The translations under genes and the position numbers were made by a program. A DNA stretch of 64,000 nt from contig JAHILT010000006.1 of the NCBI GenBank assembly GCA_018896875.1, positions 12,605 to 76,604 of the forward strand, given 5' to 3'. The notes below the pieces were generated by a model. It worked only from the letters and a program-made list of their open reading frames with translations. It made no database searches and had not been told where the DNA came from. Origin of the DNA: Patescibacteria group bacterium. Lineage in GTDB: Bacteria > Patescibacteriota > Minisyncoccia > UBA6257 > 02-FULL-45-10c. Shown here piece after piece: positions 1 to 64,000 of the stretch (position 1 is its first letter; every line of letters starts with the position of its first letter).

Positions 1-80
1 AAGTCTAAAGATAAGTATGAAAAAAAAGAGTATTTTGGTTTTAGTTTTGTGCCTCTTGTTAAAAATGTAATAAATAGTAG

Positions 81-142
81 TTAGCGACTAGAGAATTAGT
101 AATTAGTGAAAACTTTCTCTTATCTAATGGCTAGTGGCTAAT
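81..142. repeat. Inverted pair of a dispersed 11-nt motif (TTAGCGACTAG at 81-91, CTAGTGGCTAA at 131-141) around an AT-rich spacer
   Basis: Read directly. The same motif recurs at 2755-2777, 29901-29925, 29962-29995 and 47762-47772, always intergenic. Confidence 0.8.
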
Positions 143-230
143 TATTATTCTGGTAGTTGTTTTTTTATTTCCAGTATGGTTATACTAGAAATAAGATCTT
201 TAAAAATTAAATATTAATGGAGGGATTGAT

Positions 231-1586
231 ATGGAACATACTATAAGATTAGATGCAAATGAGCCTAGTAAAAAAGCATTGGATCTTTTAAGATTTATGC
301 TTTCTACTATAAAAGGACAAGATAAGGCCATTGAAGACCTGATAGATGCTATTGAAATATATGAATCGGGGCTTTTTTCTGAAAATTCAGAAAACAAACC
401 GATTTATGTAGGTCTTTGTTGTGGTCCTTCTGGTGTAGGTAAAACGCTTACCGCTGAATTGCTTTCAGAATTTTGGTTCAACAAAAGAAATTGTTTTACT
501 AAAATTAGCTGTGAGTCTTATTCAGAGAGTCATTCTATCTCAAGGCTTATTGGTTCTCCTGCGGGATATGTTGGTTATTGGGATCCTGATAATGGTAAAT
601 CTAGTGCTTCGCCTATTCTTTGGCAGGGGAACATAGATAAATATGCCCTTGAAATTGATCCCAGTCTTTTAAGACTAGAGAAAGACCGGAATAAATTAGA
701 AAAAATGTCTTTTTCCATAGAAATGCGTTTATATACTATCTCAGCAGAGATTATGGAATTATTTGAGGAAGAGGGTGATATACAACAGGAAGATATACTT
801 CTGCTTTCAGAAAAGGCAAAGAAATTCAATCCTTTAAACAAAATGTATTTAGAAATTGAAAAGAAGCTCAAACAAATTGATGCTAAGATTGCTTTCTCTG
901 TTATCAAGAATCCAAAATCAATAATCTTGTTTGATGAGATTGAGAAAGCCAGTCCGGCTCTTCATAATATCTTATTAAATGTTATTGATAAGGGAGAGAT
1001 TACTCTTTCTAATGGCATGAAAACAGACTTTTCTAATAGTGTTATTCTCATGACGACCAATGTCGGTTCTCGTGCTATTGCTGGAATACTAAATCCTGGT
1101 AAAAAAATTGGCCTGCGACCGATAGAGAGCAGTGGAGTATTCGATGAGAAAATAAAAGATAATCAAATCTACAAAGAAACAATGAAGGAAGTTAGAGAAA
1201 AGTTTCCTCCTGAATTTCTTGCAAGGTTTGATAGGATAAGCGTCTATAGGCCTCTTGGGAAAGAGACTCTTCGTAGTATTCTTGAAGTAGAGATAGAAAA
1301 GTTTCAGAATCAAGTATTAAAAAAGTTGCCTATTAAGTTTTGTTTTGATGAAGAAGTCAAAGACTTTATACTTAATGAAGCAACTGATAAACCTCAGGAT
1401 GGAGCTAGACTTGTAAAGCTTAAGGTTTACAAATACTTACGGAAGCCTTTATGTCGTATGAAAAACAACAGAAAATTAAAAGCTGGAGATATTCTTTATA
1501 TTAGCCTTGAAGACAACAATGGTAAAAAGGATATTGTGTTTAAAAAAGAGACAAAAGACAAAAAAGGTTCTTCTAAAATTGTTTAA
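231..1586 (+). CDS. Stand-alone Clp/Hsp100-type AAA+ ATPase: a single D2-like module with a ~100-aa coiled-coil insertion
   Basis: Walker A GPSGVGKT, GSPAGYVGY, Walker B ILFDEIEKA, FPPEFLARFD, and a D2-small-like C-terminus. Strong SD GGAGGG at 219-224. Confidence 0.75.
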   Translation: MEHTIRLDANEPSKKALDLLRFMLSTIKGQDKAIEDLIDAIEIYESGLFSENSENKPIYVGLCCGPSGVGKTLTAELLSEFWFNKRNCFTKISCESYSESHSISRLIGSPAGYVGYWDPDNGKSSASPILWQGNIDKYALEIDPSLLRLEKDRNKLEKMSFSIEMRLYTISAEIMELFEEEGDIQQEDILLLSEKAKKFNPLNKMYLEIEKKLKQIDAKIAFSVIKNPKSIILFDEIEKASPALHNILLNVIDKGEITLSNGMKTDFSNSVILMTTNVGSRAIAGILNPGKKIGLRPIESSGVFDEKIKDNQIYKETMKEVREKFPPEFLARFDRISVYRPLGKETLRSILEVEIEKFQNQVLKKLPIKFCFDEEVKDFILNEATDKPQDGARLVKLKVYKYLRKPLCRMKNNRKLKAGDILYISLEDNNGKKDIVFKKETKDKKGSSKIV

Positions 1587-1607
1587 TGTGAACATTAAAA
1601 CAATCGA

Positions 1608-1634
1608 GCCGCCCCTTAAAAAAGGGCGGCTTTT
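1608..1634 (+). terminator. Intrinsic terminator after the Clp-like gene
   Basis: GCCGCCC (1608-1614) pairs with GGGCGGC (1624-1630), followed by TTTT. Confidence 0.8.
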
Positions 1635-1685
1635 CATGTTATTTTGAGTTGACTTTAAGCGAACTGTTTGTTATATTTCACTTAC

Positions 1686-1786
1686 GTCCATAGACAATAG
1701 GCATCTAAAAAAAGATTAAGACCTATCGAGGAAATTAGCAAAACCGTTTAATAGCGGATATCTATGGACCTAAAAGGTCTTTTTTA
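1686..1786 (+). promoter_or_regulatory. Candidate rplJ (L10) leader with mutually exclusive helices (attenuator-like)
   Basis: GTCCATAGA (1686-1694) pairs with TCTATGGAC (1761-1769). The latter overlaps hairpin GGACC-TAAAA-GGTC (1766-1779), which is followed by a T6 run just upstream of rplJ. Confidence 0.4.
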
Positions 1787-1806
1787 ATATAAAAAATAAT
1801 AAATTT

Positions 1807-2322
1807 ATGTCTTTAACTAAAAAACAAAAAATTTCTTTAATTGATGCTGGCGAAAAAATTTTAAAAGAAAATACTATAGCAGTTTTTGTTGGTTTCAATG
1901 GTGTCTCAGTAGAAGATTTGAAATCTTTTAGAATAGAACTTAAAAAAGATGAAGCAGATTTTAAGGTGGTTAAAAAAAGATTACTTAATATTTCCTTAAA
2001 AAAATCTGGTATTGAATTTGATACTATGGTTGCGAAATTACAAGTAGGTATTATTTACACTACAAAAGATTTAGCCTCAATAGCTTCTATAGTTAACAAC
2101 TTCTCTAAAAAGATTAAGAAAACCAAGACAGGAGAGTTCGGTGTAATTGGTGCTTGTGATATAAAAGAAAATAGATTGGTCGATGTTGAAGAGTTTAATA
2201 TCATTGCCACATTGCCTTCTAGGGAGGTCTTGCTATCACAAATAGCTACAATGTTAACAATGCCAATTAAAAAAATTATGTTTGGCTTAAATGAAAAAGC
2301 CAAGAAAATTTCTACTCTGTAG
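1807..2322 (+). CDS. rplJ: 50S ribosomal protein L10
   Basis: The N-terminal KKQK...AVFVGFNGVSVEDLKSFR pattern is typical of L10. It lies immediately upstream of L7/L12. Confidence 0.9.
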   Translation: MSLTKKQKISLIDAGEKILKENTIAVFVGFNGVSVEDLKSFRIELKKDEADFKVVKKRLLNISLKKSGIEFDTMVAKLQVGIIYTTKDLASIASIVNNFSKKIKKTKTGEFGVIGACDIKENRLVDVEEFNIIATLPSREVLLSQIATMLTMPIKKIMFGLNEKAKKISTL

Positions 2323-2371
2323 AAAAAATTCGTCAATTGTCGAATAATATTAATTAATAAAAAATAAAATC

Positions 2372-2743
2372 ATGGAAAAATATAAAGATATTTTAGATAA
2401 AATAGCAGAATTAAAAGCAATTGAATTATCAGAGTTGGTTAAAGCCATGGAAGAAAAATTTGAGATTTCTGCCGCTATGCCAACAATGGTTGCTGGTGCT
2501 GGCGTTGGTGATGGTGATGGCGCAGAAGAAAAGTCATCTTTCAACGTAATGTTAAAGGCGGCTGGCGAACAAAAGATTCAAGTTATTAAGGCCATAAGAG
2601 AAATTACTGGATTAGGACTTAAGGAGAGTAAGGAGATAGTTGATGCTGCTCCAAAAGTTATAAAAGAAGGAGTGAATAAAGAAGAGGCCGAAGATTTAAA
2701 GAAGAAATTAGAAGAAGCTGGAGCTACTGTTGAATTGCAATAG
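2372..2743 (+). CDS. rplL: 50S ribosomal protein L7/L12
   Basis: Ala/Gly-rich hinge, then C-terminal domain [24 protein letters not shown]...EEAGATVEL. Confidence 0.95.
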
Positions 2744-2754
2744 TTTGAATAGAA

Positions 2755-2777
2755 ATTAGCCACTAGCGACTAGTTAG
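2755..2777. repeat. Two adjacent copies of the TTAGC[C/G]ACTAG motif
   Basis: ATTAGCCACTAGCGACTAGTTAG read directly downstream of rplL. Confidence 0.8.
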
Positions 2778-2782
2778 ATAGA

Positions 2783-3008
2783 AAAAAAAACACACCAATT
2801 GAATTTGCCGAGCAGGTCAGAACAGGCACTGTGTTCTAGACAATCGTTTTAGAGGAACATCTCGGAGGCGCTTTGCGCTGAGAGCGAAGCAAATTTTTCT
2901 CTTAGATTTTTCTCTTAGAAAAATTATGCTGTTTCCGAAAAAATGATTGTCTGAACCATTCTTTATTTAACAAAAAAAACGCACCAATTGAATTTGGCGT
3001 GTTTTTTT
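2783..3008. other. Direct-repeat-bounded ~190-nt segment with a GC-rich structured core (candidate small RNA or insertion remnant). Its right end forms an A8/T7-flanked bidirectional terminator hairpin (2972-3008).
   Basis: A9-CACACCAATTGAATTTG (2783-2808) repeats as A8-CGCACCAATTGAATTTG (2972-2996). Internal inverted repeat AGACAATCGTTTT (2838-2850) / AAAATGATTGTCT (2939-2951). GC-rich hairpin GCTTTGCGC...GCGAAGC. Tandem TTTTTCTCTTAGA x2. Confidence 0.4.
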
Positions 3009-3028
3009 ATTATAGTAAATATACTTTT

Positions 3029-3100
3029 GCGCGCATAGTTTATTGGCAAAACGTCGCATTCACATTGCGAAGACACTAGGTTCGATTCCTGGTGCGCGCA
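3029..3100 (+). tRNA. tRNA-Val (anticodon CAC)
   Basis: Manual cloverleaf: acceptor GCGCGCA/TGCGCGC, D stem GTTT/AAAC, anticodon stem TCGCA/TGCGA with loop TTCACAT, T arm CTAGG-TTCGATT-CCTGG. 72 nt, no encoded CCA. Confidence 0.9.
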
Positions 3101-3245
3101 CTATCAATTGATTATACAAATATAGTAGTAAGTAGTGGGGAAGTAAAGAAATATTTTCCCTGTGGATAATTTAAAATAGTGCCTCAAAAAGCCTTTGTTT
3201 ATGGGCTTTTTTAGTTTTTTGTAAATTTTTGACAATATATCTTTA

Positions 3246-3316
3246 GTGGGGTAGACTGTATGTATAGTGGTGAAAGGTGGATAAGTATGGGGATAAGGCT
3301 TAATTCTGGGGATAAG
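3246..3316 (+). promoter_or_regulatory. Candidate MraZ operator: phased TGG(G)GATAAG / GTGGG-type direct repeats upstream of mraZ
   Basis: TGG cores start at 3247, 3268, 3278, 3288 and 3307 (spacings 21, 10, 10, 19). Units are GTGGATAAGT, TGGGGATAAGG and TGGGGATAAGT. Extra copies at 3135-3140 and 3162-3169. Confidence 0.5.
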
Positions 3317-3339
3317 TCCCTCTTATATAATAAAAAAAT

Positions 3340-3771
3340 ATGTTCATCGGAGAATACAAACATAATTTAGATTCAAAAGGTAGAATTGCTCTTCCTGTAA
3401 AATTTCGTCAAGAGATAGGAAGTAGCGTGATTATTACCAAAGGATTAGATCGCTGTCTTTTTGCTTTTACTTCTAAGGACTGGGAAATATTAGCTCAAAA
3501 ACTTGTTAAATTACCATTAGTTCAGTCTAACTCTCGTGCCTTTGTTCGTTTGATGGTGGCAGGAGCTATGTCCGTAGAACCCGATAAACAAGGGAGGATT
3601 TTAATTCCTGATTATTTAAGACAATATGCTGATTTTAAAAAAGAAGTAGTAGTAGCTGGAGTTTATAATCGTATTGAAATCTGGAATAACGATACATGGA
3701 ATGATTATAAGTCAAAAACCGAGGCCTCTTCTGATGAAATAGCTGAAAAGCTAGGAGAGCTCGGTATTTAA
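3340..3771 (+). CDS. mraZ: Transcriptional regulator MraZ
   Basis: MFIGEYKHNLDSKGRIALP N-terminus and a duplicated SpoVT/AbrB-like half (DKQGRILIP). First gene of the dcw-type cluster. Confidence 0.95.
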   Translation: MFIGEYKHNLDSKGRIALPVKFRQEIGSSVIITKGLDRCLFAFTSKDWEILAQKLVKLPLVQSNSRAFVRLMVAGAMSVEPDKQGRILIPDYLRQYADFKKEVVVAGVYNRIEIWNNDTWNDYKSKTEASSDEIAEKLGELGI

Positions 3772-3856
3772 AAGTAAACAAATGATAGTTTGTGATGGCA
3801 AAAGGTTTGTAGGGCACGCCTAATGTTGTAAACGAATCATTTGTAAAAAATAAATA

Positions 3857-4756
3857 ATGGCACATATTCCTGTTCTTTTAAATGAAGTAATAGAATTACT
3901 AAATCCAAAAAATGGCGAATTCTTTATAGACGGAACTTTTGGCGCTGGTGGTCATTCTAAAAAAATTTTAGAAATGATAGGAGAGAAGGGGCTTCTTCTT
4001 GCATTTGATTGGGACCCTTCGACAGAGCTCAGGGCGAACAAAAAAGTAGAAGAAAGAAATGAGAGTTTTTTGACAAAAAAGAATGTTATATTCGTTAATG
4101 ATAATTTTACGAGAATTAAAGACGTTCTTCAGGAAAAAAAACTACCTAAGGCAGATGGATTGTTATTAGATCTAGGATTTTCTTCTGATCAACTTAGTGA
4201 TTCCGGAAAAGGATTTAGTTTTAAAAAAGATGAACCATTAATAATGTCTTATAGTGAGAATGGATTAACAGCTTATGAAGTAATTAATTCTTATTCAGAA
4301 GAAGACATTGAAGGAATTATTAAGGACTTAGGAGAAGAAAGATTTTCTAAAAGGATTACGAAAGCTATTATAAATAATAGAAAGAAAGAACCTATTAAGA
4401 CTAGTTTTCAGTTAGCAAAAATTATAAGAAATGCTGTTCCCGGGAATTATGAAAGAAGGAGGATTGACCCAGCCACAAGGACATTTCAGGCATTAAGGAT
4501 TTTTATTAATAGCGAATTAGAGAATCTTAAAGCAATTCTTGATGACTTAGAATTAATTTTAAAAAAAGAAGGACGAGTAGTTATTATATCATTTCATTCT
4601 TTAGAAGACAGAATCGTTAAAAATTATTTAAGAAATTTAAAAAATGAAAAAAAGGTCGAACTTTTAACTAGAAAACCCATTATTGCTTCTTGGCAAGAAG
4701 TATCAAGTAATCCGAGAAGCAGATCAGCTAAATTAAGAGGTGCAATATTAATTTAA
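3857..4756 (+). CDS. rsmH: 16S rRNA m4C1402 methyltransferase RsmH
   Basis: HIPVLL, GTFGAGGHS, DLGFSS, FQALRIFIN and SFHSLEDR motifs. Confidence 0.95.
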   Translation: MAHIPVLLNEVIELLNPKNGEFFIDGTFGAGGHSKKILEMIGEKGLLLAFDWDPSTELRANKKVEERNESFLTKKNVIFVNDNFTRIKDVLQEKKLPKADGLLLDLGFSSDQLSDSGKGFSFKKDEPLIMSYSENGLTAYEVINSYSEEDIEGIIKDLGEERFSKRITKAIINNRKKEPIKTSFQLAKIIRNAVPGNYERRRIDPATRTFQALRIFINSELENLKAILDDLELILKKEGRVVIISFHSLEDRIVKNYLRNLKNEKKVELLTRKPIIASWQEVSSNPRSRSAKLRGAILI

Positions 4757-4760
4757 TAAA

Positions 4761-5072
4761 ATGACAATCATAGAACCAAATAAATCAAAATATTCTTACA
4801 ATCCGATTATTTTAACATTATCGGTGTTTTTAGTAGCGTTAGTTTGTTTAAATATTTGTTTTTATAATAATAATGTTGTTTTAAAACAATCAATTTCTAT
4901 TGAATCTAAAAATCTTCAGAAATTACAAGTAGCTAATGCGGAGATTAAAGATCAGCTTTATAAAATTACAGATATAAATAATATGAATTCTGTTATTGAA
5001 GCTAAAAATTTGGTCAAAGATAGAAATCCAGAATATTTTAAGAATGAATCTGAAATTTTAGCTATAAATTAA
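4761..5072 (+). CDS. ftsL: Small bitopic membrane protein, probable FtsL-type division protein
   Basis: Single N-terminal TM helix followed by a coiled-coil. Occupies the conserved slot between rsmH and ftsI. Confidence 0.5.
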   Translation: MTIIEPNKSKYSYNPIILTLSVFLVALVCLNICFYNNNVVLKQSISIESKNLQKLQVANAEIKDQLYKITDINNMNSVIEAKNLVKDRNPEYFKNESEILAIN

Positions 5073-5100
5073 TTAGAAATCTGGCAATCTCTAAATAAAT

Positions 5101-6741
5101 ATGAAAATAAGAATTTTTTGTATATCTGCTCTTTTTATTTTTTCCTATTTGTTTTTGGTTTCTAATATTTATAAATTACAAGTATCTAAGGGTATTTATT
5201 ATTCGGCTCGTGCTGAATCACAAACTCGATTGTCTGGGTTTTTACAAGCCTTGCGGGGAAATATTTATTTTACCGACAGAAATGAAAATTCTTTTCCAGC
5301 GGCTATTAATAAAGAATATTATGTTATTTTTGCTGTGCCCACAGAAATTATTAACCCCGATATTGTCGCTGAACAAATTGCCAATTTGTTTGACTTAAAT
5401 AAAGAAGGACTAATAACTTCGTTTTCTAAACCCAACGATCTTTATGAGGTTATTCTAAAAAAAGCTTCAAAAGAACAAGCCAATATAATTAAAGAGTTAG
5501 ATATTGATGGTATTTATATAGACAAAGAAAATTTTCGTTTTTACCCTCTTGAGAATATAGCATCTCACCTTTTGGGATATATTTCTCCTAATTCAGAAAA
5601 TAACAAGTTGTCTGGTAGATATGGTATAGAAACATATTTTAACACAGAATTAACTGGCGAAGATGGATATACAAAAGATGGTAAGGTTATTAATCCTGAG
5701 GATGGTGGCGATATAATTTTAACAATTGATCCTATTATACAAAATAGAGCAGAGACTATGTTAATAGATTTAATTAATAAGCATGATGCTAAAAGTGGAT
5801 CTGTTATAGTTCAAGACCCTAAGTCTGGTAAAATTATTGCACTTGGTAATTATCCGAATTTTGATCCTAATAATTATTCAAAATTTGAAATTAAAAATTT
5901 TTTGAATCCAGTTGTAGAAAATATTTATGAGCCTGGATCAGTATTTAAGATTATTACTATGTCGGCTGGTCTGGATAGTAATAAATTCACGCCAGACACC
6001 ACCTATATAGATAAGGGCTTTATTAAACTTAATGGAAGGACCATAAAGAATTGGGATATTGATAGGTATGGACCACATGGAGAAGTTACTATGACTGAAA
6101 TTATAGAAAATTCTCTTAATACAGGAGCTTCTTATGCTGGGCAATTAATCGGGAAAGATTTATTTTATAATTATTTAGTTAAATTTGGTTTTGACCAGAA
6201 AACAGGAATTGAATTACCAGGAGAAGTAGCTGGAGATATCAGAAAATTAAAAACAAGCGTTAAGGACGTTGACTTTGCCACAGCTTCTTTTGGACAAGGA
6301 ATAGCGGTTTCTCCAATTGCTATGATTAACTCTTTCTCAGCTATTGCTAATGGAGGCAATCTCATGAGACCATATATTGTTTCTGGCAACGGCCCCGAAA
6401 TAATTCGCCAAGTCATTTCAAAAAAAGCTGCGACCGAAGTTATTGATATGATGGTGTCGGCTGTTGAAAAAGCTTATGTGGCTAGAATACAAAATTATAA
6501 AGTAGCTGGAAAAACAGGGACAGCTCAAGTGCCTGATTTTAAGAACGGCGGTTATTCAGACGAATACATTCATACTTTTATTGGTTTTGCTCCAGCTTAT
6601 AATCCTGAATTTACTATTTTGATTAAATTAGATAAACCAGCGGGATCTCCGCTTGCAGGGACAACGGTAGTTCCTGCATTTAGAGACCTAGCTGAATTTC
6701 TTTTAAATTATTATAATGTTTTACCAGATAATATAGAATAA
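5101..6741 (+). CDS. ftsI: Class B penicillin-binding protein (FtsI/PBP2-type transpeptidase)
   Basis: N-terminal TM. SxxK (SVFK), SxN (SLN) and KTGT motifs in the correct order. Confidence 0.9.
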   Translation: MKIRIFCISALFIFSYLFLVSNIYKLQVSKGIYYSARAESQTRLSGFLQALRGNIYFTDRNENSFPAAINKEYYVIFAVPTEIINPDIVAEQIANLFDLNKEGLITSFSKPNDLYEVILKKASKEQANIIKELDIDGIYIDKENFRFYPLENIASHLLGYISPNSENNKLSGRYGIETYFNTELTGEDGYTKDGKVINPEDGGDIILTIDPIIQNRAETMLIDLINKHDAKSGSVIVQDPKSGKIIALGNYPNFDPNNYSKFEIKNFLNPVVENIYEPGSVFKIITMSAGLDSNKFTPDTTYIDKGFIKLNGRTIKNWDIDRYGPHGEVTMTEIIENSLNTGASYAGQLIGKDLFYNYLVKFGFDQKTGIELPGEVAGDIRKLKTSVKDVDFATASFGQGIAVSPIAMINSFSAIANGGNLMRPYIVSGNGPEIIRQVISKKAATEVIDMMVSAVEKAYVARIQNYKVAGKTGTAQVPDFKNGGYSDEYIHTFIGFAPAYNPEFTILIKLDKPAGSPLAGTTVVPAFRDLAEFLLNYYNVLPDNIE

Positions 6742-6766
6742 GATGGCAATATAAAAATATTATAAA

Positions 6767-6900
6767 TCCCACACATAATAAAAACTAATAAAATAAATAA
6801 ATTCTTAGATATTACAAAAATCAATGAATAAGTCGCAAAAAAATAATTTAACAACATTGACCATGAGAACTTTGCTTTTAAGTCTTTGTTATGTGTGGGA
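6767..6900 (+). mobile_element. MITE-like inverted-repeat element, copy A
   Basis: The 19-nt terminal inverted repeats TCCCACACATAATAAAAAC (6767-6785) and GTCTTTGTTATGTGTGGGA (6882-6900) pair at 17/19 positions. Full-length homology to copies at 35637-35766 and 49278-49408. Confidence 0.85.
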
Positions 6901-8135
6901 TGAATAAAGATCGATTAAAAACAAAATTAGAAAAAATAATAAGAGGACTAGCTATTTTAACCATTAAGCGATATCAGCCTGGAATTATTGCAGTTACTGG
7001 TAGTGTGGGAAAAACATCAACAAAGGAAGCCATTTATAGCGTATTAAAAGATTCTCGTTTTGTTAGAGCTACTCATGGAAACTTTAATAATGAGTTTGGA
7101 CTACCTTTAACAATTTTGGGTGATTATACAAAAATTGTAGGAAAAATGTTTTGGGTTAAAGTTATTTTCAAATCTATTTTTAGATTAATTTTTAAACTTA
7201 AGTATCCTGAAATATTAATTTTAGAATATGCTGCAGATAAGCCGGGAGATATAAAAAATCTTTTAAGTATAGCTATGCCAAGAATTGGGGTTATTACTTC
7301 AATAGGAGAGATTCCTTCTCATATTGAATTTTATAGCGGACCGGAAGCTGTATCCAGAGAAAAGGCAAAAATTCTAGAAGTTCTACCTAGTATGGGGGTT
7401 GCTGTTTTAAATGCTGATGATAAGTATGTATTAGAAATGAAAACAAGAACAAAGGCTCATGTTATGACTTATGGTTTTGGTAGTGAATCTGAAATTCAGA
7501 TTACTAATTTTGAAAATAGAATTGAAAAAGGGAAGCCAGCAGGTATTTCTTTTAAGTTAAATTATGGAGGCTCTTTTGCTCCAATTCGTATTGTTGGATG
7601 TTTTGGTAAGTCGCAAGCTTATGCAGTTGCTGCTGCTAGCGCTATTGGATTTGTCTTTGGGATGAATCTTGTAAAAATTTCTGAAGCATTACGTTATTAT
7701 AAAATGCCTTCTCAAAGAGGAGAGATAATCCCAGGCATAAAAAAATCTTTTATAATTGATGATAGTTACAATGCTTCTCCCGCTTCTATGAAAGCTGCGA
7801 TAGAATTAGCAGACTCTATGAAGTTCAAGAGAAAAATTGCTGTATTGGGAGATATGTTAGAAATTGGAAAACATACAATTGAAGCGCATGAAAATATAGG
7901 AAAATTAATTGTAAATGTTTTTGATATTTTAATTACTGTTGGTCCAAGATCTAAATTTATAGCTGAGACGGCTTCTAAAAAGGGTTTTCCAGTTAAAAAT
8001 ATTTTAAATTTTGAATTTGCTGATGATGCCAAACTTAAAGTCCAAGAAATAATTAAAAAAGGAGACTTGATTTTAATTAAAGGGTCGCGCGCTCTAGAGT
8101 TAGAAAAAGTTGTAGAAGAAATAAAGATAGTATAA
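6900..8135 (+). CDS. murF: Mur ligase, MurF-like (UDP-MurNAc-tripeptide--D-Ala-D-Ala ligase), short N-terminus
   Basis: P-loop GSVGKTSTKE, DDSYNASP, VLGDMLELG-like (VLGDMLEIG). Position after ftsI. The start is moved from the track's 6891 to the ATG at 6900, because the first ATG lies inside the repeat element. Confidence 0.75.
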   Translation: MNKDRLKTKLEKIIRGLAILTIKRYQPGIIAVTGSVGKTSTKEAIYSVLKDSRFVRATHGNFNNEFGLPLTILGDYTKIVGKMFWVKVIFKSIFRLIFKLKYPEILILEYAADKPGDIKNLLSIAMPRIGVITSIGEIPSHIEFYSGPEAVSREKAKILEVLPSMGVAVLNADDKYVLEMKTRTKAHVMTYGFGSESEIQITNFENRIEKGKPAGISFKLNYGGSFAPIRIVGCFGKSQAYAVAAASAIGFVFGMNLVKISEALRYYKMPSQRGEIIPGIKKSFIIDDSYNASPASMKAAIELADSMKFKRKIAVLGDMLEIGKHTIEAHENIGKLIVNVFDILITVGPRSKFIAETASKKGFPVKNILNFEFADDAKLKVQEIIKKGDLILIKGSRALELEKVVEEIKIV

Positions 8136-8152
8136 GATTATTACTATCTTTT

Positions 8153-8224
8153 GGCCTTATCGTCTAGTGGTTAGGACATAGCCTTCTCAAGGCTAGAACA
8201 CGGGTTCGATTCCCGTTAAGGCTA
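8153..8224 (+). tRNA. tRNA-Glu (anticodon CTC)
   Basis: Manual cloverleaf: acceptor GGCCTTA/TAAGGCT (G1-U72 wobble), D arm GTCT-AGTGGTTA-GGAC, anticodon stem TAGCC/GGCTA with loop TTCTCAA, T arm ACGGG-TTCGATT-CCCGT. Confidence 0.85.
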
Positions 8225-8263
8225 CACTTCTAAGATGTCAATTGTTGTTTTTTCTATAATAAA

Positions 8264-9406
8264 ATGGATAAGTTTAATTTTAAAATATCTAAGAAAAGTA
8301 AAAAAAGTCAGGCTCGCGCTGGAATTATAAATACTCCTCATGGATTAATTCATACTCCTACTTTTTTCCCTGTTGGTACTAAAGCTACAGTAAAGGGGAT
8401 TACTCCTAGACAGTTAGATGAAATGAATATAGAAGCAGTTTTATGCAATACTTATCATTTATTTCTTAGGCCTGGAGACAAAATTATTAAAAAACTTGGT
8501 GGATTACATAAATTTATGAATTGGTCCAAACCTATTATTACTGATAGTGGTGGATTTCAGGTTTTTAGTCTTGGTTTTGGCATGAAACATGGAGTTTCAA
8601 AAATAGTTGGGTCTAATAAAAAAAATACAAGAAATAAAAATACAGAACAATTCGCAAAAATAACAGAAGAAGGAGTTCATTTCAGGTCATTTATAGATGG
8701 AGCAAAGCATTTTATCAGTCCAGAAGATTCTATGAAAATTCAAGAAAATTTAGGAGCAGATATCATATTTGCTTTTGATGAATGCACCTCTCCTCTTTCT
8801 AGTTATAAATACACGAAAGAAGCTATGGACCGCACTCATCGTTGGGCGATAAGATCTTTAAAAGCACACAAGAAGAAAAATCAAATGCTTTTTGGTATAG
8901 TACAGGGAGGAGAATTTAAAGATTTACGTTTAGCTAGTTCTAAATTTATAGGTGGAATGGATTTTGATGGTTTTGGCATAGGTGGTTCTTTTGGCAAGTT
9001 TGAGAAAAAGATTAAAAATGTTTTAGATTGGTCATTGGAGTATTTACCAGAAACTAAACCAAAACATCTTTTAGGTATAGGCTCGGTAAAAGATGTTATT
9101 GACGCTATCAAAAAAGGAATAGATACATTTGATTGTGTGTCTCCTACTAGGCTAGGGAGAAATGGTACGGCTATTACCGCAAAAGGTAATTTAAATCTCA
9201 AGGCTGGCCGTTTTTTATTAGACAAAAAACCAATTGAGACGGGATGCCAGTGCTATGCGTGCGTTAATTTTAATAGAGCATATATAAGACACTTGTTTCA
9301 AAGCGAGGAGATGTTAGCAGGAATATTAACTACATTACATAATGTTTATTTTATGGATAAATTGATGAAGGACATAAGAAAAGATATACTTAAGGGGAAG
9401 TTTTAG
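8264..9406 (+). CDS. tgt: Queuine tRNA-ribosyltransferase (tRNA-guanine transglycosylase)
   Basis: TPxFxPVGT, DSGGFQVFSL, and the zinc site CQCYAC...H. Confidence 0.9.
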   Translation: MDKFNFKISKKSKKSQARAGIINTPHGLIHTPTFFPVGTKATVKGITPRQLDEMNIEAVLCNTYHLFLRPGDKIIKKLGGLHKFMNWSKPIITDSGGFQVFSLGFGMKHGVSKIVGSNKKNTRNKNTEQFAKITEEGVHFRSFIDGAKHFISPEDSMKIQENLGADIIFAFDECTSPLSSYKYTKEAMDRTHRWAIRSLKAHKKKNQMLFGIVQGGEFKDLRLASSKFIGGMDFDGFGIGGSFGKFEKKIKNVLDWSLEYLPETKPKHLLGIGSVKDVIDAIKKGIDTFDCVSPTRLGRNGTAITAKGNLNLKAGRFLLDKKPIETGCQCYACVNFNRAYIRHLFQSEEMLAGILTTLHNVYFMDKLMKDIRKDILKGKF

Positions 9407-9410
9407 AATT

Positions 9411-9755
9411 ATGAATATATTTAAATTTAAGAAAGATAAATTCTTATTTTATCCATTATTGGCGAGTTTTATTCTTTTTTTAGCGTCTTTGCTTTTGGCT
9501 TTTTTAGGATTACTAGATACGAACAATCTTTTAATTTTACATTTTGATGGTTATAAAGGTATTGATTTTTTAGGGGAGAAAAAAGACATTTTTAATGTAG
9601 TGTTTCTATCTTTGGGTATGATTTTTTTAAATTTTTTTCTAGCTAAAAAAATATATTTTAAAGAAAGATTTTTGTCTTATTTGCTCGCCTTTATGACTCC
9701 ATTATTCTCTTTGTTGATTTTTATATGTGTTTTTGTTATTATATCTATTAATTAA
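9411..9755 (+). CDS. Hypothetical small membrane protein (about 3 TM helices)
   Basis: Hydrophobic segments only. No recognisable motif. Confidence 0.5.
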   Translation: MNIFKFKKDKFLFYPLLASFILFLASLLLAFLGLLDTNNLLILHFDGYKGIDFLGEKKDIFNVVFLSLGMIFLNFFLAKKIYFKERFLSYLLAFMTPLFSLLIFICVFVIISIN

Positions 9756-9769
9756 AGTGTATTAATATC

Positions 9770-10081
9770 ATGAAAATTGCAGTTATAGAAACAGGAGGAA
9801 AACAATATAAGATTATTGTTGGACAAAAACTTAAAGTAGAGAAACTAGACCAAGAGATTGGCACAGAGTTTGTTTTTGATAAGGTTCTATTATTGTCTGA
9901 AGATGATAAGGTTGAAGTTGGGTGTCCTTATTTAAAGAATACCAAGGTTAAGGTAATGATAATAAAAAACAAAAAAGATACTAAAAAAATTGTTTTTAAA
10001 TATCATGCCAAGAGTAGATATAGAAAGAAAAAAGGACATAGACAACAAATTACAGAAGTAGAAATATTAGATATTAAATAA
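9770..10081 (+). CDS. rplU: 50S ribosomal protein L21
   Basis: MKIAVIETGGKQYKI...HRQ signature. Confidence 0.9.
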   Translation: MKIAVIETGGKQYKIIVGQKLKVEKLDQEIGTEFVFDKVLLLSEDDKVEVGCPYLKNTKVKVMIIKNKKDTKKIVFKYHAKSRYRKKKGHRQQITEVEILDIK

Positions 10082-10105
10082 CCTCGCTACAAAGCGAGGT
10101 TATTT
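10081..10105 (+). terminator. Intrinsic terminator after rplU
   Basis: ACCTCGCT-ACAA-AGCGAGGT followed by a T-rich tail. Confidence 0.75.
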
Positions 10106-10134
10106 AATAAAAAGGCGACTCAAATGAGTCGCCT
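10106..10134 (-). terminator. Intrinsic terminator of the minus-strand wHTH gene
   Basis: AGGCGACTC-AAAT-GAGTCGCCT with an A-run on the plus strand (a T-run on the minus strand). Confidence 0.75.
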
Positions 10135-10139
10135 TAGTT

Positions 10140-10430
10140 TTATTCAGTTGGGCCCTTTTCAAGAAGAGAATCAAAAGTTTTTAAAAAACGCTTACCACGC
10201 CAGCTTAGCACATATCTAACCAGAATGAGGTTGTTTTTAATGGGCGTAGTCTTTATAAAGATATAGAATTCGCTACGCAGGAATTTCAAAGCATACTCTA
10301 TTTGTTTTGAATTTACTTGCAATTTTTTCTGAATTTCACTGATGAGGAGACCTTCTTGCCCCCGCAGAGCAAAGAGCATGCCCAAGATACAAAGGCGATC
10401 CTTGTTTGTTAGTTCTATCTTTCTAGCCAT
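10140..10430 (-). CDS. Small winged-helix DNA-binding protein (orphan, SD-led)
   Basis: 96 aa with a wHTH-like core (LLISEIQKKLQVNSKQIEYALKFL). Strong SD GGAGGA (complement of 10435-10440). Has its own terminator. Confidence 0.5.
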   Translation of the reverse strand: MARKIELTNKDRLCILGMLFALRGQEGLLISEIQKKLQVNSKQIEYALKFLRSEFYIFIKTTPIKNNLILVRYVLSWRGKRFLKTFDSLLEKGPTE

Positions 10431-10481
10431 TTTATCCTCCTATAAAATTTTTAACGATCTATTTAAAATAGGTATATCGTA

Positions 10482-11822
10482 TTAATGATATTTATCAATA
10501 CTCACAAAGCCAACTCTTTCTTGATCAAATTTTAATTTAATTGTTCCTGTTGGTCCATTTCTATGTTTAGCGATAATAATTTCTGCCGAATTTATTTCGC
10601 TAGCAAGAGGATTAGATTTATTGTAGTCTTTTCTGTGAATAAACATAACTACGTCTGCGTCTTGCTCTATTGATCCACTCTCTCTTAAATCAGAAAGTCG
10701 CGGTTTTTTATTTTCTCGTTGTTCAACACCTCTGGAAAGTTGAGATAATGCTAAAACGGGGATATTTAATTCCCTAGCTAATCCTTTTAATCCTCTAGAA
10801 ATTTCTGTAACTTGTTGCACTACATTATCTGCGCTCCTACGAGGCTGAATGAGTTGTAAGTAGTCTACAATCAAAAGATCTAATCCAGATTCTGCTTGAA
10901 GTCGTCTAGCCATAGATCTCATCTGTAAAATATTTGGAGAAGGGGTGTCGTCTATAAAAATTGAGACTCCATCAAGTTCATCTAAAGCTTTTTGAATATC
11001 GGAAAAAGCATCTTCTTTTTTTAGTTTTCCGGTTCTCAAGTTCCATAATGGAACCTGAGCTTGAGATGAAATAAATCTATCTACTACTTGTTCTTTGGAC
11101 ATTTCTAATGAAAAAATACCAACAGATTTTTTTTCATTGACTGCTACGTGTCTAGCTATATCTAAAGAAAGGGCCGTTTTTCCTAATGATGGCCTTGCTC
11201 CGATAATTATAAGATCAGAATTTTGTAGTCCAGAAAGTATATTATCTATATCTGTAAAACCAGTAGGAACTCCTCTTAGTCTACCTTCTCCATTGTGCAA
11301 GTTTTCTATTCTTTCATAAGCACTTACTAATCCTTCTTTAATAGTTGAAAATTTTTGAGAGATAGATCGTTGAGAAATAGAAAAGATTTTTTTTTCTATC
11401 TCGTCCAACATATCTTCCATGTTTTCATTGGGATTAAAAGCTTTTTCAGAAATTTTTCCAGAAGCGGTTATTAAATCTCGGCAAACTTTTTTTTCTTTAA
11501 CAATTTTAGCATAGTGATTAATATGCGCGGCAGAAGGAACCGATTCAATCATCTTGGTGAGATAAGCATTTCCTCCTATATCTTTAAATAAGCCAGATTC
11601 TTTTAATTTATTAGATACAGTAAAAAGATCTATTGGCTCTCTTTTGTCGTGAAGATCTAAAATAGCTTCATAAATTTTTTCATGAGCTGGTTTATAGAAA
11701 TCTTCTGATGACAAAATATCAGCGATATTAATAATTGCGTTTTTGTCTATCATTAAGGCGCCTAATACAGATTGTTCGGCTTCGATATTTTGTGGTGGTA
11801 GTTTTAATTTTTTAGAAATCAT
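10482..11822 (-). CDS. dnaB: Replicative DNA helicase DnaB
   Basis: PPQNIEAEQSVLG N-terminus, Walker A GARPSLGKT, IVDYLQL, SQLSR. Confidence 0.95.
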   Translation of the reverse strand: MISKKLKLPPQNIEAEQSVLGALMIDKNAIINIADILSSEDFYKPAHEKIYEAILDLHDKREPIDLFTVSNKLKESGLFKDIGGNAYLTKMIESVPSAAHINHYAKIVKEKKVCRDLITASGKISEKAFNPNENMEDMLDEIEKKIFSISQRSISQKFSTIKEGLVSAYERIENLHNGEGRLRGVPTGFTDIDNILSGLQNSDLIIIGARPSLGKTALSLDIARHVAVNEKKSVGIFSLEMSKEQVVDRFISSQAQVPLWNLRTGKLKKEDAFSDIQKALDELDGVSIFIDDTPSPNILQMRSMARRLQAESGLDLLIVDYLQLIQPRRSADNVVQQVTEISRGLKGLARELNIPVLALSQLSRGVEQRENKKPRLSDLRESGSIEQDADVVMFIHRKDYNKSNPLASEINSAEIIIAKHRNGPTGTIKLKFDQERVGFVSIDKYH

Positions 11823-11824
11823 TT

Positions 11825-13327
11825 TTAATCCTTACTTATTAAAGGACCTATTATTGTGTCCTCTATAATATATCCTAAGCTTTTTATTTTGTTTCTCAAT
11901 AGATCGGATTTAGTAAATTGTTTATTTCCTCTGCATAACTCTCTTTCTTGGGCTAATATGGTTATATTTTTAGGTATTTTGTGTGTTTTTAAGGTGGTTC
12001 CTAAAAATATAGATAATTTTTTAATTATAAATTTTTTAATTATAGTAGCTTCGTTTTTGGATAGCGTCCATATTTTAGGTTCTATCGTATTTATTAATTC
12101 AAAAATTGAAGCTATTGCTTTCGGAGTATTAAAGTCATCACTCATAGCAATATCAAAATTGTTTTCTGCTTTTTTAAGAAGATATTCAATTTCAGAGCTG
12201 ACAATTCCTTTTTCCTTTATAAAAGATAGAGAGGTTATTATTTTTTGTAATTTTTTAAGTGTATTAATACCTTGTTCTGCGGATTTTTCGGTATAATTAA
12301 AAGACGAACGATAATGATTGAGATTTATGAGTAGTCTTAGAATTTCTGGAGAATATTTTTTCGTAAAATCTTTTATTGTTGTAAAGTTTTTTAAAGATTT
12401 AGACATTTTTTTTCCATCAATCAAAAGAAATCCTGTATGCATCCATATTTTTACCATTGGTTTTTTACCAGAAGCTGATTCTTGTTGGGTAATTTCTGCT
12501 TCGTGGTGTGGAAATTTTAAATCTACGCCACCACCATGAATATCATATTGTGAACCAAAATAATGTTCGCTAATAGCTGTGTCTTCAATGTGCCATCCTG
12601 GACGACCCCAGCCGAGAGAAGTATACCAAACTGGTTCGTAGTTAATGATTTTCATTGAATTTTTCTTTCTGTGTAAGTCTGCGTTTATATCCCCGCCGAA
12701 GGCGCCGCCAGTAGCGAGCCTCGCCAAGGGCGGGAGGCTCGCCCTTTCGGGCGGCGCGCTAATCTGCGTTTTGGAGAATTTCCATAAAGCAAAATCTCCT
12801 TTGTTTTTTTTGTTTATATCATTATCAATTCTTGATGTTGCATCTTCGGCTTGAGAAGCGGTTCGTTTTGAGAGTTTTCCGTATTCTGGGAAAGTAGAAA
12901 TATCAAAATAATATCCGTCATTTATTTTATAGGCGCATCCTTTTTTAATTAATGTTTGGATTTGTTTTATGATTTGAGGAATGTGTTTACTAGCTTTAGC
13001 GTGTTTAACTGATTTTATATTCAATATTTTTTCAATTTTGTAATACTCTTTTTCAAATTTATTTGCTAATTCAAGAGGACTAATATGTTTTTCTTTAGCT
13101 CTTTCAATTATTTTATCATCAACATCTGTAATATTTTGAAGATAAAAAACATTTATTTTTTTAGATCTCAAATAACGCACAATAGTATCAAAGGCAATAT
13201 AAGTTCTGCCATGTCCAAGATGGGGATTGTCATATACTGTTGGACCGCAAACAAACAAACGTAACGGGCGAGTATTTGGTAGGTTTTCTTTTTTTCCGCT
13301 TAGGCTACTATATATTTTTATAGCCAT
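11825..13327 (-). CDS. cysS: Cysteine--tRNA ligase, carrying a GC-rich in-frame insertion
   Basis: HLGH (HIGH), GRPGWHIE and KMSKS motifs. Confidence 0.9.
   Translation of the reverse strand: MAIKIYSSLSGKKENLPNTRPLRLFVCGPTVYDNPHLGHGRTYIAFDTIVRYLRSKKINVFYLQNITDVDDKIIERAKEKHISPLELANKFEKEYYKIEKILNIKSVKHAKASKHIPQIIKQIQTLIKKGCAYKINDGYYFDISTFPEYGKLSKRTASQAEDATSRIDNDINKKNKGDFALWKFSKTQISAPPERASLPPLARLATGGAFGGDINADLHRKKNSMKIINYEPVWYTSLGWGRPGWHIEDTAISEHYFGSQYDIHGGGVDLKFPHHEAEITQQESASGKKPMVKIWMHTGFLLIDGKKMSKSLKNFTTIKDFTKKYSPEILRLLINLNHYRSSFNYTEKSAEQGINTLKKLQKIITSLSFIKEKGIVSSEIEYLLKKAENNFDIAMSDDFNTPKAIASIFELINTIEPKIWTLSKNEATIIKKFIIKKLSIFLGTTLKTHKIPKNITILAQERELCRGNKQFTKSDLLRNKIKSLGYIIEDTIIGPLISKD
12674..12773. 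repeat. GC-rich palindromic module inside cysS, bounded by TCTGCGTTT direct repeats
   Basis: GC-rich block at 12691-12760 with hairpins CGCC-GAA-GGCG, GCGAGCCTC...GAGGCTCGC and GCCC-TTTC-GGGC. TCTGCGTTT occurs at 12678-12686 and 12763-12771. Confidence 0.8.
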
Positions 13328-14229
13328 CTTTTCTTTTTAAATATCAACAGAGATATTACGGTAATGGTTATTATTATTGCCATACTAGCAAAAAAGAAAT
13401 TCGTATCACTTCCGCCGAATATTTCATTAAAAGCATCTATTGAAAAAAGTTGTAAAACAATAAGAAGGGGAACGGTCAAAAAAGCAAGAATTGTGAATTT
13501 TTGCATTATCAAGTTGATTTTGGCATCTAAAAGCTGGGCGTTAGTCTCCTCTAATGATTCCGCAATTTGTTTATAGTTTTCTAGTCGTTGCATTACTTTT
13601 AAATGATCTCCTATTAAATCAGAAAGATAAACGACTATACTATTATCCCAAAATTTTACTCCTGTTTCTTTCAGAGACTTAAGGATTATTTCTTGAGGGC
13701 GGTTAATAACCATGTAGTCTAAAAGATCTCTTTTAATGTAAGATATTTTTCTAAGCATTAAGTCTTCTTTACCGTCGAAGAGACTTTTAGTGAGATTGGT
13801 TATATTTTCTTCTATATGGCTTAATTGACGTTCACAAAAATTAATAATTTCTTCAATTAAGGAATATATTAATTTCCCGGTATTATCCATTGCTGATTCT
13901 TTAAAATGAGGGCTGTTAGCTATGTTTCTCATAAAATTATTTATTGGTTCTAATTCTTCATAGCGAACAGTAATTACCTTCTTTTTTGTTATAAGAAAAT
14001 CAATTTCAGCCTTACGAGATGTTTTTGTTTTTTGATCGTAAATAGGCATGTGATAGGTAAGAAAAAGATATTGACCATAAGATTCTACTCTAGTGCGAGC
14101 AGAGGTGTGAATAAGTTCGTCTAAAATGATAGGATGAAATTTGTGTTGCTTAGCTATAAATTCAATATCTTTTTTACTTGGTTTCACGACATCTATCCAT
14201 GTAATGTCCTTGTGTTTAATTATTTTCAT
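13318..14229 (-). CDS. corA: CorA-family divalent cation transporter-like protein with a degenerate GMN motif
   Basis: CorA-like N-terminal domain (WIDV...HPIILDEL) and two C-terminal TM helices. FSIDAF sits at the expected YGMNF position. Confidence 0.6.
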   Translation of the reverse strand: MKIIKHKDITWIDVVKPSKKDIEFIAKQHKFHPIILDELIHTSARTRVESYGQYLFLTYHMPIYDQKTKTSRKAEIDFLITKKKVITVRYEELEPINNFMRNIANSPHFKESAMDNTGKLIYSLIEEIINFCERQLSHIEENITNLTKSLFDGKEDLMLRKISYIKRDLLDYMVINRPQEIILKSLKETGVKFWDNSIVVYLSDLIGDHLKVMQRLENYKQIAESLEETNAQLLDAKINLIMQKFTILAFLTVPLLIVLQLFSIDAFNEIFGGSDTNFFFASMAIIITITVISLLIFKKKRWL

Positions 14230-14324
14230 TTTATAAATATTTTTTATTTTATAATTTATAATTTACATTATATCATAAAATATTGATTTATTTTATTTTT
14301 TAAATTAAGATGATTATTAGCTTT

Positions 14325-14395
14325 GCCCCCATAGCTTAATGGTAAAGCAGTTGCCTTTTAAGCAATTGACCATGGTTCGATTCCATGTGGGGGCA
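14325..14395 (+). tRNA. tRNA-Lys (anticodon TTT)
   Basis: Manual cloverleaf: acceptor GCCCCCA/TGGGGGC, D arm GCTT-AATGGTA-AAGC, anticodon stem GTTGC/GCAAT with loop CTTTTAA, T arm CATGG-TTCGATT-CCATG. Confidence 0.9.
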
Positions 14396-14397
14396 CA

Positions 14398-15249
14398 ATG
14401 CATCGTATGAAAACTTATATTATTAATTCAAGGAATGATAAAGAGATTTTTTCTTTCCATAAGGTTTTAAGATCGGCCAAAAGATCAGGGGCTTCACTTA
14501 CTGTATCCCAGCATATTGCCAAGCAAATTGAAAAAGAAGTTTATCCAGGAATTAAAACTTCAGAAATTTTCAAGAGAATAAAGGAGTTGCTTTCAAAAAA
14601 AACACCACAAGTAGCTTTAAAGTTTTCTTTAAGAGAAGCGATGAATAAGCTTGGTCCTACAGGCTTTCCATTTGAAGAGTTTATAAAAGGAATTTTAATA
14701 AATAATGGGTTTGAGGTAAAGATTAATCAATATATATCTGGGGTTTCTTCTATTTCTTATGAAATAGATTTTTTGGCGACAAAAGGAAAGTTAATATATA
14801 TAGGGGAGTGTAAATATCGCAATATGGCAGGAGAAAGAGTAGACATAAAGGTTGCTTTATATAATTATGCTCGTTTTTTAGATATTAAAAATAATTCTTA
14901 TTTTAAAAAACTTCAAGCAAATAAATTTAGAATAAAATCAATGTTAGTAACAAATACTAAATTTACCACATATGCAATTAAATACTCCGAATATCAAAAA
15001 ACAGAACTTCTAGGTTGGAAATATCCATTAAACAAAGGATTAGAGTATTTTATTGAAAAAGATGGGCTTTATCCAATCACTATTCTACCTTCTCTCAAAG
15101 GAGGCTTAAAAAATATTTTTATTCAAGAGGGAATAATGTTGGCTAAAGATTTATTGGACTTAGATATTGATTTATTTTCAAAAAATTTGAATATTCCTAA
15201 AAAATATATTTTACCGTTAATTGACGAAGCGAAAATCTTATTAAAATAA
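14398..15249 (+). CDS. ATP-cone domain fused to a PD-(D/E)xK (Mrr-like) nuclease domain
   Basis: ATP-cone-like N-terminus (EIFSFHKVLRSAKRSGAS...TSEIFKRIKELL). Nuclease core EIDFLA...(13 aa)...GECKYR. Confidence 0.55.
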   Translation: MHRMKTYIINSRNDKEIFSFHKVLRSAKRSGASLTVSQHIAKQIEKEVYPGIKTSEIFKRIKELLSKKTPQVALKFSLREAMNKLGPTGFPFEEFIKGILINNGFEVKINQYISGVSSISYEIDFLATKGKLIYIGECKYRNMAGERVDIKVALYNYARFLDIKNNSYFKKLQANKFRIKSMLVTNTKFTTYAIKYSEYQKTELLGWKYPLNKGLEYFIEKDGLYPITILPSLKGGLKNIFIQEGIMLAKDLLDLDIDLFSKNLNIPKKYILPLIDEAKILLK

Positions 15250-15265
15250 AAACATCTGAATGTTT

Positions 15266-15751
15266 TTATTTTTTAAAGCGGATAGCTTTTGGCAAGTTGT
15301 ATTTTTTTGAAAGTAGAGCATATTCAAAAATACCCTCTGTTTTTAATTGATTATTTTTTTTGTCTTTTCCGCCGAAGGCGGATCCGCCTTCGGCGGAAAT
15401 TTCTACTTTGATAATTATGCGATTGGTTTTAATTTTTACAAACTTTGCATTTGCTAATAATATTTTATCTTTATTTAAAATAATTGGATGATAAAATTTT
15501 ATTTTTTTTATTTCTGCTAATGGAGTAAAATATTTTGAATGCATCATGGCTACGGCTACTCCAGCGGCGTTTCCGAGTACAACTTGAACTCCGCCAGTTA
15601 TTATTTTGCCTTGAGCGCATTCTTTCATAGTTGAAGGCATTGAGATGACGGCTGAATTGGTATCTAGACTAATTAAAGATATTTGAAACCAATGAACAAA
15701 AGGATGTTTTTTAAACCATTTTTTAACCTCTTTGCTTTTTTTATTGTCCAT
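15266..15751 (-). CDS. PaaI/hotdog-fold thioesterase carrying a 30-bp palindrome in frame
   Basis: NSAVISMP...GKIITGGVQVVLGNAAGVAVAM pattern, typical of PaaI-type thioesterases. Confidence 0.6.
   Translation of the reverse strand: MDNKKSKEVKKWFKKHPFVHWFQISLISLDTNSAVISMPSTMKECAQGKIITGGVQVVLGNAAGVAVAMMHSKYFTPLAEIKKIKFYHPIILNKDKILLANAKFVKIKTNRIIIKVEISAEGGSAFGGKDKKNNQLKTEGIFEYALLSKKYNLPKAIRFKK
15368..15397. repeat. Perfect 30-bp palindrome (two tandem TCCGCC-N4-GGCGGA hairpins) inside a CDS
   Basis: TCCGCCGAAGGCGGATCCGCCTTCGGCGGA equals its own reverse complement. It encodes SAEGGSAFGG on the minus strand. Confidence 0.95.
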
Positions 15752-15769
15752 TTGCGTTACTGTTAATTG

Positions 15770-16879
15770 CTATATTTCTTTTTCTAGCTCTTCTAAAAGT
15801 TTTTTAGCTTTAGAGTTTATTTTTTTAGGTGTTTTAGTTTTAAATTTTATAAATAAATTTCCTCTACCCCTACTTTCAAGCCTAGACATTCCTTCGTTTG
15901 GAACTAAAAGTTTTTCTTGAATGCAAAAATTATCAGGAATTTCTATGTTTATTTTATTACCAGAAATAGTTGGTATTTCTATTTTCTTTTTGAGAAGTAG
16001 GTTTGTTAAACTAACGCTCTTTTCAATATAAAGATCGTTTTTAATTCTTTGAAAAATAGAGTGAGGCTTAATTTTTATTATTATGTAAAGATCTCCAGAT
16101 GGCCCGCCTTTTTCTCCTACTTCCCCCTCTTCTGCAATTTTTATGATTTGTTCATTATCAATTCCAGCAATAATATTAAAATTAAGAGTTTTGCGTTCTT
16201 GTATTTTTCCAGAGCTAGAGCAAGAAGGACATAATTTTTTAGGTATTTGTCCTAATCCATTACACTTTGAACAAATTCTAGTTTGGGCAAACTGTCCAAA
16301 AAAAGTTTTTTTAATTTCCCTGATTTCTCCGCTACCTTCGCAATTAGAGCATTTATCAAGTCCGTCTTTTTCTATATATCCTAATCCTGAACAATTTTTA
16401 CATTTAGAGAAACGATTATAAATTAATTGCTTGTTAGCTCCTTGAAAAGATTCTTCTAGTGTTATTTCTTGAATAATCTCTAAGTCAGCTCCCCGTCTTT
16501 TTGATGTTTTTTTTCTACCTCCTCCAAAAAAAGTTTCAAAAATGTCTCCTAAATTTCCAAATTGATTAATATCAAAATCTTCTTTTTGACGAGATCCTCC
16601 AAAGTCAAAACCAAAACCTCCGAAAGGATTTCCTCCGGCATAATTAAATCCGCCACCTTGTCCCATGTTATCAAAAGTTTTTCCGAATTGATCATATTGC
16701 CCCCTTTTTTCTTTATTAGAAAGAACTTGATAAGCTTCGTTAATTTCTTTGAATTTTTTTTCGTTTCCTCCAGCTTTGTCTGGATGATATTTATGAGCTA
16801 ATTTTCTATATGATGTTTTAATCTCATTTTGAGAAGCACTCTTATTAACCCCTAATATTTGGTAGTAATCTTTTTCCAT
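15770..16879 (-). CDS. dnaJ: Chaperone DnaJ
   Basis: J domain with HPD, G/F-rich region, four CxxCxGxG zinc repeats. Confidence 0.95.
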   Translation of the reverse strand: MEKDYYQILGVNKSASQNEIKTSYRKLAHKYHPDKAGGNEKKFKEINEAYQVLSNKEKRGQYDQFGKTFDNMGQGGGFNYAGGNPFGGFGFDFGGSRQKEDFDINQFGNLGDIFETFFGGGRKKTSKRRGADLEIIQEITLEESFQGANKQLIYNRFSKCKNCSGLGYIEKDGLDKCSNCEGSGEIREIKKTFFGQFAQTRICSKCNGLGQIPKKLCPSCSSSGKIQERKTLNFNIIAGIDNEQIIKIAEEGEVGEKGGPSGDLYIIIKIKPHSIFQRIKNDLYIEKSVSLTNLLLKKKIEIPTISGNKINIEIPDNFCIQEKLLVPNEGMSRLESRGRGNLFIKFKTKTPKKINSKAKKLLEELEKEI

Positions 16880-16894
16880 GTATATATTTGCATA

Positions 16895-17833
16895 CTATAA
16901 AATTATTATTTCTTTGCTGATTTTTTCGTAAGTAAGCCTGGAAAATCCCAAAGCCATTGATATTTCATAAAAAATATAAATAAAAACGTATACTATTAGC
17001 CAGCGAATTGGCAAAAAGAGTCCCTTAAGCGTTAGGAATGCCAACAAGAGTATAGATCCGAATATTATCCATTTTATTTTTTTGTCTAAATTGTTTACTT
17101 TTTCATTAATTAAATTGTAAACATTATCAAGAATAGTTTCTCCTGCCCCTAATTGTAATCCCATTTTTTTAAGCAATTCATTTACTAAAAGGGGATGTAG
17201 ATTATTTTCTTTGGCTAATTCACTAGCGGTCATTTCAATAGAAAAATTATTAATTTCTATAGGCAAGTAGTTGCTAGCTAATTTTATTATTAGTTCAGAC
17301 GGCGCTATTATTCTTTTGATTAAACTTTTAGAAATAACTAAATTGTCTGGATAAAATGGCTGGGAGTAAACAACAGAAATTAAGATAATTATTGCAGTTA
17401 TTGTTTTTGGCACAGAAAGTCTTGCTGCCTTAGACACTTTAATCTTTAATTGGTTATTAATTACTTCTTTGCTCTTCTTGAGAGATCTATAAAGACAGAA
17501 ATAGGTAATAGGAATAGCTATAAAAACGACAAGAGATTGGTTGTTAAAAACAAGAAATGAAGCTAGCCCGAGTGTTTCAAGTAAGATAACAAGCAAATTA
17601 ATTTTTGTTGTTTTAATGAATAATGATTGTAGAAAAAATATTACGATAAAAAGAATTATGAATGAAGCTGCTAAAATAAAACTTGATGGACTAGTTTCTC
17701 CAAAAAGAATATTAATAAAATAACTTGCGCCACAGGCGGTGATTATTCCTAAAATAGCTAAGCTTACAATTTTAGGCATAGAACTATCTACTTCAACGGC
17801 TTCATTTTTCGTCAATAAATTATTATTCATCAT
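16895..17833 (-). CDS. Hypothetical polytopic membrane protein embedded in the dnaK operon
   Basis: Multiple hydrophobic helices. Same strand as, and tightly spaced between, dnaK and dnaJ. Confidence 0.5.
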   Translation of the reverse strand: MMNNNLLTKNEAVEVDSSMPKIVSLAILGIITACGASYFINILFGETSPSSFILAASFIILFIVIFFLQSLFIKTTKINLLVILLETLGLASFLVFNNQSLVVFIAIPITYFCLYRSLKKSKEVINNQLKIKVSKAARLSVPKTITAIIILISVVYSQPFYPDNLVISKSLIKRIIAPSELIIKLASNYLPIEINNFSIEMTASELAKENNLHPLLVNELLKKMGLQLGAGETILDNVYNLINEKVNNLDKKIKWIIFGSILLLAFLTLKGLFLPIRWLIVYVFIYIFYEISMALGFSRLTYEKISKEIIIL

Positions 17834-17862
17834 TTATAGTGTTTAATTATAACAGAAAATTA

Positions 17863-19773
17863 TTATTTTTGATTGTCTTCTTCTTGCTGATCGTTATCCT
17901 TTTGATGTTCGTCGTCTTGAGACTGATTATCTTCTTGTTTTTGTTCATTACCTTGTTGCTGAGCGTTTTCTTTGTTTTTATACATAGCTTGCCCTATTTT
18001 CTGTATTTCTGAAGATAAATCTGTTGTTGCTGATTTTATTGCTTCTATATCTTCACTTGTTTTGAGATTTTTCAATACCTCAATTTTTTTATTAACCTCA
18101 TCTTTTATTTCTTGTCCCACCTTATCTTCTGCTTCACGCAAAGATTTTTCAGAAGCATAAATAAGACTTTCTGCTTGGTTGTGAGTTTCAGCTAATTCTT
18201 TTTTCTTTCTATCTTCTTCTGCATATTGCGTAGCTTCATTTTTTAATTTTTCTATTTCTTCCTTAGAAAGGTTAGTACTAGACTCTATTTTTACAGATTG
18301 AACTTTAGAGGTGGCCTTGTCTTTAGCAGAAACACTTAATATTCCATTGGCATCTATATCAAAAGTTACTTCAACCTGAGGGACGCCTCTTGGTGATGGC
18401 GGAATCCCGTCTAAAATAAATTTAGCTAAGGTTTTATTACCAGTAGCCATTTCACGTTCTCCTTGGAGCACATGGATTTCTACTGATGTTTGATTTTCGG
18501 CTGCGGTAGAAAATATTTGTGATTTATCGGTTGGGATAGTAGTATTTTTTTCAATTATTTTAGTGAAAACTCCACCCATAGTTTCTATTCCTAAGGAAAG
18601 AGGAGTGACGTCTAATAATAATATGTCCTTTACGTCTCCTTGTAATATTCCTCCTTGGATAGCTGCTCCGGTAGCAACTACTTCGTCTGGATTAATACCG
18701 AGATGAGGTTCTTTATTAAAGGTTTTTTTAACAGCCTCAATTATAGCTGGCATTCTAGTTTGTCCACCAACTAAAACAACTTCGTCTATGTCTTCTAGTT
18801 TAAAACCAGCATCCTTTACAGTTTCTTTTGTTAATTCAATTGATTTATCTATGTATTCTTTAACTAACTCTTCTAATTTTGCTCTAGTAAGTTTGGTTAA
18901 GAAATGTTTTGGACCAGCGGAATCAGATGTTATATAAGGAATGTTGATCTCTGTGTCAAAAGAAGAAGAAAGTTCATGTTTAGCTTTTTCAGCCGCTTCT
19001 TTCATTCTTTGTACAGCCAAAGGATCCTTAGATAAATCTATGCCTTCTTGTTTTCTATATTCAGTAATTAGGTGTTCTTGAATTTTTTTATCAAAATCAT
19101 CACCACCAAGATATGTGTCTCCTCCAGTAGATTTTACTTCAACGGTATCTTTAGTAACTTCCAAAACAGAAATATCAAAAGTGCCTCCACCAAAATCGTA
19201 AACCACGATTTGTTCGTCATTTTTTTTATTTAACCCATAAGCTAAAGCGGCAGCGGTAGGTTCGTTGATAATTCTTTTCACTTTCAAACCTGCGATTTCT
19301 CCTGCGTTTTTTGTAGATTGTCTTTGACTATCGTCAAAATAAGCAGGGACAGTAATAATAGCTTCTGTAATTGGTTCTCCAAGTTTAGCTTCAGCGTCAT
19401 TTTTAAGCTTTGCTAAAAACATAGCGGAGATTTCTTCTGGTTTATACCATTTGTCTCCCATTTTTATTTCTATGCCATCATTAGAAGCTTTGCGTATATC
19501 ATAAGGTAGCCATTTTTTATCTTTTTCAATTTCTGGATCTGAAAATTTGCGACCAATTAATCTTTTTACAGAAAAGATAGTATTTTTAGGATTAGTTATC
19601 GCTTGTCTCTTTGCCAAAAGTCCAGTTAGTTTTTCATTTGTTTTGCTAATAGCAACAATTGATGGGGTGGTTCGTGATCCTTCTGCATTTTCTAGGATTT
19701 TTGGTTGTCCTCCTTCAACGACAGAAACGGCAGAATTTGTTGTTCCTAAATCTATTCCAATAATTTTTGACAT
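17863..19773 (-). CDS. dnaK: Chaperone DnaK (Hsp70)
   Basis: [18 protein letters not shown] and [10 protein letters not shown] signatures. Confidence 0.97.
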
Positions 19774-19834
19774 ATATTTGTTTAATTTAATTTTAATTGT
19801 TTATTACGACTTATTTTTTGTATTTATTAGTATT

Positions 19835-19859
19835 ATTCGTATCATTCGAATGCATTCGT
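19835..19859. repeat. Phased ATTCG[T/A]A direct repeats in the grpE-dnaK spacer
   Basis: ATTCGT at 19835, ATTCGA at 19844 and ATTCGT at 19854 (spacings 9 and 10). The same unit, as ACGAAT, is arrayed at 47691-47730. Confidence 0.7.
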
Positions 19860-19877
19860 ATATTGGTATCACATTAG

Positions 19878-20357
19878 CTATTTTGCTATTTTTACTTTTG
19901 TGGGTCGTATCGCTTTATCATTTAATTTCCAACCTTTTACTAATTCTTCTAAAATTGTTCCGCTTTCTTTTTCCGATTCTTCTTGTGATATCGCTTCGTG
20001 GAGCGATGGATTAAATTTCTCTCCTAAAGCTTTTATTTTTTCTAATCCATGGTCTTTTAATATTTTTTCTAATTGGGAGTAGATCGTTTCAATTCCTTTT
20101 TGAGCCTCCTTGTCTTTAGTTGCTATTATGGATAGTTCAAGACTATCTAGGACCGAAAGTAATTCTTCAATAAGTTTTTGATTCCCGAATTTTACTATTT
20201 GTTCAATTTGCTTTAATCCAGATGTTTGTAAGTTTATATAATCAGCCTTTGTTCTTTTCCATCCGTTTAGATATTCGTCCCTTTCTTTTTCTAAATTTAT
20301 TATTTGTTCTGCAAGTAAATCTGTTTTCGATTTATTTTTATTTTCTTCTTGTTTCAT
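19878..20357 (-). CDS. grpE: Nucleotide exchange factor GrpE
   Basis: Coiled-coil N-terminus plus YLNGWKRTKADYINL... and a C-terminal beta domain. Operon context. Confidence 0.9.
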   Translation of the reverse strand: MKQEENKNKSKTDLLAEQIINLEKERDEYLNGWKRTKADYINLQTSGLKQIEQIVKFGNQKLIEELLSVLDSLELSIIATKDKEAQKGIETIYSQLEKILKDHGLEKIKALGEKFNPSLHEAISQEESEKESGTILEELVKGWKLNDKAIRPTKVKIAK

Positions 20358-20372
20358 ATCTTATTAGTTTAA

Positions 20373-21116
20373 TTATTTTTTATTTTTAATCGACTCTTTT
20401 ATTTTTCTAAGGTATTTAATATTTTTTTCATAATCCATTCTTTTCGGTCCGATAGCTACTAAATAAAATTTATTATTATCAATATTGTAAGAATCTATTA
20501 TTACAGATAAAAACTTGCTTTCGGTAACAGGGCTTTTCTTGCCAATAAATATTTTAGGAAAATTTGAATTATTTATTATCTTTGGAAGTTTCTCTAGTTT
20601 TTCATCAAGCATCTCAAAATCTTTGGCTATTTGACAAAAATCATCTCGTTCGTTTATTTCTAAATTTTCAAAAAGTTCGTTTAGTCCCGTTTTGTAAACT
20701 CTATTTTCATCGGTTCTGTAACCAGCACTTAAGAGTTGCATATCTTGAGAAATTTTATCTAAGAAGTTTGACCATTTTTCATCATCTAAAATGTTTATCC
20801 CAACACATAATTTATGTGTGGGATTTATTAATTTATTAAAATTTTGATGAAAAATTTCTGCTGAATCAAAAAAATCTTGAACTATATTATTAACGATAAA
20901 TTGATAACCCTTATCGGTAGGGATGCGTCCTCCGGAAATGTGAGACTGACTTAAAAAACCTTGTTCAGTTAATTTATTGAATTCAGAACGAATAGTAGCG
21001 TCTTTCACTCCGAATTTATATTTATTTACAATCTTTTTAGAACTTACTGGTTGTCCTTGTTTAATAAACTCTTGAATAGCAGCTTCTAATATTTTATATG
21101 TTCTTTCGTCAAACAT
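20373..21116 (-). CDS. hrcA: Heat-inducible transcription repressor HrcA (short form)
   Basis: N-terminal wHTH (ERTYKILEAAIQEFIKQGQPVSSKKI...DATIRSEFNKLTEQGFL). Operon context, with a CIRCE element upstream. Confidence 0.8.
   Translation of the reverse strand: MFDERTYKILEAAIQEFIKQGQPVSSKKIVNKYKFGVKDATIRSEFNKLTEQGFLSQSHISGGRIPTDKGYQFIVNNIVQDFFDSAEIFHQNFNKLINPTHKLCVGINILDDEKWSNFLDKISQDMQLLSAGYRTDENRVYKTGLNELFENLEINERDDFCQIAKDFEMLDEKLEKLPKIINNSNFPKIFIGKKSPVTESKFLSVIIDSYNIDNNKFYLVAIGPKRMDYEKNIKYLRKIKESIKNKK
20798..20823. repeat. Collapsed hairpin made of the two MITE terminal repeats, inside hrcA
   Basis: TCCCAACACATAA-T-TTATGTGTGGGA. The right arm is identical (12/12) to the copy A right terminus. 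The left arm differs by one extra A. Confidence 0.7.
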
Positions 21117-21166
21117 GCGAAAAATTAATTTATTAATTTGAACACTTTATTAAATGTTCTTTGAGC

Positions 21167-21186
21167 AATCCGCCAGCTGGCGGATT
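21167..21186. repeat. Perfect 20-bp GC-rich palindrome in the hrcA leader/promoter region
   Basis: AATCCGCCAGCTGGCGGATT. Same TCCGCC...GGCGGA arms as the palindrome at 15368-15397. Confidence 0.9.
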
Positions 21187-21235
21187 ATTTAATAGGGTAA
21201 TTTAAAAGTTAATTACAATATAGTATAAATCAACA

Positions 21236-21262
21236 TTGGCACTCTCGTCAAGGGAGTGCCAA
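21236..21262 (-). promoter_or_regulatory. CIRCE operator (HrcA binding site)
   Basis: TTGGCACTC-N9-GAGTGCCAA versus the consensus TTAGCACTC-N9-GAGTGCTAA. It lies 120-146 nt upstream of the hrcA start. Confidence 0.85.
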
Positions 21263-21269
21263 TAACTAT

Positions 21270-21316
21270 GGAGCAATTTCCAACGGCTCATATATTGAGC
21301 CGTTGGAAATTGCTCC
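21270..21316. repeat. Perfect 21-bp-stem hairpin (REP-like), copy 1
   Basis: GGAGCAATTTCCAACGGCTCA-TATAT-TGAGCCGTTGGAAATTGCTCC. The core recurs at 35558-35592. Confidence 0.9.
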
Positions 21317-21427
21317 AAATGGCGGTTTTAGTTTTGTTTTTAAATTTTAATAATTTTACATTTTTTATGATTTGCCATTTCAAAAATAATTTCGTACAAT
21401 AATCAACATATTATTTAGACCTAAAAA

Positions 21428-22690
21428 ATGAAAGCGAAAAATTTAACTTTATTTATAATTGTATTAGCTTTAACTATTTTAGCGGTTTTCTTTGTTTATC
21501 CTAAGCCACCAATTGGCGGATACCTAAGTCAGCATCTTCCATGGCGAATGGGCTTGGATTTAGTTGGAGGAAGTTATTTGGTTTACGAAGTTGATATGAC
21601 AGATGTCACATCTGCCGATAGAGGCTATGTTATGGATGGACTAAGAGATGTTATTGAAGAAAGAGTTAATTTGTTTGGCGTTGCTGAGCCTAGGGTTACC
21701 GCTTCTCAGTCTGGCGATGATTATCGTTTGAATGTTGAGCTTGCTGGAGTGAAAGACATAAAAGAAGCTATTAAACAAATCGGAGAAACTCCATTTTTAC
21801 AGTTTGCCGAAATAGGAGAAATCCCTGATTCTGTTTCTACTTCTACGCCTGTTGAGTCAGAATTTATTTTTAGCGATCTTAATGGAAGATTTATAAAAAG
21901 CGCGCATCTTAATTTCACCGATGTAGGTTTGCCATTAGTTAGTATAGAATTTGATAGTGAGGGCTCAGAGCTTTTTGAACAATTAACTACTAAAAATGTT
22001 GGAAAGCCATTGGCTATATTTTTAGACAATAATCTTATAAGTGCTCCAAGAGTAAACGAACCAATTAGTGGAGGCAGGGCGCAAATTACAGGCATTGACG
22101 ATATTAAGGAAGCTAAAAAATTAGTAGAAAGATTTAACGCCGGTGCTTTGCCAGCTCCAGTTACTTTAATAAATCAACAAACTATTAGCGCTTCTTTAGG
22201 TCAGGACTCTCTAGAAAAAACTCTTTGGGCGGGTATTTGGGGAACTTTGGCTATAATGTTGTTTATGCTGTTTTATTATCAAGGACTAGGTCTTTTTGCT
22301 TGTATAGCTTTGTTTATATATATAGCTTTGACATTAGCTGTGTTTAAACTTTTTTCGGTAACTATGACACTGGCTGGCATAGCTGGTTTCGTTTTATCTA
22401 TTGGTATGGCTATTGATGCAAATATTTTAATATTTGAAAGAACTAAAGAAGAGGTCAGAAAAGGATCGCGAACACTTATTGCTATAGAAGAAGGATTTAA
22501 AAGAGCGTGGACTTCTATTAGAGATTCTAATTTGACCACTATTTTAACAGCTTTGATTCTTTATAATTTAACTTCTGGTTTTGTAAAAGGCTTTGCGTTA
22601 ACTTTGCTTATAGGTGTAATTATAAGTATGTTTACAGCTATCACAGTTACTAAGAATTTATTAAAAATATTTTACGCAAAGGATAATTAA
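21428..22690 (+). CDS. secD: Protein translocase subunit SecD
   Basis: N-terminal TM, periplasmic domain, C-terminal 5-TM block with GLGLFACIAL...DANILIFER. Confidence 0.9.
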   Translation: MKAKNLTLFIIVLALTILAVFFVYPKPPIGGYLSQHLPWRMGLDLVGGSYLVYEVDMTDVTSADRGYVMDGLRDVIEERVNLFGVAEPRVTASQSGDDYRLNVELAGVKDIKEAIKQIGETPFLQFAEIGEIPDSVSTSTPVESEFIFSDLNGRFIKSAHLNFTDVGLPLVSIEFDSEGSELFEQLTTKNVGKPLAIFLDNNLISAPRVNEPISGGRAQITGIDDIKEAKKLVERFNAGALPAPVTLINQQTISASLGQDSLEKTLWAGIWGTLAIMLFMLFYYQGLGLFACIALFIYIALTLAVFKLFSVTMTLAGIAGFVLSIGMAIDANILIFERTKEEVRKGSRTLIAIEEGFKRAWTSIRDSNLTTILTALILYNLTSGFVKGFALTLLIGVIISMFTAITVTKNLLKIFYAKDN

Positions 22691-22698
22691 GTAACTAT

Positions 22699-23586
22699 AT
22701 GTTTGATTTAATTAAATACAAAAAATTATCTATAGGAATCTCTATTGTTTTGGTTTTGGTATCTTTGTTTAGTATCTCTACTTATGGTTTTAAACAAGGT
22801 GTTGATTTTGCTGGAGGTACTTTGTGGCAACTTAGTCTCTCTGAAAAAGAAATTGATGTTCCCGAAATAAAAAATTATTTAGAAACTACATTAGGTCTTG
22901 ATAATTTTGTAGTCACTACTGGGCTAGAAGAAGGAGTTTTGATGATTAGAGCTAAAGAATTTTCAGAAGAACAACATCAAATTTATTTTGAACAAATAAA
23001 ACAAGATTTTGGACAAGTTGAAGAACTACGTTTTGAAAGTATCGGACCTATTATTGGAGCTGAACTTAGAGAAAAAGCTATCTGGGCTTTTATCTTAACT
23101 CTTTTTGGCATTTCTTTATATATAGCTTTTGCCTTTAGAAAAGTTTCTTATCCAGTTAGTTCATGGAGATATGGTTGGGCTACTTTAATTTGTCTTTTTC
23201 ATGACGCTATAATTTCGGCCGGACTTTATGCGTGGTGGGGGAACATTAAGGGATTGGAACTTGATTCTAATTTTGTTGTGGCAATATTAGCAATAATGGG
23301 TTTTTCGGTTCACGATACGATTGTTGTTTTTGACAGAATAAGAGAAAACTTAATAACTCAAAAAGGTAAGAAGTTGGGCGAAATAATAAATATCAGTATT
23401 AACCAAACACTTACTAGATCAATAAATACATCTTTTACATTGGTATTGGTATTAACGTCTATGTTCTTATTTGGCGCATTTAGTCTAAGTCATTTCGTGC
23501 TTTTGATATTAGTTGGAACAGTTATAGGAACCTATTCTTCCATCTTTTTGGCCAGTCCGCTTTTGACCTATTTACAAAAGAAATAG
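22699..23586 (+). CDS. secF: Protein translocase subunit SecF
   Basis: GVDFAGGT...HDTIVVFDRIREN. Adjacent to secD. Confidence 0.9.
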   Translation: MFDLIKYKKLSIGISIVLVLVSLFSISTYGFKQGVDFAGGTLWQLSLSEKEIDVPEIKNYLETTLGLDNFVVTTGLEEGVLMIRAKEFSEEQHQIYFEQIKQDFGQVEELRFESIGPIIGAELREKAIWAFILTLFGISLYIAFAFRKVSYPVSSWRYGWATLICLFHDAIISAGLYAWWGNIKGLELDSNFVVAILAIMGFSVHDTIVVFDRIRENLITQKGKKLGEIINISINQTLTRSINTSFTLVLVLTSMFLFGAFSLSHFVLLILVGTVIGTYSSIFLASPLLTYLQKK

Positions 23587-23642
23587 TTTATGGCATTATA
23601 TTCATAGGTAATAAGTAGGGTTGATTTAAAAATAATAAATGT

Positions 23643-24689
23643 ATGATTAAAAGCAATACAGAAAAATTACTAGATCAAATATTAAGTATTTTAAATTCTA
23701 GACAAAAAGATGTTATTGAACGTCGTTTTGGATTAAGAGATGGAAAGCCTATCACTTTGGCCGAGCTTGGTAATAATTATTCTATCACTAGAGAAAGAGT
23801 AAGACAGATTGAAGCCGAGTCATTAAAAGAACTTAGAAAGTTTATTAAAGGAGGAATTTTAGACAAACTTTTAACAACTACAAGCAAGCATGTTAAAAAT
23901 ATGGGCGGAGCTAGAAGAGAAACCTTGCTTTTGGCTGATTTTCAATTATTACTTGGAGAAAAAACTTCTCCAATGTTTAATAACCAAATTAAGTTTTTAT
24001 TAGAACTTGACGGTTCTTTTAAATATTACACAGAAGATGGGGAATTTTATTCTTATTGGTATCAAGAAGATGCTAAACAGAAAAAAATTATTGGTTTTAT
24101 TACCAAGCTTGTTAAATATATGAAAACTAAGAAAGAAAAAGTTCTTTCTCATAACAGCGTAGATAAAGTTTTCAAAGAAGCTATTAAGCCTAATAATTTA
24201 AAAGATTTAATAGCTTTAAATTATATTTCTATTTCTAAAAATTTCCATATTAATAATTTTGGAGATTTTGGCTTATCTAGTTGGAAAGAAATTAATCCTC
24301 GTACTATTTGCGATTGGGCTTATATGGTTTTAAAGAAAGAAAAGAAATCTTTGCATTTTACGGAAATAGCCAATGCTATCAAAGTATATAAAAATGTTGA
24401 TAAAAAAATTAATTCTCAAACAGTACATAATGAACTTATTAAAGATAGCAAGTTTATATTAGTTGGACGTGGTATGTACAATTTGAAAGAATTTGGACAT
24501 ATTTCTGGCACAGCCAAAGAAGTAATGGCAAGAATTTTGAAAAGTCAGGGACCACTTAAACCAAAGGAGTTAATAGAATTTGTTTTAAAAGAAAGAATTT
24601 TTAAGAAAAATACTATTTTTATTAATCTTCAAAACAGAAAACATTTTACTCGTTTAGACGATGGTAAGTATAAAGCTAATCTAGCTTAA
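23643..24689 (+). CDS. Sigma-70 region-4-like HTH protein with a C-terminal HARE-HTH-like domain
   Basis: LNSRQKDVIERRFGL...TLAELGNNYSITRERVRQIE (region 4 signature). The C-terminal SLHFTEIANAI...VHNELIKDSKFILVGRGMYNLKEF resembles the HARE-HTH/RpoE N-domain. No region 2. Confidence 0.6.
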   Translation: MIKSNTEKLLDQILSILNSRQKDVIERRFGLRDGKPITLAELGNNYSITRERVRQIEAESLKELRKFIKGGILDKLLTTTSKHVKNMGGARRETLLLADFQLLLGEKTSPMFNNQIKFLLELDGSFKYYTEDGEFYSYWYQEDAKQKKIIGFITKLVKYMKTKKEKVLSHNSVDKVFKEAIKPNNLKDLIALNYISISKNFHINNFGDFGLSSWKEINPRTICDWAYMVLKKEKKSLHFTEIANAIKVYKNVDKKINSQTVHNELIKDSKFILVGRGMYNLKEFGHISGTAKEVMARILKSQGPLKPKELIEFVLKERIFKKNTIFINLQNRKHFTRLDDGKYKANLA

Positions 24690-24737
24690 TTCTATTAGCT
24701 TTTGTTTTTTGGTTCTTTTCTTGTAGAATAATACTAT

Positions 24738-26036
24738 ATGGATATGAATATCTGGGAAATAGCGCCTAGCATAGGAAGATTTATTTCGGAGTTTTTAATA
24801 AGTAGCTGGTGGGTGATTATGCCTATCGGTTTGTTTTTTATTTTTATAAATTTTTGGTGTTGGGGATTAAGAGTTCTTTTTTTGCAAAAAATGGAATGGG
24901 TTTTTTTAGAAATTAGACTTCCAAGAAATATTTTAAAGACTCCGAAAGCGATGGAGAATATTTTTACTGGACTCCATAGTCTCTATTCTGGAGAGTTATC
25001 ATGGGAAGATATTTATTTAAAAGGAAAGGTTATGCCTTGGTATTCTTTTGAAATTGTTGGTTATGCCGGTGGTGTAAGTTTTTATGTTAGGGCGCCAGAA
25101 TTTACTAGAAATTTAGTTGAATCTGCGGTTTATTCTGAATATCCTGATGCAGAAATATCTTTGGCTGATGATTATATAAATTTTATGCCGAATGTTTTAC
25201 CTAATAATACTTATGATATTTGGGGCAATGACTATGTTTTATCTAAAGATAATCCGTATCCTATAAAAACTTATCCTTATTTTGAGTCTCCATCTGAAGA
25301 ACAAAGACTTGATCCTGTCTCTGCTATAACAGAAGTTATGTCCAAATTACACGAAGGAGAGGCTATTTGGCTTCAGTATCTTATGATGCCCGTCGGAGAA
25401 AAATGGAAAGAAGAAGGAGACGAGATAAGAGATAAAATGTATGCGAGAAAAAAACCGTCATCTCCTCCCAGCTTTTTAGGCGGACTTATTGATGGTCTCT
25501 TAGAGTTTTTTAAAAATTTATTAAAAGGAGTTATTGAAGAACCTATATGGGCAGATGAAAAAAAACAAAATGAAGATAAACTTCAAACACCGCATTTGTC
25601 CCCAGGAGAAAGGAATGTTTTGGAGGCTGTTGAAAATAAGGTTTCTAAATTTGGTTTTGAAACAGCCGTGAGGTTTGTTTATATTGATAAGGCAGATGAA
25701 TTTACACAACTTAATGTTTCTGCTATATCTGGCGCCTTTAAACAATTTGGCACTCAGGATATGAATAGTTTTAAAATTGTAAGCGATACCAAGACATTTG
25801 TTACTAGTTCTAAATTTACAACTAAGAGTTGGTTTAGAAAAAGCAAAGTACATGCAAGAAAAAGAGCTATCTATGACGCTTATAGATTAAGATCTATTCC
25901 TTCAAAAACTTCTATTTTATGTACAGAAGAATTAGCAACAATTTATCACTTCCCATTATCTAGCGTGGAAGCTCCGCTTTTGCGCAGATTAGAAACTAGA
26001 AAAGGAGAGCCTCCTGTTAGTTTACCAATTGCTTAA
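24738..26036 (+). CDS. Hypothetical membrane protein (2 N-terminal TM helices plus a large soluble domain), partner of the downstream ATPase
   Basis: Two hydrophobic helices at residues ~15-50. 17-nt gap to the next gene on the same strand. Confidence 0.5.
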   Translation: MDMNIWEIAPSIGRFISEFLISSWWVIMPIGLFFIFINFWCWGLRVLFLQKMEWVFLEIRLPRNILKTPKAMENIFTGLHSLYSGELSWEDIYLKGKVMPWYSFEIVGYAGGVSFYVRAPEFTRNLVESAVYSEYPDAEISLADDYINFMPNVLPNNTYDIWGNDYVLSKDNPYPIKTYPYFESPSEEQRLDPVSAITEVMSKLHEGEAIWLQYLMMPVGEKWKEEGDEIRDKMYARKKPSSPPSFLGGLIDGLLEFFKNLLKGVIEEPIWADEKKQNEDKLQTPHLSPGERNVLEAVENKVSKFGFETAVRFVYIDKADEFTQLNVSAISGAFKQFGTQDMNSFKIVSDTKTFVTSSKFTTKSWFRKSKVHARKRAIYDAYRLRSIPSKTSILCTEELATIYHFPLSSVEAPLLRRLETRKGEPPVSLPIA

Positions 26037-26053
26037 ATAACAATTTACTTACT

Positions 26054-27604
26054 ATGGATGATATAACAATATTTGGAAAAACAAATTTTAGAAACGAAGA
26101 AAAAAGATTTGGTATAAAAACTGACGATAGAAGACGCCATATGTACATCATAGGTAAAACGGGCGTAGGAAAATCAACGTTGTTAGAAAATATGATTGTG
26201 GCTGATATTAAGGCTGGGAAGGGCGTTGCTTTGGTTGATCCTCATGGAGAAACAGCTGAAAAAATACTTGATTTTATTCCAGAGGAAAGACTAAATGATG
26301 TCGTTTATTTTAATCCTCAGGATATTAATTTCCCTATTGCTTTTAATCCGTTGGAACAGGTAGGGATAGAATACAGATACTTAGTGGCTTCTGGCATTAT
26401 GGGTGTTTTCAAAAAAATATGGCCCGATGTTTGGTCTGCTAGAATGGAGTACATATTAAATAATTCTTTATTAGCGCTTTTAGAATATCCAGGTTCTACT
26501 TTATTAGGCATAATGAGACTTCTTTCGGACAAGGAGTATAGAAAAGTTATTGTTGATAATTTGCAAGATCCAGTGGTAAAAAGTTTTTGGACAAATGAAT
26601 TTGCTAAATATACCCAAAGATTAGAAAGTGAAGCTACTGCTGCTATTCAAAATAAAGTTGGGCAGTTTGTTACTAATCCGCTTATTAGAAATGTTTTAGG
26701 GCAATCTAAATCGTCTATAGATATGAAAAAAATGATGGATGAAGAGAAGATTTTAATTGCTAATCTTTCTAAGGGAAAAATAGGAGAAGATAATTCTAAT
26801 TTATTAGGAGCTATGCTTATTACTAAAATTCAGCTAGCCGCAATGTCTAGGGTTGATACACCAGAAAATCAAAGAAAAGATTTTTATCTTTATGTAGATG
26901 AATTTCAAAATTTTGCCACTGATTCTTTTGCCGCTATTTTATCTGAAGCTAGGAAGTATCATTTGTGTCTTATTATGGCTCATCAATATATTCGTCAACT
27001 AACAAACGGCGAAAATACAAAAGTTAGAGATGCTGTTTTTGGTAATGTTGGCACAATGATAGCTTTTAGGGTTGGGGCTGAAGATGGAGAGTTTTTAGAA
27101 AAAGAATATCAACCAGATTTTTTGGTAAATGATTTTGTTAATCTTCCTAAATATAATTTTTATACTAAGTTAATGATTGATGGTGTTGCTTCTAAACCAT
27201 TTTCTGCTAAATCTGTAGGGCCGTTAGAACAATCAGGAGAAAGTTTTAAGGATGTCGTTATAGAAAATAGCCGTAGAGTCTATAGTACTCCAAGAGAAGT
27301 TATAGAAAAGAAGATAGCATTAGAATGGTCAGTTGGAGGAAGAGAATTGGCACAAAATAAGTTAGGTAAAACAACAGAACGTCCTTTATCTGAAGTTTTA
27401 GAACAAACAGACAAATATAAAGGCAATTCCTTTGGACATAGAGAGCAAGAAAGAAGAACAGCTCCAAAACATTTTGATAGACCGGCTAAAAAAAAGGTAG
27501 ACATGGTTGATTTAAGAAAAGCGTTAAAACAAAGTTTGACTAAAGATTTTGGAGATCAAGAAAGTATTCCCGAAAGCCCTAAAAAAGATGAGAATATAAT
27601 ATAG
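26054..27604 (+). CDS. VirD4/TraD-like (FtsK-HerA superfamily) P-loop ATPase, soluble, orphan
   Basis: Walker A GKTGVGKST, Walker B FYLYVDEFQNF, ARKYHLCLIMAHQYIRQL (coupling-protein-like), basic/acidic C-terminal tail. Confidence 0.65.
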   Translation: MDDITIFGKTNFRNEEKRFGIKTDDRRRHMYIIGKTGVGKSTLLENMIVADIKAGKGVALVDPHGETAEKILDFIPEERLNDVVYFNPQDINFPIAFNPLEQVGIEYRYLVASGIMGVFKKIWPDVWSARMEYILNNSLLALLEYPGSTLLGIMRLLSDKEYRKVIVDNLQDPVVKSFWTNEFAKYTQRLESEATAAIQNKVGQFVTNPLIRNVLGQSKSSIDMKKMMDEEKILIANLSKGKIGEDNSNLLGAMLITKIQLAAMSRVDTPENQRKDFYLYVDEFQNFATDSFAAILSEARKYHLCLIMAHQYIRQLTNGENTKVRDAVFGNVGTMIAFRVGAEDGEFLEKEYQPDFLVNDFVNLPKYNFYTKLMIDGVASKPFSAKSVGPLEQSGESFKDVVIENSRRVYSTPREVIEKKIALEWSVGGRELAQNKLGKTTERPLSEVLEQTDKYKGNSFGHREQERRTAPKHFDRPAKKKVDMVDLRKALKQSLTKDFGDQESIPESPKKDENII

Positions 27605-27612
27605 TCTATTTC

Positions 27613-28185
27613 TTATTTCGCTTTCTCTACTCTTTCTACGTACTGTCCAGTGTCTGTATTTATCCTAATAATATCGTCGGTGTTTATAAATAAGGGGACA
27701 GCTACTTGTACTCCGGTTTCTAGTGTCGCCATTTTTGTTCCTCCTTGTGCGGTATTGCCACGTGTACCTGGGGGCGCGTCTTTGATTTTTACTTCAATTT
27801 TAATTGGAAGTTTTATAGACAAAATTTGTTCGTCTAATTTCATAGCTAGGACTTCACTATTAGATTTTATAAAATCAATACCGTTGCCAACTTTTTCCTT
27901 AGAAATTTCGAATCTATTTTTTGGATTTCCCTTTTCGCAGAACCAATATTGTCCTTTGTTGTTATATAAATATATAATTGGAACTTTGTCTACTTCGATT
28001 TCTTTAAGGTTCTCGTTTTGGTGAAAATTTCTTTCAATAACTTGTCCTGTTATTAAATTTTTTATCTTAGTTTTTGCTACAGGTTTTCTTTGTTGCATTC
28101 TTAAAAATTCGTATGCTAATACTTCATACGGAGTGCCGTCAACTTCAAAAAGAGTTCCTATTTTTAATTCATTATAACTAAGCAT
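27613..28185 (-). CDS. efp: Elongation factor P
   Basis: Three-domain EF-P pattern: GTLFEVDG..., TKIKNLITGQ, PPGTRGNTAQGGTKMATLETG. Confidence 0.9.
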   Translation of the reverse strand: MLSYNELKIGTLFEVDGTPYEVLAYEFLRMQQRKPVAKTKIKNLITGQVIERNFHQNENLKEIEVDKVPIIYLYNNKGQYWFCEKGNPKNRFEISKEKVGNGIDFIKSNSEVLAMKLDEQILSIKLPIKIEVKIKDAPPGTRGNTAQGGTKMATLETGVQVAVPLFINTDDIIRINTDTGQYVERVEKAK

Positions 28186-28313
28186 ATATTTGATTTTACG
28201 TTAGAAAAAGCATTTAGGCAAGAATAATTTGATTTATAATGGTAAGTATTTTATTATGATGTTAGTTATTTAAAAGACCTATAATATAAGAATATTCGGT
28301 CAAGGAGGATAAT

Positions 28314-28631
28314 ATGAATAATTTGAAAGAATTAAGATTTGGGGATCTTGAGGATATTATTTTGATTAAAAAAGTAGAAGTTCAATCGCTACAGAAAGAG
28401 CTTAATTCTTTGTTTAATCAAGAATGTGATTATGTTAAAAACTGCAGTTTTCGCAATGAAAAAACTGGTTGTAATCTTTGTATATTAAAAGATGAATGTA
28501 GAGAAGAATCTAGAAAGATATTTGCGAGAATAGATATTCTTGAGGAAAAAATAGCTGGGATGTTACGAAAATTAGAATCTTTGTTTTTTGAATTGTTTGT
28601 AAAACAACAAAAAGAATCCAAAGAATCTTAA
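28314..28631 (+). CDS. Hypothetical small Cys-rich/coiled-coil protein (SD-led orphan)
   Basis: SD AGGAGG at 28303-28308. Cys cluster CDYVKNC...CNLC...C. Has its own terminator. Confidence 0.5.
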   Translation: MNNLKELRFGDLEDIILIKKVEVQSLQKELNSLFNQECDYVKNCSFRNEKTGCNLCILKDECREESRKIFARIDILEEKIAGMLRKLESLFFELFVKQQKESKES

Positions 28632-28636
28632 AAACT

Positions 28637-28672
28637 GCCCCCTTACTCGCAATAGAGTAAGGGGGCTTTATT
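28637..28672 (+). terminator. Intrinsic terminator
   Basis: GCCCCCTTACTC-GCAATA-GAGTAAGGGGGC followed by TTTATT. Confidence 0.85.
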
Positions 28673-28703
28673 AAATGATAGATTATTAGTAATCTTTAAA
28701 CTT

Positions 28704-29897
28704 ATGGTAATTAAACAAAAAAAATCTAAGCTTAAGGTGTTTGTAGGAATGTCTGGAGGTGTCGATAGCTCAGTGGCAGCCGCTGTTCTAAAAAAGGACG
28801 GATACAGTGTAATTGGGGTACATTTGAAGTGTTTTAATTTAGATGGTTGCGCCGATAGAGACTTAGAAGACGCTCGTAGGGCAGCGGAGGTTTTGGGTAT
28901 TCCTTTTTATGTTTTTGATTTTGAAAAAGAATATAAAAAGAATGTTATGAAATATATGATTGATGGTTATAGAGATGGGATTACTCCTAATCCTGATGTG
29001 ATGTGTAATAAGGAAATAAAATTTGGATTGTTTTTAGACAAGGCATTAGAAATGGGAGCTGATTATGTAGCGACTGGGCACTATGTAGACTTGAAGCCAA
29101 ATTTCCAATTTCCAATTTCCAATTTCCAAAAAAAATCTAAATTCAAAGCTTTAAAAAACAGAAAACTCACTACCAGCTATTCATTGTTTATCGCTAAAGA
29201 TAAAAACAAAGATCAAAGTTATTTTCTTTGGACTTTGACTCAAAAACAATTGAAACATTGCTTGTTTCCTTTAGGAGATTTAAAAAAACCGGAAGTTAGA
29301 AAAATTGCTCAAAAGTTTAAATTGCTTAATGCTAATAAAAAAGATTCGCAGGGGATTTGTTTTTTGGGAAAAATTGGACTTGAAGATTTTCTTAAAAAAT
29401 ATATAAAATCAAAAAAAGGAAAAATTGTTGATACAGAAGGGAATGAGTTGGGCGAACATGATGGAGTTTATTATTATACGTTAGGACAAAGACATGGACT
29501 GCATTTATGTAAAACTGCTAAAACGCCAGACAATAAACCATACTATGTTGCCGATAAAATTTTGAAAACCAATAGAATAATAGTAGCTCAAGGGAAAAAT
29601 AATCCAGCTTTATTTAAAAAAGAAATTAATTTAATTAATGTCAGTTTAATTAATCCTGCATCCACCATATCCCTTATTCGCGCGAATGGGCGAATGAAGG
29701 TATTAGCTAGAGTTCGTTATAGACAACCGCTCTTTGGGGCTGAATTATTTATAACTAATGTTAAAAAGAATAATTATAAAATGGTTTTCGATAGTCCTCA
29801 AAAATTTATAGCCAAAGGACAGTCGGTTGTATTTTACGAAAGGAGCCCTTCGACAAGCTTAGGATTAAAAATGCTCGGCGGAGGAATTATTAATTAG
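28704..29897 (+). CDS. mnmA: tRNA-specific 2-thiouridylase MnmA, with several repeat-derived insertions
   Basis: PP-loop GMSGGVDSS, NPDVMCN, ATGHY, KDQSYFLW, DSQGICF. Confidence 0.9.
   Translation: MVIKQKKSKLKVFVGMSGGVDSSVAAAVLKKDGYSVIGVHLKCFNLDGCADRDLEDARRAAEVLGIPFYVFDFEKEYKKNVMKYMIDGYRDGITPNPDVMCNKEIKFGLFLDKALEMGADYVATGHYVDLKPNFQFPISNFQKKSKFKALKNRKLTTSYSLFIAKDKNKDQSYFLWTLTQKQLKHCLFPLGDLKKPEVRKIAQKFKLLNANKKDSQGICFLGKIGLEDFLKKYIKSKKGKIVDTEGNELGEHDGVYYYTLGQRHGLHLCKTAKTPDNKPYYVADKILKTNRIIVAQGKNNPALFKKEINLINVSLINPASTISLIRANGRMKVLARVRYRQPLFGAELFITNVKKNNYKMVFDSPQKFIAKGQSVVFYERSPSTSLGLKMLGGGIIN
29101..29128 (+). repeat. Heptanucleotide tandem repeat (ATTTCCA)x4 inside mnmA
   Basis: Counted directly. 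Translated as NFQFPISNFQ within an insertion after the ATGHY motif. Confidence 0.95.
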
Positions 29898-29900
29898 CTA

Positions 29901-29995
29901 TTAGCCACTAGGAGTTAGCCACTAGTGATTAATATTAAAAAATAAAAGGTTATTTTGGATTCGACTAGTCGCTAGTGGCTAGTCGCTAATCACTA
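29901..29995. repeat. Cluster of five CTAGT[C/G]GCTAA / TTAGCCACTAG motifs (two in one orientation, three in the other) around an AT-rich spacer
   Basis: TTAGCCACTAG at 29901 and 29915. CGACTAGTCGCTAGTGGCTAGTCGCTAATCACTA at 29962-29995. Confidence 0.9.
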
Positions 29996-29999
29996 AATT

Positions 30000-30983
30000 A
30001 TGAAAGGATTCTGGAAAAAAATATCGGAGAAGGCAAAAAAGGAAAAGCGTCCTATTACGGCTTCTGCTTCTATGTCTAATGTTACCGATGCAGCTTTTAG
30101 GCGAATGATTGCGAAACATGGAAAACCAGATGTTATTTGGACAGAATTTGTTTCTTGTGATGGGTTGTGTTCTAGAGGTAGGGATAAATTAATGCAAGAT
30201 CTTATTTTTGATAAGGCAGAACATCCAATCGTTGTACAATTTTTTGGTTCTAAACCGGAAAATTTTTATAAATGCGCTTTGTTGGCGCAAGAGTTAGGTT
30301 TTGATGGAATTGATATAAATATGGGGTGTCCAGATAGAGCGATTTTAAAACAAGGAGCTGGAGCGAGTTTGATAAAAAATCCTAGGTTAGCAAGGAGGAT
30401 AATAAAAGAAACCATACGTGGGGCTGGCAAACTCCCGGTATCAGTTAAAACACGTATTGGTTTTAATGAAATAGAAATTAAAAAATGGTTACCACAACTT
30501 TTAAATGTTGGTTTATCGGCCATTACGATTCATGGGCGAACAAAAAAAGAAATGTCTAAAGTATTAACTCATTGGGATGTTATTGCCGAAGCAGTGAAGA
30601 TAAGAGATAAAAAACAAGCTAAAAACCGTGTATTAATTTTAGGCAATGGAGATATAGAGAGCTTAAGTGAAGCGCAAGAAAAATATGAAAAATACGGAGT
30701 GGATGGAATAATGGTGGGAAGGGGACTTTTTGGCAATCCATGGTTTTTTAATTCAAAAACAAAGGGAATAACATTAAAAAGAAAATTAAAAGCAGTCTTG
30801 GAACATACAAAACTTTTTGAAAAGATTTTTGGAGATAATAAACATTTTGATGTTATAAAAAAACACTACAAATCTTATGTCTCAGGATTTGATGACGCCA
30901 AAAAAATACGTATTAAATTAATGACAGTTAAAAATATAATAGAGGCTAAAAAGTTATTGGAAAAATATATAAAAAAACTATAA
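30000..30983 (+). CDS. dus: tRNA-dihydrouridine synthase
   Basis: Dus pattern: ASMSNVTDAAFR, DINMGCP, VSVKTRIG, ITIHGRT. Confidence 0.85.
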   Translation: MKGFWKKISEKAKKEKRPITASASMSNVTDAAFRRMIAKHGKPDVIWTEFVSCDGLCSRGRDKLMQDLIFDKAEHPIVVQFFGSKPENFYKCALLAQELGFDGIDINMGCPDRAILKQGAGASLIKNPRLARRIIKETIRGAGKLPVSVKTRIGFNEIEIKKWLPQLLNVGLSAITIHGRTKKEMSKVLTHWDVIAEAVKIRDKKQAKNRVLILGNGDIESLSEAQEKYEKYGVDGIMVGRGLFGNPWFFNSKTKGITLKRKLKAVLEHTKLFEKIFGDNKHFDVIKKHYKSYVSGFDDAKKIRIKLMTVKNIIEAKKLLEKYIKKL

Positions 30984-31958
30984 ACTTTTTTTATCGGAAA
31001 TCTTATTAAGAAGTTTCTTTATATTTTCTACGCTATCAAAATCATAAATTGAAACGGGATAGATTCTTGTTTTTGGAATTTTTAATTTTTTGGAAAAATC
31101 AGAAATTTTTCTTTTAATGTCTTTTGGCTGCAAGGTATCGGTTTTACTAATAATCAAGTATTCCTTCTTTTTTAAAAGTTTTTTATTATATTTTTCTAAT
31201 TCTTTGCGGATATTTTTGTAATCAGTAATAGGAGTTTTGGATTCCGAGGAAATAAAATGGAATAAGATTTCCGTTCTTTCTATATGTCTTAAAAATTTTA
31301 TACCCAAACCTTTGCCTTTAGCAGCGCCCTTAATAAGTCCAGGAATATCGGCAAGAATAATATCATAATAGACCCCAAGGTTTGGTTCTAGTGTAGTAAA
31401 TGGATAGTTTGCTACCTTGGTTCTAGCATTAGTAATTTCATTAAGAAGACTAGACTTTCCTATATTAGGCAATCCTATAAATCCAATATCCGCTATTAAT
31501 TTTAATTCTAATCTTAAATCAAATGATTGCCCTGACCTTCCTACTTCAAATTCTTCAGGGCTAGTATTGGTAGCTGATTTAAAATGAAAATTTCCTCTTC
31601 CTCCTCTTCCTCCTCTGGCTACTAAAATCTTTTCGTTAATTTTAGTTATTTCTGTCTCTTGTCCTGTGCTTAAATTATGTATGATTGTGCCGACAGGAAT
31701 TTTAAGTGTTAAGCTTTCTCCGTCTTGTCCGTCATTGTATTGTGGTCGGCCATCCTTACCGCTAATAGCTTTTATTATTTTTTTATACCTAAATTGACTT
31801 AGGGCTCCTAGGTTTGATATGCCTATGAAATAAATATCTCCGCCACGACCACCGCTTGCGCCAGCTGGTCCTAAGGCTAATTTATTTTTATCAAAAGCTA
31901 CGGCTCCTGTACCTCCGTTTCCTGCGATAGCTTTAATTTTTACTTCATCTATAAGCAT
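30978..31958 (-). CDS. obg: GTPase Obg
   Basis: Obg fold GNGGTGAVAF...GGRGGD. G1 GLPNIGKSS, G3 DIPG, G4 SKTD-like. Confidence 0.9.
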   Translation of the reverse strand: MLIDEVKIKAIAGNGGTGAVAFDKNKLALGPAGASGGRGGDIYFIGISNLGALSQFRYKKIIKAISGKDGRPQYNDGQDGESLTLKIPVGTIIHNLSTGQETEITKINEKILVARGGRGGRGNFHFKSATNTSPEEFEVGRSGQSFDLRLELKLIADIGFIGLPNIGKSSLLNEITNARTKVANYPFTTLEPNLGVYYDIILADIPGLIKGAAKGKGLGIKFLRHIERTEILFHFISSESKTPITDYKNIRKELEKYNKKLLKKKEYLIISKTDTLQPKDIKRKISDFSKKLKIPKTRIYPVSIYDFDSVENIKKLLNKISDKKSL

Positions 31959-32093
31959 GCCAAATTTGCTTTATTTATTGTTATATAGTATCATTTTTTT
32001 TGTAGGTTCTCAATTGATCTCGTTCTGTCATTTATTTGATGTAAGAAGAGTACAAGATGAGTGGTCGTCCTATAGTATAAATAAATCAAATTA

Positions 32094-32429
32094 ATGGCTA
32101 AAAAATTATATATTGGCGGTTTGCCTTACAGCACCACGAATGAAGAATTAAAAGAATTCTTTGGTGAAGCTGGTACAGTTTCTTCAGCAAACGTCATAAT
32201 TGATAAAATGTCAGGTAGGTCCAGAGGATTTGGTTTCGTAGAAATGGAGAATGACGCCGACGCTGAAAAAGCGGTTGAAATGTTCAACGAAAAAGAACTA
32301 GGTGGCAGAAGAATCATTGTAAACGAAGCTCGTCCAATGGAAGATCGCCCAAAAAGAACAGGCGGTGGTGGTGGTGGCTACAATAGAGGAGGTGGAGATA
32401 GAGGTGGCTACAACAATAGAAACTTCTAG
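32094..32429 (+). CDS. RRM-type RNA-binding protein with a Gly/Arg-rich tail
   Basis: RNP-2 KLYIGGL and RNP-1 RGFGFVEM. C-terminal GGGGGYNRGGGDRGGY. Confidence 0.85.
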   Translation: MAKKLYIGGLPYSTTNEELKEFFGEAGTVSSANVIIDKMSGRSRGFGFVEMENDADAEKAVEMFNEKELGGRRIIVNEARPMEDRPKRTGGGGGGYNRGGGDRGGYNNRNF

Positions 32430-32435
32430 TTCTAT

Positions 32436-32467
32436 AAAAAAACCGTCTTTTTATAAGGCGGTTTTTT
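32436..32467 (+). terminator. Intrinsic terminator
   Basis: AAAAAACCGTCTT...AAGGCGGTTTTTT, imperfect 13-bp stem plus a T-run. Confidence 0.75.
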
Positions 32468-32513
32468 GTTTGTTAACTATCAATTTATCAATCGCTAATT
32501 TATACTATTGTTT

Positions 32514-34031
32514 ATGACAACTATTTCAAAATCTAATTATCTTCTTTATAGAGAATGTAAGAAAAATGTTTGGCTTAAAATATATAGGCCAGATATATAT
32601 AAAGAACAATCAAAATTATCTGAATTTGAGGAGGCTATAATAGAAACCGGAAACGAAGTTGAGTTATTAGCGAGAAAACTTTTTCCGACTGGAATTTTGA
32701 TTGAGGGCATAGGAGAGAAAGCACAAGAATTAACCCAACAATATATTGATAAAAAAGAGTCTATCTTATTTCAACCAATTTTCGTTAAGAGTGATTTTTT
32801 AGCAGCGGTTGATGTCTTAGAATACGACAAGCAAATTGGTGGTTATATAATATCCGAAATAAAGGCCACTAATCAGATTAAAGAAAAAAAACATTTTTAC
32901 GACTTGGCTTTTCAAGTTAATTTGCTTAGAAAATTAGATTTGGACGTTAAGAAAATAAAAATAATGCATTTGAATTCTGAATATACGCGTTCAGGAGAAT
33001 TAGACTTAAAAAATCTTTTTTTAATTGAAGATGTAACCGAGTCTGTTGAGAAAATTGTTGATGAGGTAAACGAGGAGATGGATATGGCTTTAGAATATCT
33101 TTCAAGCGACATTGAGCCAGAAGGTCCTTGTAGTTGTCTTTATAAAAGTAGGAATAACCATTGTCCTACTTTTTGCTATTCAAATCCTTGCGTTCCGAAA
33201 TATAGCATTCATGACATAGCTCGTATAGGCAATAGTAAAAAGAAAATTCAACAATTAGTTGATGCTAATATTTTTTGTATTGATGAAATTCCAGAGGATA
33301 TTAAACTTACCGATATTCAAAGAAATCAAGTTGAATCCTTTGTTTTTGATAAGATTATGGTAGAAAAAGAATCAATAGCAAGAGAACTTGAAAATTTAAT
33401 TTTTCCATTATATTTTCTAGATTACGAAACTTGCCCAACAGCAGTTCCTCGTTTTGATAGTTATTCTCCGTATCAGCAAATTCCATTTCAATATTCACTT
33501 CATAAATTAGTGGCACCCATTCGACAGGATCAGGGTGTTCTAGCTAAGCTGGAACATTTTGAATTTTTACATACCAAACCTTCCGATCCGAGCAGGGCAT
33601 TAGCAGAGACACTTCAAGAACACATCGGCAATGTGGGCACGATTATCGTGTGGAATAAAAAATTTGAATGTAAGATGAATAAAGAATTAGCGGAAAGATT
33701 GCCAGAATTTAAATTATTTATGGAATCTATAAATAGTCGAATTTATGATTTAATGGATATTTTTTCCAAACAACATTATGTTCATAAAGATTTTAAAGGG
33801 AGCACTTCAATAAAGCGTGTTTTACCAGTGCTCGCTCCAGAATTATCTTATAAAGATCTTTGTATACAAGAAGGAGGCACTGCGTCTCAGAGTTGGGACA
33901 AAATTGCTCTAAACTCTATTCCTAAAGAAGAAAAAGATAAAATAACTAAAGATTTATTGGCTTATTGTAAATTGGATACTTATGCAATGTATGCAATTTG
34001 GCGAAAAATTAATAATTTGCTAATTAAATAA
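32514..34031 (+). CDS. DUF2779-like protein: Cas4/RecB-type nuclease N-domain plus RNase H-like exonuclease C-domain
   Basis: N-terminal SKSNYLLYRECKKNVWL, Cys cluster CSCLYKSRNNHCPTFC, YFLDYET motif. The start is placed at the ATG at 32514 rather than the TTG at 32508. Confidence 0.55.
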   Translation: MTTISKSNYLLYRECKKNVWLKIYRPDIYKEQSKLSEFEEAIIETGNEVELLARKLFPTGILIEGIGEKAQELTQQYIDKKESILFQPIFVKSDFLAAVDVLEYDKQIGGYIISEIKATNQIKEKKHFYDLAFQVNLLRKLDLDVKKIKIMHLNSEYTRSGELDLKNLFLIEDVTESVEKIVDEVNEEMDMALEYLSSDIEPEGPCSCLYKSRNNHCPTFCYSNPCVPKYSIHDIARIGNSKKKIQQLVDANIFCIDEIPEDIKLTDIQRNQVESFVFDKIMVEKESIARELENLIFPLYFLDYETCPTAVPRFDSYSPYQQIPFQYSLHKLVAPIRQDQGVLAKLEHFEFLHTKPSDPSRALAETLQEHIGNVGTIIVWNKKFECKMNKELAERLPEFKLFMESINSRIYDLMDIFSKQHYVHKDFKGSTSIKRVLPVLAPELSYKDLCIQEGGTASQSWDKIALNSIPKEEKDKITKDLLAYCKLDTYAMYAIWRKINNLLIK

Positions 34032-34158
34032 ATACTGTATAAAATAAAGTAATCTTACCAAAAAAATAAAGTATTTCTCGGAACGACTAAGAGATGTTCC
34101 TTAAAACACTTTAGTTTTTTGGTAAAAATAATACTAACCAATATAATAATTATTCAAT

Positions 34159-34806
34159 ATGATAAAAAAAATATTATCAATTTTAGCACCGATTCTTTTC
34201 TTTGTTTTTATTTATTTTTACGGCGGAGATATTATGAATAAGCAAACAATTAACAATGGCGTTAACGAAAACGCTCAAACAATTAATCAACCAAAAAATA
34301 TGAATTTACCAAAACCGGATATGCAAATAGACGAGAGTAAAGTTTATAACGCTATATTAAAAACATCAGAAGGTGATATTGAAATATCCTTAAATATTAA
34401 AGATATGCCTATTACAGTAAATAATTTTGTTTATTTAGCTAAAAATAGTTTATACGAAAATACTATTTTTCATAGAATTATAAAAGGTTTTATGATTCAA
34501 GGTGGTGATCCAGAGGGAACTGGAATGGGTGGACCAGGTTATCAATTTGATGACGAGCCGTTTTCTGGGGAATATACTCGCGGAACTGTAGCGATGGCTA
34601 ACTCCGGGCCAAATACTAATGGTAGTCAATTCTTTATAATGCACGCCGACACTCCACTTCCAAAAAATTATGTAATCTTTGGACAAGTTGTTGAAGGATT
34701 GGATGTAGTAGATAAAATTGCTTCAGCTCCAGTTATTCCTTCTGGCGAAATGTCTCAGCCAGTTAAACCAGTAATTGTAAGTTCTGTTGATATAATAGAG
34801 AAGTAA
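34159..34806 (+). CDS. Cyclophilin-type peptidyl-prolyl isomerase with an N-terminal membrane anchor
   Basis: FHRIIKGFMIQGGDP and MANSGPNTNGSQFFI motifs. Confidence 0.9.
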   Translation: MIKKILSILAPILFFVFIYFYGGDIMNKQTINNGVNENAQTINQPKNMNLPKPDMQIDESKVYNAILKTSEGDIEISLNIKDMPITVNNFVYLAKNSLYENTIFHRIIKGFMIQGGDPEGTGMGGPGYQFDDEPFSGEYTRGTVAMANSGPNTNGSQFFIMHADTPLPKNYVIFGQVVEGLDVVDKIASAPVIPSGEMSQPVKPVIVSSVDIIEK

Positions 34807-34825
34807 ATCAAAAATATTTGCTAAA

Positions 34826-34852
34826 ACAGCCTAAATACCCTAGGCTGTTTTT
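34826..34852 (+). terminator. Intrinsic terminator
   Basis: ACAGCCT-AAATACCCT-AGGCTGT followed by TTTT. Confidence 0.7.
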
Positions 34853-34880
34853 AGTTGTTTAAAAACTTCGGAGGTGTTTT

Positions 34881-35495
34881 ATGAAAATAATAAAAGCTTA
34901 TTTTGTAATTGAAGATGAATTGAATGGAGAAAGATTTTTAAAATCTTTAGAAAAATATGGACGAGTTTGTTACAAAAGCGAGACCAATATAACTTTAGAT
35001 TCGGCTAAAAAATTTATAGCCAACATTCTTAAAAATCATCACGAATCAGTAATAGAACATGAAAAGGTAACTGTGCGGATTGTTTGTGATCGTGGTGTAA
35101 CTCATGAAATAGTGCGTCACAGACTTGGTTCTTATAGTCAGGAATCTACTCGTTATTGTGATTACCAAAAATCTGGCGAGGTAGTTTTCATAAAACCGTG
35201 TTTTTGGGGAAAAGACGATTCTGGATATTTAATCTGGGAGAAGTCTATGAAAGAAGCTGAACAGAAATACAACGAATTAAGAAAACTTGGTGCTACTCCT
35301 CAGGAAGCACGTTCTGTTCTTCCTAATTCTCTTAAGACCGAAATTATCGTTACTTATAATCTAAGAGAATGGCGTCATTTTTTCAAACTTCGTTGCTCAA
35401 CAAAAGCACATCCTCAAATGAGAGAGGTAGCAATATCTCTTTTGGCAGAATTCAGAAAAATAATTCCGATTATATTTGATGATATATCAGTATAA
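34881..35495 (+). CDS. thyX: FAD-dependent thymidylate synthase ThyX (SD-led)
   Basis: ThyX motif RHRLGSYSQESTRY. SD GGAGGTG at 34870-34876. Confidence 0.9.
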   Translation: MKIIKAYFVIEDELNGERFLKSLEKYGRVCYKSETNITLDSAKKFIANILKNHHESVIEHEKVTVRIVCDRGVTHEIVRHRLGSYSQESTRYCDYQKSGEVVFIKPCFWGKDDSGYLIWEKSMKEAEQKYNELRKLGATPQEARSVLPNSLKTEIIVTYNLREWRHFFKLRCSTKAHPQMREVAISLLAEFRKIIPIIFDDISV

Positions 35496-35507
35496 TAGTA
35501 AAACCAT

Positions 35508-35535
35508 AAAGCCCCCGTTCGCGGGGGCTTTTTTA
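35508..35535 (+). terminator. Intrinsic terminator
   Basis: GCCCCCG-TTCG-CGGGGGC plus T6. Confidence 0.9.
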
Positions 35536-35557
35536 TAAATTAAGGCTATTTCAAACC

Positions 35558-35592
35558 ATTTCCAACGGCTCATATATTGAGCCGTTAGGAAT
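35558..35592. repeat. REP-like hairpin, copy 2
   Basis: ATTTCCAACGGCTCA-TATAT-TGAGCCGTTAGGAAT. One bulged A relative to the copy at 21270-21316. Confidence 0.85.
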
Positions 35593-35636
35593 TTTAATAA
35601 AATCTTGATTATTTGGTATAATAAGCATGGAATGAA

Positions 35637-35766
35637 TCCCCCACATAATTAAGACTGATAAAGTATAAATACTAGATGATGTAAAATTAATGAGTAAGTC
35701 GTAAAAAAATAATTTAATGATATTGATTATGAAAGTTTCACTTTCTGGTCTTTGTTATGTGGGGGA
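35637..35766 (+). mobile_element. MITE-like inverted-repeat element, copy B
   Basis: TCCCCCACATAATTAAGAC ... GTCTTTGTTATGTGGGGGA. Flanked by ATGAA on both sides (35632-35636 and 35766-35770). Confidence 0.85.
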
Positions 35767-37049
35767 TGAAAATAAAAAATTTTAAAAAATTAGCGACATC
35801 TAAAGATAGAAAAAAAGTGCTTGAAATTATTGAGAGCGGCTTAAATGCTATTGATACAAGAAAGGCAGTTTTGAATTCTATCAGAATTAAAAATGAAAAA
35901 TTATTAGTAAATAATCATTCTTTTTCTTTAAAAAATGCCAAGAAGATTTTAATTATTGGAATCGGAAAATGTTCTTTAGAAGCAGGTTCGGCTATGGAAA
36001 AGATTTTAGGAAAAAGATTGACTGGCGGAATTGTATTGGATGTGCATGAAGGAAAATTAAAAAAATTAAAAACTTTTACAGGCGATCATCCTTTGATGTC
36101 TCCTCGTAATGTGGATGCTACAAAGAAAATTATTAAATCTCTTTTTGGTCTTACCGAACAAGATTTAGTTATTTTTATAATTTCTGGCGGTGGCTCAGCG
36201 TTACTTTGCCAGCCAAAAGGTTTTACGTGTTTTGAAGAATCAGCAGTGGTTGAAGCTTTAATGCATTCTGGGGCAGATATTTACGAAGTGAATACAGTTA
36301 GAAAACATTTGTCTTTAGCCCGTGGCGGATTTTTGGCTAAGTACGCTTATCCAGCTCGTGTTGTTTCTTTGATTTTTTCTGACGTAGTAGGGGATAATCT
36401 TGAATTTATAGCTTCTGGTCCGACTATTAAAGACACCACTACTATAGAACAAGCTATGGACGTTCTTAAAAAATACAATATTTATGAAAAATGTAATTTT
36501 CCACCATTGAATCTTGTTGAAACTCCAAAAGATGATAAATATTTTGAACAAAACAGAAATGTTTTATTCGTTTCTAGCCAGACTGCTCTTGAAGCTATGG
36601 CAGAAAAATCTAGGGAATTAGGTTATTTACCTAAAATTCGTAAAAATGATTTAACAGGCGAAGCCAAAGAGGTTGCTAAAGAAATTATTGAGGAATTGTC
36701 CCAAGAAAACTCAGGAACTGTCTTATTATATGGAGGAGAAACAACTGTAAAAATCACAGGGAAGGGCAAAGGAGGAAGAAATCAAGAAATGTCTCTTTCT
36801 AGTTTGAGGTTTATAAAAGATAATCAAATCCTAGTTTCTTTTGCGTCAGATGGACGAGACAATTCTGATAATGCTGGCGGTATTTGTGATATAATTACTA
36901 AGAAAAAAGCTTTAAAGAAAAATCTAAATATAGAAAAGTATTTAAAAAATAACGATTCATATAATTTCTTTAAAGAAATTGGCGATTTTTTAAACACAGG
37001 AGATACTGGTTCTAATGTGGCAGACATTATAATCGCGATTAATAATTAA
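35766..37049 (+). CDS. Glycerate kinase (DUF4147/MOFRL-type glycerate 2-kinase)
   Basis: Typical MOFRL-family pattern: IIGIGKCS, ISGGGSALL and GGETTV...GKGGRNQE. The start is moved to the ATG at 35766, outside the repeat. Confidence 0.75.
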   Translation: MKIKNFKKLATSKDRKKVLEIIESGLNAIDTRKAVLNSIRIKNEKLLVNNHSFSLKNAKKILIIGIGKCSLEAGSAMEKILGKRLTGGIVLDVHEGKLKKLKTFTGDHPLMSPRNVDATKKIIKSLFGLTEQDLVIFIISGGGSALLCQPKGFTCFEESAVVEALMHSGADIYEVNTVRKHLSLARGGFLAKYAYPARVVSLIFSDVVGDNLEFIASGPTIKDTTTIEQAMDVLKKYNIYEKCNFPPLNLVETPKDDKYFEQNRNVLFVSSQTALEAMAEKSRELGYLPKIRKNDLTGEAKEVAKEIIEELSQENSGTVLLYGGETTVKITGKGKGGRNQEMSLSSLRFIKDNQILVSFASDGRDNSDNAGGICDIITKKKALKKNLNIEKYLKNNDSYNFFKEIGDFLNTGDTGSNVADIIIAINN

Positions 37050-37065
37050 AAAAAATAATAAAAAA

Positions 37066-39519
37066 ATGGGGATGAAAAGAGAAAAAAAATTTGTTTTATG
37101 GTTTGAAGAATTAGGAATTAATGATATTCCTTTGGTTGGCGGAAAAAATGCGGCGATCGGAGAGATGTATTCAAATTTAGTCCCGCTTGGAATTGGTATT
37201 CCAAATGGGTTTGCTTTGACAGCTTATGCTTATAGATTTTTTTTCGAAAAGACTGGACTAGACGATAAGATTAAAGAAGTTTTATCAGATCTTAATACGC
37301 ACGATATTAGAAATTTACGAGCAAGAGGAGCGAGTTGCAGAAAAGCTATTTTGTCTACTGAATTACCTATTGAGATTAAAAAAATATTAGCTCTTACTTA
37401 TAAACAACTAGAAAAAAAATATGGGAAGCGAGTAGATGTGGCTGTTCGTTCTTCTGCTACTGCAGAAGATTTGCCCGATGCTTCTTTCGCTGGACAACAA
37501 GAAACCTTTTTAAATATTTCAGGAGAGGAGGCACTAGAGGAAGCCGTTCATAAGTGTATAGCTTCTTTATTTACAGACAGAGCTATTTCGTATAGAACAG
37601 ATAAAGGTTTTTGTCATTTTGACACAGCGCTTTCTGTTGGTGTTCAAAAAATGGTGCGTTCTGATTTAGCTAGTAGCGGAGTTATTTTTACTCTAGATAC
37701 AGAATCAGGATTTGATAAAGTTGTGGTTATTAATAGTGTCTATGGTTTAGGGGAAATGATTGTTCAAGGACGAGTTATACCAGATGAATTTATAGTTTTT
37801 AAACCTACGCTTGAGAAAGGATTTAAATCTATTATTGCTCAAGATCTAGGAGTTAAGGACAAGAAAATGGTTTACGCTTCTAAAGAAACAAAAGTTGTTG
37901 ATGTCAGCAAAAAAGATCAAGAAGCTTTTTCTTTAACCAATCAAGAAGTTTTAAAATTAGCGGATTGGTCTGTGAAAGTTGAAAAACATTTTTCTGCAAA
38001 AAAAGGAAAATATCAAGCTATGGATATTGAATGGGCGAAGGATGGAAAAACTCAAAAATTATTTATAGTGCAAGCTAGACCAGAAACAGTGCATTCTTCT
38101 AAAGACCCGAATGTTTATCAAGAATTTAAATTAAAAAAGACAGGCAAATTACTGTTTTCTGGAATAGCTGTTGGTAAAAAAATAGCATCAGGAAAAGTGC
38201 GGGTAATCAAAGATACTAAAAATATGTTGCAGTTTAAAAAAGGAGAAATTTTAGTTACTGAAATAACTGATCCTGATTGGGAGCCAATTATGAAAATTGC
38301 TTCAGCTATTATTACTGACAAAGGTGGACGTACTAGTCATGCTGCAATTGTTTCACGTGAATTGGGAATTCCTTGCATTGTTGGATCTGAAAAAGCGACA
38401 AGGCTTTTGAAGGATGGAGTGGAAATTACAGTTGATTGTGCTTCTAGCGAAGAGGGAAGAATTTATAAAGGAAAATTACCTTTTATCATTAATAAGCAAA
38501 GATTAAACAAAATTCCAAAAATAAAGACCAAGGTAATGCTTAATATTGGTTCTCCTGGCGAAGCTTTTAAAAATAGTCATTTGCCTGTAAGCGGAGTTGG
38601 TTTAGGCAGATTGGAGTTTATTATAGCTTCTCATATCGGCATACATCCTAATGCTTTGATTAATTATCAAAAAATTAAAAAACAAAAAAATACTGAAGCA
38701 AGAAAGATTATTAAAGAAATAGACAAAAGAACACCTAGCTATAAAATCAAATCAGATTTTTATATTGATGAATTAGCGGAAGGTATTGCTAAAATTGCTG
38801 CTGCTTTTTGGCCTAATGATGTAATCATTAGATTTTCTGATTTTAAAACTAATGAATATAGTAAACTCGTGGGCGGAAGCTTATATGAACCACAGGAAGA
38901 AAATCCTATGATTGGCTGGAGAGGTGCGTCTCGTTATTATGATCCAAAATTTAAAGAAGCTTTTGGTTTGGAATGTAAGGCCTTTAAAAAAGTCCGTGAA
39001 GTTATGGGGTTGGTTAATATAGTACCTATGGTTCCTTTCTGTAGAACGCCAGAAGAGGGGCAGAAAGTTCTTGGTGTTATGAAAGAGTACGGGCTTTCTC
39101 GTAGTCCGCGTCAGTCAGCGTCTAGTCTGCGTAAGTCTGCGCTTGAGGGACTCAAAGTATATGTGATGTGCGAGATACCATCTAATATTCTTTTAGCTGA
39201 TGAATTTTTGGAAATTTTTGATGGAATGTCTATAGGTTCAAATGATTTAACTCAATTAGTTTTAGGAATGGACAGAGACTCTGGTGTCATTACACATATT
39301 GCTAATGAGAATAACGAAGCGGTGAAAAAAATGGTTGCGGATATTATTACTAAATGTACAGCGAAGAAAAAGTATATTGGTATTTGTGGACAGGCTCCTT
39401 CCGACTATCCTGAATTTACTGCGTTTTTAGTAGAAAAAGGAATAGAAAGTATATCTTTAACTCCTGATACAATTATCAAAAACATTTTAATGATTGCGGA
39501 AAAAGAAAAAGGAAAATAA
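37066..39519 (+). CDS. ppsA: Phosphoenolpyruvate synthase (pyruvate, water dikinase)
   Basis: VAVRSSATAEDLP, phospho-His loop GGRTSHAAIVSRELGIPC, and a C-terminal PEP-utilising TIM domain (GSNDLTQ). Confidence 0.9.
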   Translation: MGMKREKKFVLWFEELGINDIPLVGGKNAAIGEMYSNLVPLGIGIPNGFALTAYAYRFFFEKTGLDDKIKEVLSDLNTHDIRNLRARGASCRKAILSTELPIEIKKILALTYKQLEKKYGKRVDVAVRSSATAEDLPDASFAGQQETFLNISGEEALEEAVHKCIASLFTDRAISYRTDKGFCHFDTALSVGVQKMVRSDLASSGVIFTLDTESGFDKVVVINSVYGLGEMIVQGRVIPDEFIVFKPTLEKGFKSIIAQDLGVKDKKMVYASKETKVVDVSKKDQEAFSLTNQEVLKLADWSVKVEKHFSAKKGKYQAMDIEWAKDGKTQKLFIVQARPETVHSSKDPNVYQEFKLKKTGKLLFSGIAVGKKIASGKVRVIKDTKNMLQFKKGEILVTEITDPDWEPIMKIASAIITDKGGRTSHAAIVSRELGIPCIVGSEKATRLLKDGVEITVDCASSEEGRIYKGKLPFIINKQRLNKIPKIKTKVMLNIGSPGEAFKNSHLPVSGVGLGRLEFIIASHIGIHPNALINYQKIKKQKNTEARKIIKEIDKRTPSYKIKSDFYIDELAEGIAKIAAAFWPNDVIIRFSDFKTNEYSKLVGGSLYEPQEENPMIGWRGASRYYDPKFKEAFGLECKAFKKVREVMGLVNIVPMVPFCRTPEEGQKVLGVMKEYGLSRSPRQSASSLRKSALEGLKVYVMCEIPSNILLADEFLEIFDGMSIGSNDLTQLVLGMDRDSGVITHIANENNEAVKKMVADIITKCTAKKKYIGICGQAPSDYPEFTAFLVEKGIESISLTPDTIIKNILMIAEKEKGK
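39101..39142. repeat. Four tandem 10-nt units AGTC[C/A/T]GCG.. inside ppsA
   Basis: AGTCCGCG at 39103, AGTCAGCG at 39113, AGTCTGCG at 39123 and AGTCTGCG at 39133. Exact 10-nt period. Translated as SPRQSASSLRKSA. Confidence 0.9.
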
Positions 39520-39647
39520 AAAATTAACCTTGTTTTTCCCTGGTGCTTTGCTAGGCTTATCAATATAAGTTGTTCTTTGATTTTAAAAATATAAAAGGTC
39601 GCCTACTCCGTCAACTGGCGGATATGGCGAACTAAAGGAGGCGCTAT

Positions 39648-40034
39648 ATGGATGAGCAGACACGACAGTCAATTTGTAAAATAATACAAATTACAGAAAT
39701 GACTCGGAAGGGTCAAGTGATTTGGCATAAAAAACCAAAAAGCATGTTACTAACCGATTCTTTTCGAATCGTGCATTGGGTGAATCCAAACAAACACTAC
39801 AAAGATGTTTATCTTGGATTAGAAACAAAAAAGAACATTCTTTGTATGGTAATAGAAGACTATAAATTGCATAATGACAAAAACTATATAAACGCCGAAG
39901 GTCAGGCAAAGAAATTAATGAAAAAACTTTTTTGTCTTGTGGAAAAGAGAGTAATAGAAAGAAAAATTTGCCAAAAATGTAAAGAAATAAGAATGCTTTT
40001 AAAACTAAGAAGAGACAAAGGATTTAGTAGGTAG
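39648..40034 (+). CDS. Hypothetical protein (SD-led orphan)
   Basis: SD AAGGAGG at 39635-39641. Has its own GC-rich terminator. No recognisable domain. Confidence 0.45.
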   Translation: MDEQTRQSICKIIQITEMTRKGQVIWHKKPKSMLLTDSFRIVHWVNPNKHYKDVYLGLETKKNILCMVIEDYKLHNDKNYINAEGQAKKLMKKLFCLVEKRVIERKICQKCKEIRMLLKLRRDKGFSR

Positions 40035-40096
40035 TTCTTTAGTATTTTTAGCTAATCATATTACAAGTGAACCACAACATTTCAAATTGCTTTTCG

Positions 40097-40133
40097 CCCC
40101 CACACTTATATTAAGTGTGGGGGTTTATTTTTT
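40097..40133 (+). terminator. Intrinsic terminator with MITE-like arms
   Basis: CCCCCACACTTA-TAT-TAAGTGTGGGGG followed by TTTATTTTTT. Confidence 0.9.
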
Positions 40134-40207
40134 ATCCTCCCGAACATTCGCCCTAGGCGAATGTTTTAGGGTATAATTAAAAATAATTATCATTAATTTA
40201 CATAAAT

Positions 40208-41215
40208 ATGAAAATAGCATTTTTTGAATTAAAAGATTGGGAAGAAGAAATTGTTAAGCAAAAATTTTCTGAAGACGATTTATTTTTTAGTAAGGAAAAA
40301 TTAGAATCATTTAATATTCCTTCTCAAAAAGATTTTGATATAATTTCTGTTTTTGTAGGTTCGGTTTTAGATAAAGAAATGTTAAGTAATTTTCCTAACT
40401 TGAAATTTGTAGCGACTCGCTCAACCGGCTTTGATCATATTGATTTAGCTTATTGTAAGAAAAAAGGAATTAAGGTTGGTTATGTTCCAGGTTATGGCGT
40501 GAACACTGTGGCTGAATATGCCTTTGGTTTGATTTTAAATTTAACTAGAAAGATTTATCAGAGCATAGATCAAATAAAAGAACACGGAGATTTTTCCTTA
40601 GAAGGTCTTCAAGGAGTAGACATAAAAGGGAAAACTTTAGGAATTATAGGTACTGGACGAATAGGGAAAGAGTCTATAAAAATTGCTAATGGTTTTGGAA
40701 TGAATATTATCGCCTACGATCTTCATCCAAATGAAACACATGCCGTTGAGCAAAATTACAAATATGTATCCCTAGAAGATTTATTAAAAAATTCTGATAT
40801 TATTACCATTCACGCTCCCTATACCAAAGAAACACATTATTTAATTAATGAAGATAATTTTCAACTTATTAAAAAAGGTGCTTTTTTAGTTAATACTGCT
40901 CGTGGAGCAATCGTGCAAACAGAAGCTTTAATAGTTGCTTTAAAATCTGGAAATTTGGCTGGTTATGCCACTGATGTTCTAGAAGACGAAGGTGAAGTAA
41001 AAGATGAATTAAATTATCTTACCAAGACTAGACTTAAAGATGATGTAATTAAGAACATGCTTTATAATCATATTTTGATGGAAATGCCTAACGTTCTCAT
41101 AACTCCGCATAATGCTTTTAATTCCATAGAGGCCCTACAGAGAATTTTGAACACAACTATGGAAAATATTAAAGGATTTCAGTCTGACGGACAGTTTGCG
41201 GAAGTAAAATCTTAA
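40208..41215 (+). CDS. D-isomer-specific 2-hydroxyacid dehydrogenase (glycerate/lactate dehydrogenase-like)
   Basis: NAD fold GIIGTGRIG, catalytic-region NTARG...D...PH pattern. Confidence 0.8.
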   Translation: MKIAFFELKDWEEEIVKQKFSEDDLFFSKEKLESFNIPSQKDFDIISVFVGSVLDKEMLSNFPNLKFVATRSTGFDHIDLAYCKKKGIKVGYVPGYGVNTVAEYAFGLILNLTRKIYQSIDQIKEHGDFSLEGLQGVDIKGKTLGIIGTGRIGKESIKIANGFGMNIIAYDLHPNETHAVEQNYKYVSLEDLLKNSDIITIHAPYTKETHYLINEDNFQLIKKGAFLVNTARGAIVQTEALIVALKSGNLAGYATDVLEDEGEVKDELNYLTKTRLKDDVIKNMLYNHILMEMPNVLITPHNAFNSIEALQRILNTTMENIKGFQSDGQFAEVKS

Positions 41216-41233
41216 ATTATTAAATTATCCAAT

Positions 41234-42436
41234 ATGATATTAGAGAATATTATAGTTCATAAAATTCTTGATTCACGAGGAGAACCTACTATAGAAGTAG
41301 AAGTTGTAGATGAAAATCTTAATTCTTTTTTTGCGCAAATTCCGTCTGGAAAAAGTACGGGCAAAAAAGAAGCTGTTGTTTTGAGTTTTGAAGAAGCAGA
41401 GAATGTTTTAAATACATTGGTCAAAAAAGAGATAATACACAAAAACTTTTCTTCAATTAAAGATATTGATAGTTTTTTAATTAGCCTTGATGGAACGGAG
41501 GATAAAAAGAAAGTTGGTGGTAATTTAATGCTGGGCATATCAATAGCTTTTGCTCGCGCTTTAGCCGCAAAAGAAAACAAAGAATTATGGCAAGTTTTGA
41601 AACAAGAATTTTGGGGAGGACTTATTTCTAATAAAAAACCGTTGATTTTTTCTAATTTAATAAATGGCGGAGCTCATACTGATAATAATTTAGACATTCA
41701 AGAGTATATGGTGGTTGTTGATCCGAAAGACGGAACGTACATAGACTGTATTAAGGTTCTAACTGATTTTTATAAAAAGCTCGGTGATTTATTGCTTGAA
41801 AAATATAAATTACAAGAATTAAAAATAGGCGATGAAGGAGGTTATTCATTAGACTTCCAAAATAATTTTGAACCAATAAAAATAATGGAAGATATGATAA
41901 ATTCAGAAGACCTAGCCGATTCTTTTTCTTTGGCGTTAGATGTAGCAGCTTCTAATTTTTATAAAGAAGGTAAGTATAATTTTGAAAATAATCTAATATC
42001 CTCAGAAGCATTAAAACAAGAATTTCTTAATTATTTAATAGAATCAAAATTATTAATGTCTATAGAAGATCCTTTTGACGAAGTAGATTTTGATGGTTTT
42101 AAAATGTTTAATAGTGAATTTTCTCGTGCATGGGTTATTGGAGACGACATAACAGTTACTAATCCGCAATTAGTTGAAAAATTTGCTAGAGAAAAATTGA
42201 TTAATGGAGTAATAATAAAACCTAATCAAATTGGAACTGTGTTTGAAACTTGTCAGACCATAAGAGCGGCTCAAGAGAATGGTTTAAAAACCATAGTATC
42301 TCATCGCTCAGGAGAAACCAAAGATGTTTTCATCATTCATTTAGCTAAAGCCGCCAACGTTGATGCAGTAAAAATCGGAGCACCTGTAAAAGAAAGACTT
42401 ATAAAATTTGATGAATTAATCAGACTGTACGATTAA
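41234..42436 (+). CDS. eno: Enolase (divergent, short)
   Basis: ILDSRGEPTIEVEV N-terminus, SHRSGETKD, IKPNQIGT. Confidence 0.8.
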   Translation: MILENIIVHKILDSRGEPTIEVEVVDENLNSFFAQIPSGKSTGKKEAVVLSFEEAENVLNTLVKKEIIHKNFSSIKDIDSFLISLDGTEDKKKVGGNLMLGISIAFARALAAKENKELWQVLKQEFWGGLISNKKPLIFSNLINGGAHTDNNLDIQEYMVVVDPKDGTYIDCIKVLTDFYKKLGDLLLEKYKLQELKIGDEGGYSLDFQNNFEPIKIMEDMINSEDLADSFSLALDVAASNFYKEGKYNFENNLISSEALKQEFLNYLIESKLLMSIEDPFDEVDFDGFKMFNSEFSRAWVIGDDITVTNPQLVEKFAREKLINGVIIKPNQIGTVFETCQTIRAAQENGLKTIVSHRSGETKDVFIIHLAKAANVDAVKIGAPVKERLIKFDELIRLYD

Positions 42437-42525
42437 ATCGTTTAGCGCTTTGACAAGCTTAATTGAATATTGCATACTGTTATTAGTATCGTTTTTTTGA
42501 CAAATTTTAAACAAGGAGAATGATT

Positions 42526-42711
42526 ATGAAAGATAAAGAAGCTGAGGAGAATAAAAAACAGCAACAACATAATTCTAATAAGATTAATATAACAGAAATT
42601 GTTTTTTTTGTATTTATATTAATTATTTTCATTATTGCCTTAATTGAAGAAAGGCCTGGTATTGAAAAAAAATCGCCAGAAATAGAACAAAGTCAAAATA
42701 AAACACACTAG
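42526..42711 (+). CDS. Small single-TM protein (SD-led orphan)
   Basis: SD AAGGAG at 42513-42518 fits the ATG at 42526, not the track start at 42520. One hydrophobic helix. Confidence 0.4.
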   Translation: MKDKEAEENKKQQQHNSNKINITEIVFFVFILIIFIIALIEERPGIEKKSPEIEQSQNKTH

Positions 42712-42722
42712 CTCTTTATTTA

Positions 42723-42757
42723 CCCCCACACCTATATATAAGTGTGGGGGTTTATTT
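42723..42757 (+). terminator. Intrinsic terminator with MITE-like arms
   Basis: CCCCCACAC-CTATATATAA-GTGTGGGGG followed by TTTATTT. Confidence 0.85.
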
Positions 42758-42790
42758 GTTGTAGAAGTATTTTTTGTTATAATTAAAAGG

Positions 42791-43981
42791 ATGTCATTAT
42801 CTTTTATAGGAAAGATTTTAGTTACTACAGGGATTATTGGATCTGCTTTTTTCTTTTTAAATGCGGATAATTTCGCTTTATTTAAAAGCCAGTCATGGTT
42901 GAATGGTGATTTAGTAATTAACAAAGAAGTATTGCTTGGTTCTACTTTTAGCGTTCTTTCTAGTCAGGCTGGCGTGGCGACTAGCACCGTAGATGATATT
43001 TTAAAGAAAGCAAAAGGAACTTATGATTTGTCTAATATTAAGACTGGCAACGAATTAATTTTTGTTTTTAACAAAAATACTAATGAGCTTAAAAAACTTG
43101 TTTATACTGTAAGTACGAAAGAAAAATTAGTAGTTGAAAACAATTCTAGTACAACTGAAAATGTATGGGAGGCAAGTATGGTGCCTATTGAATATTATGT
43201 TGAGATAGATTTAATTGAAGGCGGAATTGATTCTTCTTTATACAAAGCTATAACAGACAAAGGAATAGATGCTCGATTGGCTATTAAATTAGCTGAAGTT
43301 TTTGCTTGGCAAATAGATTTTGCGAAAGAAATTAAAAAAGATGATTATTTTAAGGTTATATATGAAAAAAAGTTTTTAGATGGTATTTATGTTATGCCTG
43401 GTAAAATTTTAGCAGCTAAGTTTATTGCTAGCGGAAATGTATATGATGGATTTTATTTTAAAGATAGCGATGGTCAAGAAGGATATTATGATAAAGATGG
43501 AAAGTCTTTACAAAAAGTGTTTTTAAAATCTCCTATACAATATAAATATATAAGTTCAGGTTATAGTTATAATAGGCTTAATCCCGTTACTAGAATAAGG
43601 CATCCTCATCGCGCTATTGATTATGCTGCTAACTATGGTACTCCAGTAGTGAGCATCGGAGACGGAACAGTCGTACAGGCAGGTTGGAATGGGGATTATG
43701 GTATATCAGTTAAAATTAGACATAATGGCACTTATAGTACTGTTTATGGGCATTTTTCTAGCTTGCCAAGAGAGATAAAGAAGGGAGTCGTTGTTAAACA
43801 AGGACAAGTTATAGGTTACGTTGGCTCAACTGGTATGTCTACTGGTCCGCACCTTCATTTTGAAATGCATAAATTTGGTAGCTTTATTAATCCTTTAACA
43901 TTTAAGTCCCCAGACGGGAAGTCTATAAAAGAAGCAGACAGATTTTTATTTGAAGAAACAAAACAACAATATGATATTTAA
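42791..43981 (+). CDS. M23-family (LytM-type) peptidoglycan metallo-endopeptidase
   Basis: HRAIDYAA...GSTGMSTGPHLHFEM. N-terminal TM. Confidence 0.85.
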   Translation: MSLSFIGKILVTTGIIGSAFFFLNADNFALFKSQSWLNGDLVINKEVLLGSTFSVLSSQAGVATSTVDDILKKAKGTYDLSNIKTGNELIFVFNKNTNELKKLVYTVSTKEKLVVENNSSTTENVWEASMVPIEYYVEIDLIEGGIDSSLYKAITDKGIDARLAIKLAEVFAWQIDFAKEIKKDDYFKVIYEKKFLDGIYVMPGKILAAKFIASGNVYDGFYFKDSDGQEGYYDKDGKSLQKVFLKSPIQYKYISSGYSYNRLNPVTRIRHPHRAIDYAANYGTPVVSIGDGTVVQAGWNGDYGISVKIRHNGTYSTVYGHFSSLPREIKKGVVVKQGQVIGYVGSTGMSTGPHLHFEMHKFGSFINPLTFKSPDGKSIKEADRFLFEETKQQYDI

Positions 43982-44028
43982 TATAAAAATTAAAATTAAA
44001 GTCGTCATATAAAATTTATTAATTTAAT

Positions 44029-44817
44029 ATGAGAAAAATTAAAAATAAAAAACTCATTCGATCCATTCGACAGGCTCAGGACAGGCAGGCTCAGGGCAAG
44101 ACAAAAATAGCCGTTTTTGATATAGACGGTACGATTTTTAGATCGTCTCTTTTAGTTGAACTAGTTAATTTAATGGTTGAAGATAAGCTTTTTTCAAAAT
44201 CAATAGAAAATGAGATTGAAAAAGATTATCATTCTTGGTTAAATCGTGAAGGAAATTATGATACTTATATAAACAAAGTTGCAGAAGTTTATTTTAAGCG
44301 TGTTGTTGGTTACCGATATAAAGACATAACTAAAGTAAGTAGGAAAGTTATGATAAAACAAAAGCGCAGAGTTTATCGTTTTACAAGAGATTTAGTTAAA
44401 GAATTGAAGGGGAAAGGATATTATTTGATTGCTATATCTGGTTCTCCGGTTTTTATGGTTAAAGATTTTGCTAAGAAAATGGGTTTTGATATAGCTTTTG
44501 GTACTGCGTTAGAAGTTCAAAATGGACTTATGACTGATCGTTTTGTAGCAAGAGATTCTTATAATAAAAAAAGCAAATTGCTTAAAAAAATAGTTAAAGA
44601 TTGTGATATTATTCCTGACTGGAAAAATTCTGTTGCTGTTGGTGATAGCGCCACTGATATTTCTATGCTTGAAATGGTTGGAAAGCCGATTGCTTTTAAT
44701 CCTGACGGAGTATTGGTAAAAACTGCGAAAAAAAATGGCTGGAGGATAGTAACAGAGCGTAAAAACGTAGTTTATGACATTAAAAAATTCGACTTTGTTC
44801 ATTATAAAAACCAGTAA
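44029..44817 (+). CDS. HAD-IB family hydrolase (SerB-like) with a repeat-derived N-terminal extension
   Basis: DIDGT motif I, SGSP motif II, GDSATD motif IV. The N-terminal LIRSIRQAQDRQAQGK is encoded by GC-rich repeats at 44054-44100. Confidence 0.75.
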   Translation: MRKIKNKKLIRSIRQAQDRQAQGKTKIAVFDIDGTIFRSSLLVELVNLMVEDKLFSKSIENEIEKDYHSWLNREGNYDTYINKVAEVYFKRVVGYRYKDITKVSRKVMIKQKRRVYRFTRDLVKELKGKGYYLIAISGSPVFMVKDFAKKMGFDIAFGTALEVQNGLMTDRFVARDSYNKKSKLLKKIVKDCDIIPDWKNSVAVGDSATDISMLEMVGKPIAFNPDGVLVKTAKKNGWRIVTERKNVVYDIKKFDFVHYKNQ

Positions 44818-44899
44818 AATACACTGGTTTTTATAGCTATTTTTTGCTATAATCTTTATACTAAAGTGTTGTTTTTAGATGTAAAATAATTATCTTAAA

Positions 44900-46852
44900 A
44901 TGCCAAAAAATATTAAAAAGAAGGAAGTCCCGATGACAAATCAAAACCCCTCTTATACAGCTAAGGATATTTATATTTTAGAAGGGCTTGATCCTGTTAG
45001 AAAAAGACCTGGTATGTATATTGGATCCACAGGAGTTGATGGGTTGCATCATTTAATTTGGGAGGTTATTGATAATTCTATAGATGAAGCTATGGCTGGT
45101 TATGCCAAAAATATTCGTCTTGAATTTTTACCAGACAATAAGATAAGTATAACTGATGATGGTCGTGGTATTCCCGTTGAGATTCATAAGCAGACAAAAA
45201 AATCAGCGCTAGAAACAGTAATGACAACTTTGCATGCTGGAGGAAAGTTTGGAGGTGATTCCTATAAGGTTTCAGGTGGATTACATGGAGTTGGTGTGTC
45301 TGTAGTTTGCGCTTTATCTTCTTGGTCAAGAGCTGAGGTATGTAGAGATGGTGAAATTTATGCACAAGAATACAAACAAGGCAAACCTCAATTCAAAGTC
45401 AAAAAAGTTGGAAAATCAAATAAGACTGGAACAAAAATTATTTTTCAAGCTGACTCAGAAATATTCAAAGTCATTGAGTTTAACAGAAAAAGGGTAATAG
45501 ATCATTTGCGTCAACAAGCTTTTTTGACGAAGGGGGTGAAAATAGAAATTGTTGATTCTAGGGAGTTGCCTGTTTTTTATCATGCCTTTAAATTTGATGG
45601 TGGAATTTTGTCTTTTATTAAATATTTAAGCGAAACGTCTAAAAATCTTCAAGAACAACCATTTTATATTGATAAAGAATACGAAGGAATAGGAGTGGAA
45701 GTTTCTTTTATTTTTAATGATGAGATGGAAACATCCGAATTAAGTTTTGCCAATAACATTCACACAGCAGATGGAGGAACCCATTTAACAGGGTTTCGTT
45801 CGGCTTTAACTAGAGTGCTTAATGATTTTGCGAAAAAAGAAGGATACACAAAACGTCTTGAAGATAATTTAACAGGAGATGACGTAAGAGAAGGTTTGAC
45901 TACTGTTATTTCTGTAAAAGTAAGAGAGCCTCAATTTGAAGGGCAAACGAAAGCAAGGCTTGGTAATACTGAAGCTAGGACTGCCGTTGAGAGTGTTGTC
46001 GGGGAAGCATTGAAAATTTTTTTGGAAAGATTTTCTTCTGATGGACGTAAAATTATAGAAAAATGTATGTTAGCTGCTAAGGCTAGAAAAGCAGCTAGAG
46101 CTGCCAGAGAAACAGTTTTAAGAAAAGGTGTTTTGGAAGGATTAACTCTTCCTGGAAAACTTTCTGATTGTAGTTCGCGCAGTCCCGAAGAATCTGAATT
46201 GTTTATTGTTGAGGGAGATAGTGCTGGCGGTAGTGCAAAACAAGGAAGAGATAGAAGGACGCAGGCTATTTTGCCATTGAAAGGCAAGATTTTAAATGTT
46301 GAAAAATCTAGAATAGATAAAATTCTTCTTAATAAAGAAATAAGATCTTTGGTTATAGCATTAGGAACAGCAATTGCTGAGTCGTTTGATATTTCCAAAA
46401 TTCGTTATCACAAAATTGTTTTGATGACCGACGCCGATGTTGATGGATCACATATCAGAACATTACTTCTTACTCTTTTTTATCGTTATTTTCCTAAAAT
46501 TATTAAAGATGGTTATCTTTATATAGCTCAGCCGCCTCTTTATCGTTTACAGAAAGGAAAAACCTTTGAGTACGTTTATACCGAAGCTGAAAAGGAAAAA
46601 ATGTTTAAGGAAATGTCTAAGAATAGCGATATAAAAATAGGCATTCAAAGATATAAGGGTCTTGGAGAAATGAACCCAGAACAGTTATGGGATACGACTA
46701 TGGATCCTGAGAATAGGCTTTTGAAGAAAGTAATTATAGACGATGCTGTAAGTGCAGACAAAATGTTTGATATTTTAATGGGGGAAGAAGTTGGTCCTCG
46801 TAAAAATTTTATTCAAGCACATGCTTTATCGGTTAAAAACTTAGATATTTAA
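44900..46852 (+). CDS. gyrB: DNA gyrase subunit B
   Basis: GLHHLIWEVIDNSIDE, GGLHGVG, EGDSAGG, PLKGKILNVE, DADVDGSHI. Confidence 0.97.
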   Translation: MPKNIKKKEVPMTNQNPSYTAKDIYILEGLDPVRKRPGMYIGSTGVDGLHHLIWEVIDNSIDEAMAGYAKNIRLEFLPDNKISITDDGRGIPVEIHKQTKKSALETVMTTLHAGGKFGGDSYKVSGGLHGVGVSVVCALSSWSRAEVCRDGEIYAQEYKQGKPQFKVKKVGKSNKTGTKIIFQADSEIFKVIEFNRKRVIDHLRQQAFLTKGVKIEIVDSRELPVFYHAFKFDGGILSFIKYLSETSKNLQEQPFYIDKEYEGIGVEVSFIFNDEMETSELSFANNIHTADGGTHLTGFRSALTRVLNDFAKKEGYTKRLEDNLTGDDVREGLTTVISVKVREPQFEGQTKARLGNTEARTAVESVVGEALKIFLERFSSDGRKIIEKCMLAAKARKAARAARETVLRKGVLEGLTLPGKLSDCSSRSPEESELFIVEGDSAGGSAKQGRDRRTQAILPLKGKILNVEKSRIDKILLNKEIRSLVIALGTAIAESFDISKIRYHKIVLMTDADVDGSHIRTLLLTLFYRYFPKIIKDGYLYIAQPPLYRLQKGKTFEYVYTEAEKEKMFKEMSKNSDIKIGIQRYKGLGEMNPEQLWDTTMDPENRLLKKVIIDDAVSADKMFDILMGEEVGPRKNFIQAHALSVKNLDI

Positions 46853-46929
46853 CAATCATTTAATAATTACAAGGACTTGAAAAGATAAGATAAGGTTGTT
46901 ATTATCTAATATAAATTAAAAATAAAAAT

Positions 46930-47112
46930 ATGTTTTCTAAATTTATATCATTTGTACAAGAGTCTAAACAAGAGCTTAGAAGAGTAGAGTGGCCAACACA
47001 AGCAGAAACAACTAAATTCACGATTATAGTTATTTTAATTTCGATAGGAGTATCTATATATTTAGGAGCATTGGACTATGTTTTTACTAAAATATTGGGA
47101 TTATTTATATGA
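46930..47112 (+). CDS. secE: Preprotein translocase subunit SecE
   Basis: 60 aa, ELRRVEWP motif plus a single TM. Overlaps the nusG start (ATGA). Confidence 0.85.
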   Translation: MFSKFISFVQESKQELRRVEWPTQAETTKFTIIVILISIGVSIYLGALDYVFTKILGLFI

Positions 47113-47684
47113 CGTCTAAACCTAAAAAAGAAGTAGAGAAACTAAAAGAAAAAATTGCAGAAAGACATTGGTATGCTATTCATACTTATTCTGGTTACGA
47201 AGATGCCGTTGTTAGATATTTAAAACAGAGAGTAGATTCTTTGGCGATGGATGATAAAATTTTTAATATTTTAGTTCCGAAAGAAACAAAAGTAAAAATT
47301 AAAAATGGGAAAAGAAAAACGGTAGAAGAAAAAATTTATCCAGGGTATGTTTTAGTAGATATGATTTTAAATGAAGACTCTTGGTATGTAGTTAGAAACA
47401 CTCCAAGAGTTACTGGTTTTGTTGGACCAGATTCTACAGTGCCAGTTCCTCTTTCTAAAGAAGAGATAGATGTTCTTATGATTCGCATGGGGGACAAGGA
47501 GGCTAAATTCAAAATTGATGTTTGTGTGGGAGAGACAGTAAAAATTATCGATGGTCCATTTAAAGATTATGATGCTAAGGTTTCTGAGGTTGACGAAGAT
47601 AAGGGTAAGGTTAAGGTGTTGGTGCCAATTTTTGGACGAGATACAGCAGTAGAGTTGGATTCTTTACAAATTAAAAAACAATAA
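47109..47684 (+). CDS. nusG: Transcription termination/antitermination factor NusG
   Basis: WYAIHTYSGYE NGN domain and C-terminal KOW (GETVKIIDGPFKDYDAKV). Confidence 0.95.
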   Translation: MTSKPKKEVEKLKEKIAERHWYAIHTYSGYEDAVVRYLKQRVDSLAMDDKIFNILVPKETKVKIKNGKRKTVEEKIYPGYVLVDMILNEDSWYVVRNTPRVTGFVGPDSTVPVPLSKEEIDVLMIRMGDKEAKFKIDVCVGETVKIIDGPFKDYDAKVSEVDEDKGKVKVLVPIFGRDTAVELDSLQIKKQ

Positions 47685-47690
47685 TCTAAT

Positions 47691-47730
47691 ACGAAATAAC
47701 GAATAAATTAACGAATTACTACGAATTAAA
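47691..47730 (+). repeat. Four direct ACGAA[T/A] repeats in the rplK leader
   Basis: ACGAA at 47691, 47699, 47711 and 47721. Followed by the CTAGTCGCTAA motif at 47762-47772. Confidence 0.75.
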
Positions 47731-47797
47731 AAATATCTTCCAAATTTGTATTTTTTCTTAACTAGTCGCTAACTATTAACAACTAACAACTATTTTT

Positions 47798-48223
47798 ATG
47801 GCAAAACCTATTAAAATAATTTTAAAATTACAATTAGAAGCAGGCAAGGCAAATCCTGCTCCTCCTGTTGGCACCGCATTAGGACCGCATGGAGTTAATA
47901 TTCAAGATTTTTGTAAAAAATTTAATGATGCCACGAAAGATATGATAGGGGATGTTGTTCCAGCTGAAATTACTATTTACGAAGATAGAAGTTTTGATTT
48001 TAAGCTTAAGACTTCACCAGCTTCCTCCTTACTTAAAAAAGCTGCTGGGATTGAAAAAGGCTCAGCAAATGCTTTGACTCAAAAAGTTGGCAAAGTTACC
48101 AAAGCTGATATAAAAGAAATAGCTGAAAAGAAAATGGTTGACTTAAATGCTTATGACTTAGACGCTGCGATGAAGATTATTGAAGGCACTGCAAGAAATA
48201 TGGGAATAGAAGTTGAGAAATAA
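47798..48223 (+). CDS. rplK: 50S ribosomal protein L11
   Basis: [26 protein letters not shown] signature. Confidence 0.97.
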
Positions 48224-48232
48224 ACAAAATAT

Positions 48233-48263
48233 AAAAAACCGGTCATTTAAATGACCGGTTTTT
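48233..48263. terminator. Bidirectional intrinsic terminator
   Basis: AAAAAACCGGTCATTTAAATGACCGGTTTTT, a perfect palindrome flanked by A and T runs. Confidence 0.9.
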
Positions 48264-48287
48264 GATTGTCTTTAATTAAGACACATA

Positions 48288-48536
48288 TTAAAATATCTTC
48301 TTAATCTTAAAGGAATAATACCAATATTTCTTTGCTATCCAAAAGTAGAGTTTACTAATTTTAAACACTAATGGTTTTTCTTGGTTGTGATTATGAGTGG
48401 TGGCGGTTATTTTACAACGCAAACATCGCCAGTCTTTCAGTTGTTCAAATTTTAAGAGATTATCCCGCCATGATTCTATTTCTGCAAAATTTCTTAAATC
48501 CCAAGCATGTCCAAACAAAAGACAAATTTTATTCAT
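48288..48536 (-). CDS. Small Cys/His protein, DUF1660-like (SD-led orphan)
   Basis: CLLFGHAW...CLRC pattern. SD GGAGGG (complement of 48541-48546). Confidence 0.4.
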   Translation of the reverse strand: MNKICLLFGHAWDLRNFAEIESWRDNLLKFEQLKDWRCLRCKITATTHNHNQEKPLVFKISKLYFWIAKKYWYYSFKIKKIF

Positions 48537-48659
48537 AACTCCCTCCTTTTAAAGTTCTATTGTCATTTTACATCTATTTTTTAATTTAGTCAAATTTACT
48601 ATTAGCTGATTTTTTGTCATTTATATATAATAAAATTTATACTATACTAAGATAAACAT

Positions 48660-49289
48660 ATGAAAAAAGGAAAATTTATTGTATTAGATGGAATAGATGG
48701 CTGTGGCAAAGGAACGATTCTTAAAAAAATCGCGTCTTATTTAGTTAATAAAAATAAAATGAGCCATGTCTTATTAACTCGTGAGCCATATATCTCTGAA
48801 CATAATGCTGAAATTCGAAGAATGATGAAAGAGAATGCTAATCCTTATGATAATGCTGAAATTTTCGCTGATCTTTTTGTAAAAGATAGAAAAGTTCATG
48901 CCGATTGGATTCAAAAAGAATTAGTAGCTGGGCATCACGTAGTTTGTGATAGATATAAATATTCGACATTAGCATATCAGCAAACACAAGGTATTTCTTT
49001 GATAAAACTTATAGAAATGCATAAAGGAGTTTTAATTCCAGATCTTGCGATAATTGTGGATGTGCCTGTGGAAGAAGCAATTCGTCGCGCCAATAAGGAC
49101 AAGAATAGAAATTTTAAGGAGGTTTTTGAAAAACAAGAATTTCAGGAAAAATTAAGAACGAATTATCTTGCTTTTCCCAAGGCTTTTCCGAAAGAAAATA
49201 TAGTTGTTTTAACGGGAGTTAGTTCTGATATAATTTTTGAAAAATCTAAAATTGAAATTGATAAAATTTTAAACGAGTCCCACACATAA
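48660..49289 (+). CDS. tmk: Thymidylate kinase
   Basis: P-loop DGIDGCGKGT, DRYKYST, LID-like RR motif. The last 4 codons and the stop lie inside MITE copy C. Confidence 0.9.
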   Translation: MKKGKFIVLDGIDGCGKGTILKKIASYLVNKNKMSHVLLTREPYISEHNAEIRRMMKENANPYDNAEIFADLFVKDRKVHADWIQKELVAGHHVVCDRYKYSTLAYQQTQGISLIKLIEMHKGVLIPDLAIIVDVPVEEAIRRANKDKNRNFKEVFEKQEFQEKLRTNYLAFPKAFPKENIVVLTGVSSDIIFEKSKIEIDKILNESHT

Positions 49290-49408
49290 CAAAAACTGAT
49301 AAAATATAATATTTTAAATATCATAAAAACTGATGAATAATTCGCGAGAAAATAATTAACAACATTAATTACAAAAGCCTTACTTTTGGGTTTTTGTTAT
49401 GTGGGGGA
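49278..49408 (+). mobile_element. MITE-like inverted-repeat element, copy C
   Basis: TCCCACACATAACAAAAAC ... GTTTTTGTTATGTGGGGGA (18/19 paired). Flanks are ACGAG and ATGAG. Confidence 0.85.
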
Positions 49409-50880
49409 TGAGTAAATATTTACCAACAATAGGATTAGAGGTTCACGCTGAGCTTTGTACTAAAACAAAGATGTTTTGTGATTGCCCAAATAATCCTAAT
49501 GAAAAAAGAGCCAATATTAATGTTTGTCCAATTTGCCTAGGCCACCCCGGGGCTTTGCCAGTTATAAATAGAAAAGCTATTGAGATGGTGATTAAAATTG
49601 GATTTGCCGTAAAAGGGGAGATTAATGATAATTTTAAATTTGACAGAAAAAATTATTTTTATCCCGACCTTCCTAAGGGTTATCAGATTTCACAAAGCGA
49701 TTTACCAATAGTAAAAGGAGGCATTGTAGATATTTCTAGTTACCTAGGATATGACAGAATAATAAAGGTTAATAGGGTTCATTTAGAAGAAGATGCGGGG
49801 AAATTAGTTCATAGCGTTGATAAAGAAGGAAAAGATATCTCATTGGTTAATTTTAATAGAGGAGGGCTTCCTTTAGTGGAAATGGTTTCTGAACCAGATA
49901 TTCATAGCGCTGAAGAAGCTGTGGCTTATGCAAAAGAATTGCAATTAATTTTACGTTATTTAGGGGCTTCTACTGCTGATTTAGAAAACGGACAAATGAG
50001 AGCAGACGTAAATATATCTATTAGTGATAACGATAATCTTGGCACTAAGGTTGAGATTAAGAATTTAAATTCTTTCAATTCTATTGGAAACTCAATTAAT
50101 TATGAGATAAAGAGACAGGCAGAAATTTTGTCTAACGATAAAAATACAAAAATCATTCACGAAACTCGTGGCTGGGACGACATAAAACAAAAAACTTTTT
50201 CTCAACGATCCAAAGAAGAGGCTCAAGATTATCGTTATTTTCCAGAACCAGATTTGCCACCTTTAACTAAAGATGGATTTGATATTGAAGGACTTTCTAA
50301 AAGTATTCCAGAGCTTCCTATAGAAAAAAGAGCACGATTTAATAAGCAATACGATTTATCCCCGGATCAAATAAGTATATTAATTGAAGACAAGAAAATG
50401 TCTGACTATTTTGAGCAGTCTCTTTCAGAGTTAGAGGCGGACAATCAAAAAAAAGCTAATCTAGAAAAGATAAAATTAATTTTTAATTATTTATCTAGTG
50501 ATTTGAGAGGATTATTAATTATTAAAGGAGTCGGGTTTGATGAATGTAAAATTACTCCTGAGAATTTTGCCGATCTTATAGATATGATAATAAAAAAAGA
50601 AATTACTAGTCGGGTTGCAAAAGATTTATTGGTTAAGATATTAGAAACAGGCTCTGATCCTAGAGATATAGTTAGTCAAGAAGGGTTGGGGCAAATTTCT
50701 GATGAAGCAGGGTTGAAAGATTTGGTTATAAAAATAATCGAAGAAAATCCAAAGGCAGTAGATGATTATAGAAAAGGCAAAATACAGGTTGTTATGTTTT
50801 TAATAGGAAAGACCATGGCTATTTTAAAGGGTCGTGGAAATCCAGATATTTTGAAAAAATTATTTAAAGAAAATATTTAA
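49408..50880 (+). CDS. gatB: Asp/Glu-tRNA amidotransferase subunit B
   Basis: IGLEVHAEL, CPICLGHPGALP, NRGGLPLVE, and a C-terminal YqeY-like domain. The start is moved to the ATG at 49408, outside the repeat. Confidence 0.92.
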   Translation: MSKYLPTIGLEVHAELCTKTKMFCDCPNNPNEKRANINVCPICLGHPGALPVINRKAIEMVIKIGFAVKGEINDNFKFDRKNYFYPDLPKGYQISQSDLPIVKGGIVDISSYLGYDRIIKVNRVHLEEDAGKLVHSVDKEGKDISLVNFNRGGLPLVEMVSEPDIHSAEEAVAYAKELQLILRYLGASTADLENGQMRADVNISISDNDNLGTKVEIKNLNSFNSIGNSINYEIKRQAEILSNDKNTKIIHETRGWDDIKQKTFSQRSKEEAQDYRYFPEPDLPPLTKDGFDIEGLSKSIPELPIEKRARFNKQYDLSPDQISILIEDKKMSDYFEQSLSELEADNQKKANLEKIKLIFNYLSSDLRGLLIIKGVGFDECKITPENFADLIDMIIKKEITSRVAKDLLVKILETGSDPRDIVSQEGLGQISDEAGLKDLVIKIIEENPKAVDDYRKGKIQVVMFLIGKTMAILKGRGNPDILKKLFKENI

Positions 50881-50892
50881 TACATAGGCAAT

Positions 50893-50920
50893 AAAAAAGG
50901 TCTCGCTCGAGACCTTTTTT
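50893..50920. terminator. Bidirectional intrinsic terminator between gatB and thrS
   Basis: AAAAAAGGTCTC-GCTC-GAGACCTTTTTT. Confidence 0.9.
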
Positions 50921-50921
50921 A

Positions 50922-52814
50922 TTAATTATTAGGTTTGTTTTCTGAATCTAATTTTTCAATTAATTCTTTCGTAGACATTTCTCCTATCGTTCCTATCCCT
51001 CTTTGTCTAATATTTACTGTTTTATTCTTTTCTTCTTTTTCTCCTACAATTAAGATGTACGGATATTTTTTCATTTCAGCTTCACGAATTTTTTTACCGA
51101 TAGTATTATTAGACAAATCAATCTCTACTCTATACTCTTTTTCAAATAATTGTTTTTGGATTGATTGAGCGTAGTCATTAATATTCTCAGAGATTGGTAA
51201 AATCATTATTTGCGTAGGCGAAAGCCAAAGAGGAAATTTCCCTTCATAATGTTCTATTAATAAACCAATAAATCTTTCAAAGCTTCCAAAGAGAGCCCTA
51301 TGTAATACATAAGGTCTTTCGTTCTCTCCTTTATTATTAATAAAGGTCATATCAAAACGTTTAGGTAAATTGAAATCAAATTGTAGGGTAGAGCATTGCC
51401 ACTCTCGCCCTAATACATCTTTAATTTTAAAGTCTAATTTTGGTCCATAAAAAGCCGCTTCTCCAATTTCTTCTTTAAACTCAAGTTTTTTTTCTTTGGC
51501 TACTTTTCTCAAAATTTTCTCGGTAAATATCCACCCTTTATCATTCCCAGCATATTTAACCTTGTCCTTAGGGTCACGTAAGGAAAGATAAACATTAATA
51601 GAATTAATATCAAAGCCAAAGGACTTAAACATAAATAAAATAAAATCAATAACTTTTTTAAGTTCATCTTCTAATTGGTCTTGTCTACAAATAATATGGG
51701 CATCGTCTTGAGTAAAACCTCGTACTCTAGTTAATCCAGAAAGTTCTCCCTTTTTTTCAAATCTATAAACAGTTCCACATTCAGCCCATCTAAAAGGAAA
51801 TTCTCTGTATGACTTTGGTGTATTTTTATATATTTGAATATGAAACGGACAATTCATTGGTTTGAGCAAGTATTCTTCTGAAGTTTCAGCTTTCTTTTTG
51901 TTCTTTTTTTCTTCCAATGTTTGTCCCGCTTCTAGTGGAGGATACATACTACTACTATAAAATCCCCAGTGACCAGAAGTTTCCCAAAGATTACGATGTC
52001 CAATATGAGGACTCCTCACAAGGTCGTAGCCGTTTTTAAGATGTTCTTTGTACCAAAAAGCTTCAATTATTCTCCAAAGAATTGCGCCCTTAGGATGCCA
52101 AAGTGGCAAGCCAAGTCCTACTTTTTCATCAATATGGAATAAATCTAATTCTTTTCCTAGTTTTCTATGGTCTCTCTTTTTTGCTTCTTCTAAGAGGTGG
52201 AGATAATCTTTTAATTCCTTCTTGCTATCAAAAGCTATTCCATAAATTCTAGTGAGCATAGGATTTTTTTCACTTCCTTTCCAATAAGCTCCAGCTATGT
52301 GAGTAAGCTTAAAAGAATCAAATCCGATTTCTTTGGTATTTTTTACATGAGGGCCCTTACAGAGATCAGTAAAAATGTCTCCGGTATCATAAATATGAAT
52401 AGGAGCTTTTTCTTTTTGTAATTCTTTAATAAGTTCTAATTTAAATTTTTGATTACTAAATATTTTTTTAGCTTTTAACGGAGTGATTTTTTCGCTTTTA
52501 AAATCTATTCTTTTATTAATAAAAGAACGCATTTCTTTTTCCAGCATCGGCAAATCTAATTCGCCGATCGCTGACCCCGCTGACTTTGGCTGACCCCGCT
52601 GACTTATTTTTTGTCCGCGAAGTCCGCTTTTGTCCGCGGAGTCTGCACTAAAGAGGAAGTCATAATAAAAACCGTTTTCTATAGTTGGTCCTATACCTAA
52701 TTTTGTTTTAGGATATTTTTTGAGAACAGCCGCAGCCAAAAGATGGGCTAGCGAATGTCTAGCCTTATCTATACTAGCTTGTTTTAATTCTTCTGAATTG
52801 GTTTGTTTGCTCAT
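50922..52814 (-). CDS. thrS: Threonine--tRNA ligase, carrying a ~30-aa repeat-derived insertion
   Basis: RHSLAHLLA editing-domain motif, class II core (FRWAECGTVYRFE, GFTQDDAH, HRALFGSFERF), anticodon-binding C-terminus. Confidence 0.92.
   Translation of the reverse strand: MSKQTNSEELKQASIDKARHSLAHLLAAAVLKKYPKTKLGIGPTIENGFYYDFLFSADSADKSGLRGQKISQRGQPKSAGSAIGELDLPMLEKEMRSFINKRIDFKSEKITPLKAKKIFSNQKFKLELIKELQKEKAPIHIYDTGDIFTDLCKGPHVKNTKEIGFDSFKLTHIAGAYWKGSEKNPMLTRIYGIAFDSKKELKDYLHLLEEAKKRDHRKLGKELDLFHIDEKVGLGLPLWHPKGAILWRIIEAFWYKEHLKNGYDLVRSPHIGHRNLWETSGHWGFYSSSMYPPLEAGQTLEEKKNKKKAETSEEYLLKPMNCPFHIQIYKNTPKSYREFPFRWAECGTVYRFEKKGELSGLTRVRGFTQDDAHIICRQDQLEDELKKVIDFILFMFKSFGFDINSINVYLSLRDPKDKVKYAGNDKGWIFTEKILRKVAKEKKLEFKEEIGEAAFYGPKLDFKIKDVLGREWQCSTLQFDFNLPKRFDMTFINNKGENERPYVLHRALFGSFERFIGLLIEHYEGKFPLWLSPTQIMILPISENINDYAQSIQKQLFEKEYRVEIDLSNNTIGKKIREAEMKKYPYILIVGEKEEKNKTVNIRQRGIGTIGEMSTKELIEKLDSENKPNN
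52566..52648. repeat. GC-rich composite repeat inside thrS
   Basis: GCTGACCCCGCTGACTT x2 (52570-52586 and 52589-52605), then GTCCGCG, AGTCCGC, GTCCGCG and AGTCTGC units at 52613-52646. Confidence 0.9.
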
Positions 52815-52877
52815 AGGTTCTATTATAGATTAATTTTTAAAAAAATGCATTATGCCATGCATTTTTGACATATTCAT

Positions 52878-52906
52878 TTGACAGAAAAACAAGGCACCGA
52901 TACAAT
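52878..52906 (+). promoter_or_regulatory. Near-consensus sigma-70-type promoter for the small zinc-ribbon gene
   Basis: TTGACA (52878-52883), a 17-nt spacer, then TACAAT (52901-52906). SD AGGAGG at 52931-52936. Confidence 0.55.
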
Positions 52907-52944
52907 AAAAACATCTTTAAAAATTTAATAAGGAGGAATGGATT

Positions 52945-53175
52945 ATGTCAGAAAAAAAAAGTTGTGATAATGAAAAATGCAGAGTTTGTGGAAAAGATAA
53001 GATGCTTACCGCTGAAGGAGTGTGTGTGTATTGTTCTTATCCTCCAGGTTATCCTTTGCATAAAGACTGGAAAAAACTACAGAAAGAACTTCTTCCGAAA
53101 CAACGAGAAAAAGACCGGAAATTAAAAAAATGGGCTCGGAATTGGAAGAAATCCCTTAGCCGAAAACGTACGTAG
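52945..53175 (+). CDS. Small zinc-ribbon protein with a highly basic tail (SD-led orphan)
   Basis: CDNEKCRVCG...CVYC four-Cys pattern. The C-terminus is rich in K/R. Confidence 0.5.
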   Translation: MSEKKSCDNEKCRVCGKDKMLTAEGVCVYCSYPPGYPLHKDWKKLQKELLPKQREKDRKLKKWARNWKKSLSRKRT

Positions 53176-53198
53176 ATATTTAAATCAAGGTCTAACAA

Positions 53199-53229
53199 AA
53201 GGAGCATTAGAATATAATGCTCCTTTTTT
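53199..53229. terminator. Intrinsic terminator
   Basis: GGAGCATT-AGAATAT-AATGCTCC followed by TTTTTT. Confidence 0.85.
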
Positions 53230-53249
53230 CTTTGTATTTTATTTTTATT

Positions 53250-56200
53250 TTAAAGAAATATTTTAGCCGTTCTACAAATTATCTTAGGATCATTATCTCT
53301 TAAGGATATTTTTCCAGAGATTAAAATTATGTTTCCTTCTATCCATATATTGCGTGTTTTTTCTAAAACATCTGAGAAAACTAATATTTCTACATTAGAT
53401 TCAAGGTCTTCTACTTTAACAAAAAGCATAGGTTGTCCTAATTTTGTATTTATTTGTTTAACCTTAGTTATCAATCCAGCTATTTTAACGTTTTTAGGGC
53501 GAGACCATTCATCATTATCTCCTCTTGTTAACGCTTGCTTTATTCCTGTTGCCCCAGCTTTTTTAATTTTTTCTCCAAGACTATCCAAGGGATGTCCAGA
53601 TATAAAAATACCTAAAACTTCTTTCTCCCAATTTGTTTTTTCAATTGATGTGGCAACTGCGCAAGATTTTAATTTTAAGGCATCGGTTGAAATTCTAGGT
53701 CCCCCAAATAAACTATTTTGAGTATTAGTCTTTGATTTTCGTATACTAGCGGTAAATTTAATTATATCTTCTATATTTATTAGAATTTGATTTCTTTCTA
53801 TTCCTAAGCAATCTAAAGATCCAGATTTAGCAAGGCTTTCTAATGATTTTTTATTCAAATCTTTATGGTCTACTCTTTCTAATAAATCAACAAAATTTTT
53901 ATAAGGTCCATTCCTTTGTCTTTCTGCGACAATGGCGTCTACTATATTTTGTCCAATATTTTTAATAGCTATTAGTCCAAATCTAATATTTTTGTTTTCT
54001 GGAACAAATTTAGCGAAACTTTTATTAACGTCAGGAGGTAAGACCTCTATTCCTATTTTTTGAGATTCTTTGACAAGAAAGGCCTCTCTTTCTATGTCTC
54101 CAGAATCGGCATCTAAAAGGCTCGTATAGAATTCTATTGGATAATGTGCTCGTAAGTATGCTGTACGATATCCTATAATTGCATAACAAGCGGCATGACT
54201 TCTATTAAAACCATATTGAGCAAATGGCACAAACCATTGCCATATTTGTTCAGCAACTTTTTTTTCTATACCATTCTTAGTCATTCCGTTTATCATTTTT
54301 TGGGATTGTTCGTCTAATAATGTTTTAATTTTTTTACCAACAGCCTTTCTTAGAATGTCTGCTTCTGAAATAGAAAAGCCAGCCAAATTTTGAGCTATCT
54401 TTATCAATTGTTCTTGATAAATAGCTACTCCGTATGTTTTTTTAAGAACCGGTTCAAGCTTAGGATGAATATAGTTTATTGCTTCTTTTTTAAATTTTCT
54501 AGCAATGTATTTAGGAATAAATTCCATTGGACCAGGTCTATAAAGGGCTACCATTGCAATGATGTCTTCTATCTCGCTAGGTTCTAATTCTTTCAAATAA
54601 CGTCTCATTCCACTAGATTCAAGTTGAAAAACTCCAGTTGTATCTCCAGCTTGAAGGACCTTAAAAGTTTTTTTATCGTTTAAAGGTATTTTTTCAATAT
54701 TCAAATCAATATCATAATTTTCCTTTATCAAGCGCATGGTATTTTCTATAATTGTTAAGTTTTTAAGTCCGAGAAGATCGATTTTTAAAATACCTAAATC
54801 TTCTACGCTGTGCATTTCAAATTGAGTAATAATGGTACTTTTGTCTTTTGGGGCGTATTGAACAGGCATATAATCAGTTAGCGGATTTTTGGTTATAACA
54901 GTTCCGCAAGCATGAACAGAGGCATGCCTTACGACTCCTTCTAAATTTTTAGCGGCGTCAAGCAGTTTTTTACCTTCAGGATTATTCTCATAAATATTTT
55001 TTAGTTCTGGAATAGAATCGATGGCTTCTTTTAATTTTGTATTAAAGGGGATTAATTTGGCTGTCATATCGCAAAAAGAAAGAGGGATTCCTAATGCTCT
55101 TCCCGAATCTCTAATCGCTGCACGAGCAGCCATAGTTCCAAATGTTATTATATGCGCTACGTGATCCATTCCATATTTTTCTTGGAGATAACCAAAAACT
55201 TCGTCTCTGCGAGTATCGGCAAAATCTAAGTCTATATCAGGCATTTGAATACGTTCAGGATTTAAGAATCTTTCAAATATAAGATCATATGCTAAAGGAT
55301 CAAGGTCTGTTATGCCTAAAATATAAGAAACGATACTTCCTGCTGCCGAACCTCTTCCTGGTCCAACAGATATGCCTCTTTCTTTAGCCCAGTTTACAAA
55401 GTCTTGTACTATCAAAAAATAATCTATAAAACCAGTTTTTTTAATTATTTCTAGCTCATATTTAAGTCTTGTTTCTATTTCTTTTGTAAGCTTTGGATAA
55501 CGGAAAGATAGTTTTTCTTTAATTAATTTTTCTAAATAAATTTCAGATGTTTCATTCTCAGGAAGAGGGAATTTAGGTAAATGAATTTTTCCAAGTTGGA
55601 TTTTTACGTTGCATCTATCAGAAATTTTCATTGTATTCTCCAATACTTCAGGTATGTCTTTAAAAAATTCAGCCATTTGTTCTGGAGATCGCAATGAAAA
55701 ATCATCGTCTAAGACTAGGCGATTTGGATCATTAACGGTTGTGCCAGTTTGTACAGACAAGAGAATATCGTGATATTTAGCATCCTCGGATTTAATATAA
55801 TGAACATCTTGAGTGGCCACTATTTCAATTCCTGTTTTTTTAGATATTTTTATCATCCCTTCATTTACTTTTTTGACTTCAGGAATATTTGGATGATGTC
55901 CGATTTCAAGAAAAAAATTACCGATACCAAATATTTCTTGATATTCCAAGGCAATTTCTTTTGCTTTTTCAAATTTATTATTCATTAAGGCTCGTCCAAT
56001 TTCTCCTGCGGGGCAAGCAGAAAGACCAATGAGTCCTTCATGATATTTTTTTAATAATTTTTTATCTATTCTTGGCTTGTAATAAAAACCTTCTAAATTT
56101 GCCTTGCTTACTAATTTAATTAAATTTTTCCACCCTGTATTATTTTCTGCCAATAAAACTAAATGATAAGATTTATTATCTATTCCACTTCTTTTATCAA

Positions 56201-56429
56201 GATGGCTGTTTGGCGCTACATAGACTTCTACTCCCAATATTGGTTTAATGCCAGCTTTTTTCGCTTTTTTGTAAAATTCAATTGCTGCGTAAAGATTGCC
56301 GTGGTCAGTTATAGCTATTGAATCCATTCCTAGTTCTTTTGTTGTTTTGATTATATCGTCTATCTTTGCTAATCCATCAAGAAGAGAATAGCAAGAATGA
56401 GTATGTAGGTGAGTAAAATTATTCTTCAT
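53250..56429 (-). CDS. dnaE: DNA polymerase III alpha subunit
   Basis: PHP domain HLHTHSCYSLLDG, palm/fingers motifs (PDIDLDF, GLLKxDxLGL-like ILKIDLLGLKNL), C-terminal OB fold. Confidence 0.95.
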   Translation of the reverse strand: MKNNFTHLHTHSCYSLLDGLAKIDDIIKTTKELGMDSIAITDHGNLYAAIEFYKKAKKAGIKPILGVEVYVAPNSHLDKRSGIDNKSYHLVLLAENNTGWKNLIKLVSKANLEGFYYKPRIDKKLLKKYHEGLIGLSACPAGEIGRALMNNKFEKAKEIALEYQEIFGIGNFFLEIGHHPNIPEVKKVNEGMIKISKKTGIEIVATQDVHYIKSEDAKYHDILLSVQTGTTVNDPNRLVLDDDFSLRSPEQMAEFFKDIPEVLENTMKISDRCNVKIQLGKIHLPKFPLPENETSEIYLEKLIKEKLSFRYPKLTKEIETRLKYELEIIKKTGFIDYFLIVQDFVNWAKERGISVGPGRGSAAGSIVSYILGITDLDPLAYDLIFERFLNPERIQMPDIDLDFADTRRDEVFGYLQEKYGMDHVAHIITFGTMAARAAIRDSGRALGIPLSFCDMTAKLIPFNTKLKEAIDSIPELKNIYENNPEGKKLLDAAKNLEGVVRHASVHACGTVITKNPLTDYMPVQYAPKDKSTIITQFEMHSVEDLGILKIDLLGLKNLTIIENTMRLIKENYDIDLNIEKIPLNDKKTFKVLQAGDTTGVFQLESSGMRRYLKELEPSEIEDIIAMVALYRPGPMEFIPKYIARKFKKEAINYIHPKLEPVLKKTYGVAIYQEQLIKIAQNLAGFSISEADILRKAVGKKIKTLLDEQSQKMINGMTKNGIEKKVAEQIWQWFVPFAQYGFNRSHAACYAIIGYRTAYLRAHYPIEFYTSLLDADSGDIEREAFLVKESQKIGIEVLPPDVNKSFAKFVPENKNIRFGLIAIKNIGQNIVDAIVAERQRNGPYKNFVDLLERVDHKDLNKKSLESLAKSGSLDCLGIERNQILINIEDIIKFTASIRKSKTNTQNSLFGGPRISTDALKLKSCAVATSIEKTNWEKEVLGIFISGHPLDSLGEKIKKAGATGIKQALTRGDNDEWSRPKNVKIAGLITKVKQINTKLGQPMLFVKVEDLESNVEILVFSDVLEKTRNIWIEGNIILISGKISLRDNDPKIICRTAKIFL

Positions 56430-56547
56430 GTGTTTTCATATTATATCTAATTTATTATAACTCATAAATTTTAAAAACTTAAATATTTTGCCTTTTATGT
56501 GATTTTATGATATTTTTAATACATATAATTAAAAATAAATTAATAAT

Positions 56548-56706
56548 ATGGGTGGTGTACCAGTAAAACATCGTTCTAAATCAAAAGTTGGCAGAAGTAG
56601 GTCTCATCAAGCATTAAAAAGAGCTAATATTTCGGCTTGTAAGAGCTGTAAAGCTCCTGTTTTGTCTCATAGGCTTTGTCCAAATTGCAAGGAATACAAA
56701 AAATAG
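56548..56706 (+). CDS. rpmF: 50S ribosomal protein L32 (52 aa, below the ORF-track length cutoff)
   Basis: Hand translation: [53 protein letters not shown]32 signature VPKxRxSK...RSH plus CxxC...CxxC. Confidence 0.85.
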
Positions 56707-56710
56707 TAAT

Positions 56711-57193
56711 ATGGCCACAAGACACTTAGCTAGATCTATAGTGCTCCAATCTCTTTATGAGTGGGATTTTTATAATCAGAAAAAAGATTTAACAGAAATT
56801 CTAGAAAGAAATATGATAGAGTTTGGACCAGGTATAGACGAGCCAGAATTTGTTTGGAATTTAATGAATAAGATTATTATTCATAAAAAAGAAATTGATA
56901 ATGTTATTGAAAAAGCAGCTCCTGAGTGGCCAATAAAACAAATATCTATTGTAGATAGAAATGCGTTGCGTATTGGTCTTTACGAGCTTTTATATGCGGA
57001 TAAGGACGAAATACCGTCAAAAGTAGCTATAAATGAAGCAATAGAATTGGCAAAAAATTTTGGGGGAAATAATTCAGGAAAATTTATAAATGGTGTATTA
57101 GGCACTGTTTATAGAGAAATAGGTGAGTCTGACAAAGATAACAAAAAGCCAATAGTTGAAGACGAACAACCAACAATTAACGATAAAAAATAA
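56711..57193 (+). CDS. nusB: Transcription antitermination factor NusB
   Basis: [16 protein letters not shown]..., [20 protein letters not shown]. Confidence 0.9.
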
Positions 57194-57217
57194 TTTTGAC
57201 ATTTTGAATTTACTACC

Positions 57218-57898
57218 ATGGATTACGAAAAGTTAGAAAAAGCAATTTTTTACAAATTTAAAAAAGACAGATTTCTTAACGAAGCGATGACTCATCGCTC
57301 TTATTTAAATGAAAATCCAAATTGGAAATTTTATCATAACGAGAGATTAGAATTTTTAGGAGATGCCGTTTTAGAATTAGCAGTAACAGAAATTTTATTT
57401 AGTCAATATCCTGACTATGCTGAAGGCAAGCTTACTTCTTTAAGAGCCGCCCTTGTTAATTATCAGATGTTGTCGGAAATCTCTAGGGATATAGAGTTAG
57501 AAAATTTTCTTCTTCTTTCTAAAGGGGAGTCAAAAGACACAGGAAGAGCCAGGGATGTTATTTTGGCCAATGCCATAGAGGCATTAATTGGAGCTATTTA
57601 TTTAGATGGTGAATATGAGAAAGCTAAGAAATTTATAGAAAAATTTGTAATAATTAAATTAGAAAAAGTAATAGCAGAGCAACTTTACAGAGATGCCAAA
57701 AGTGTTTTACAAGAGAAAACTCAAGCTGAGTTAAAAGCTACTCCAATTTATAAAGTTTTAGGAACAGAAGGGCCTGATCATAAAAAAACTTTTAATGTTG
57801 GAGTTTATTTAAATGATAAAATAATAGCTAATGGACGAGGTCTTTCTAAGCAAGACGCAGAAGTGGAAGCTGCCAAGAAAGCATTGGAAGAACTTTAG
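57218..57898 (+). CDS. rnc: Ribonuclease III
   Basis: Signature NERLEFLGDAVLEL and a C-terminal dsRBD (GPDHKKTFNV...AEVEAAKKAL). Confidence 0.95.
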   Translation: MDYEKLEKAIFYKFKKDRFLNEAMTHRSYLNENPNWKFYHNERLEFLGDAVLELAVTEILFSQYPDYAEGKLTSLRAALVNYQMLSEISRDIELENFLLLSKGESKDTGRARDVILANAIEALIGAIYLDGEYEKAKKFIEKFVIIKLEKVIAEQLYRDAKSVLQEKTQAELKATPIYKVLGTEGPDHKKTFNVGVYLNDKIIANGRGLSKQDAEVEAAKKALEEL

Positions 57899-57917
57899 GA
57901 ATTAGGAATTTACTATT

Positions 57918-60098
57918 ATGTTACTTAAACGTTTAGAATTAATTGGCTTTAAATCTTTTGCTAACAAAACGGTGTTAGATTTTTCTGGTGGAATTGCTGG
58001 AGTTGTCGGTCCTAATGGTAGTGGAAAAAGCAATATTATTGATGCTGTTCGTTGGGTATTAGGAGAAAGAGAAGCCAAAAATTTGAGAGGAGATAAAGTT
58101 GAAGATTTAATTTTTGCGGGAACACAGAAAAGAGCTAGAGTAGGAATGGCTCAGGTATCTTTAATTTTTGATAATAGCACAGGATTTTTTCCTGTAGATT
58201 TTTCTGAGGTTTCTATCGTAAAAAGAATAGGGAGAGAAGGGCATTCTCAATATTTTTTAAATAAAGCAGAAGTAAGACTTAAGGATATTGTTAGTTTTTT
58301 CGCCAAGGCAAGACTAGGAACACATGGTTTAACTATTATTAATCAAGGCGAGGGAGATCTTTTTGTTAAGTCTTCTCCAGAAGAAAGGAGAGAAATGATT
58401 GAAGAGATATTAGGACTTAGACAATATCAAATTAAGAAAAAAGATGCGCAAAGAAAGCTTAAAAATACAAGTGTTAATATAGATAAAGTTAAAGCAGTTG
58501 TAGAAGAAATAATTCCTCATTTGAAATTTTTAAAACGCCAAACAGCTAAATGGGAGAAACTTTCTGAAACAGAAAAGGAATTAAACGATTTAGAAAGAAT
58601 TTATTTTAAAAACAAGTTAAAAGAAATATTTGTTGAACTTGATAAATTTACGCCACGTTTAAAAGAAATTGACGAAAAGGTTTTTCAGAAATCTAAGGAA
58701 TTAAAAATTTTACAAGAAGAATTGCGTAAGGTTGAAGACAGCAGGCCTAGTAATAGAACACAACTTAATGATATTCAATTAAAAAAAGATGAATTGTTTT
58801 CCAAAAAATCAGAGCAAGAAAAAGAACTAGGTCGTCTTGAAGCCAAAATTGAATTTTCTTCTTTGGTTAAAATAGATTCTCAAAAAGCTATTGAAACTCT
58901 CAAGGATTTAAGAATAGTTATTAAAAATTTATCAGAAGAAAGCGACTTAGAGAAATTAAAATCAAAGCTAAACGAAGTTTTCTTAAAAATAGATAATTTT
59001 TTGAATTTCGGAAGCGAACAAGGTGCTTCTAATGAATTATTAGAACTCAAAAAATCAAAAGATGAATTATCAAATAAGATTACGGGTATTGTTAATGAAT
59101 TAGAAGAATTTAGAAAAGCGGAAACCAATATTTCGTCTGGTTTGGAAAGTTTTAATTTTGAGTTTAAAAAAGCTTTTGAAAAAGTGGAGTCAAAAAAAGA
59201 TGAATTAGCAGAACTAGAATCTGACAAAAATAGAATAAATTTTAACGCCGAGAGATTTAATTTGAAGATGCAAGATTTGAAAACTCAAATTGAACAGGCA
59301 GGAAAAGATGTTAATGAATTAAAATCTAACTTAGAAGACGTAGCGCCTACTAGTGTTTTTGAGACAGAAAGAAAAATCTTTAAATTAAAAGCAGAAATAG
59401 CTAGCGCAGGGGAAATAGATCACGTCTTATTGGATGAATTTAAGGAAACTGAGAAAAGACATGATTTTCTATCTTCTCAATTAATTGATTTAGAAAAAGC
59501 TTCTAATGATTTAAATGTATTAATAAAGGATTTAGATTTTAAAATTAATGATGAATTTATTTCGTCATTGAATAAAATAAATGAAGAATTTAATAAATTT
59601 TTTCAGTTAATGTTTGGAGGTGGAAAAGCAAAATTATATTTAGAAAAATTCAAACCTAAAAAACAAATATTACCCGACGAGTCATTAGCGGATAGCGAAC
59701 AAAAAATAATTGAAGAATTAGAAGATGAAGAAAACGAAATGTCTGCTGGAATTGAAATAGATTTAAGTTTGCCTAGAAAAAAAATCAGAGGACTAGAAAT
59801 GCTCTCGGGAGGTGAAAAAAGTTTGCTTTCTATTGCTGTTCTTTTTGCGTTAATTTCTGTGAGCCCGCCGCCATTTTTGGTTTTAGATGAAATAGACGCG
59901 GCATTGGACGAAAGAAACACCCGTCGTTTTGCTGAATTAATTAAAGATTTTTCTAAAAAAAGCCAATTTATAATTGTTACTCATAATAGAGCCACAATGG
60001 AGGCCGCTGATGTTTTGTATGGTGTGACTATGGAAGAAAGCGGTGTTTCTAAAATTCTTTCTATAGACTTAAGCAATCAACCAATAACGAATAGATAG
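57918..60098 (+). CDS. smc: SMC-family ATPase, unusually short (726 aa) with no recognisable hinge
   Basis: The N-head FKSFANKT...GPNGSGKSNIIDAVRWVLGE and C-head LSGGEKSLLSIAVLFAL...LDEIDAALD are joined only by coiled-coil sequence. Confidence 0.8.
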   Translation: MLLKRLELIGFKSFANKTVLDFSGGIAGVVGPNGSGKSNIIDAVRWVLGEREAKNLRGDKVEDLIFAGTQKRARVGMAQVSLIFDNSTGFFPVDFSEVSIVKRIGREGHSQYFLNKAEVRLKDIVSFFAKARLGTHGLTIINQGEGDLFVKSSPEERREMIEEILGLRQYQIKKKDAQRKLKNTSVNIDKVKAVVEEIIPHLKFLKRQTAKWEKLSETEKELNDLERIYFKNKLKEIFVELDKFTPRLKEIDEKVFQKSKELKILQEELRKVEDSRPSNRTQLNDIQLKKDELFSKKSEQEKELGRLEAKIEFSSLVKIDSQKAIETLKDLRIVIKNLSEESDLEKLKSKLNEVFLKIDNFLNFGSEQGASNELLELKKSKDELSNKITGIVNELEEFRKAETNISSGLESFNFEFKKAFEKVESKKDELAELESDKNRINFNAERFNLKMQDLKTQIEQAGKDVNELKSNLEDVAPTSVFETERKIFKLKAEIASAGEIDHVLLDEFKETEKRHDFLSSQLIDLEKASNDLNVLIKDLDFKINDEFISSLNKINEEFNKFFQLMFGGGKAKLYLEKFKPKKQILPDESLADSEQKIIEELEDEENEMSAGIEIDLSLPRKKIRGLEMLSGGEKSLLSIAVLFALISVSPPPFLVLDEIDAALDERNTRRFAELIKDFSKKSQFIIVTHNRATMEAADVLYGVTMEESGVSKILSIDLSNQPITNR

Positions 60099-60149
60099 CA
60101 GATATGTAAATATAATTTTATATATAATTTATTATTAATAATATTTAAA

Positions 60150-60185
60150 TTTTACATTGTCATTTTACATTTTGAGATTTACATT
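60150..60185 (+). repeat. Three direct (T)TTTACATT repeats upstream of rmuC
   Basis: TTTTACATT at 60150 and 60163, TTTACATT at 60178. Confidence 0.7.
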
Positions 60186-60199
60186 TTAAACTTATTATA

Positions 60200-61258
60200 A
60201 TGACTTTAGAATTTTTATTATTTATAATATTAACTGCATTATTAATTGGCTTTGTTTTTATTTTTATTTCTTTAAAAAAATACTTATTACTTAGCGAAAA
60301 AAACAAGACAGACGATTCGTCTGTTTTGCTTTTACAAAATCAGCTTCATGAAATAACTAAAAGATTAGATATTAGCAAAGGAGAAATGAGTAATACTATG
60401 CAACGTCAATTTAGCGAGAGCGCTAATATAATACGTGATGTTACTGAAAGACTTACGAAGCTTGATGAAACTAACAAGCAGGTAGTTGGTTTTGCTGATC
60501 AACTTAAAAATTTACAAAATATTTTAAAAAATCCAAAACAAAGAGGAGTGTTAGGCGAATATTACTTAGAGACTTTGTTAAAAAATGTGATGCCACCAGG
60601 GGCTTTTGAAATGCAATATAAGTTTAAGAATGGAGAAATTGTAGACGCAGTTGTTTTTGTAAAAGACAAGATTATTCCGATTGATTCAAAATTTAGTTTA
60701 GAAAACTACAATAGAATTATAGAAGAAAATGATCCAGCTAGGCATACTGAGCTTGAAAAAATATTTAAGCAAGATTTAAAAAATAGAATTGACGAAACTT
60801 CAAAATATATAAAACCAGAAGAGGGAACAATGGAATTCGCTTTTATGTTTATTCCAGCAGAAGGTATTTATTACGATCTTTTAGTAAATAAAGTTGGTAC
60901 GATTAAATCTAATACACAAGATTTAATTCAATATGCTTTTAGAGAAAAGAAAGTTATTATCGTTTCACCAACATCTTTTTTGGCTTATTTACAAACTGTT
61001 TTACAGGGGCTTAAAGCTTTACGAATTGAAGAAACTGCCAAAGAAATTAAAAAAAGAGTTGAAGGACTAGGGAAACACCTAATGAGTTATGAAACTTATA
61101 TGAAAAAACTTGGAGGACACTTAGGAACTACAGTTAGTATGTATAACAATGCTAACAAAGAATTTAGTAAAATAGATAAAGATGTTTTAAAAATTACAGG
61201 AGAGTCTATTGGTATAAAATCAGAGTCCTTAGAGGCTCCAGAAAATTTAGAAGAATAG
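60200..61258 (+). CDS. rmuC: DNA recombination protein RmuC
   Basis: N-terminal TM plus coiled-coil. RGVLGEYYLETLL and FMFIPAEGIYY motifs. Confidence 0.85.
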   Translation: MTLEFLLFIILTALLIGFVFIFISLKKYLLLSEKNKTDDSSVLLLQNQLHEITKRLDISKGEMSNTMQRQFSESANIIRDVTERLTKLDETNKQVVGFADQLKNLQNILKNPKQRGVLGEYYLETLLKNVMPPGAFEMQYKFKNGEIVDAVVFVKDKIIPIDSKFSLENYNRIIEENDPARHTELEKIFKQDLKNRIDETSKYIKPEEGTMEFAFMFIPAEGIYYDLLVNKVGTIKSNTQDLIQYAFREKKVIIVSPTSFLAYLQTVLQGLKALRIEETAKEIKKRVEGLGKHLMSYETYMKKLGGHLGTTVSMYNNANKEFSKIDKDVLKITGESIGIKSESLEAPENLEE

Positions 61259-61285
61259 TGACTTATTAATTAGAAATTAATAATT

Positions 61286-61448
61286 ATGGATTCAATTGAA
61301 TTAAGAAAGAAACCAGAGCACATAAATTTTATTTATGTGCTCGGTCGAGCCCATAGTGTTTTACACTATGTGCTTATATAATTTAATAACTAATTTTATT
61401 AAACTATTTAATATAACAAATATGACATCTATTGAATTAAGAAAGAAA
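61286..61448 (+). repeat. Duplicated alaS 5' end flanking a 118-nt hairpin-bearing insert
   Basis: ATTGAATTAAGAAAGAAA at 61295-61312 and 61431-61448, each 9 nt after an ATG (61286 and 61422). Insert hairpins are GAGCACATAAA-TTTTA-TTTATGTGCTC and CATAGTGT-TTT-ACACTATG. Confidence 0.85.
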
Positions 61449-63326
61449 TTTTTAAATTTTTTCAAGGATAGAAATCATACAGTTGTTTCGTCTTCTTCTT
61501 TGGTGCCGAATGATTCTTCGGTGCTTTTGACAACTGCTGGAATGCAACAATTTAAACCGTATTATACAGGCAAGGTTGATCCAATAAGAGATTTTGGTAG
61601 TAAGAGCACGGTTTCAATTCAGAAATGTTTTAGAACTTCTGATATTGAAGAAGTAGGAGACGACACACATCTTTCATTCTTTGAAATGTTTGGCAATTTT
61701 TCTTTTGGTGATTATTTTAAAAAAGAAGCAATCCATTATGCTTATAAATTTGTGGTTGAAGAACTTGGAATTGAAAGAAATAGAATTTACGTAACAATTT
61801 TTGCTGGTGATAATTCTGTCTCTGGAGACGAAGAATCTTTTAAAATTTGGAACGAAGAAATTGGGTTGCCTAAAAAACAGATAAAACGAAGAGGTCGCTC
61901 GGACAATTGGTGGGGACCAACTGGCAGCGAAGGTCCTTGTGGTCCAACTACAGAAATTTATGTTGCCAAAAATTTAGATGACGCAAGATTAGGCAATGGG
62001 TTAGAAATATGGAATATTGTTTTTAATGAATATTATCAGAACAAAAAAGGAGATTTTGATAAATTAGAAATACCGGGAATTGATACGGGAATGGGTTTGG
62101 AGAGATTAGCTGTTATGACACAGGGAGCTAATAATATTTTTGAAACAGATTTATTCATTCCTATAATAAGGCAAATTAAAGAAGTGAGTAATGGATTAGA
62201 ACCCCGAATTATAAGAATTTTGGCCGACCACATTCGCTCATCTATTTTTTTAATTGCTGATGGTGTTAGACCGTCAAACAAAGAAACAGGCTATATTTTA
62301 AGAAGATTTTTAAGAAAAGTTATAGTTTATGGTTCTAAATACGATATTCATGCTGATTTATTTCCAGTTGTTTTAGAGAGGGTCGCTGAAATTTTTGGAG
62401 AAATTTATCCAGACCTAAAAAATAAGGAAGAAATTTTGAATGTTTATTATGAAGAAAAGGGGAAATTCAATAAAGCGCTAAGCAATGGATTAAAAATTTT
62501 TAATGATTTTGTTTTACGAATAAAACCAGAAAACTCAATACATAAATTACAAAAAATTTTAGGTATTGGTCGTTTTCAAAATATATTTCATGGCAAAGAA
62601 GCTTTCTCTCTTTATGAAACCTATGGGCTTCCTAAGGAATTAATACAAGAATTTTGCGAAGAAAAAGGGATTGTTTTTGACGAAAAAGGCTTTGATGAAG
62701 AATACAAGAAGCATCAAGAAGTTTCTCGGGCTGGATCTGAGAAGAAATTTGGCGGACATGGTTTAGTTTTGGATACAGGAGAATTAAAAGCTGGATCTCA
62801 GGAAGATTCAGAAAAAGTTATTAAATTACATACTGCTACTCATTTACTTCAGCAAGCGTTACGTAATGTCTTGGGTAATGATGTTAAACAAATGGGGTCA
62901 GATATTAATTCCGAAAGAGGAAGATTTGATTTTTCTTTTAATAGAAAACTCACGGAAGAAGAAATTGAGAAAGTAGAGGAAGAAATAAATGAAATAATAA
63001 ACAAAGACCTTCCAGTTTATTATAAAGAAATGTCTATAGAAGAAGCTAAAGAAACAGGAGCGCTTTATTTCTTTAAGGAAAAATACCCCAATAAAGTACG
63101 AGTGTACTTTATTGGCCCGAAAGATGGCTTTCCTTCGACAAGCTCCCGCCCAGCAGAGCTGGGCGAGGCTCGCCCCAAAGGGGTGGCAGGACGTGCTTAT
63201 AGCGTAGAATTTTGCGGAGGACCACACGTAGAGAACACTCTTAAAGTTGGAAAGTTCAAAATACAAAAACAAGAATCTGTTGGGGCAGGGGTAAGAAGAA
63301 TTAAGTTTGGAGTGATTACTGCTTGA
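61422..63326 (+). CDS. alaS: Alanine--tRNA ligase, short form (no C-Ala domain) with a GC-rich in-frame insertion
   Basis: N-terminus MTSIELRKKFLNFFKDRNH, FFEMFGNFSFGDYFK, editing-site HTATHLL and CGGPHV. The start is placed at 61422. The track start at 61335 reads through the insert. Confidence 0.9.
   Translation: MTSIELRKKFLNFFKDRNHTVVSSSSLVPNDSSVLLTTAGMQQFKPYYTGKVDPIRDFGSKSTVSIQKCFRTSDIEEVGDDTHLSFFEMFGNFSFGDYFKKEAIHYAYKFVVEELGIERNRIYVTIFAGDNSVSGDEESFKIWNEEIGLPKKQIKRRGRSDNWWGPTGSEGPCGPTTEIYVAKNLDDARLGNGLEIWNIVFNEYYQNKKGDFDKLEIPGIDTGMGLERLAVMTQGANNIFETDLFIPIIRQIKEVSNGLEPRIIRILADHIRSSIFLIADGVRPSNKETGYILRRFLRKVIVYGSKYDIHADLFPVVLERVAEIFGEIYPDLKNKEEILNVYYEEKGKFNKALSNGLKIFNDFVLRIKPENSIHKLQKILGIGRFQNIFHGKEAFSLYETYGLPKELIQEFCEEKGIVFDEKGFDEEYKKHQEVSRAGSEKKFGGHGLVLDTGELKAGSQEDSEKVIKLHTATHLLQQALRNVLGNDVKQMGSDINSERGRFDFSFNRKLTEEEIEKVEEEINEIINKDLPVYYKEMSIEEAKETGALYFFKEKYPNKVRVYFIGPKDGFPSTSSRPAELGEARPKGVAGRAYSVEFCGGPHVENTLKVGKFKIQKQESVGAGVRRIKFGVITA
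63126..63197. repeat. GC-rich palindromic module inside alaS
   Basis: Contains CCTTCGACAAGCT (also at 29847-29859), CCCAGC-AGA-GCTGGG, and GGGCGAGGCTCGCCC (compare GGGCGGGAGGCTCGCCC in cysS at 12728-12744). Confidence 0.85.
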
Positions 63327-63367
63327 TATTGATTTCCCAGTTTGTTTTAAAAATGGTATGATAATAA

Positions 63368-64000
63368 GTGTTTAACTATACATTTTTAAAACAAGTAGTT
63401 TCTAAATTTACGGGTAAAAAACCCGATTTTTTGGTTATTGAAATAATAAATCACTATATTCAAGTTACTTTGTTAAAGGCTGATTTTAGCAATAAGAATA
63501 TTCTGATTTGTAAGAATATAACGAAAGACATTAAAAAATTAGATGTGCCTTATTTGTTAAAAGAAGTAAAAAATATTTTAAGGAAGATACCAAAAAAATC
63601 TGATTTTAATGTTATTTTGAATCTTGATTCTAGCTTAGCTTCTACTGTTTATTCTTCTGTTTCATTAATTAGATCAAAACCAAAAGAGCTAATAGATGAA
63701 GCTGATCTTGATAATTTAATATCTCAAGTTATTTGGAAATTTTTTGACAAACATAGGTCTAAAGTTTCTAAAAAAATGGGAATAGAAGAGATAGATGTTC
63801 TTTTAGGAGATGTTCGTATACGAGGGATAAAAGTTGATGGGCACAAAGTTGTAAATCCATTAGGATTTAAGGCTAAATCTGTAGAGATTTATTTGAGTGA
63901 AACTTTTACGATAAGAGATTTCATAAAAGGAATAAGAGAAATAATGCCTTTAAACAAAATTGTTTTTGTGAGTGAGGCCGGGACTATTCTTTCTCATACT
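63368..64000 (+). CDS. Partial ORF running off the window end. Hypothetical, possibly an actin-like (FtsA/PilM-type) ATPase.
   Basis: Open frame from the GTG at 63368 (in-frame TAA just upstream) to the window end, 211 codons. Only weak resemblance (LVIEIINHYIQV start, SHS2-like middle). Confidence 0.35.
   Translation, partial: MFNYTFLKQVVSKFTGKKPDFLVIEIINHYIQVTLLKADFSNKNILICKNITKDIKKLDVPYLLKEVKNILRKIPKKSDFNVILNLDSSLASTVYSSVSLIRSKPKELIDEADLDNLISQVIWKFFDKHRSKVSKKMGIEEIDVLLGDVRIRGIKVDGHKVVNPLGFKAKSVEIYLSETFTIRDFIKGIREIMPLNKIVFVSEAGTILSHT

Follow-up and report, generated by a model that had tools for sequence, protein, structure and literature searches.

How does a GC-rich repeat come to lie in frame inside the only threonyl-tRNA synthetase (ThrRS) gene of a tiny, AT-rich Patescibacteria genome, and what allows it to stay there? 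The gene, thrS, is found on the minus strand at 50922..52814 of the window, by which we mean the whole 64,000-nucleotide stretch of DNA analysed here. The list of open reading frames gives it 630 codons' worth of protein (630 amino acids) in an ORF that is continuous through the repeat, and a search of the source genome (G000) returned this single thrS match. An earlier note on the locus had described two 17-nt units with a trail of shorter relatives, a kindred repeat in ppsA and an orientation antisense to the family, and had argued that such DNA, tolerated in both orientations inside essential genes, is hard to explain by selection on the encoded peptide.

An in-frame hairpin in thrS

To delimit the insert we used a codon alignment with the empty-site allele of the closest relative (P0001) and five genes of the same genus, together with the gap in a protein alignment of 29 relatives. 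The insert occupies 52572..52646 on the minus strand and comprises 25 in-frame codons, from GCA GAC to GGG TCA, with a net gain of 24 codons over the relatives. Its boundaries are uncertain by a few nucleotides, which gives a length of 72–75 nt or 24–25 amino acids, shorter than the approximately 30 amino acids first proposed. Its position, between GFYYDF and the next helix on the minus-strand gene, agrees with the earlier placement: the peptide SADSADKSGLRGQKISQRGQPKSAGSA stands between GFYYDFLF and IGELDLPMLEKEM. The G+C content is 0.53–0.55 over the element against 0.19–0.41 in the surrounding gene (80-nt windows).

All of the repeat units previously reported are present. On the plus strand, the 17-mer GCTGACCCCGCTGACTT occurs in exactly two copies with a period of 19 (52570-52586 and 52589-52605) and has no further copy within the window; none of 100 dinucleotide shuffles matched it, even with three mismatches allowed. 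Downstream lie GTCCGCG at 52613 and 52632, AGTCCGC at 52621-52627 and AGTCTGC at 52640-52646. The 17-nt units are not, however, a separate family. Each equals two GCTGAC units, the reverse complement of the downstream GTCNGC, and the whole element is therefore a set of 4+4 inverted units that forms one imperfect hairpin (four GCTGAC units, a 9-nt loop and four GTCNGC units at 52570-52646 of the plus strand). Read in the mRNA sense, the 5′ arm (52613..52646, minus strand) carries four GCNGAC units, GCAGAC TCC GCGGAC AAAA GCGGAC TTC GCGGAC, at spacings of 9, 10 and 9 nt. The loop, AAAAAATAA, spans 52604..52612 (minus strand), and the 3′ arm (52570..52603, minus strand), which represents the two exact 17-mers of the plus strand, consists of four GTCAGC units, GTCAGC GGG GTCAGC CAAA GTCAGC GGG GTCAGC, that pair with the other arm in the fold. 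It was correct that the family is the same as in ppsA, but an antisense reading does not describe thrS, as the element is palindromic and contains both orientations. Folded as RNA in the mRNA sense, the element reaches −40.1 kcal/mol (z = −4.16), a value equalled by none of 200 shuffles, and together with the hairpin of the adjoining flank it reaches −52 kcal/mol (z = −6.9).

In the host protein, Pfam recognizes tRNA_SAD, tRNA-synt_2b and HGTP_anticodon and no other domain; the N-terminal TGS domain is missing, and the protein aligns with residues 69-621 of 1nyq_A. The HxxxH / CxxxH editing motif is intact, with H20, H24, D150, C152 and H156 invariant in an alignment of 45 ThrRS. An AlphaFold2 model of the protein has a mean pLDDT of 89, and residues 61-79, between the strand at 48-54 and the helix at 85-100, fall below 50. 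The model predicts that the insert is a disordered loop between the GFYYDF strand and the following helix, beside the editing domain.

Arrays of the same unit across the genome

The unit recurs well beyond thrS. We found 14 arrays of the GCNGAC/GTCNGC unit in 11 genes of G000, including lepA, infB, recG, gap, gatA, ppsA and thrS, the protein hosts being LepA, IF-2, RecG, GAPDH, GatA, PpsA and ThrRS among others. The unit AGTCNGCG was observed 51 times against 18 expected, and a tandem unit pattern gave eight matches in G000 and none in 22 other genomes of its family. The sister copy in ppsA (39101..39142, plus strand), seen in the sequence, in a unit scan and in the genome-wide list of arrays, is built of four AGTCNGCG units in one direction and is read as SPRQSASSLRKSA, which confirms the kinship noticed before. 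All arrays of the family in G000 lie within long ORFs, and they are kept in frame. Relative to the genes, 31 units read GCNGAC and 19 read GTCNGC, and all three codon phases are used; tolerance in both orientations inside essential genes is thus borne out. The copies have only an 8-nt unit in common and their encoded peptides differ, and the order GCNGAC...GTCNGC was kept in all four mixed arrays of the genome and around the lepA cassette described below. We considered a role of the unit as a DNA uptake sequence and rejected it, given an enrichment of only about threefold and an arrangement in some 14 clusters, not dispersed singly.

All 14 arrays are open in the host frame. Of the remaining frames, +1 is open in 5 of 14 arrays, +2 in none of 14 and the antisense ones in 10 of 42 (15 of 70 in total), which suggests selection for read-through in the host frame. 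These counts bear on the possibility that the segment is removed or skipped, whether by excision of the mRNA hairpin (compare RNase III and rRNA intervening sequences), by translational bypassing or by protein splicing. The hairpin is long and stable in RNA, and ORF-bearing hairpin inserts of rRNA genes do get excised. Inserts in rRNA genes have been described for the candidate phyla radiation (CPR; PMC11270868). In-frame openness would not be maintained, however, if the segment were removed or skipped, and the 152-codon lepA cassette is likewise open. Neither of the known routes that would have explained excision came to light: Pfam found no intein (Hint splicing) domain, the insert being merely 25 amino acids long, and no Rfam family matched above threshold, the sole match to this frame-constrained element being RAGATH-25 with 17.7 bits (gathering score 49). 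There is also no stop codon after a take-off codon, as bypassing elements require. Frame statistics and missing motifs led us to discard bypassing, an intein and an intron as candidates. Removal or skipping in any form is very improbable, and we infer that the insert is translated.

Occupancy of the site in other ThrRS genes

None of the 28 GTDB relatives in the comparison, five of them from the same genus, has the insert in thrS, and neither does the closest metagenomic ThrRS, P0001 (91% protein and 88% DNA identity). In the ThrRS tree, G000 is the sole occupied member of a nine-row clade with 100% support. The same site is nevertheless occupied in approximately 24 of 108 related ThrRS (about 22%) by unit arrays of differing length and sequence, and at least 13 gains or losses are needed to account for this occupancy on the tree. 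Empty sites in close relatives combined with same-site recurrence in distant ThrRS amount to a patchy presence, and the pattern marks the site as an apparent hotspot.

Recurrence at one site could also reflect adaptation at the protein level: the insert might, for instance, be a new flexible loop with an effect on editing or on tRNA binding, its peptide being maintained by selection. The site adjoins the editing-domain strand GFYYD, more than a fifth of related ThrRS are occupied there, and in some pairs insert and host show a similar degree of conservation: among ThrRS pairs that are ~63–65% identical, inserts are 58–86% identical. These pairs do not support faster evolution of the insert than of the host, an outcome at odds with simple neutral decay and equally with an obvious function of the peptide. 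Against an adaptive loop, the same-site inserts of distant ThrRS differ from lineage to lineage in peptide sequence, length and frame, and it is the type of DNA unit that persists. The 91%-identical relative does without an insert, the loop is predicted to be disordered, the same DNA is found in ten other unrelated genes, and all three differences between the G000 element and its nearest counterpart, in P0002, alter an amino acid. We regard selection on the peptide as highly improbable, in line with the doubt first voiced about it.

A tract shared with a distant relative

That counterpart was recognized by codon alignment and a window-identity test. A 99-nt tract (52530..52628, minus strand) is identical at 96 of 99 positions (97%) to the thrS gene of P0002 (locus L069), against a gene-wide nucleotide identity of 60.6% between the two. 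P0002 ranks 100th of 108 by distance from G000 in the ThrRS tree, at 1.64 substitutions per site; for the control pair P0001–P0002, the best 99-nt window was 81% identical. The common tract spans the inner left arm, the loop, the right arm and 27 nt of host-type 3′ flank (52542..52568, minus strand; ATC GGC GAA TTA GAT TTG CCG ATG CTG, encoding IGELDLPML). Codon alignment and window identity agree that this flank is identical to that of P0002 and differs at 14 of 27 nt from that of the closest relative, P0001, which has an empty site with a clade-typical flank. The comparison indicates that the tract was imported by horizontal transfer from a distant relative. We read the 27 nt as a putative co-converted donor flank; as the fold gives it a 10-bp hairpin of its own, it could instead be part of the element and not co-converted host DNA.

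An assembly chimera was considered and rejected: thrS is of G000 type on both sides of the element, its outer left arm is seen in no sequence but that of G000, and the sister copy comes from a JGI contig of independent origin. We also scanned genome and metagenome contigs for exact matches to the 17-mer AAGTCAGCGGGGTCAGC, a pattern too short for these collections. Nearly all matches arose by chance in GC-rich genomes; two alone were relevant, L273, which is the contig of P0002, and L189, with a 13-unit GCTGACTTTT array that is unrelated.

The shared tract also weighs against the idea that the array arose locally, with no horizontal movement, from native codons resembling the unit that were multiplied through replication slippage or fold-back synthesis. 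Several features would suit such growth. The native site ATC AGC GAY GCN GAY contains ATCAGC and GCNGAY, the empty site of relatives reading [ATCAGC]GAT<GCCGAC>; the arrays of the P0060 and P0063 ThrRS genes differ in length by one 12-nt unit; and the thrS element has an internal exact 19-nt duplication. The loose pattern [AG]TCNG[CT] is, however, expected by chance in about 1 in 4 windows of 30 nt by our own estimate, and the unit is present in 11 unrelated genes of G000 and in none of 22 other genomes of its family. Local growth would moreover leave the near-identity of element and flank to an otherwise dissimilar gene, and the empty, clade-typical site of the nearest relative, to be accounted for. 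We consider it very unlikely.

Arrays around an in-frame nuclease gene

On our reading, the thrS element belongs to a larger system, beyond what had been recognized at this locus, of GxxExxY nuclease cassettes. GxxExxY (TIGR04256 / PF13366) is a PD-(D/E)XK nuclease family that has been listed as of unknown function (PMC3424549). In LepA of G000, the arrays RRPTQTETQTNAD and ESASSPRESA bracket a complete TIGR04256 domain (E = 2.7e-30), the nuclease copy lying in frame between the inverted arrays (lepA cassette, G000 C17:6940-7410). The same cassette with the same array peptides was present in about 100 of the LepA, RecG, SecA, LeuRS, TsaD and glycosyltransferase proteins among the matches listed. 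In public records, whole LepA and RecG proteins are mislabelled 'GxxExxY protein'.

With its 4+4 inverted units and in-frame position, the thrS element has the array structure of this class. Its 9-nt loop holds no GxxExxY ORF between the arms, and it is therefore a cargo-less form of which the full form resides in lepA of the same genome. RecG offers a parallel: G000 has a cargo-less array exactly where the RecG of G025, P0133 and P0136 has the full cassette. In the cargo-less form the left array is whole and the right one has lost part of its length, the outcome that an internal deletion would produce. No ThrRS with a GxxExxY / PF13366 domain was found in a search with a chimeric ThrRS and cassette query, and at the ThrRS site the hairpins may have been free of cargo from the start.

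The partnership of unit and nuclease is not uniform. Other GxxExxY copies, including a second one in G000, are flanked by arrays of different units, and inverted arrays of yet other units flank the PF05635 genes, unrelated to GxxExxY, in G000 and five other Patescibacteria genomes. It could therefore be that the arrays serve in general as a vehicle or landing pad and are not derivatives of one nuclease. A rule of one unit per nuclease across all GxxExxY genes was only partly borne out, as in G133, G230 and G290, all with AGTCNGCG arrays, free-standing GxxExxY genes have AT-rich units of another kind on their flanks. The association of AGTCNGCG arrays with GxxExxY holds only for the in-frame LLYKDLTYKIRG subfamily.

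It is conceivable, then, that the inverted arrays are the primary mobile or recombinogenic module, that GxxExxY and the four-helix-bundle PF05635 ORFs are secondary cargo in their loops, and that the thrS element is complete and not decayed. The occurrence of two unrelated protein families between inverted short-unit arrays speaks for this, as do the failure of the chimeric query to find a cargo-bearing ThrRS and a ratio of cargo-less arrays to cassettes of about 13 to 1 in G000. Conversely, arrays of the AGTCNGCG type are associated with a single GxxExxY subfamily (LLYKDLTYKIRG...) in many different host genes, and RecG has both forms at one site, the cargo-less one as if by internal deletion. 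G000 has no RAYT/Y1 transposase, and we know of no enzyme able to move bare arrays. We think the primacy of the arrays unlikely, and infer that the thrS hairpin derives from or depends on the GxxExxY cassettes.

Comparison with known systems

The thrS element is RPE-like. Rickettsia palindromic elements (RPEs; Ogata et al. 2000, as summarized in PMC10969869) are described there as about 100–150 bp long, with a family consensus and a conserved encoded peptide; they are short palindromic repeats found in frame within housekeeping genes that are unrelated to one another, in a small and AT-rich genome. They are translated as surface loops and regarded as selfish DNA that persists wherever the protein is not harmed. 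The thrS family shares the palindromic, in-frame repeat in unrelated housekeeping genes and lacks the consensus of ~100–150 bp with a conserved peptide. It consists instead of degenerate 9–10-nt units without a long consensus, used in all three phases and both orientations, and the thrS element differs further in its site-specific recurrence and apparently co-converted flank. No nuclease-bearing full-length form of RPEs is known to us.

Inteins and introns with homing endonuclease genes likewise occupy one site of a conserved gene across divergent hosts, are patchy with empty sites in close relatives and carry flanks with them. So does the 'ShiLan' insertion in a phage methylase, which is in frame and non-splicing with an out-of-frame HNH (PMC11855218) and which, like the thrS element, is read through without a splicing domain. 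Unlike ShiLan and homing endonucleases, the thrS copy encodes no nuclease; that of the family is a PD-(D/E)XK GxxExxY enzyme in the host frame, in contrast to the out-of-frame HNH of ShiLan, and inteins, introns and ShiLan have no inverted arrays of tandem units around their nuclease.

MITEs, and REP/BIME sequences with RAYT, are also small, hairpin-forming and non-autonomous, with many copies per genome and short repeats in alternating orientation. REPs are extragenic, whereas arrays of the thrS family lie almost entirely inside genes. Inverted arms like those of MITEs are present, but no target-site duplication was visible at the thrS junctions by comparison with the empty allele, and the only related coding element carries a PD-(D/E)XK nuclease and not a known transposase. 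An IS-type transposase partner is likewise missing. PF01797 (Y1/RAYT) was absent from G000 in a search that found it in six control genomes. The ORF-bearing intervening sequences of 23S rRNA (PF05635, '23S rRNA IVS protein') resemble the cassettes in that a long hairpin inserted in an essential gene has a small ORF in its loop, and the PF05635 genes of G000 and five other Patescibacteria genomes have inverted short-unit arrays of the same architecture. They differ in units and cargo and are cut out of RNA, whereas inserts of the thrS family interrupt protein genes and are under constraint to keep the reading frame open. No description of this class of element was found in the literature searched.

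Discussion

The thrS insert is probably a cargo-less, hairpin-forming copy of a selfish Patescibacteria element family, recently transferred into thrS and tolerated in frame. The family is built of inverted arrays of a 9–10-nt unit, (A)GTCNGCG, always ordered GCNGAC...GTCNGC, which in the full-length form surround a small GxxExxY (PD-(D/E)XK) nuclease ORF without start or stop codon of its own. Such a full cassette keeps the host frame and occupies a surface loop of some conserved housekeeping protein, lepA of G000 being the example at hand. In thrS, either the arms alone would have been left over or the arms alone would ever have arrived. Entry would have been recent, by DNA that was transferred horizontally and recombined into thrS at the homologous position, with ~27 nt of donor flank carried along as a homing-like co-conversion tract, and a nuclease-made break may drive the spread of the element. 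Of such putative homing, we see only the expected footprint, namely same-site recurrence and a 27-nt travelling flank. Persistence would follow from a length that keeps the frame and from the lack of a stop codon in the host frame, and the residues encoded by the units are small and hydrophilic and are predicted to make up a disordered loop next to the editing domain, so that the only thrS of the cell would stay functional.

More broadly, Patescibacteria may have a phylum-wide class of gene-resident selfish elements, in which inverted arrays of a short cognate unit with an in-frame GxxExxY nuclease are autonomous and the thrS hairpin is a non-autonomous form, the latter spreading between species through break-induced gene conversion at one fixed site of a conserved gene. 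Under this proposal the cassettes would never be removed because their arrays encode flexible linkers. We offer it tentatively, as a possibility that falls somewhat short of probable.

An essential single-copy aminoacyl-tRNA synthetase gene would be able to host mobile DNA that is neither spliced out nor harmful and that moves between distant lineages of uncultured ultra-small bacteria, and the imported tract with its putative donor flank is sequence-level evidence for the movement of a cargo-less copy. If the proposed phylum-wide class is real, nuclease genes would have, next to introns and inteins, a third means of residing in essential genes, and for cargo-less copies the 99-nt tract would be the first footprint of an event of this kind. 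The family would account for GC-rich 'low-complexity' loops in many CPR housekeeping proteins and for the mislabelled LepA and RecG, and the GxxExxY / PF13366 family would gain a testable role. In Patescibacteria the arrays may serve as natural markers by which gene flow and natural transformation can be followed, and the family as a catalogue of insertion-tolerant loops in core enzymes for protein engineering.

Anatomy of the repeat within thrS

The single thrS gene of the source genome (G000; 790 kb, 89 contigs) is a 630-aa ORF on the minus strand at 50922..52814, and the closest homologues of its threonyl-tRNA synthetase (ThrRS) carry the name Patescibacteria in public records. An earlier note had described a composite repeat inside this gene, and its account of the units proved correct. 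Read on the plus strand, two exact copies of GCTGACCCCGCTGACTT start at 52570 and 52589, and 0 of 100 shuffles matched this unit even with 3 mismatches permitted. The second copy is followed by a T-rich 9-mer, and GTCCGCG (52613 and 52632), AGTCCGC (52621) and AGTCTGC (52640) units complete the element. Its G+C is 0.53–0.55, against 0.19–0.41 elsewhere in thrS; the window, on an AT-rich contig, has 31.4%. What the note had missed was the inverted relation between the units: GCTGAC and GTCAGC are reverse complements, and four units of one orientation, the loop and four of the opposite orientation together make one imperfect hairpin. In mRNA sense, the RNA folds at -40.1 kcal/mol (z = -4.16), or at -52 kcal/mol (z = -6.9) with the adjoining flank hairpin, and the unpaired position in each unit is its variable N.

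Recurrent insertion in a ThrRS loop

The thrS insert is a recent insertion in a loop. The segment present in G000 is missing from 28 of 28 ThrRS genes of related genomes, including all five of the same genus. P0001, the closest protein to G000 ThrRS in a collection of 5.8 billion proteins (91% amino-acid and 88% nucleotide identity), reads the canonical FLLPKPISDSDLAGLEKEM at this site; G000 has gained 24 codons net. An AlphaFold2 model (mean pLDDT 89.1) places the insert between the strand 48–54 (GFYYDFL) and the helix 85–100, where the earlier note had put it, and pLDDT falls below 50 only in the insert (residues 61–79) and at the N terminus (first five residues). Alignment to the Staphylococcus aureus ThrRS 1nyq starts at residue 69, and G000 ThrRS therefore has no TGS domain; the editing residues HxxxH and CxxxH (H20, H24, D150, C152 and H156) are invariant.

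Inserts of at least 7 aa occupy the same site in 24 of the 108 ThrRS in our tree set, and the tree requires at least 13 gains or losses, 13 being forced by the well-supported branches by themselves. The site is an insertion hotspot. We disfavour an adaptive loop in ThrRS as the explanation; the peptide, whose conservation in distant ThrRS would have spoken against the earlier note, is not conserved, and at least 15 different sequences stand at the site. The insert DNA of P0060 is a 4+4 hairpin of ATCAGC units, from which the P0063 insert differs by one 12-nt unit; P0019 has another hairpin type, and P0016 and P0025 have one-directional GCNGAT arrays. In relatives the empty site reads ATC AGC GAY GCN GAY and thus resembles the units in both orientations, a likeness that may be relevant for targeting or may be chance. 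A second ThrRS hotspot lies directly ahead of FVDLCKGPHV in P0002, P0016 and P0059, with the inserts KKSPRSPLSSAKSA, EIPRQSASSPRKSA and LAQYQHKSA; G000 is empty there.

A tract shared with a distant ThrRS

P0002 (from a JGI contig, locus L069) is among the ThrRS most distant from that of G000 (rank 100 of 108, 1.64 substitutions per site; 60.6% nucleotide identity gene-wide), and carries ...AQTNADESGHRGQKLSQRGQLKSAGSAIGELDLPMLEKEM at the G000 insert site. Across window positions 52530-52628, the two genes differ at 3 of 99 nt (97% identity); the best 99-nt window of the control pair P0001–P0002 reaches 81%. This tract runs from the inner left arm through the loop and right arm into the 3' flank. 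Its host-type flank (27 nt, IGELDLPML) matches P0002 at every position and has 14 mismatches to P0001; ThrRS clades other than G000's own, such as that of P0016, typically show DLPxL here, and G000's own clade shows DLA[GD]L. Downstream of EKEM, G000 reverts to P0001-type sequence. The outer left arm differs between G000 and P0002, which puts the 5' end of the tract inside the element. The tract is evidence that the thrS copy moved: gene conversion with a co-converted flank is expected to leave such a footprint, from a donor that would lie in or near the P0002/P0016 clade. Slippage in situ is disfavoured.

The unit family and its reading frame

Strict AGTCNGCG units occur 51 times in G000 (18 expected; 15 for the reversed control) and cluster into 14 arrays in 11 genes: three in LepA, two in RecG, and one each in IF-2, GAPDH, GatA, PpsA (window 39101-39142), ThrRS, a DUF763-like protein, a pilin leader, a large surface protein and a 108-aa ORF. 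Counted in the sense of the host gene, GCNGAC units number 31 and GTCNGC units 19; all three codon phases occur, and the encoded peptides are TQTNAD-like or RKSA/SPR/QSA-like. The first reading, of one nucleotide family borne in both orientations inside essential genes, is supported. Where both orientations co-occur, their order is GCNGAC...GTCNGC in 4 of 4 cases. Tandem AGTCNGCG-N1-3-AGTCNGCG has 8 matches in G000 and 0 in the 22 other genomes of its family; phylum-wide, 11 of 400 genomes have matches (19, versus 8 for the reversed control), several of which are again hairpin arrays.

The host frame is open through all 14 G000 arrays, compared with 5/14 for +1, 0/14 for +2 and 10/42 for antisense frames. 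By our own arithmetic, with a chance of ~0.21 for a non-host frame, 14/14 has a probability of order 1e-10; the ORFs were picked for length, yet are conserved genes that extend to both sides of each array. This openness argues that ribosomes would read through the arrays, and against their excision or bypassing. Removal of the thrS element at the RNA or protein level, the alternative raised in the earlier note, is disfavoured on the same count; a domain search of G000 ThrRS found no intein domain, and no Rfam family matched at the element.

Other repeats were seen in G000 besides these arrays. In cysS (minus strand, window 12669-12780), a GC-rich palindromic module sits between two same-direction units of the AGTCNGCG family, AAGTCTGCG ... 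TAATCTGCG, and looks like one repeat nested within another's array. A second translated module (P-T-L-[KT]-D-E-Y-G / TDEYG / NDKYG; C24:7360-7450 in infB, C35:11600-11900 in recG and C45:175-597) adjoins the TQTNAD arrays of IF-2 and RecG and is repeated in tandem in a 108-aa ORF; RecG also has a ~130-aa low-complexity insert. The octamer CTAGTGGC has 73 copies (~6 expected) in 41 clusters, many of them tandem or inverted arrays (for example C35:12611-12698, C38:4150-4209 and C65:1457-1839); a PF05635 gene lies between one such pair. A chance find of a 17-mer scan, L189:215-345 on a 48% G+C contig of another organism, is an intergenic run of ~13 same-direction GCTGACT(T/A)TT units.

Nuclease cassettes between inverted arrays

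Outside the window, G000 lepA (778-aa ORF, C17:5265-7610, minus strand) carries a cassette at ~C17:6940-7410. Here two AGTCNGCG arrays that are inverted copies, RRPTQTETQTNAD and ESASSPRESA, bracket a GxxExxY domain that covers the whole TIGR04256 profile (positions 1-116 of 116; E = 2.7e-30). The domain keeps the host frame, lies between the G2 and G3 motifs and has its PD...E-x-K residues intact. The corresponding family PF13366 is listed as of function unknown (PMC3424549). Same-genus genomes had no in-frame cassette of the lepA type. Among the proteins listed for a chimeric ThrRS-plus-cassette query, 110 have a PF13366 domain 48–73% identical to that of LepA, ~100 of them LepA or RecG; the other nine listed were two SecA, LeuRS, TsaD and five with a glycosyltransferase domain or no further listed domain. 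In 10 of 10 cassette sequences read, the layout is [..TQTETRTNAE]-LLYKDLTYKIRG...YDTAR-[PRESASSPRESA], and the position within LepA or RecG is constant. At the RecG site, genome G025 has a full cassette (locus L055) and G000 a cargo-less RGLTQTKTQTNADRISGKSA at exactly the same position. That query returned no ThrRS with a GxxExxY domain, and thrS is linked to the nuclease by the units and architecture that it has in common with the cassettes and by this RecG precedent. In a poorly resolved tree, nuclease domains group by host gene (RecG, 8 changes versus 36.7 in shuffles), the pattern that site-specific lineages would produce.

Free-standing GxxExxY genes and unrelated PF05635 genes also have inverted-array flanks, of other, mostly AT-rich units. 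The main rival reading takes the arrays as the primary module and the ORFs as cargo.

Further copies were noted. G000 lepA has a cargo-less hairpin array ahead of WALPGYKEP, and directly downstream lies another GxxExxY gene, which is free-standing and has AT-rich arms (C17:4843-5181). Most PF05635 ('23S rRNA IVS protein', four-helix-bundle) genes inspected in six Patescibacteria genomes (G000 C65:1500-1817, C2:31390-31704 and C17:12060-12365; loci L044-L054) lie between inverted arrays of 7–10-nt tandem units that vary by copy (TAGCCAC, AAGATTT, TAGGGAC, GGAAATA...). At L059 and L060 (genomes G010 and G008), a GxxExxY cassette forms an in-frame 3' extension of def, the peptide deformylase gene; the ORF continues through the left array and the nuclease, and its stop codon precedes the right array. 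NCBI and JGI records give several full-length LepA and RecG proteins with the in-frame cassette just the name 'GxxExxY protein', and the insert is the cause of this systematic mis-annotation.

Discussion

The thrS element is best read as one of a class of selfish elements that have hairpin arms and keep the host frame; this copy would be cargo-less, and the autonomous form of the class would carry the putative GxxExxY nuclease. The thrS copy would have been imported, together with donor flank, by recombination that a DNA break may have driven, and its retention would follow from its intact reading frame, lack of stop codons and disorder, with read-through predicted. In the literature searched, neither in-frame GxxExxY cassettes nor their arrays are described. 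Rickettsia palindromic elements (PMC10969869) are functionally alike, but have a long consensus that the thrS element does not. Of the marks of MITE and REP sequences, no target-site duplication was visible and no transposase or RAYT was found; the element lacks the defining features of inteins and introns. Its behaviour in populations is like that of homing elements, among them ShiLan (PMC11855218), an insertion that stays in frame and does not splice. We classify the thrS element as probable selfish palindromic DNA inside genes, with a homing-like mode of spread.
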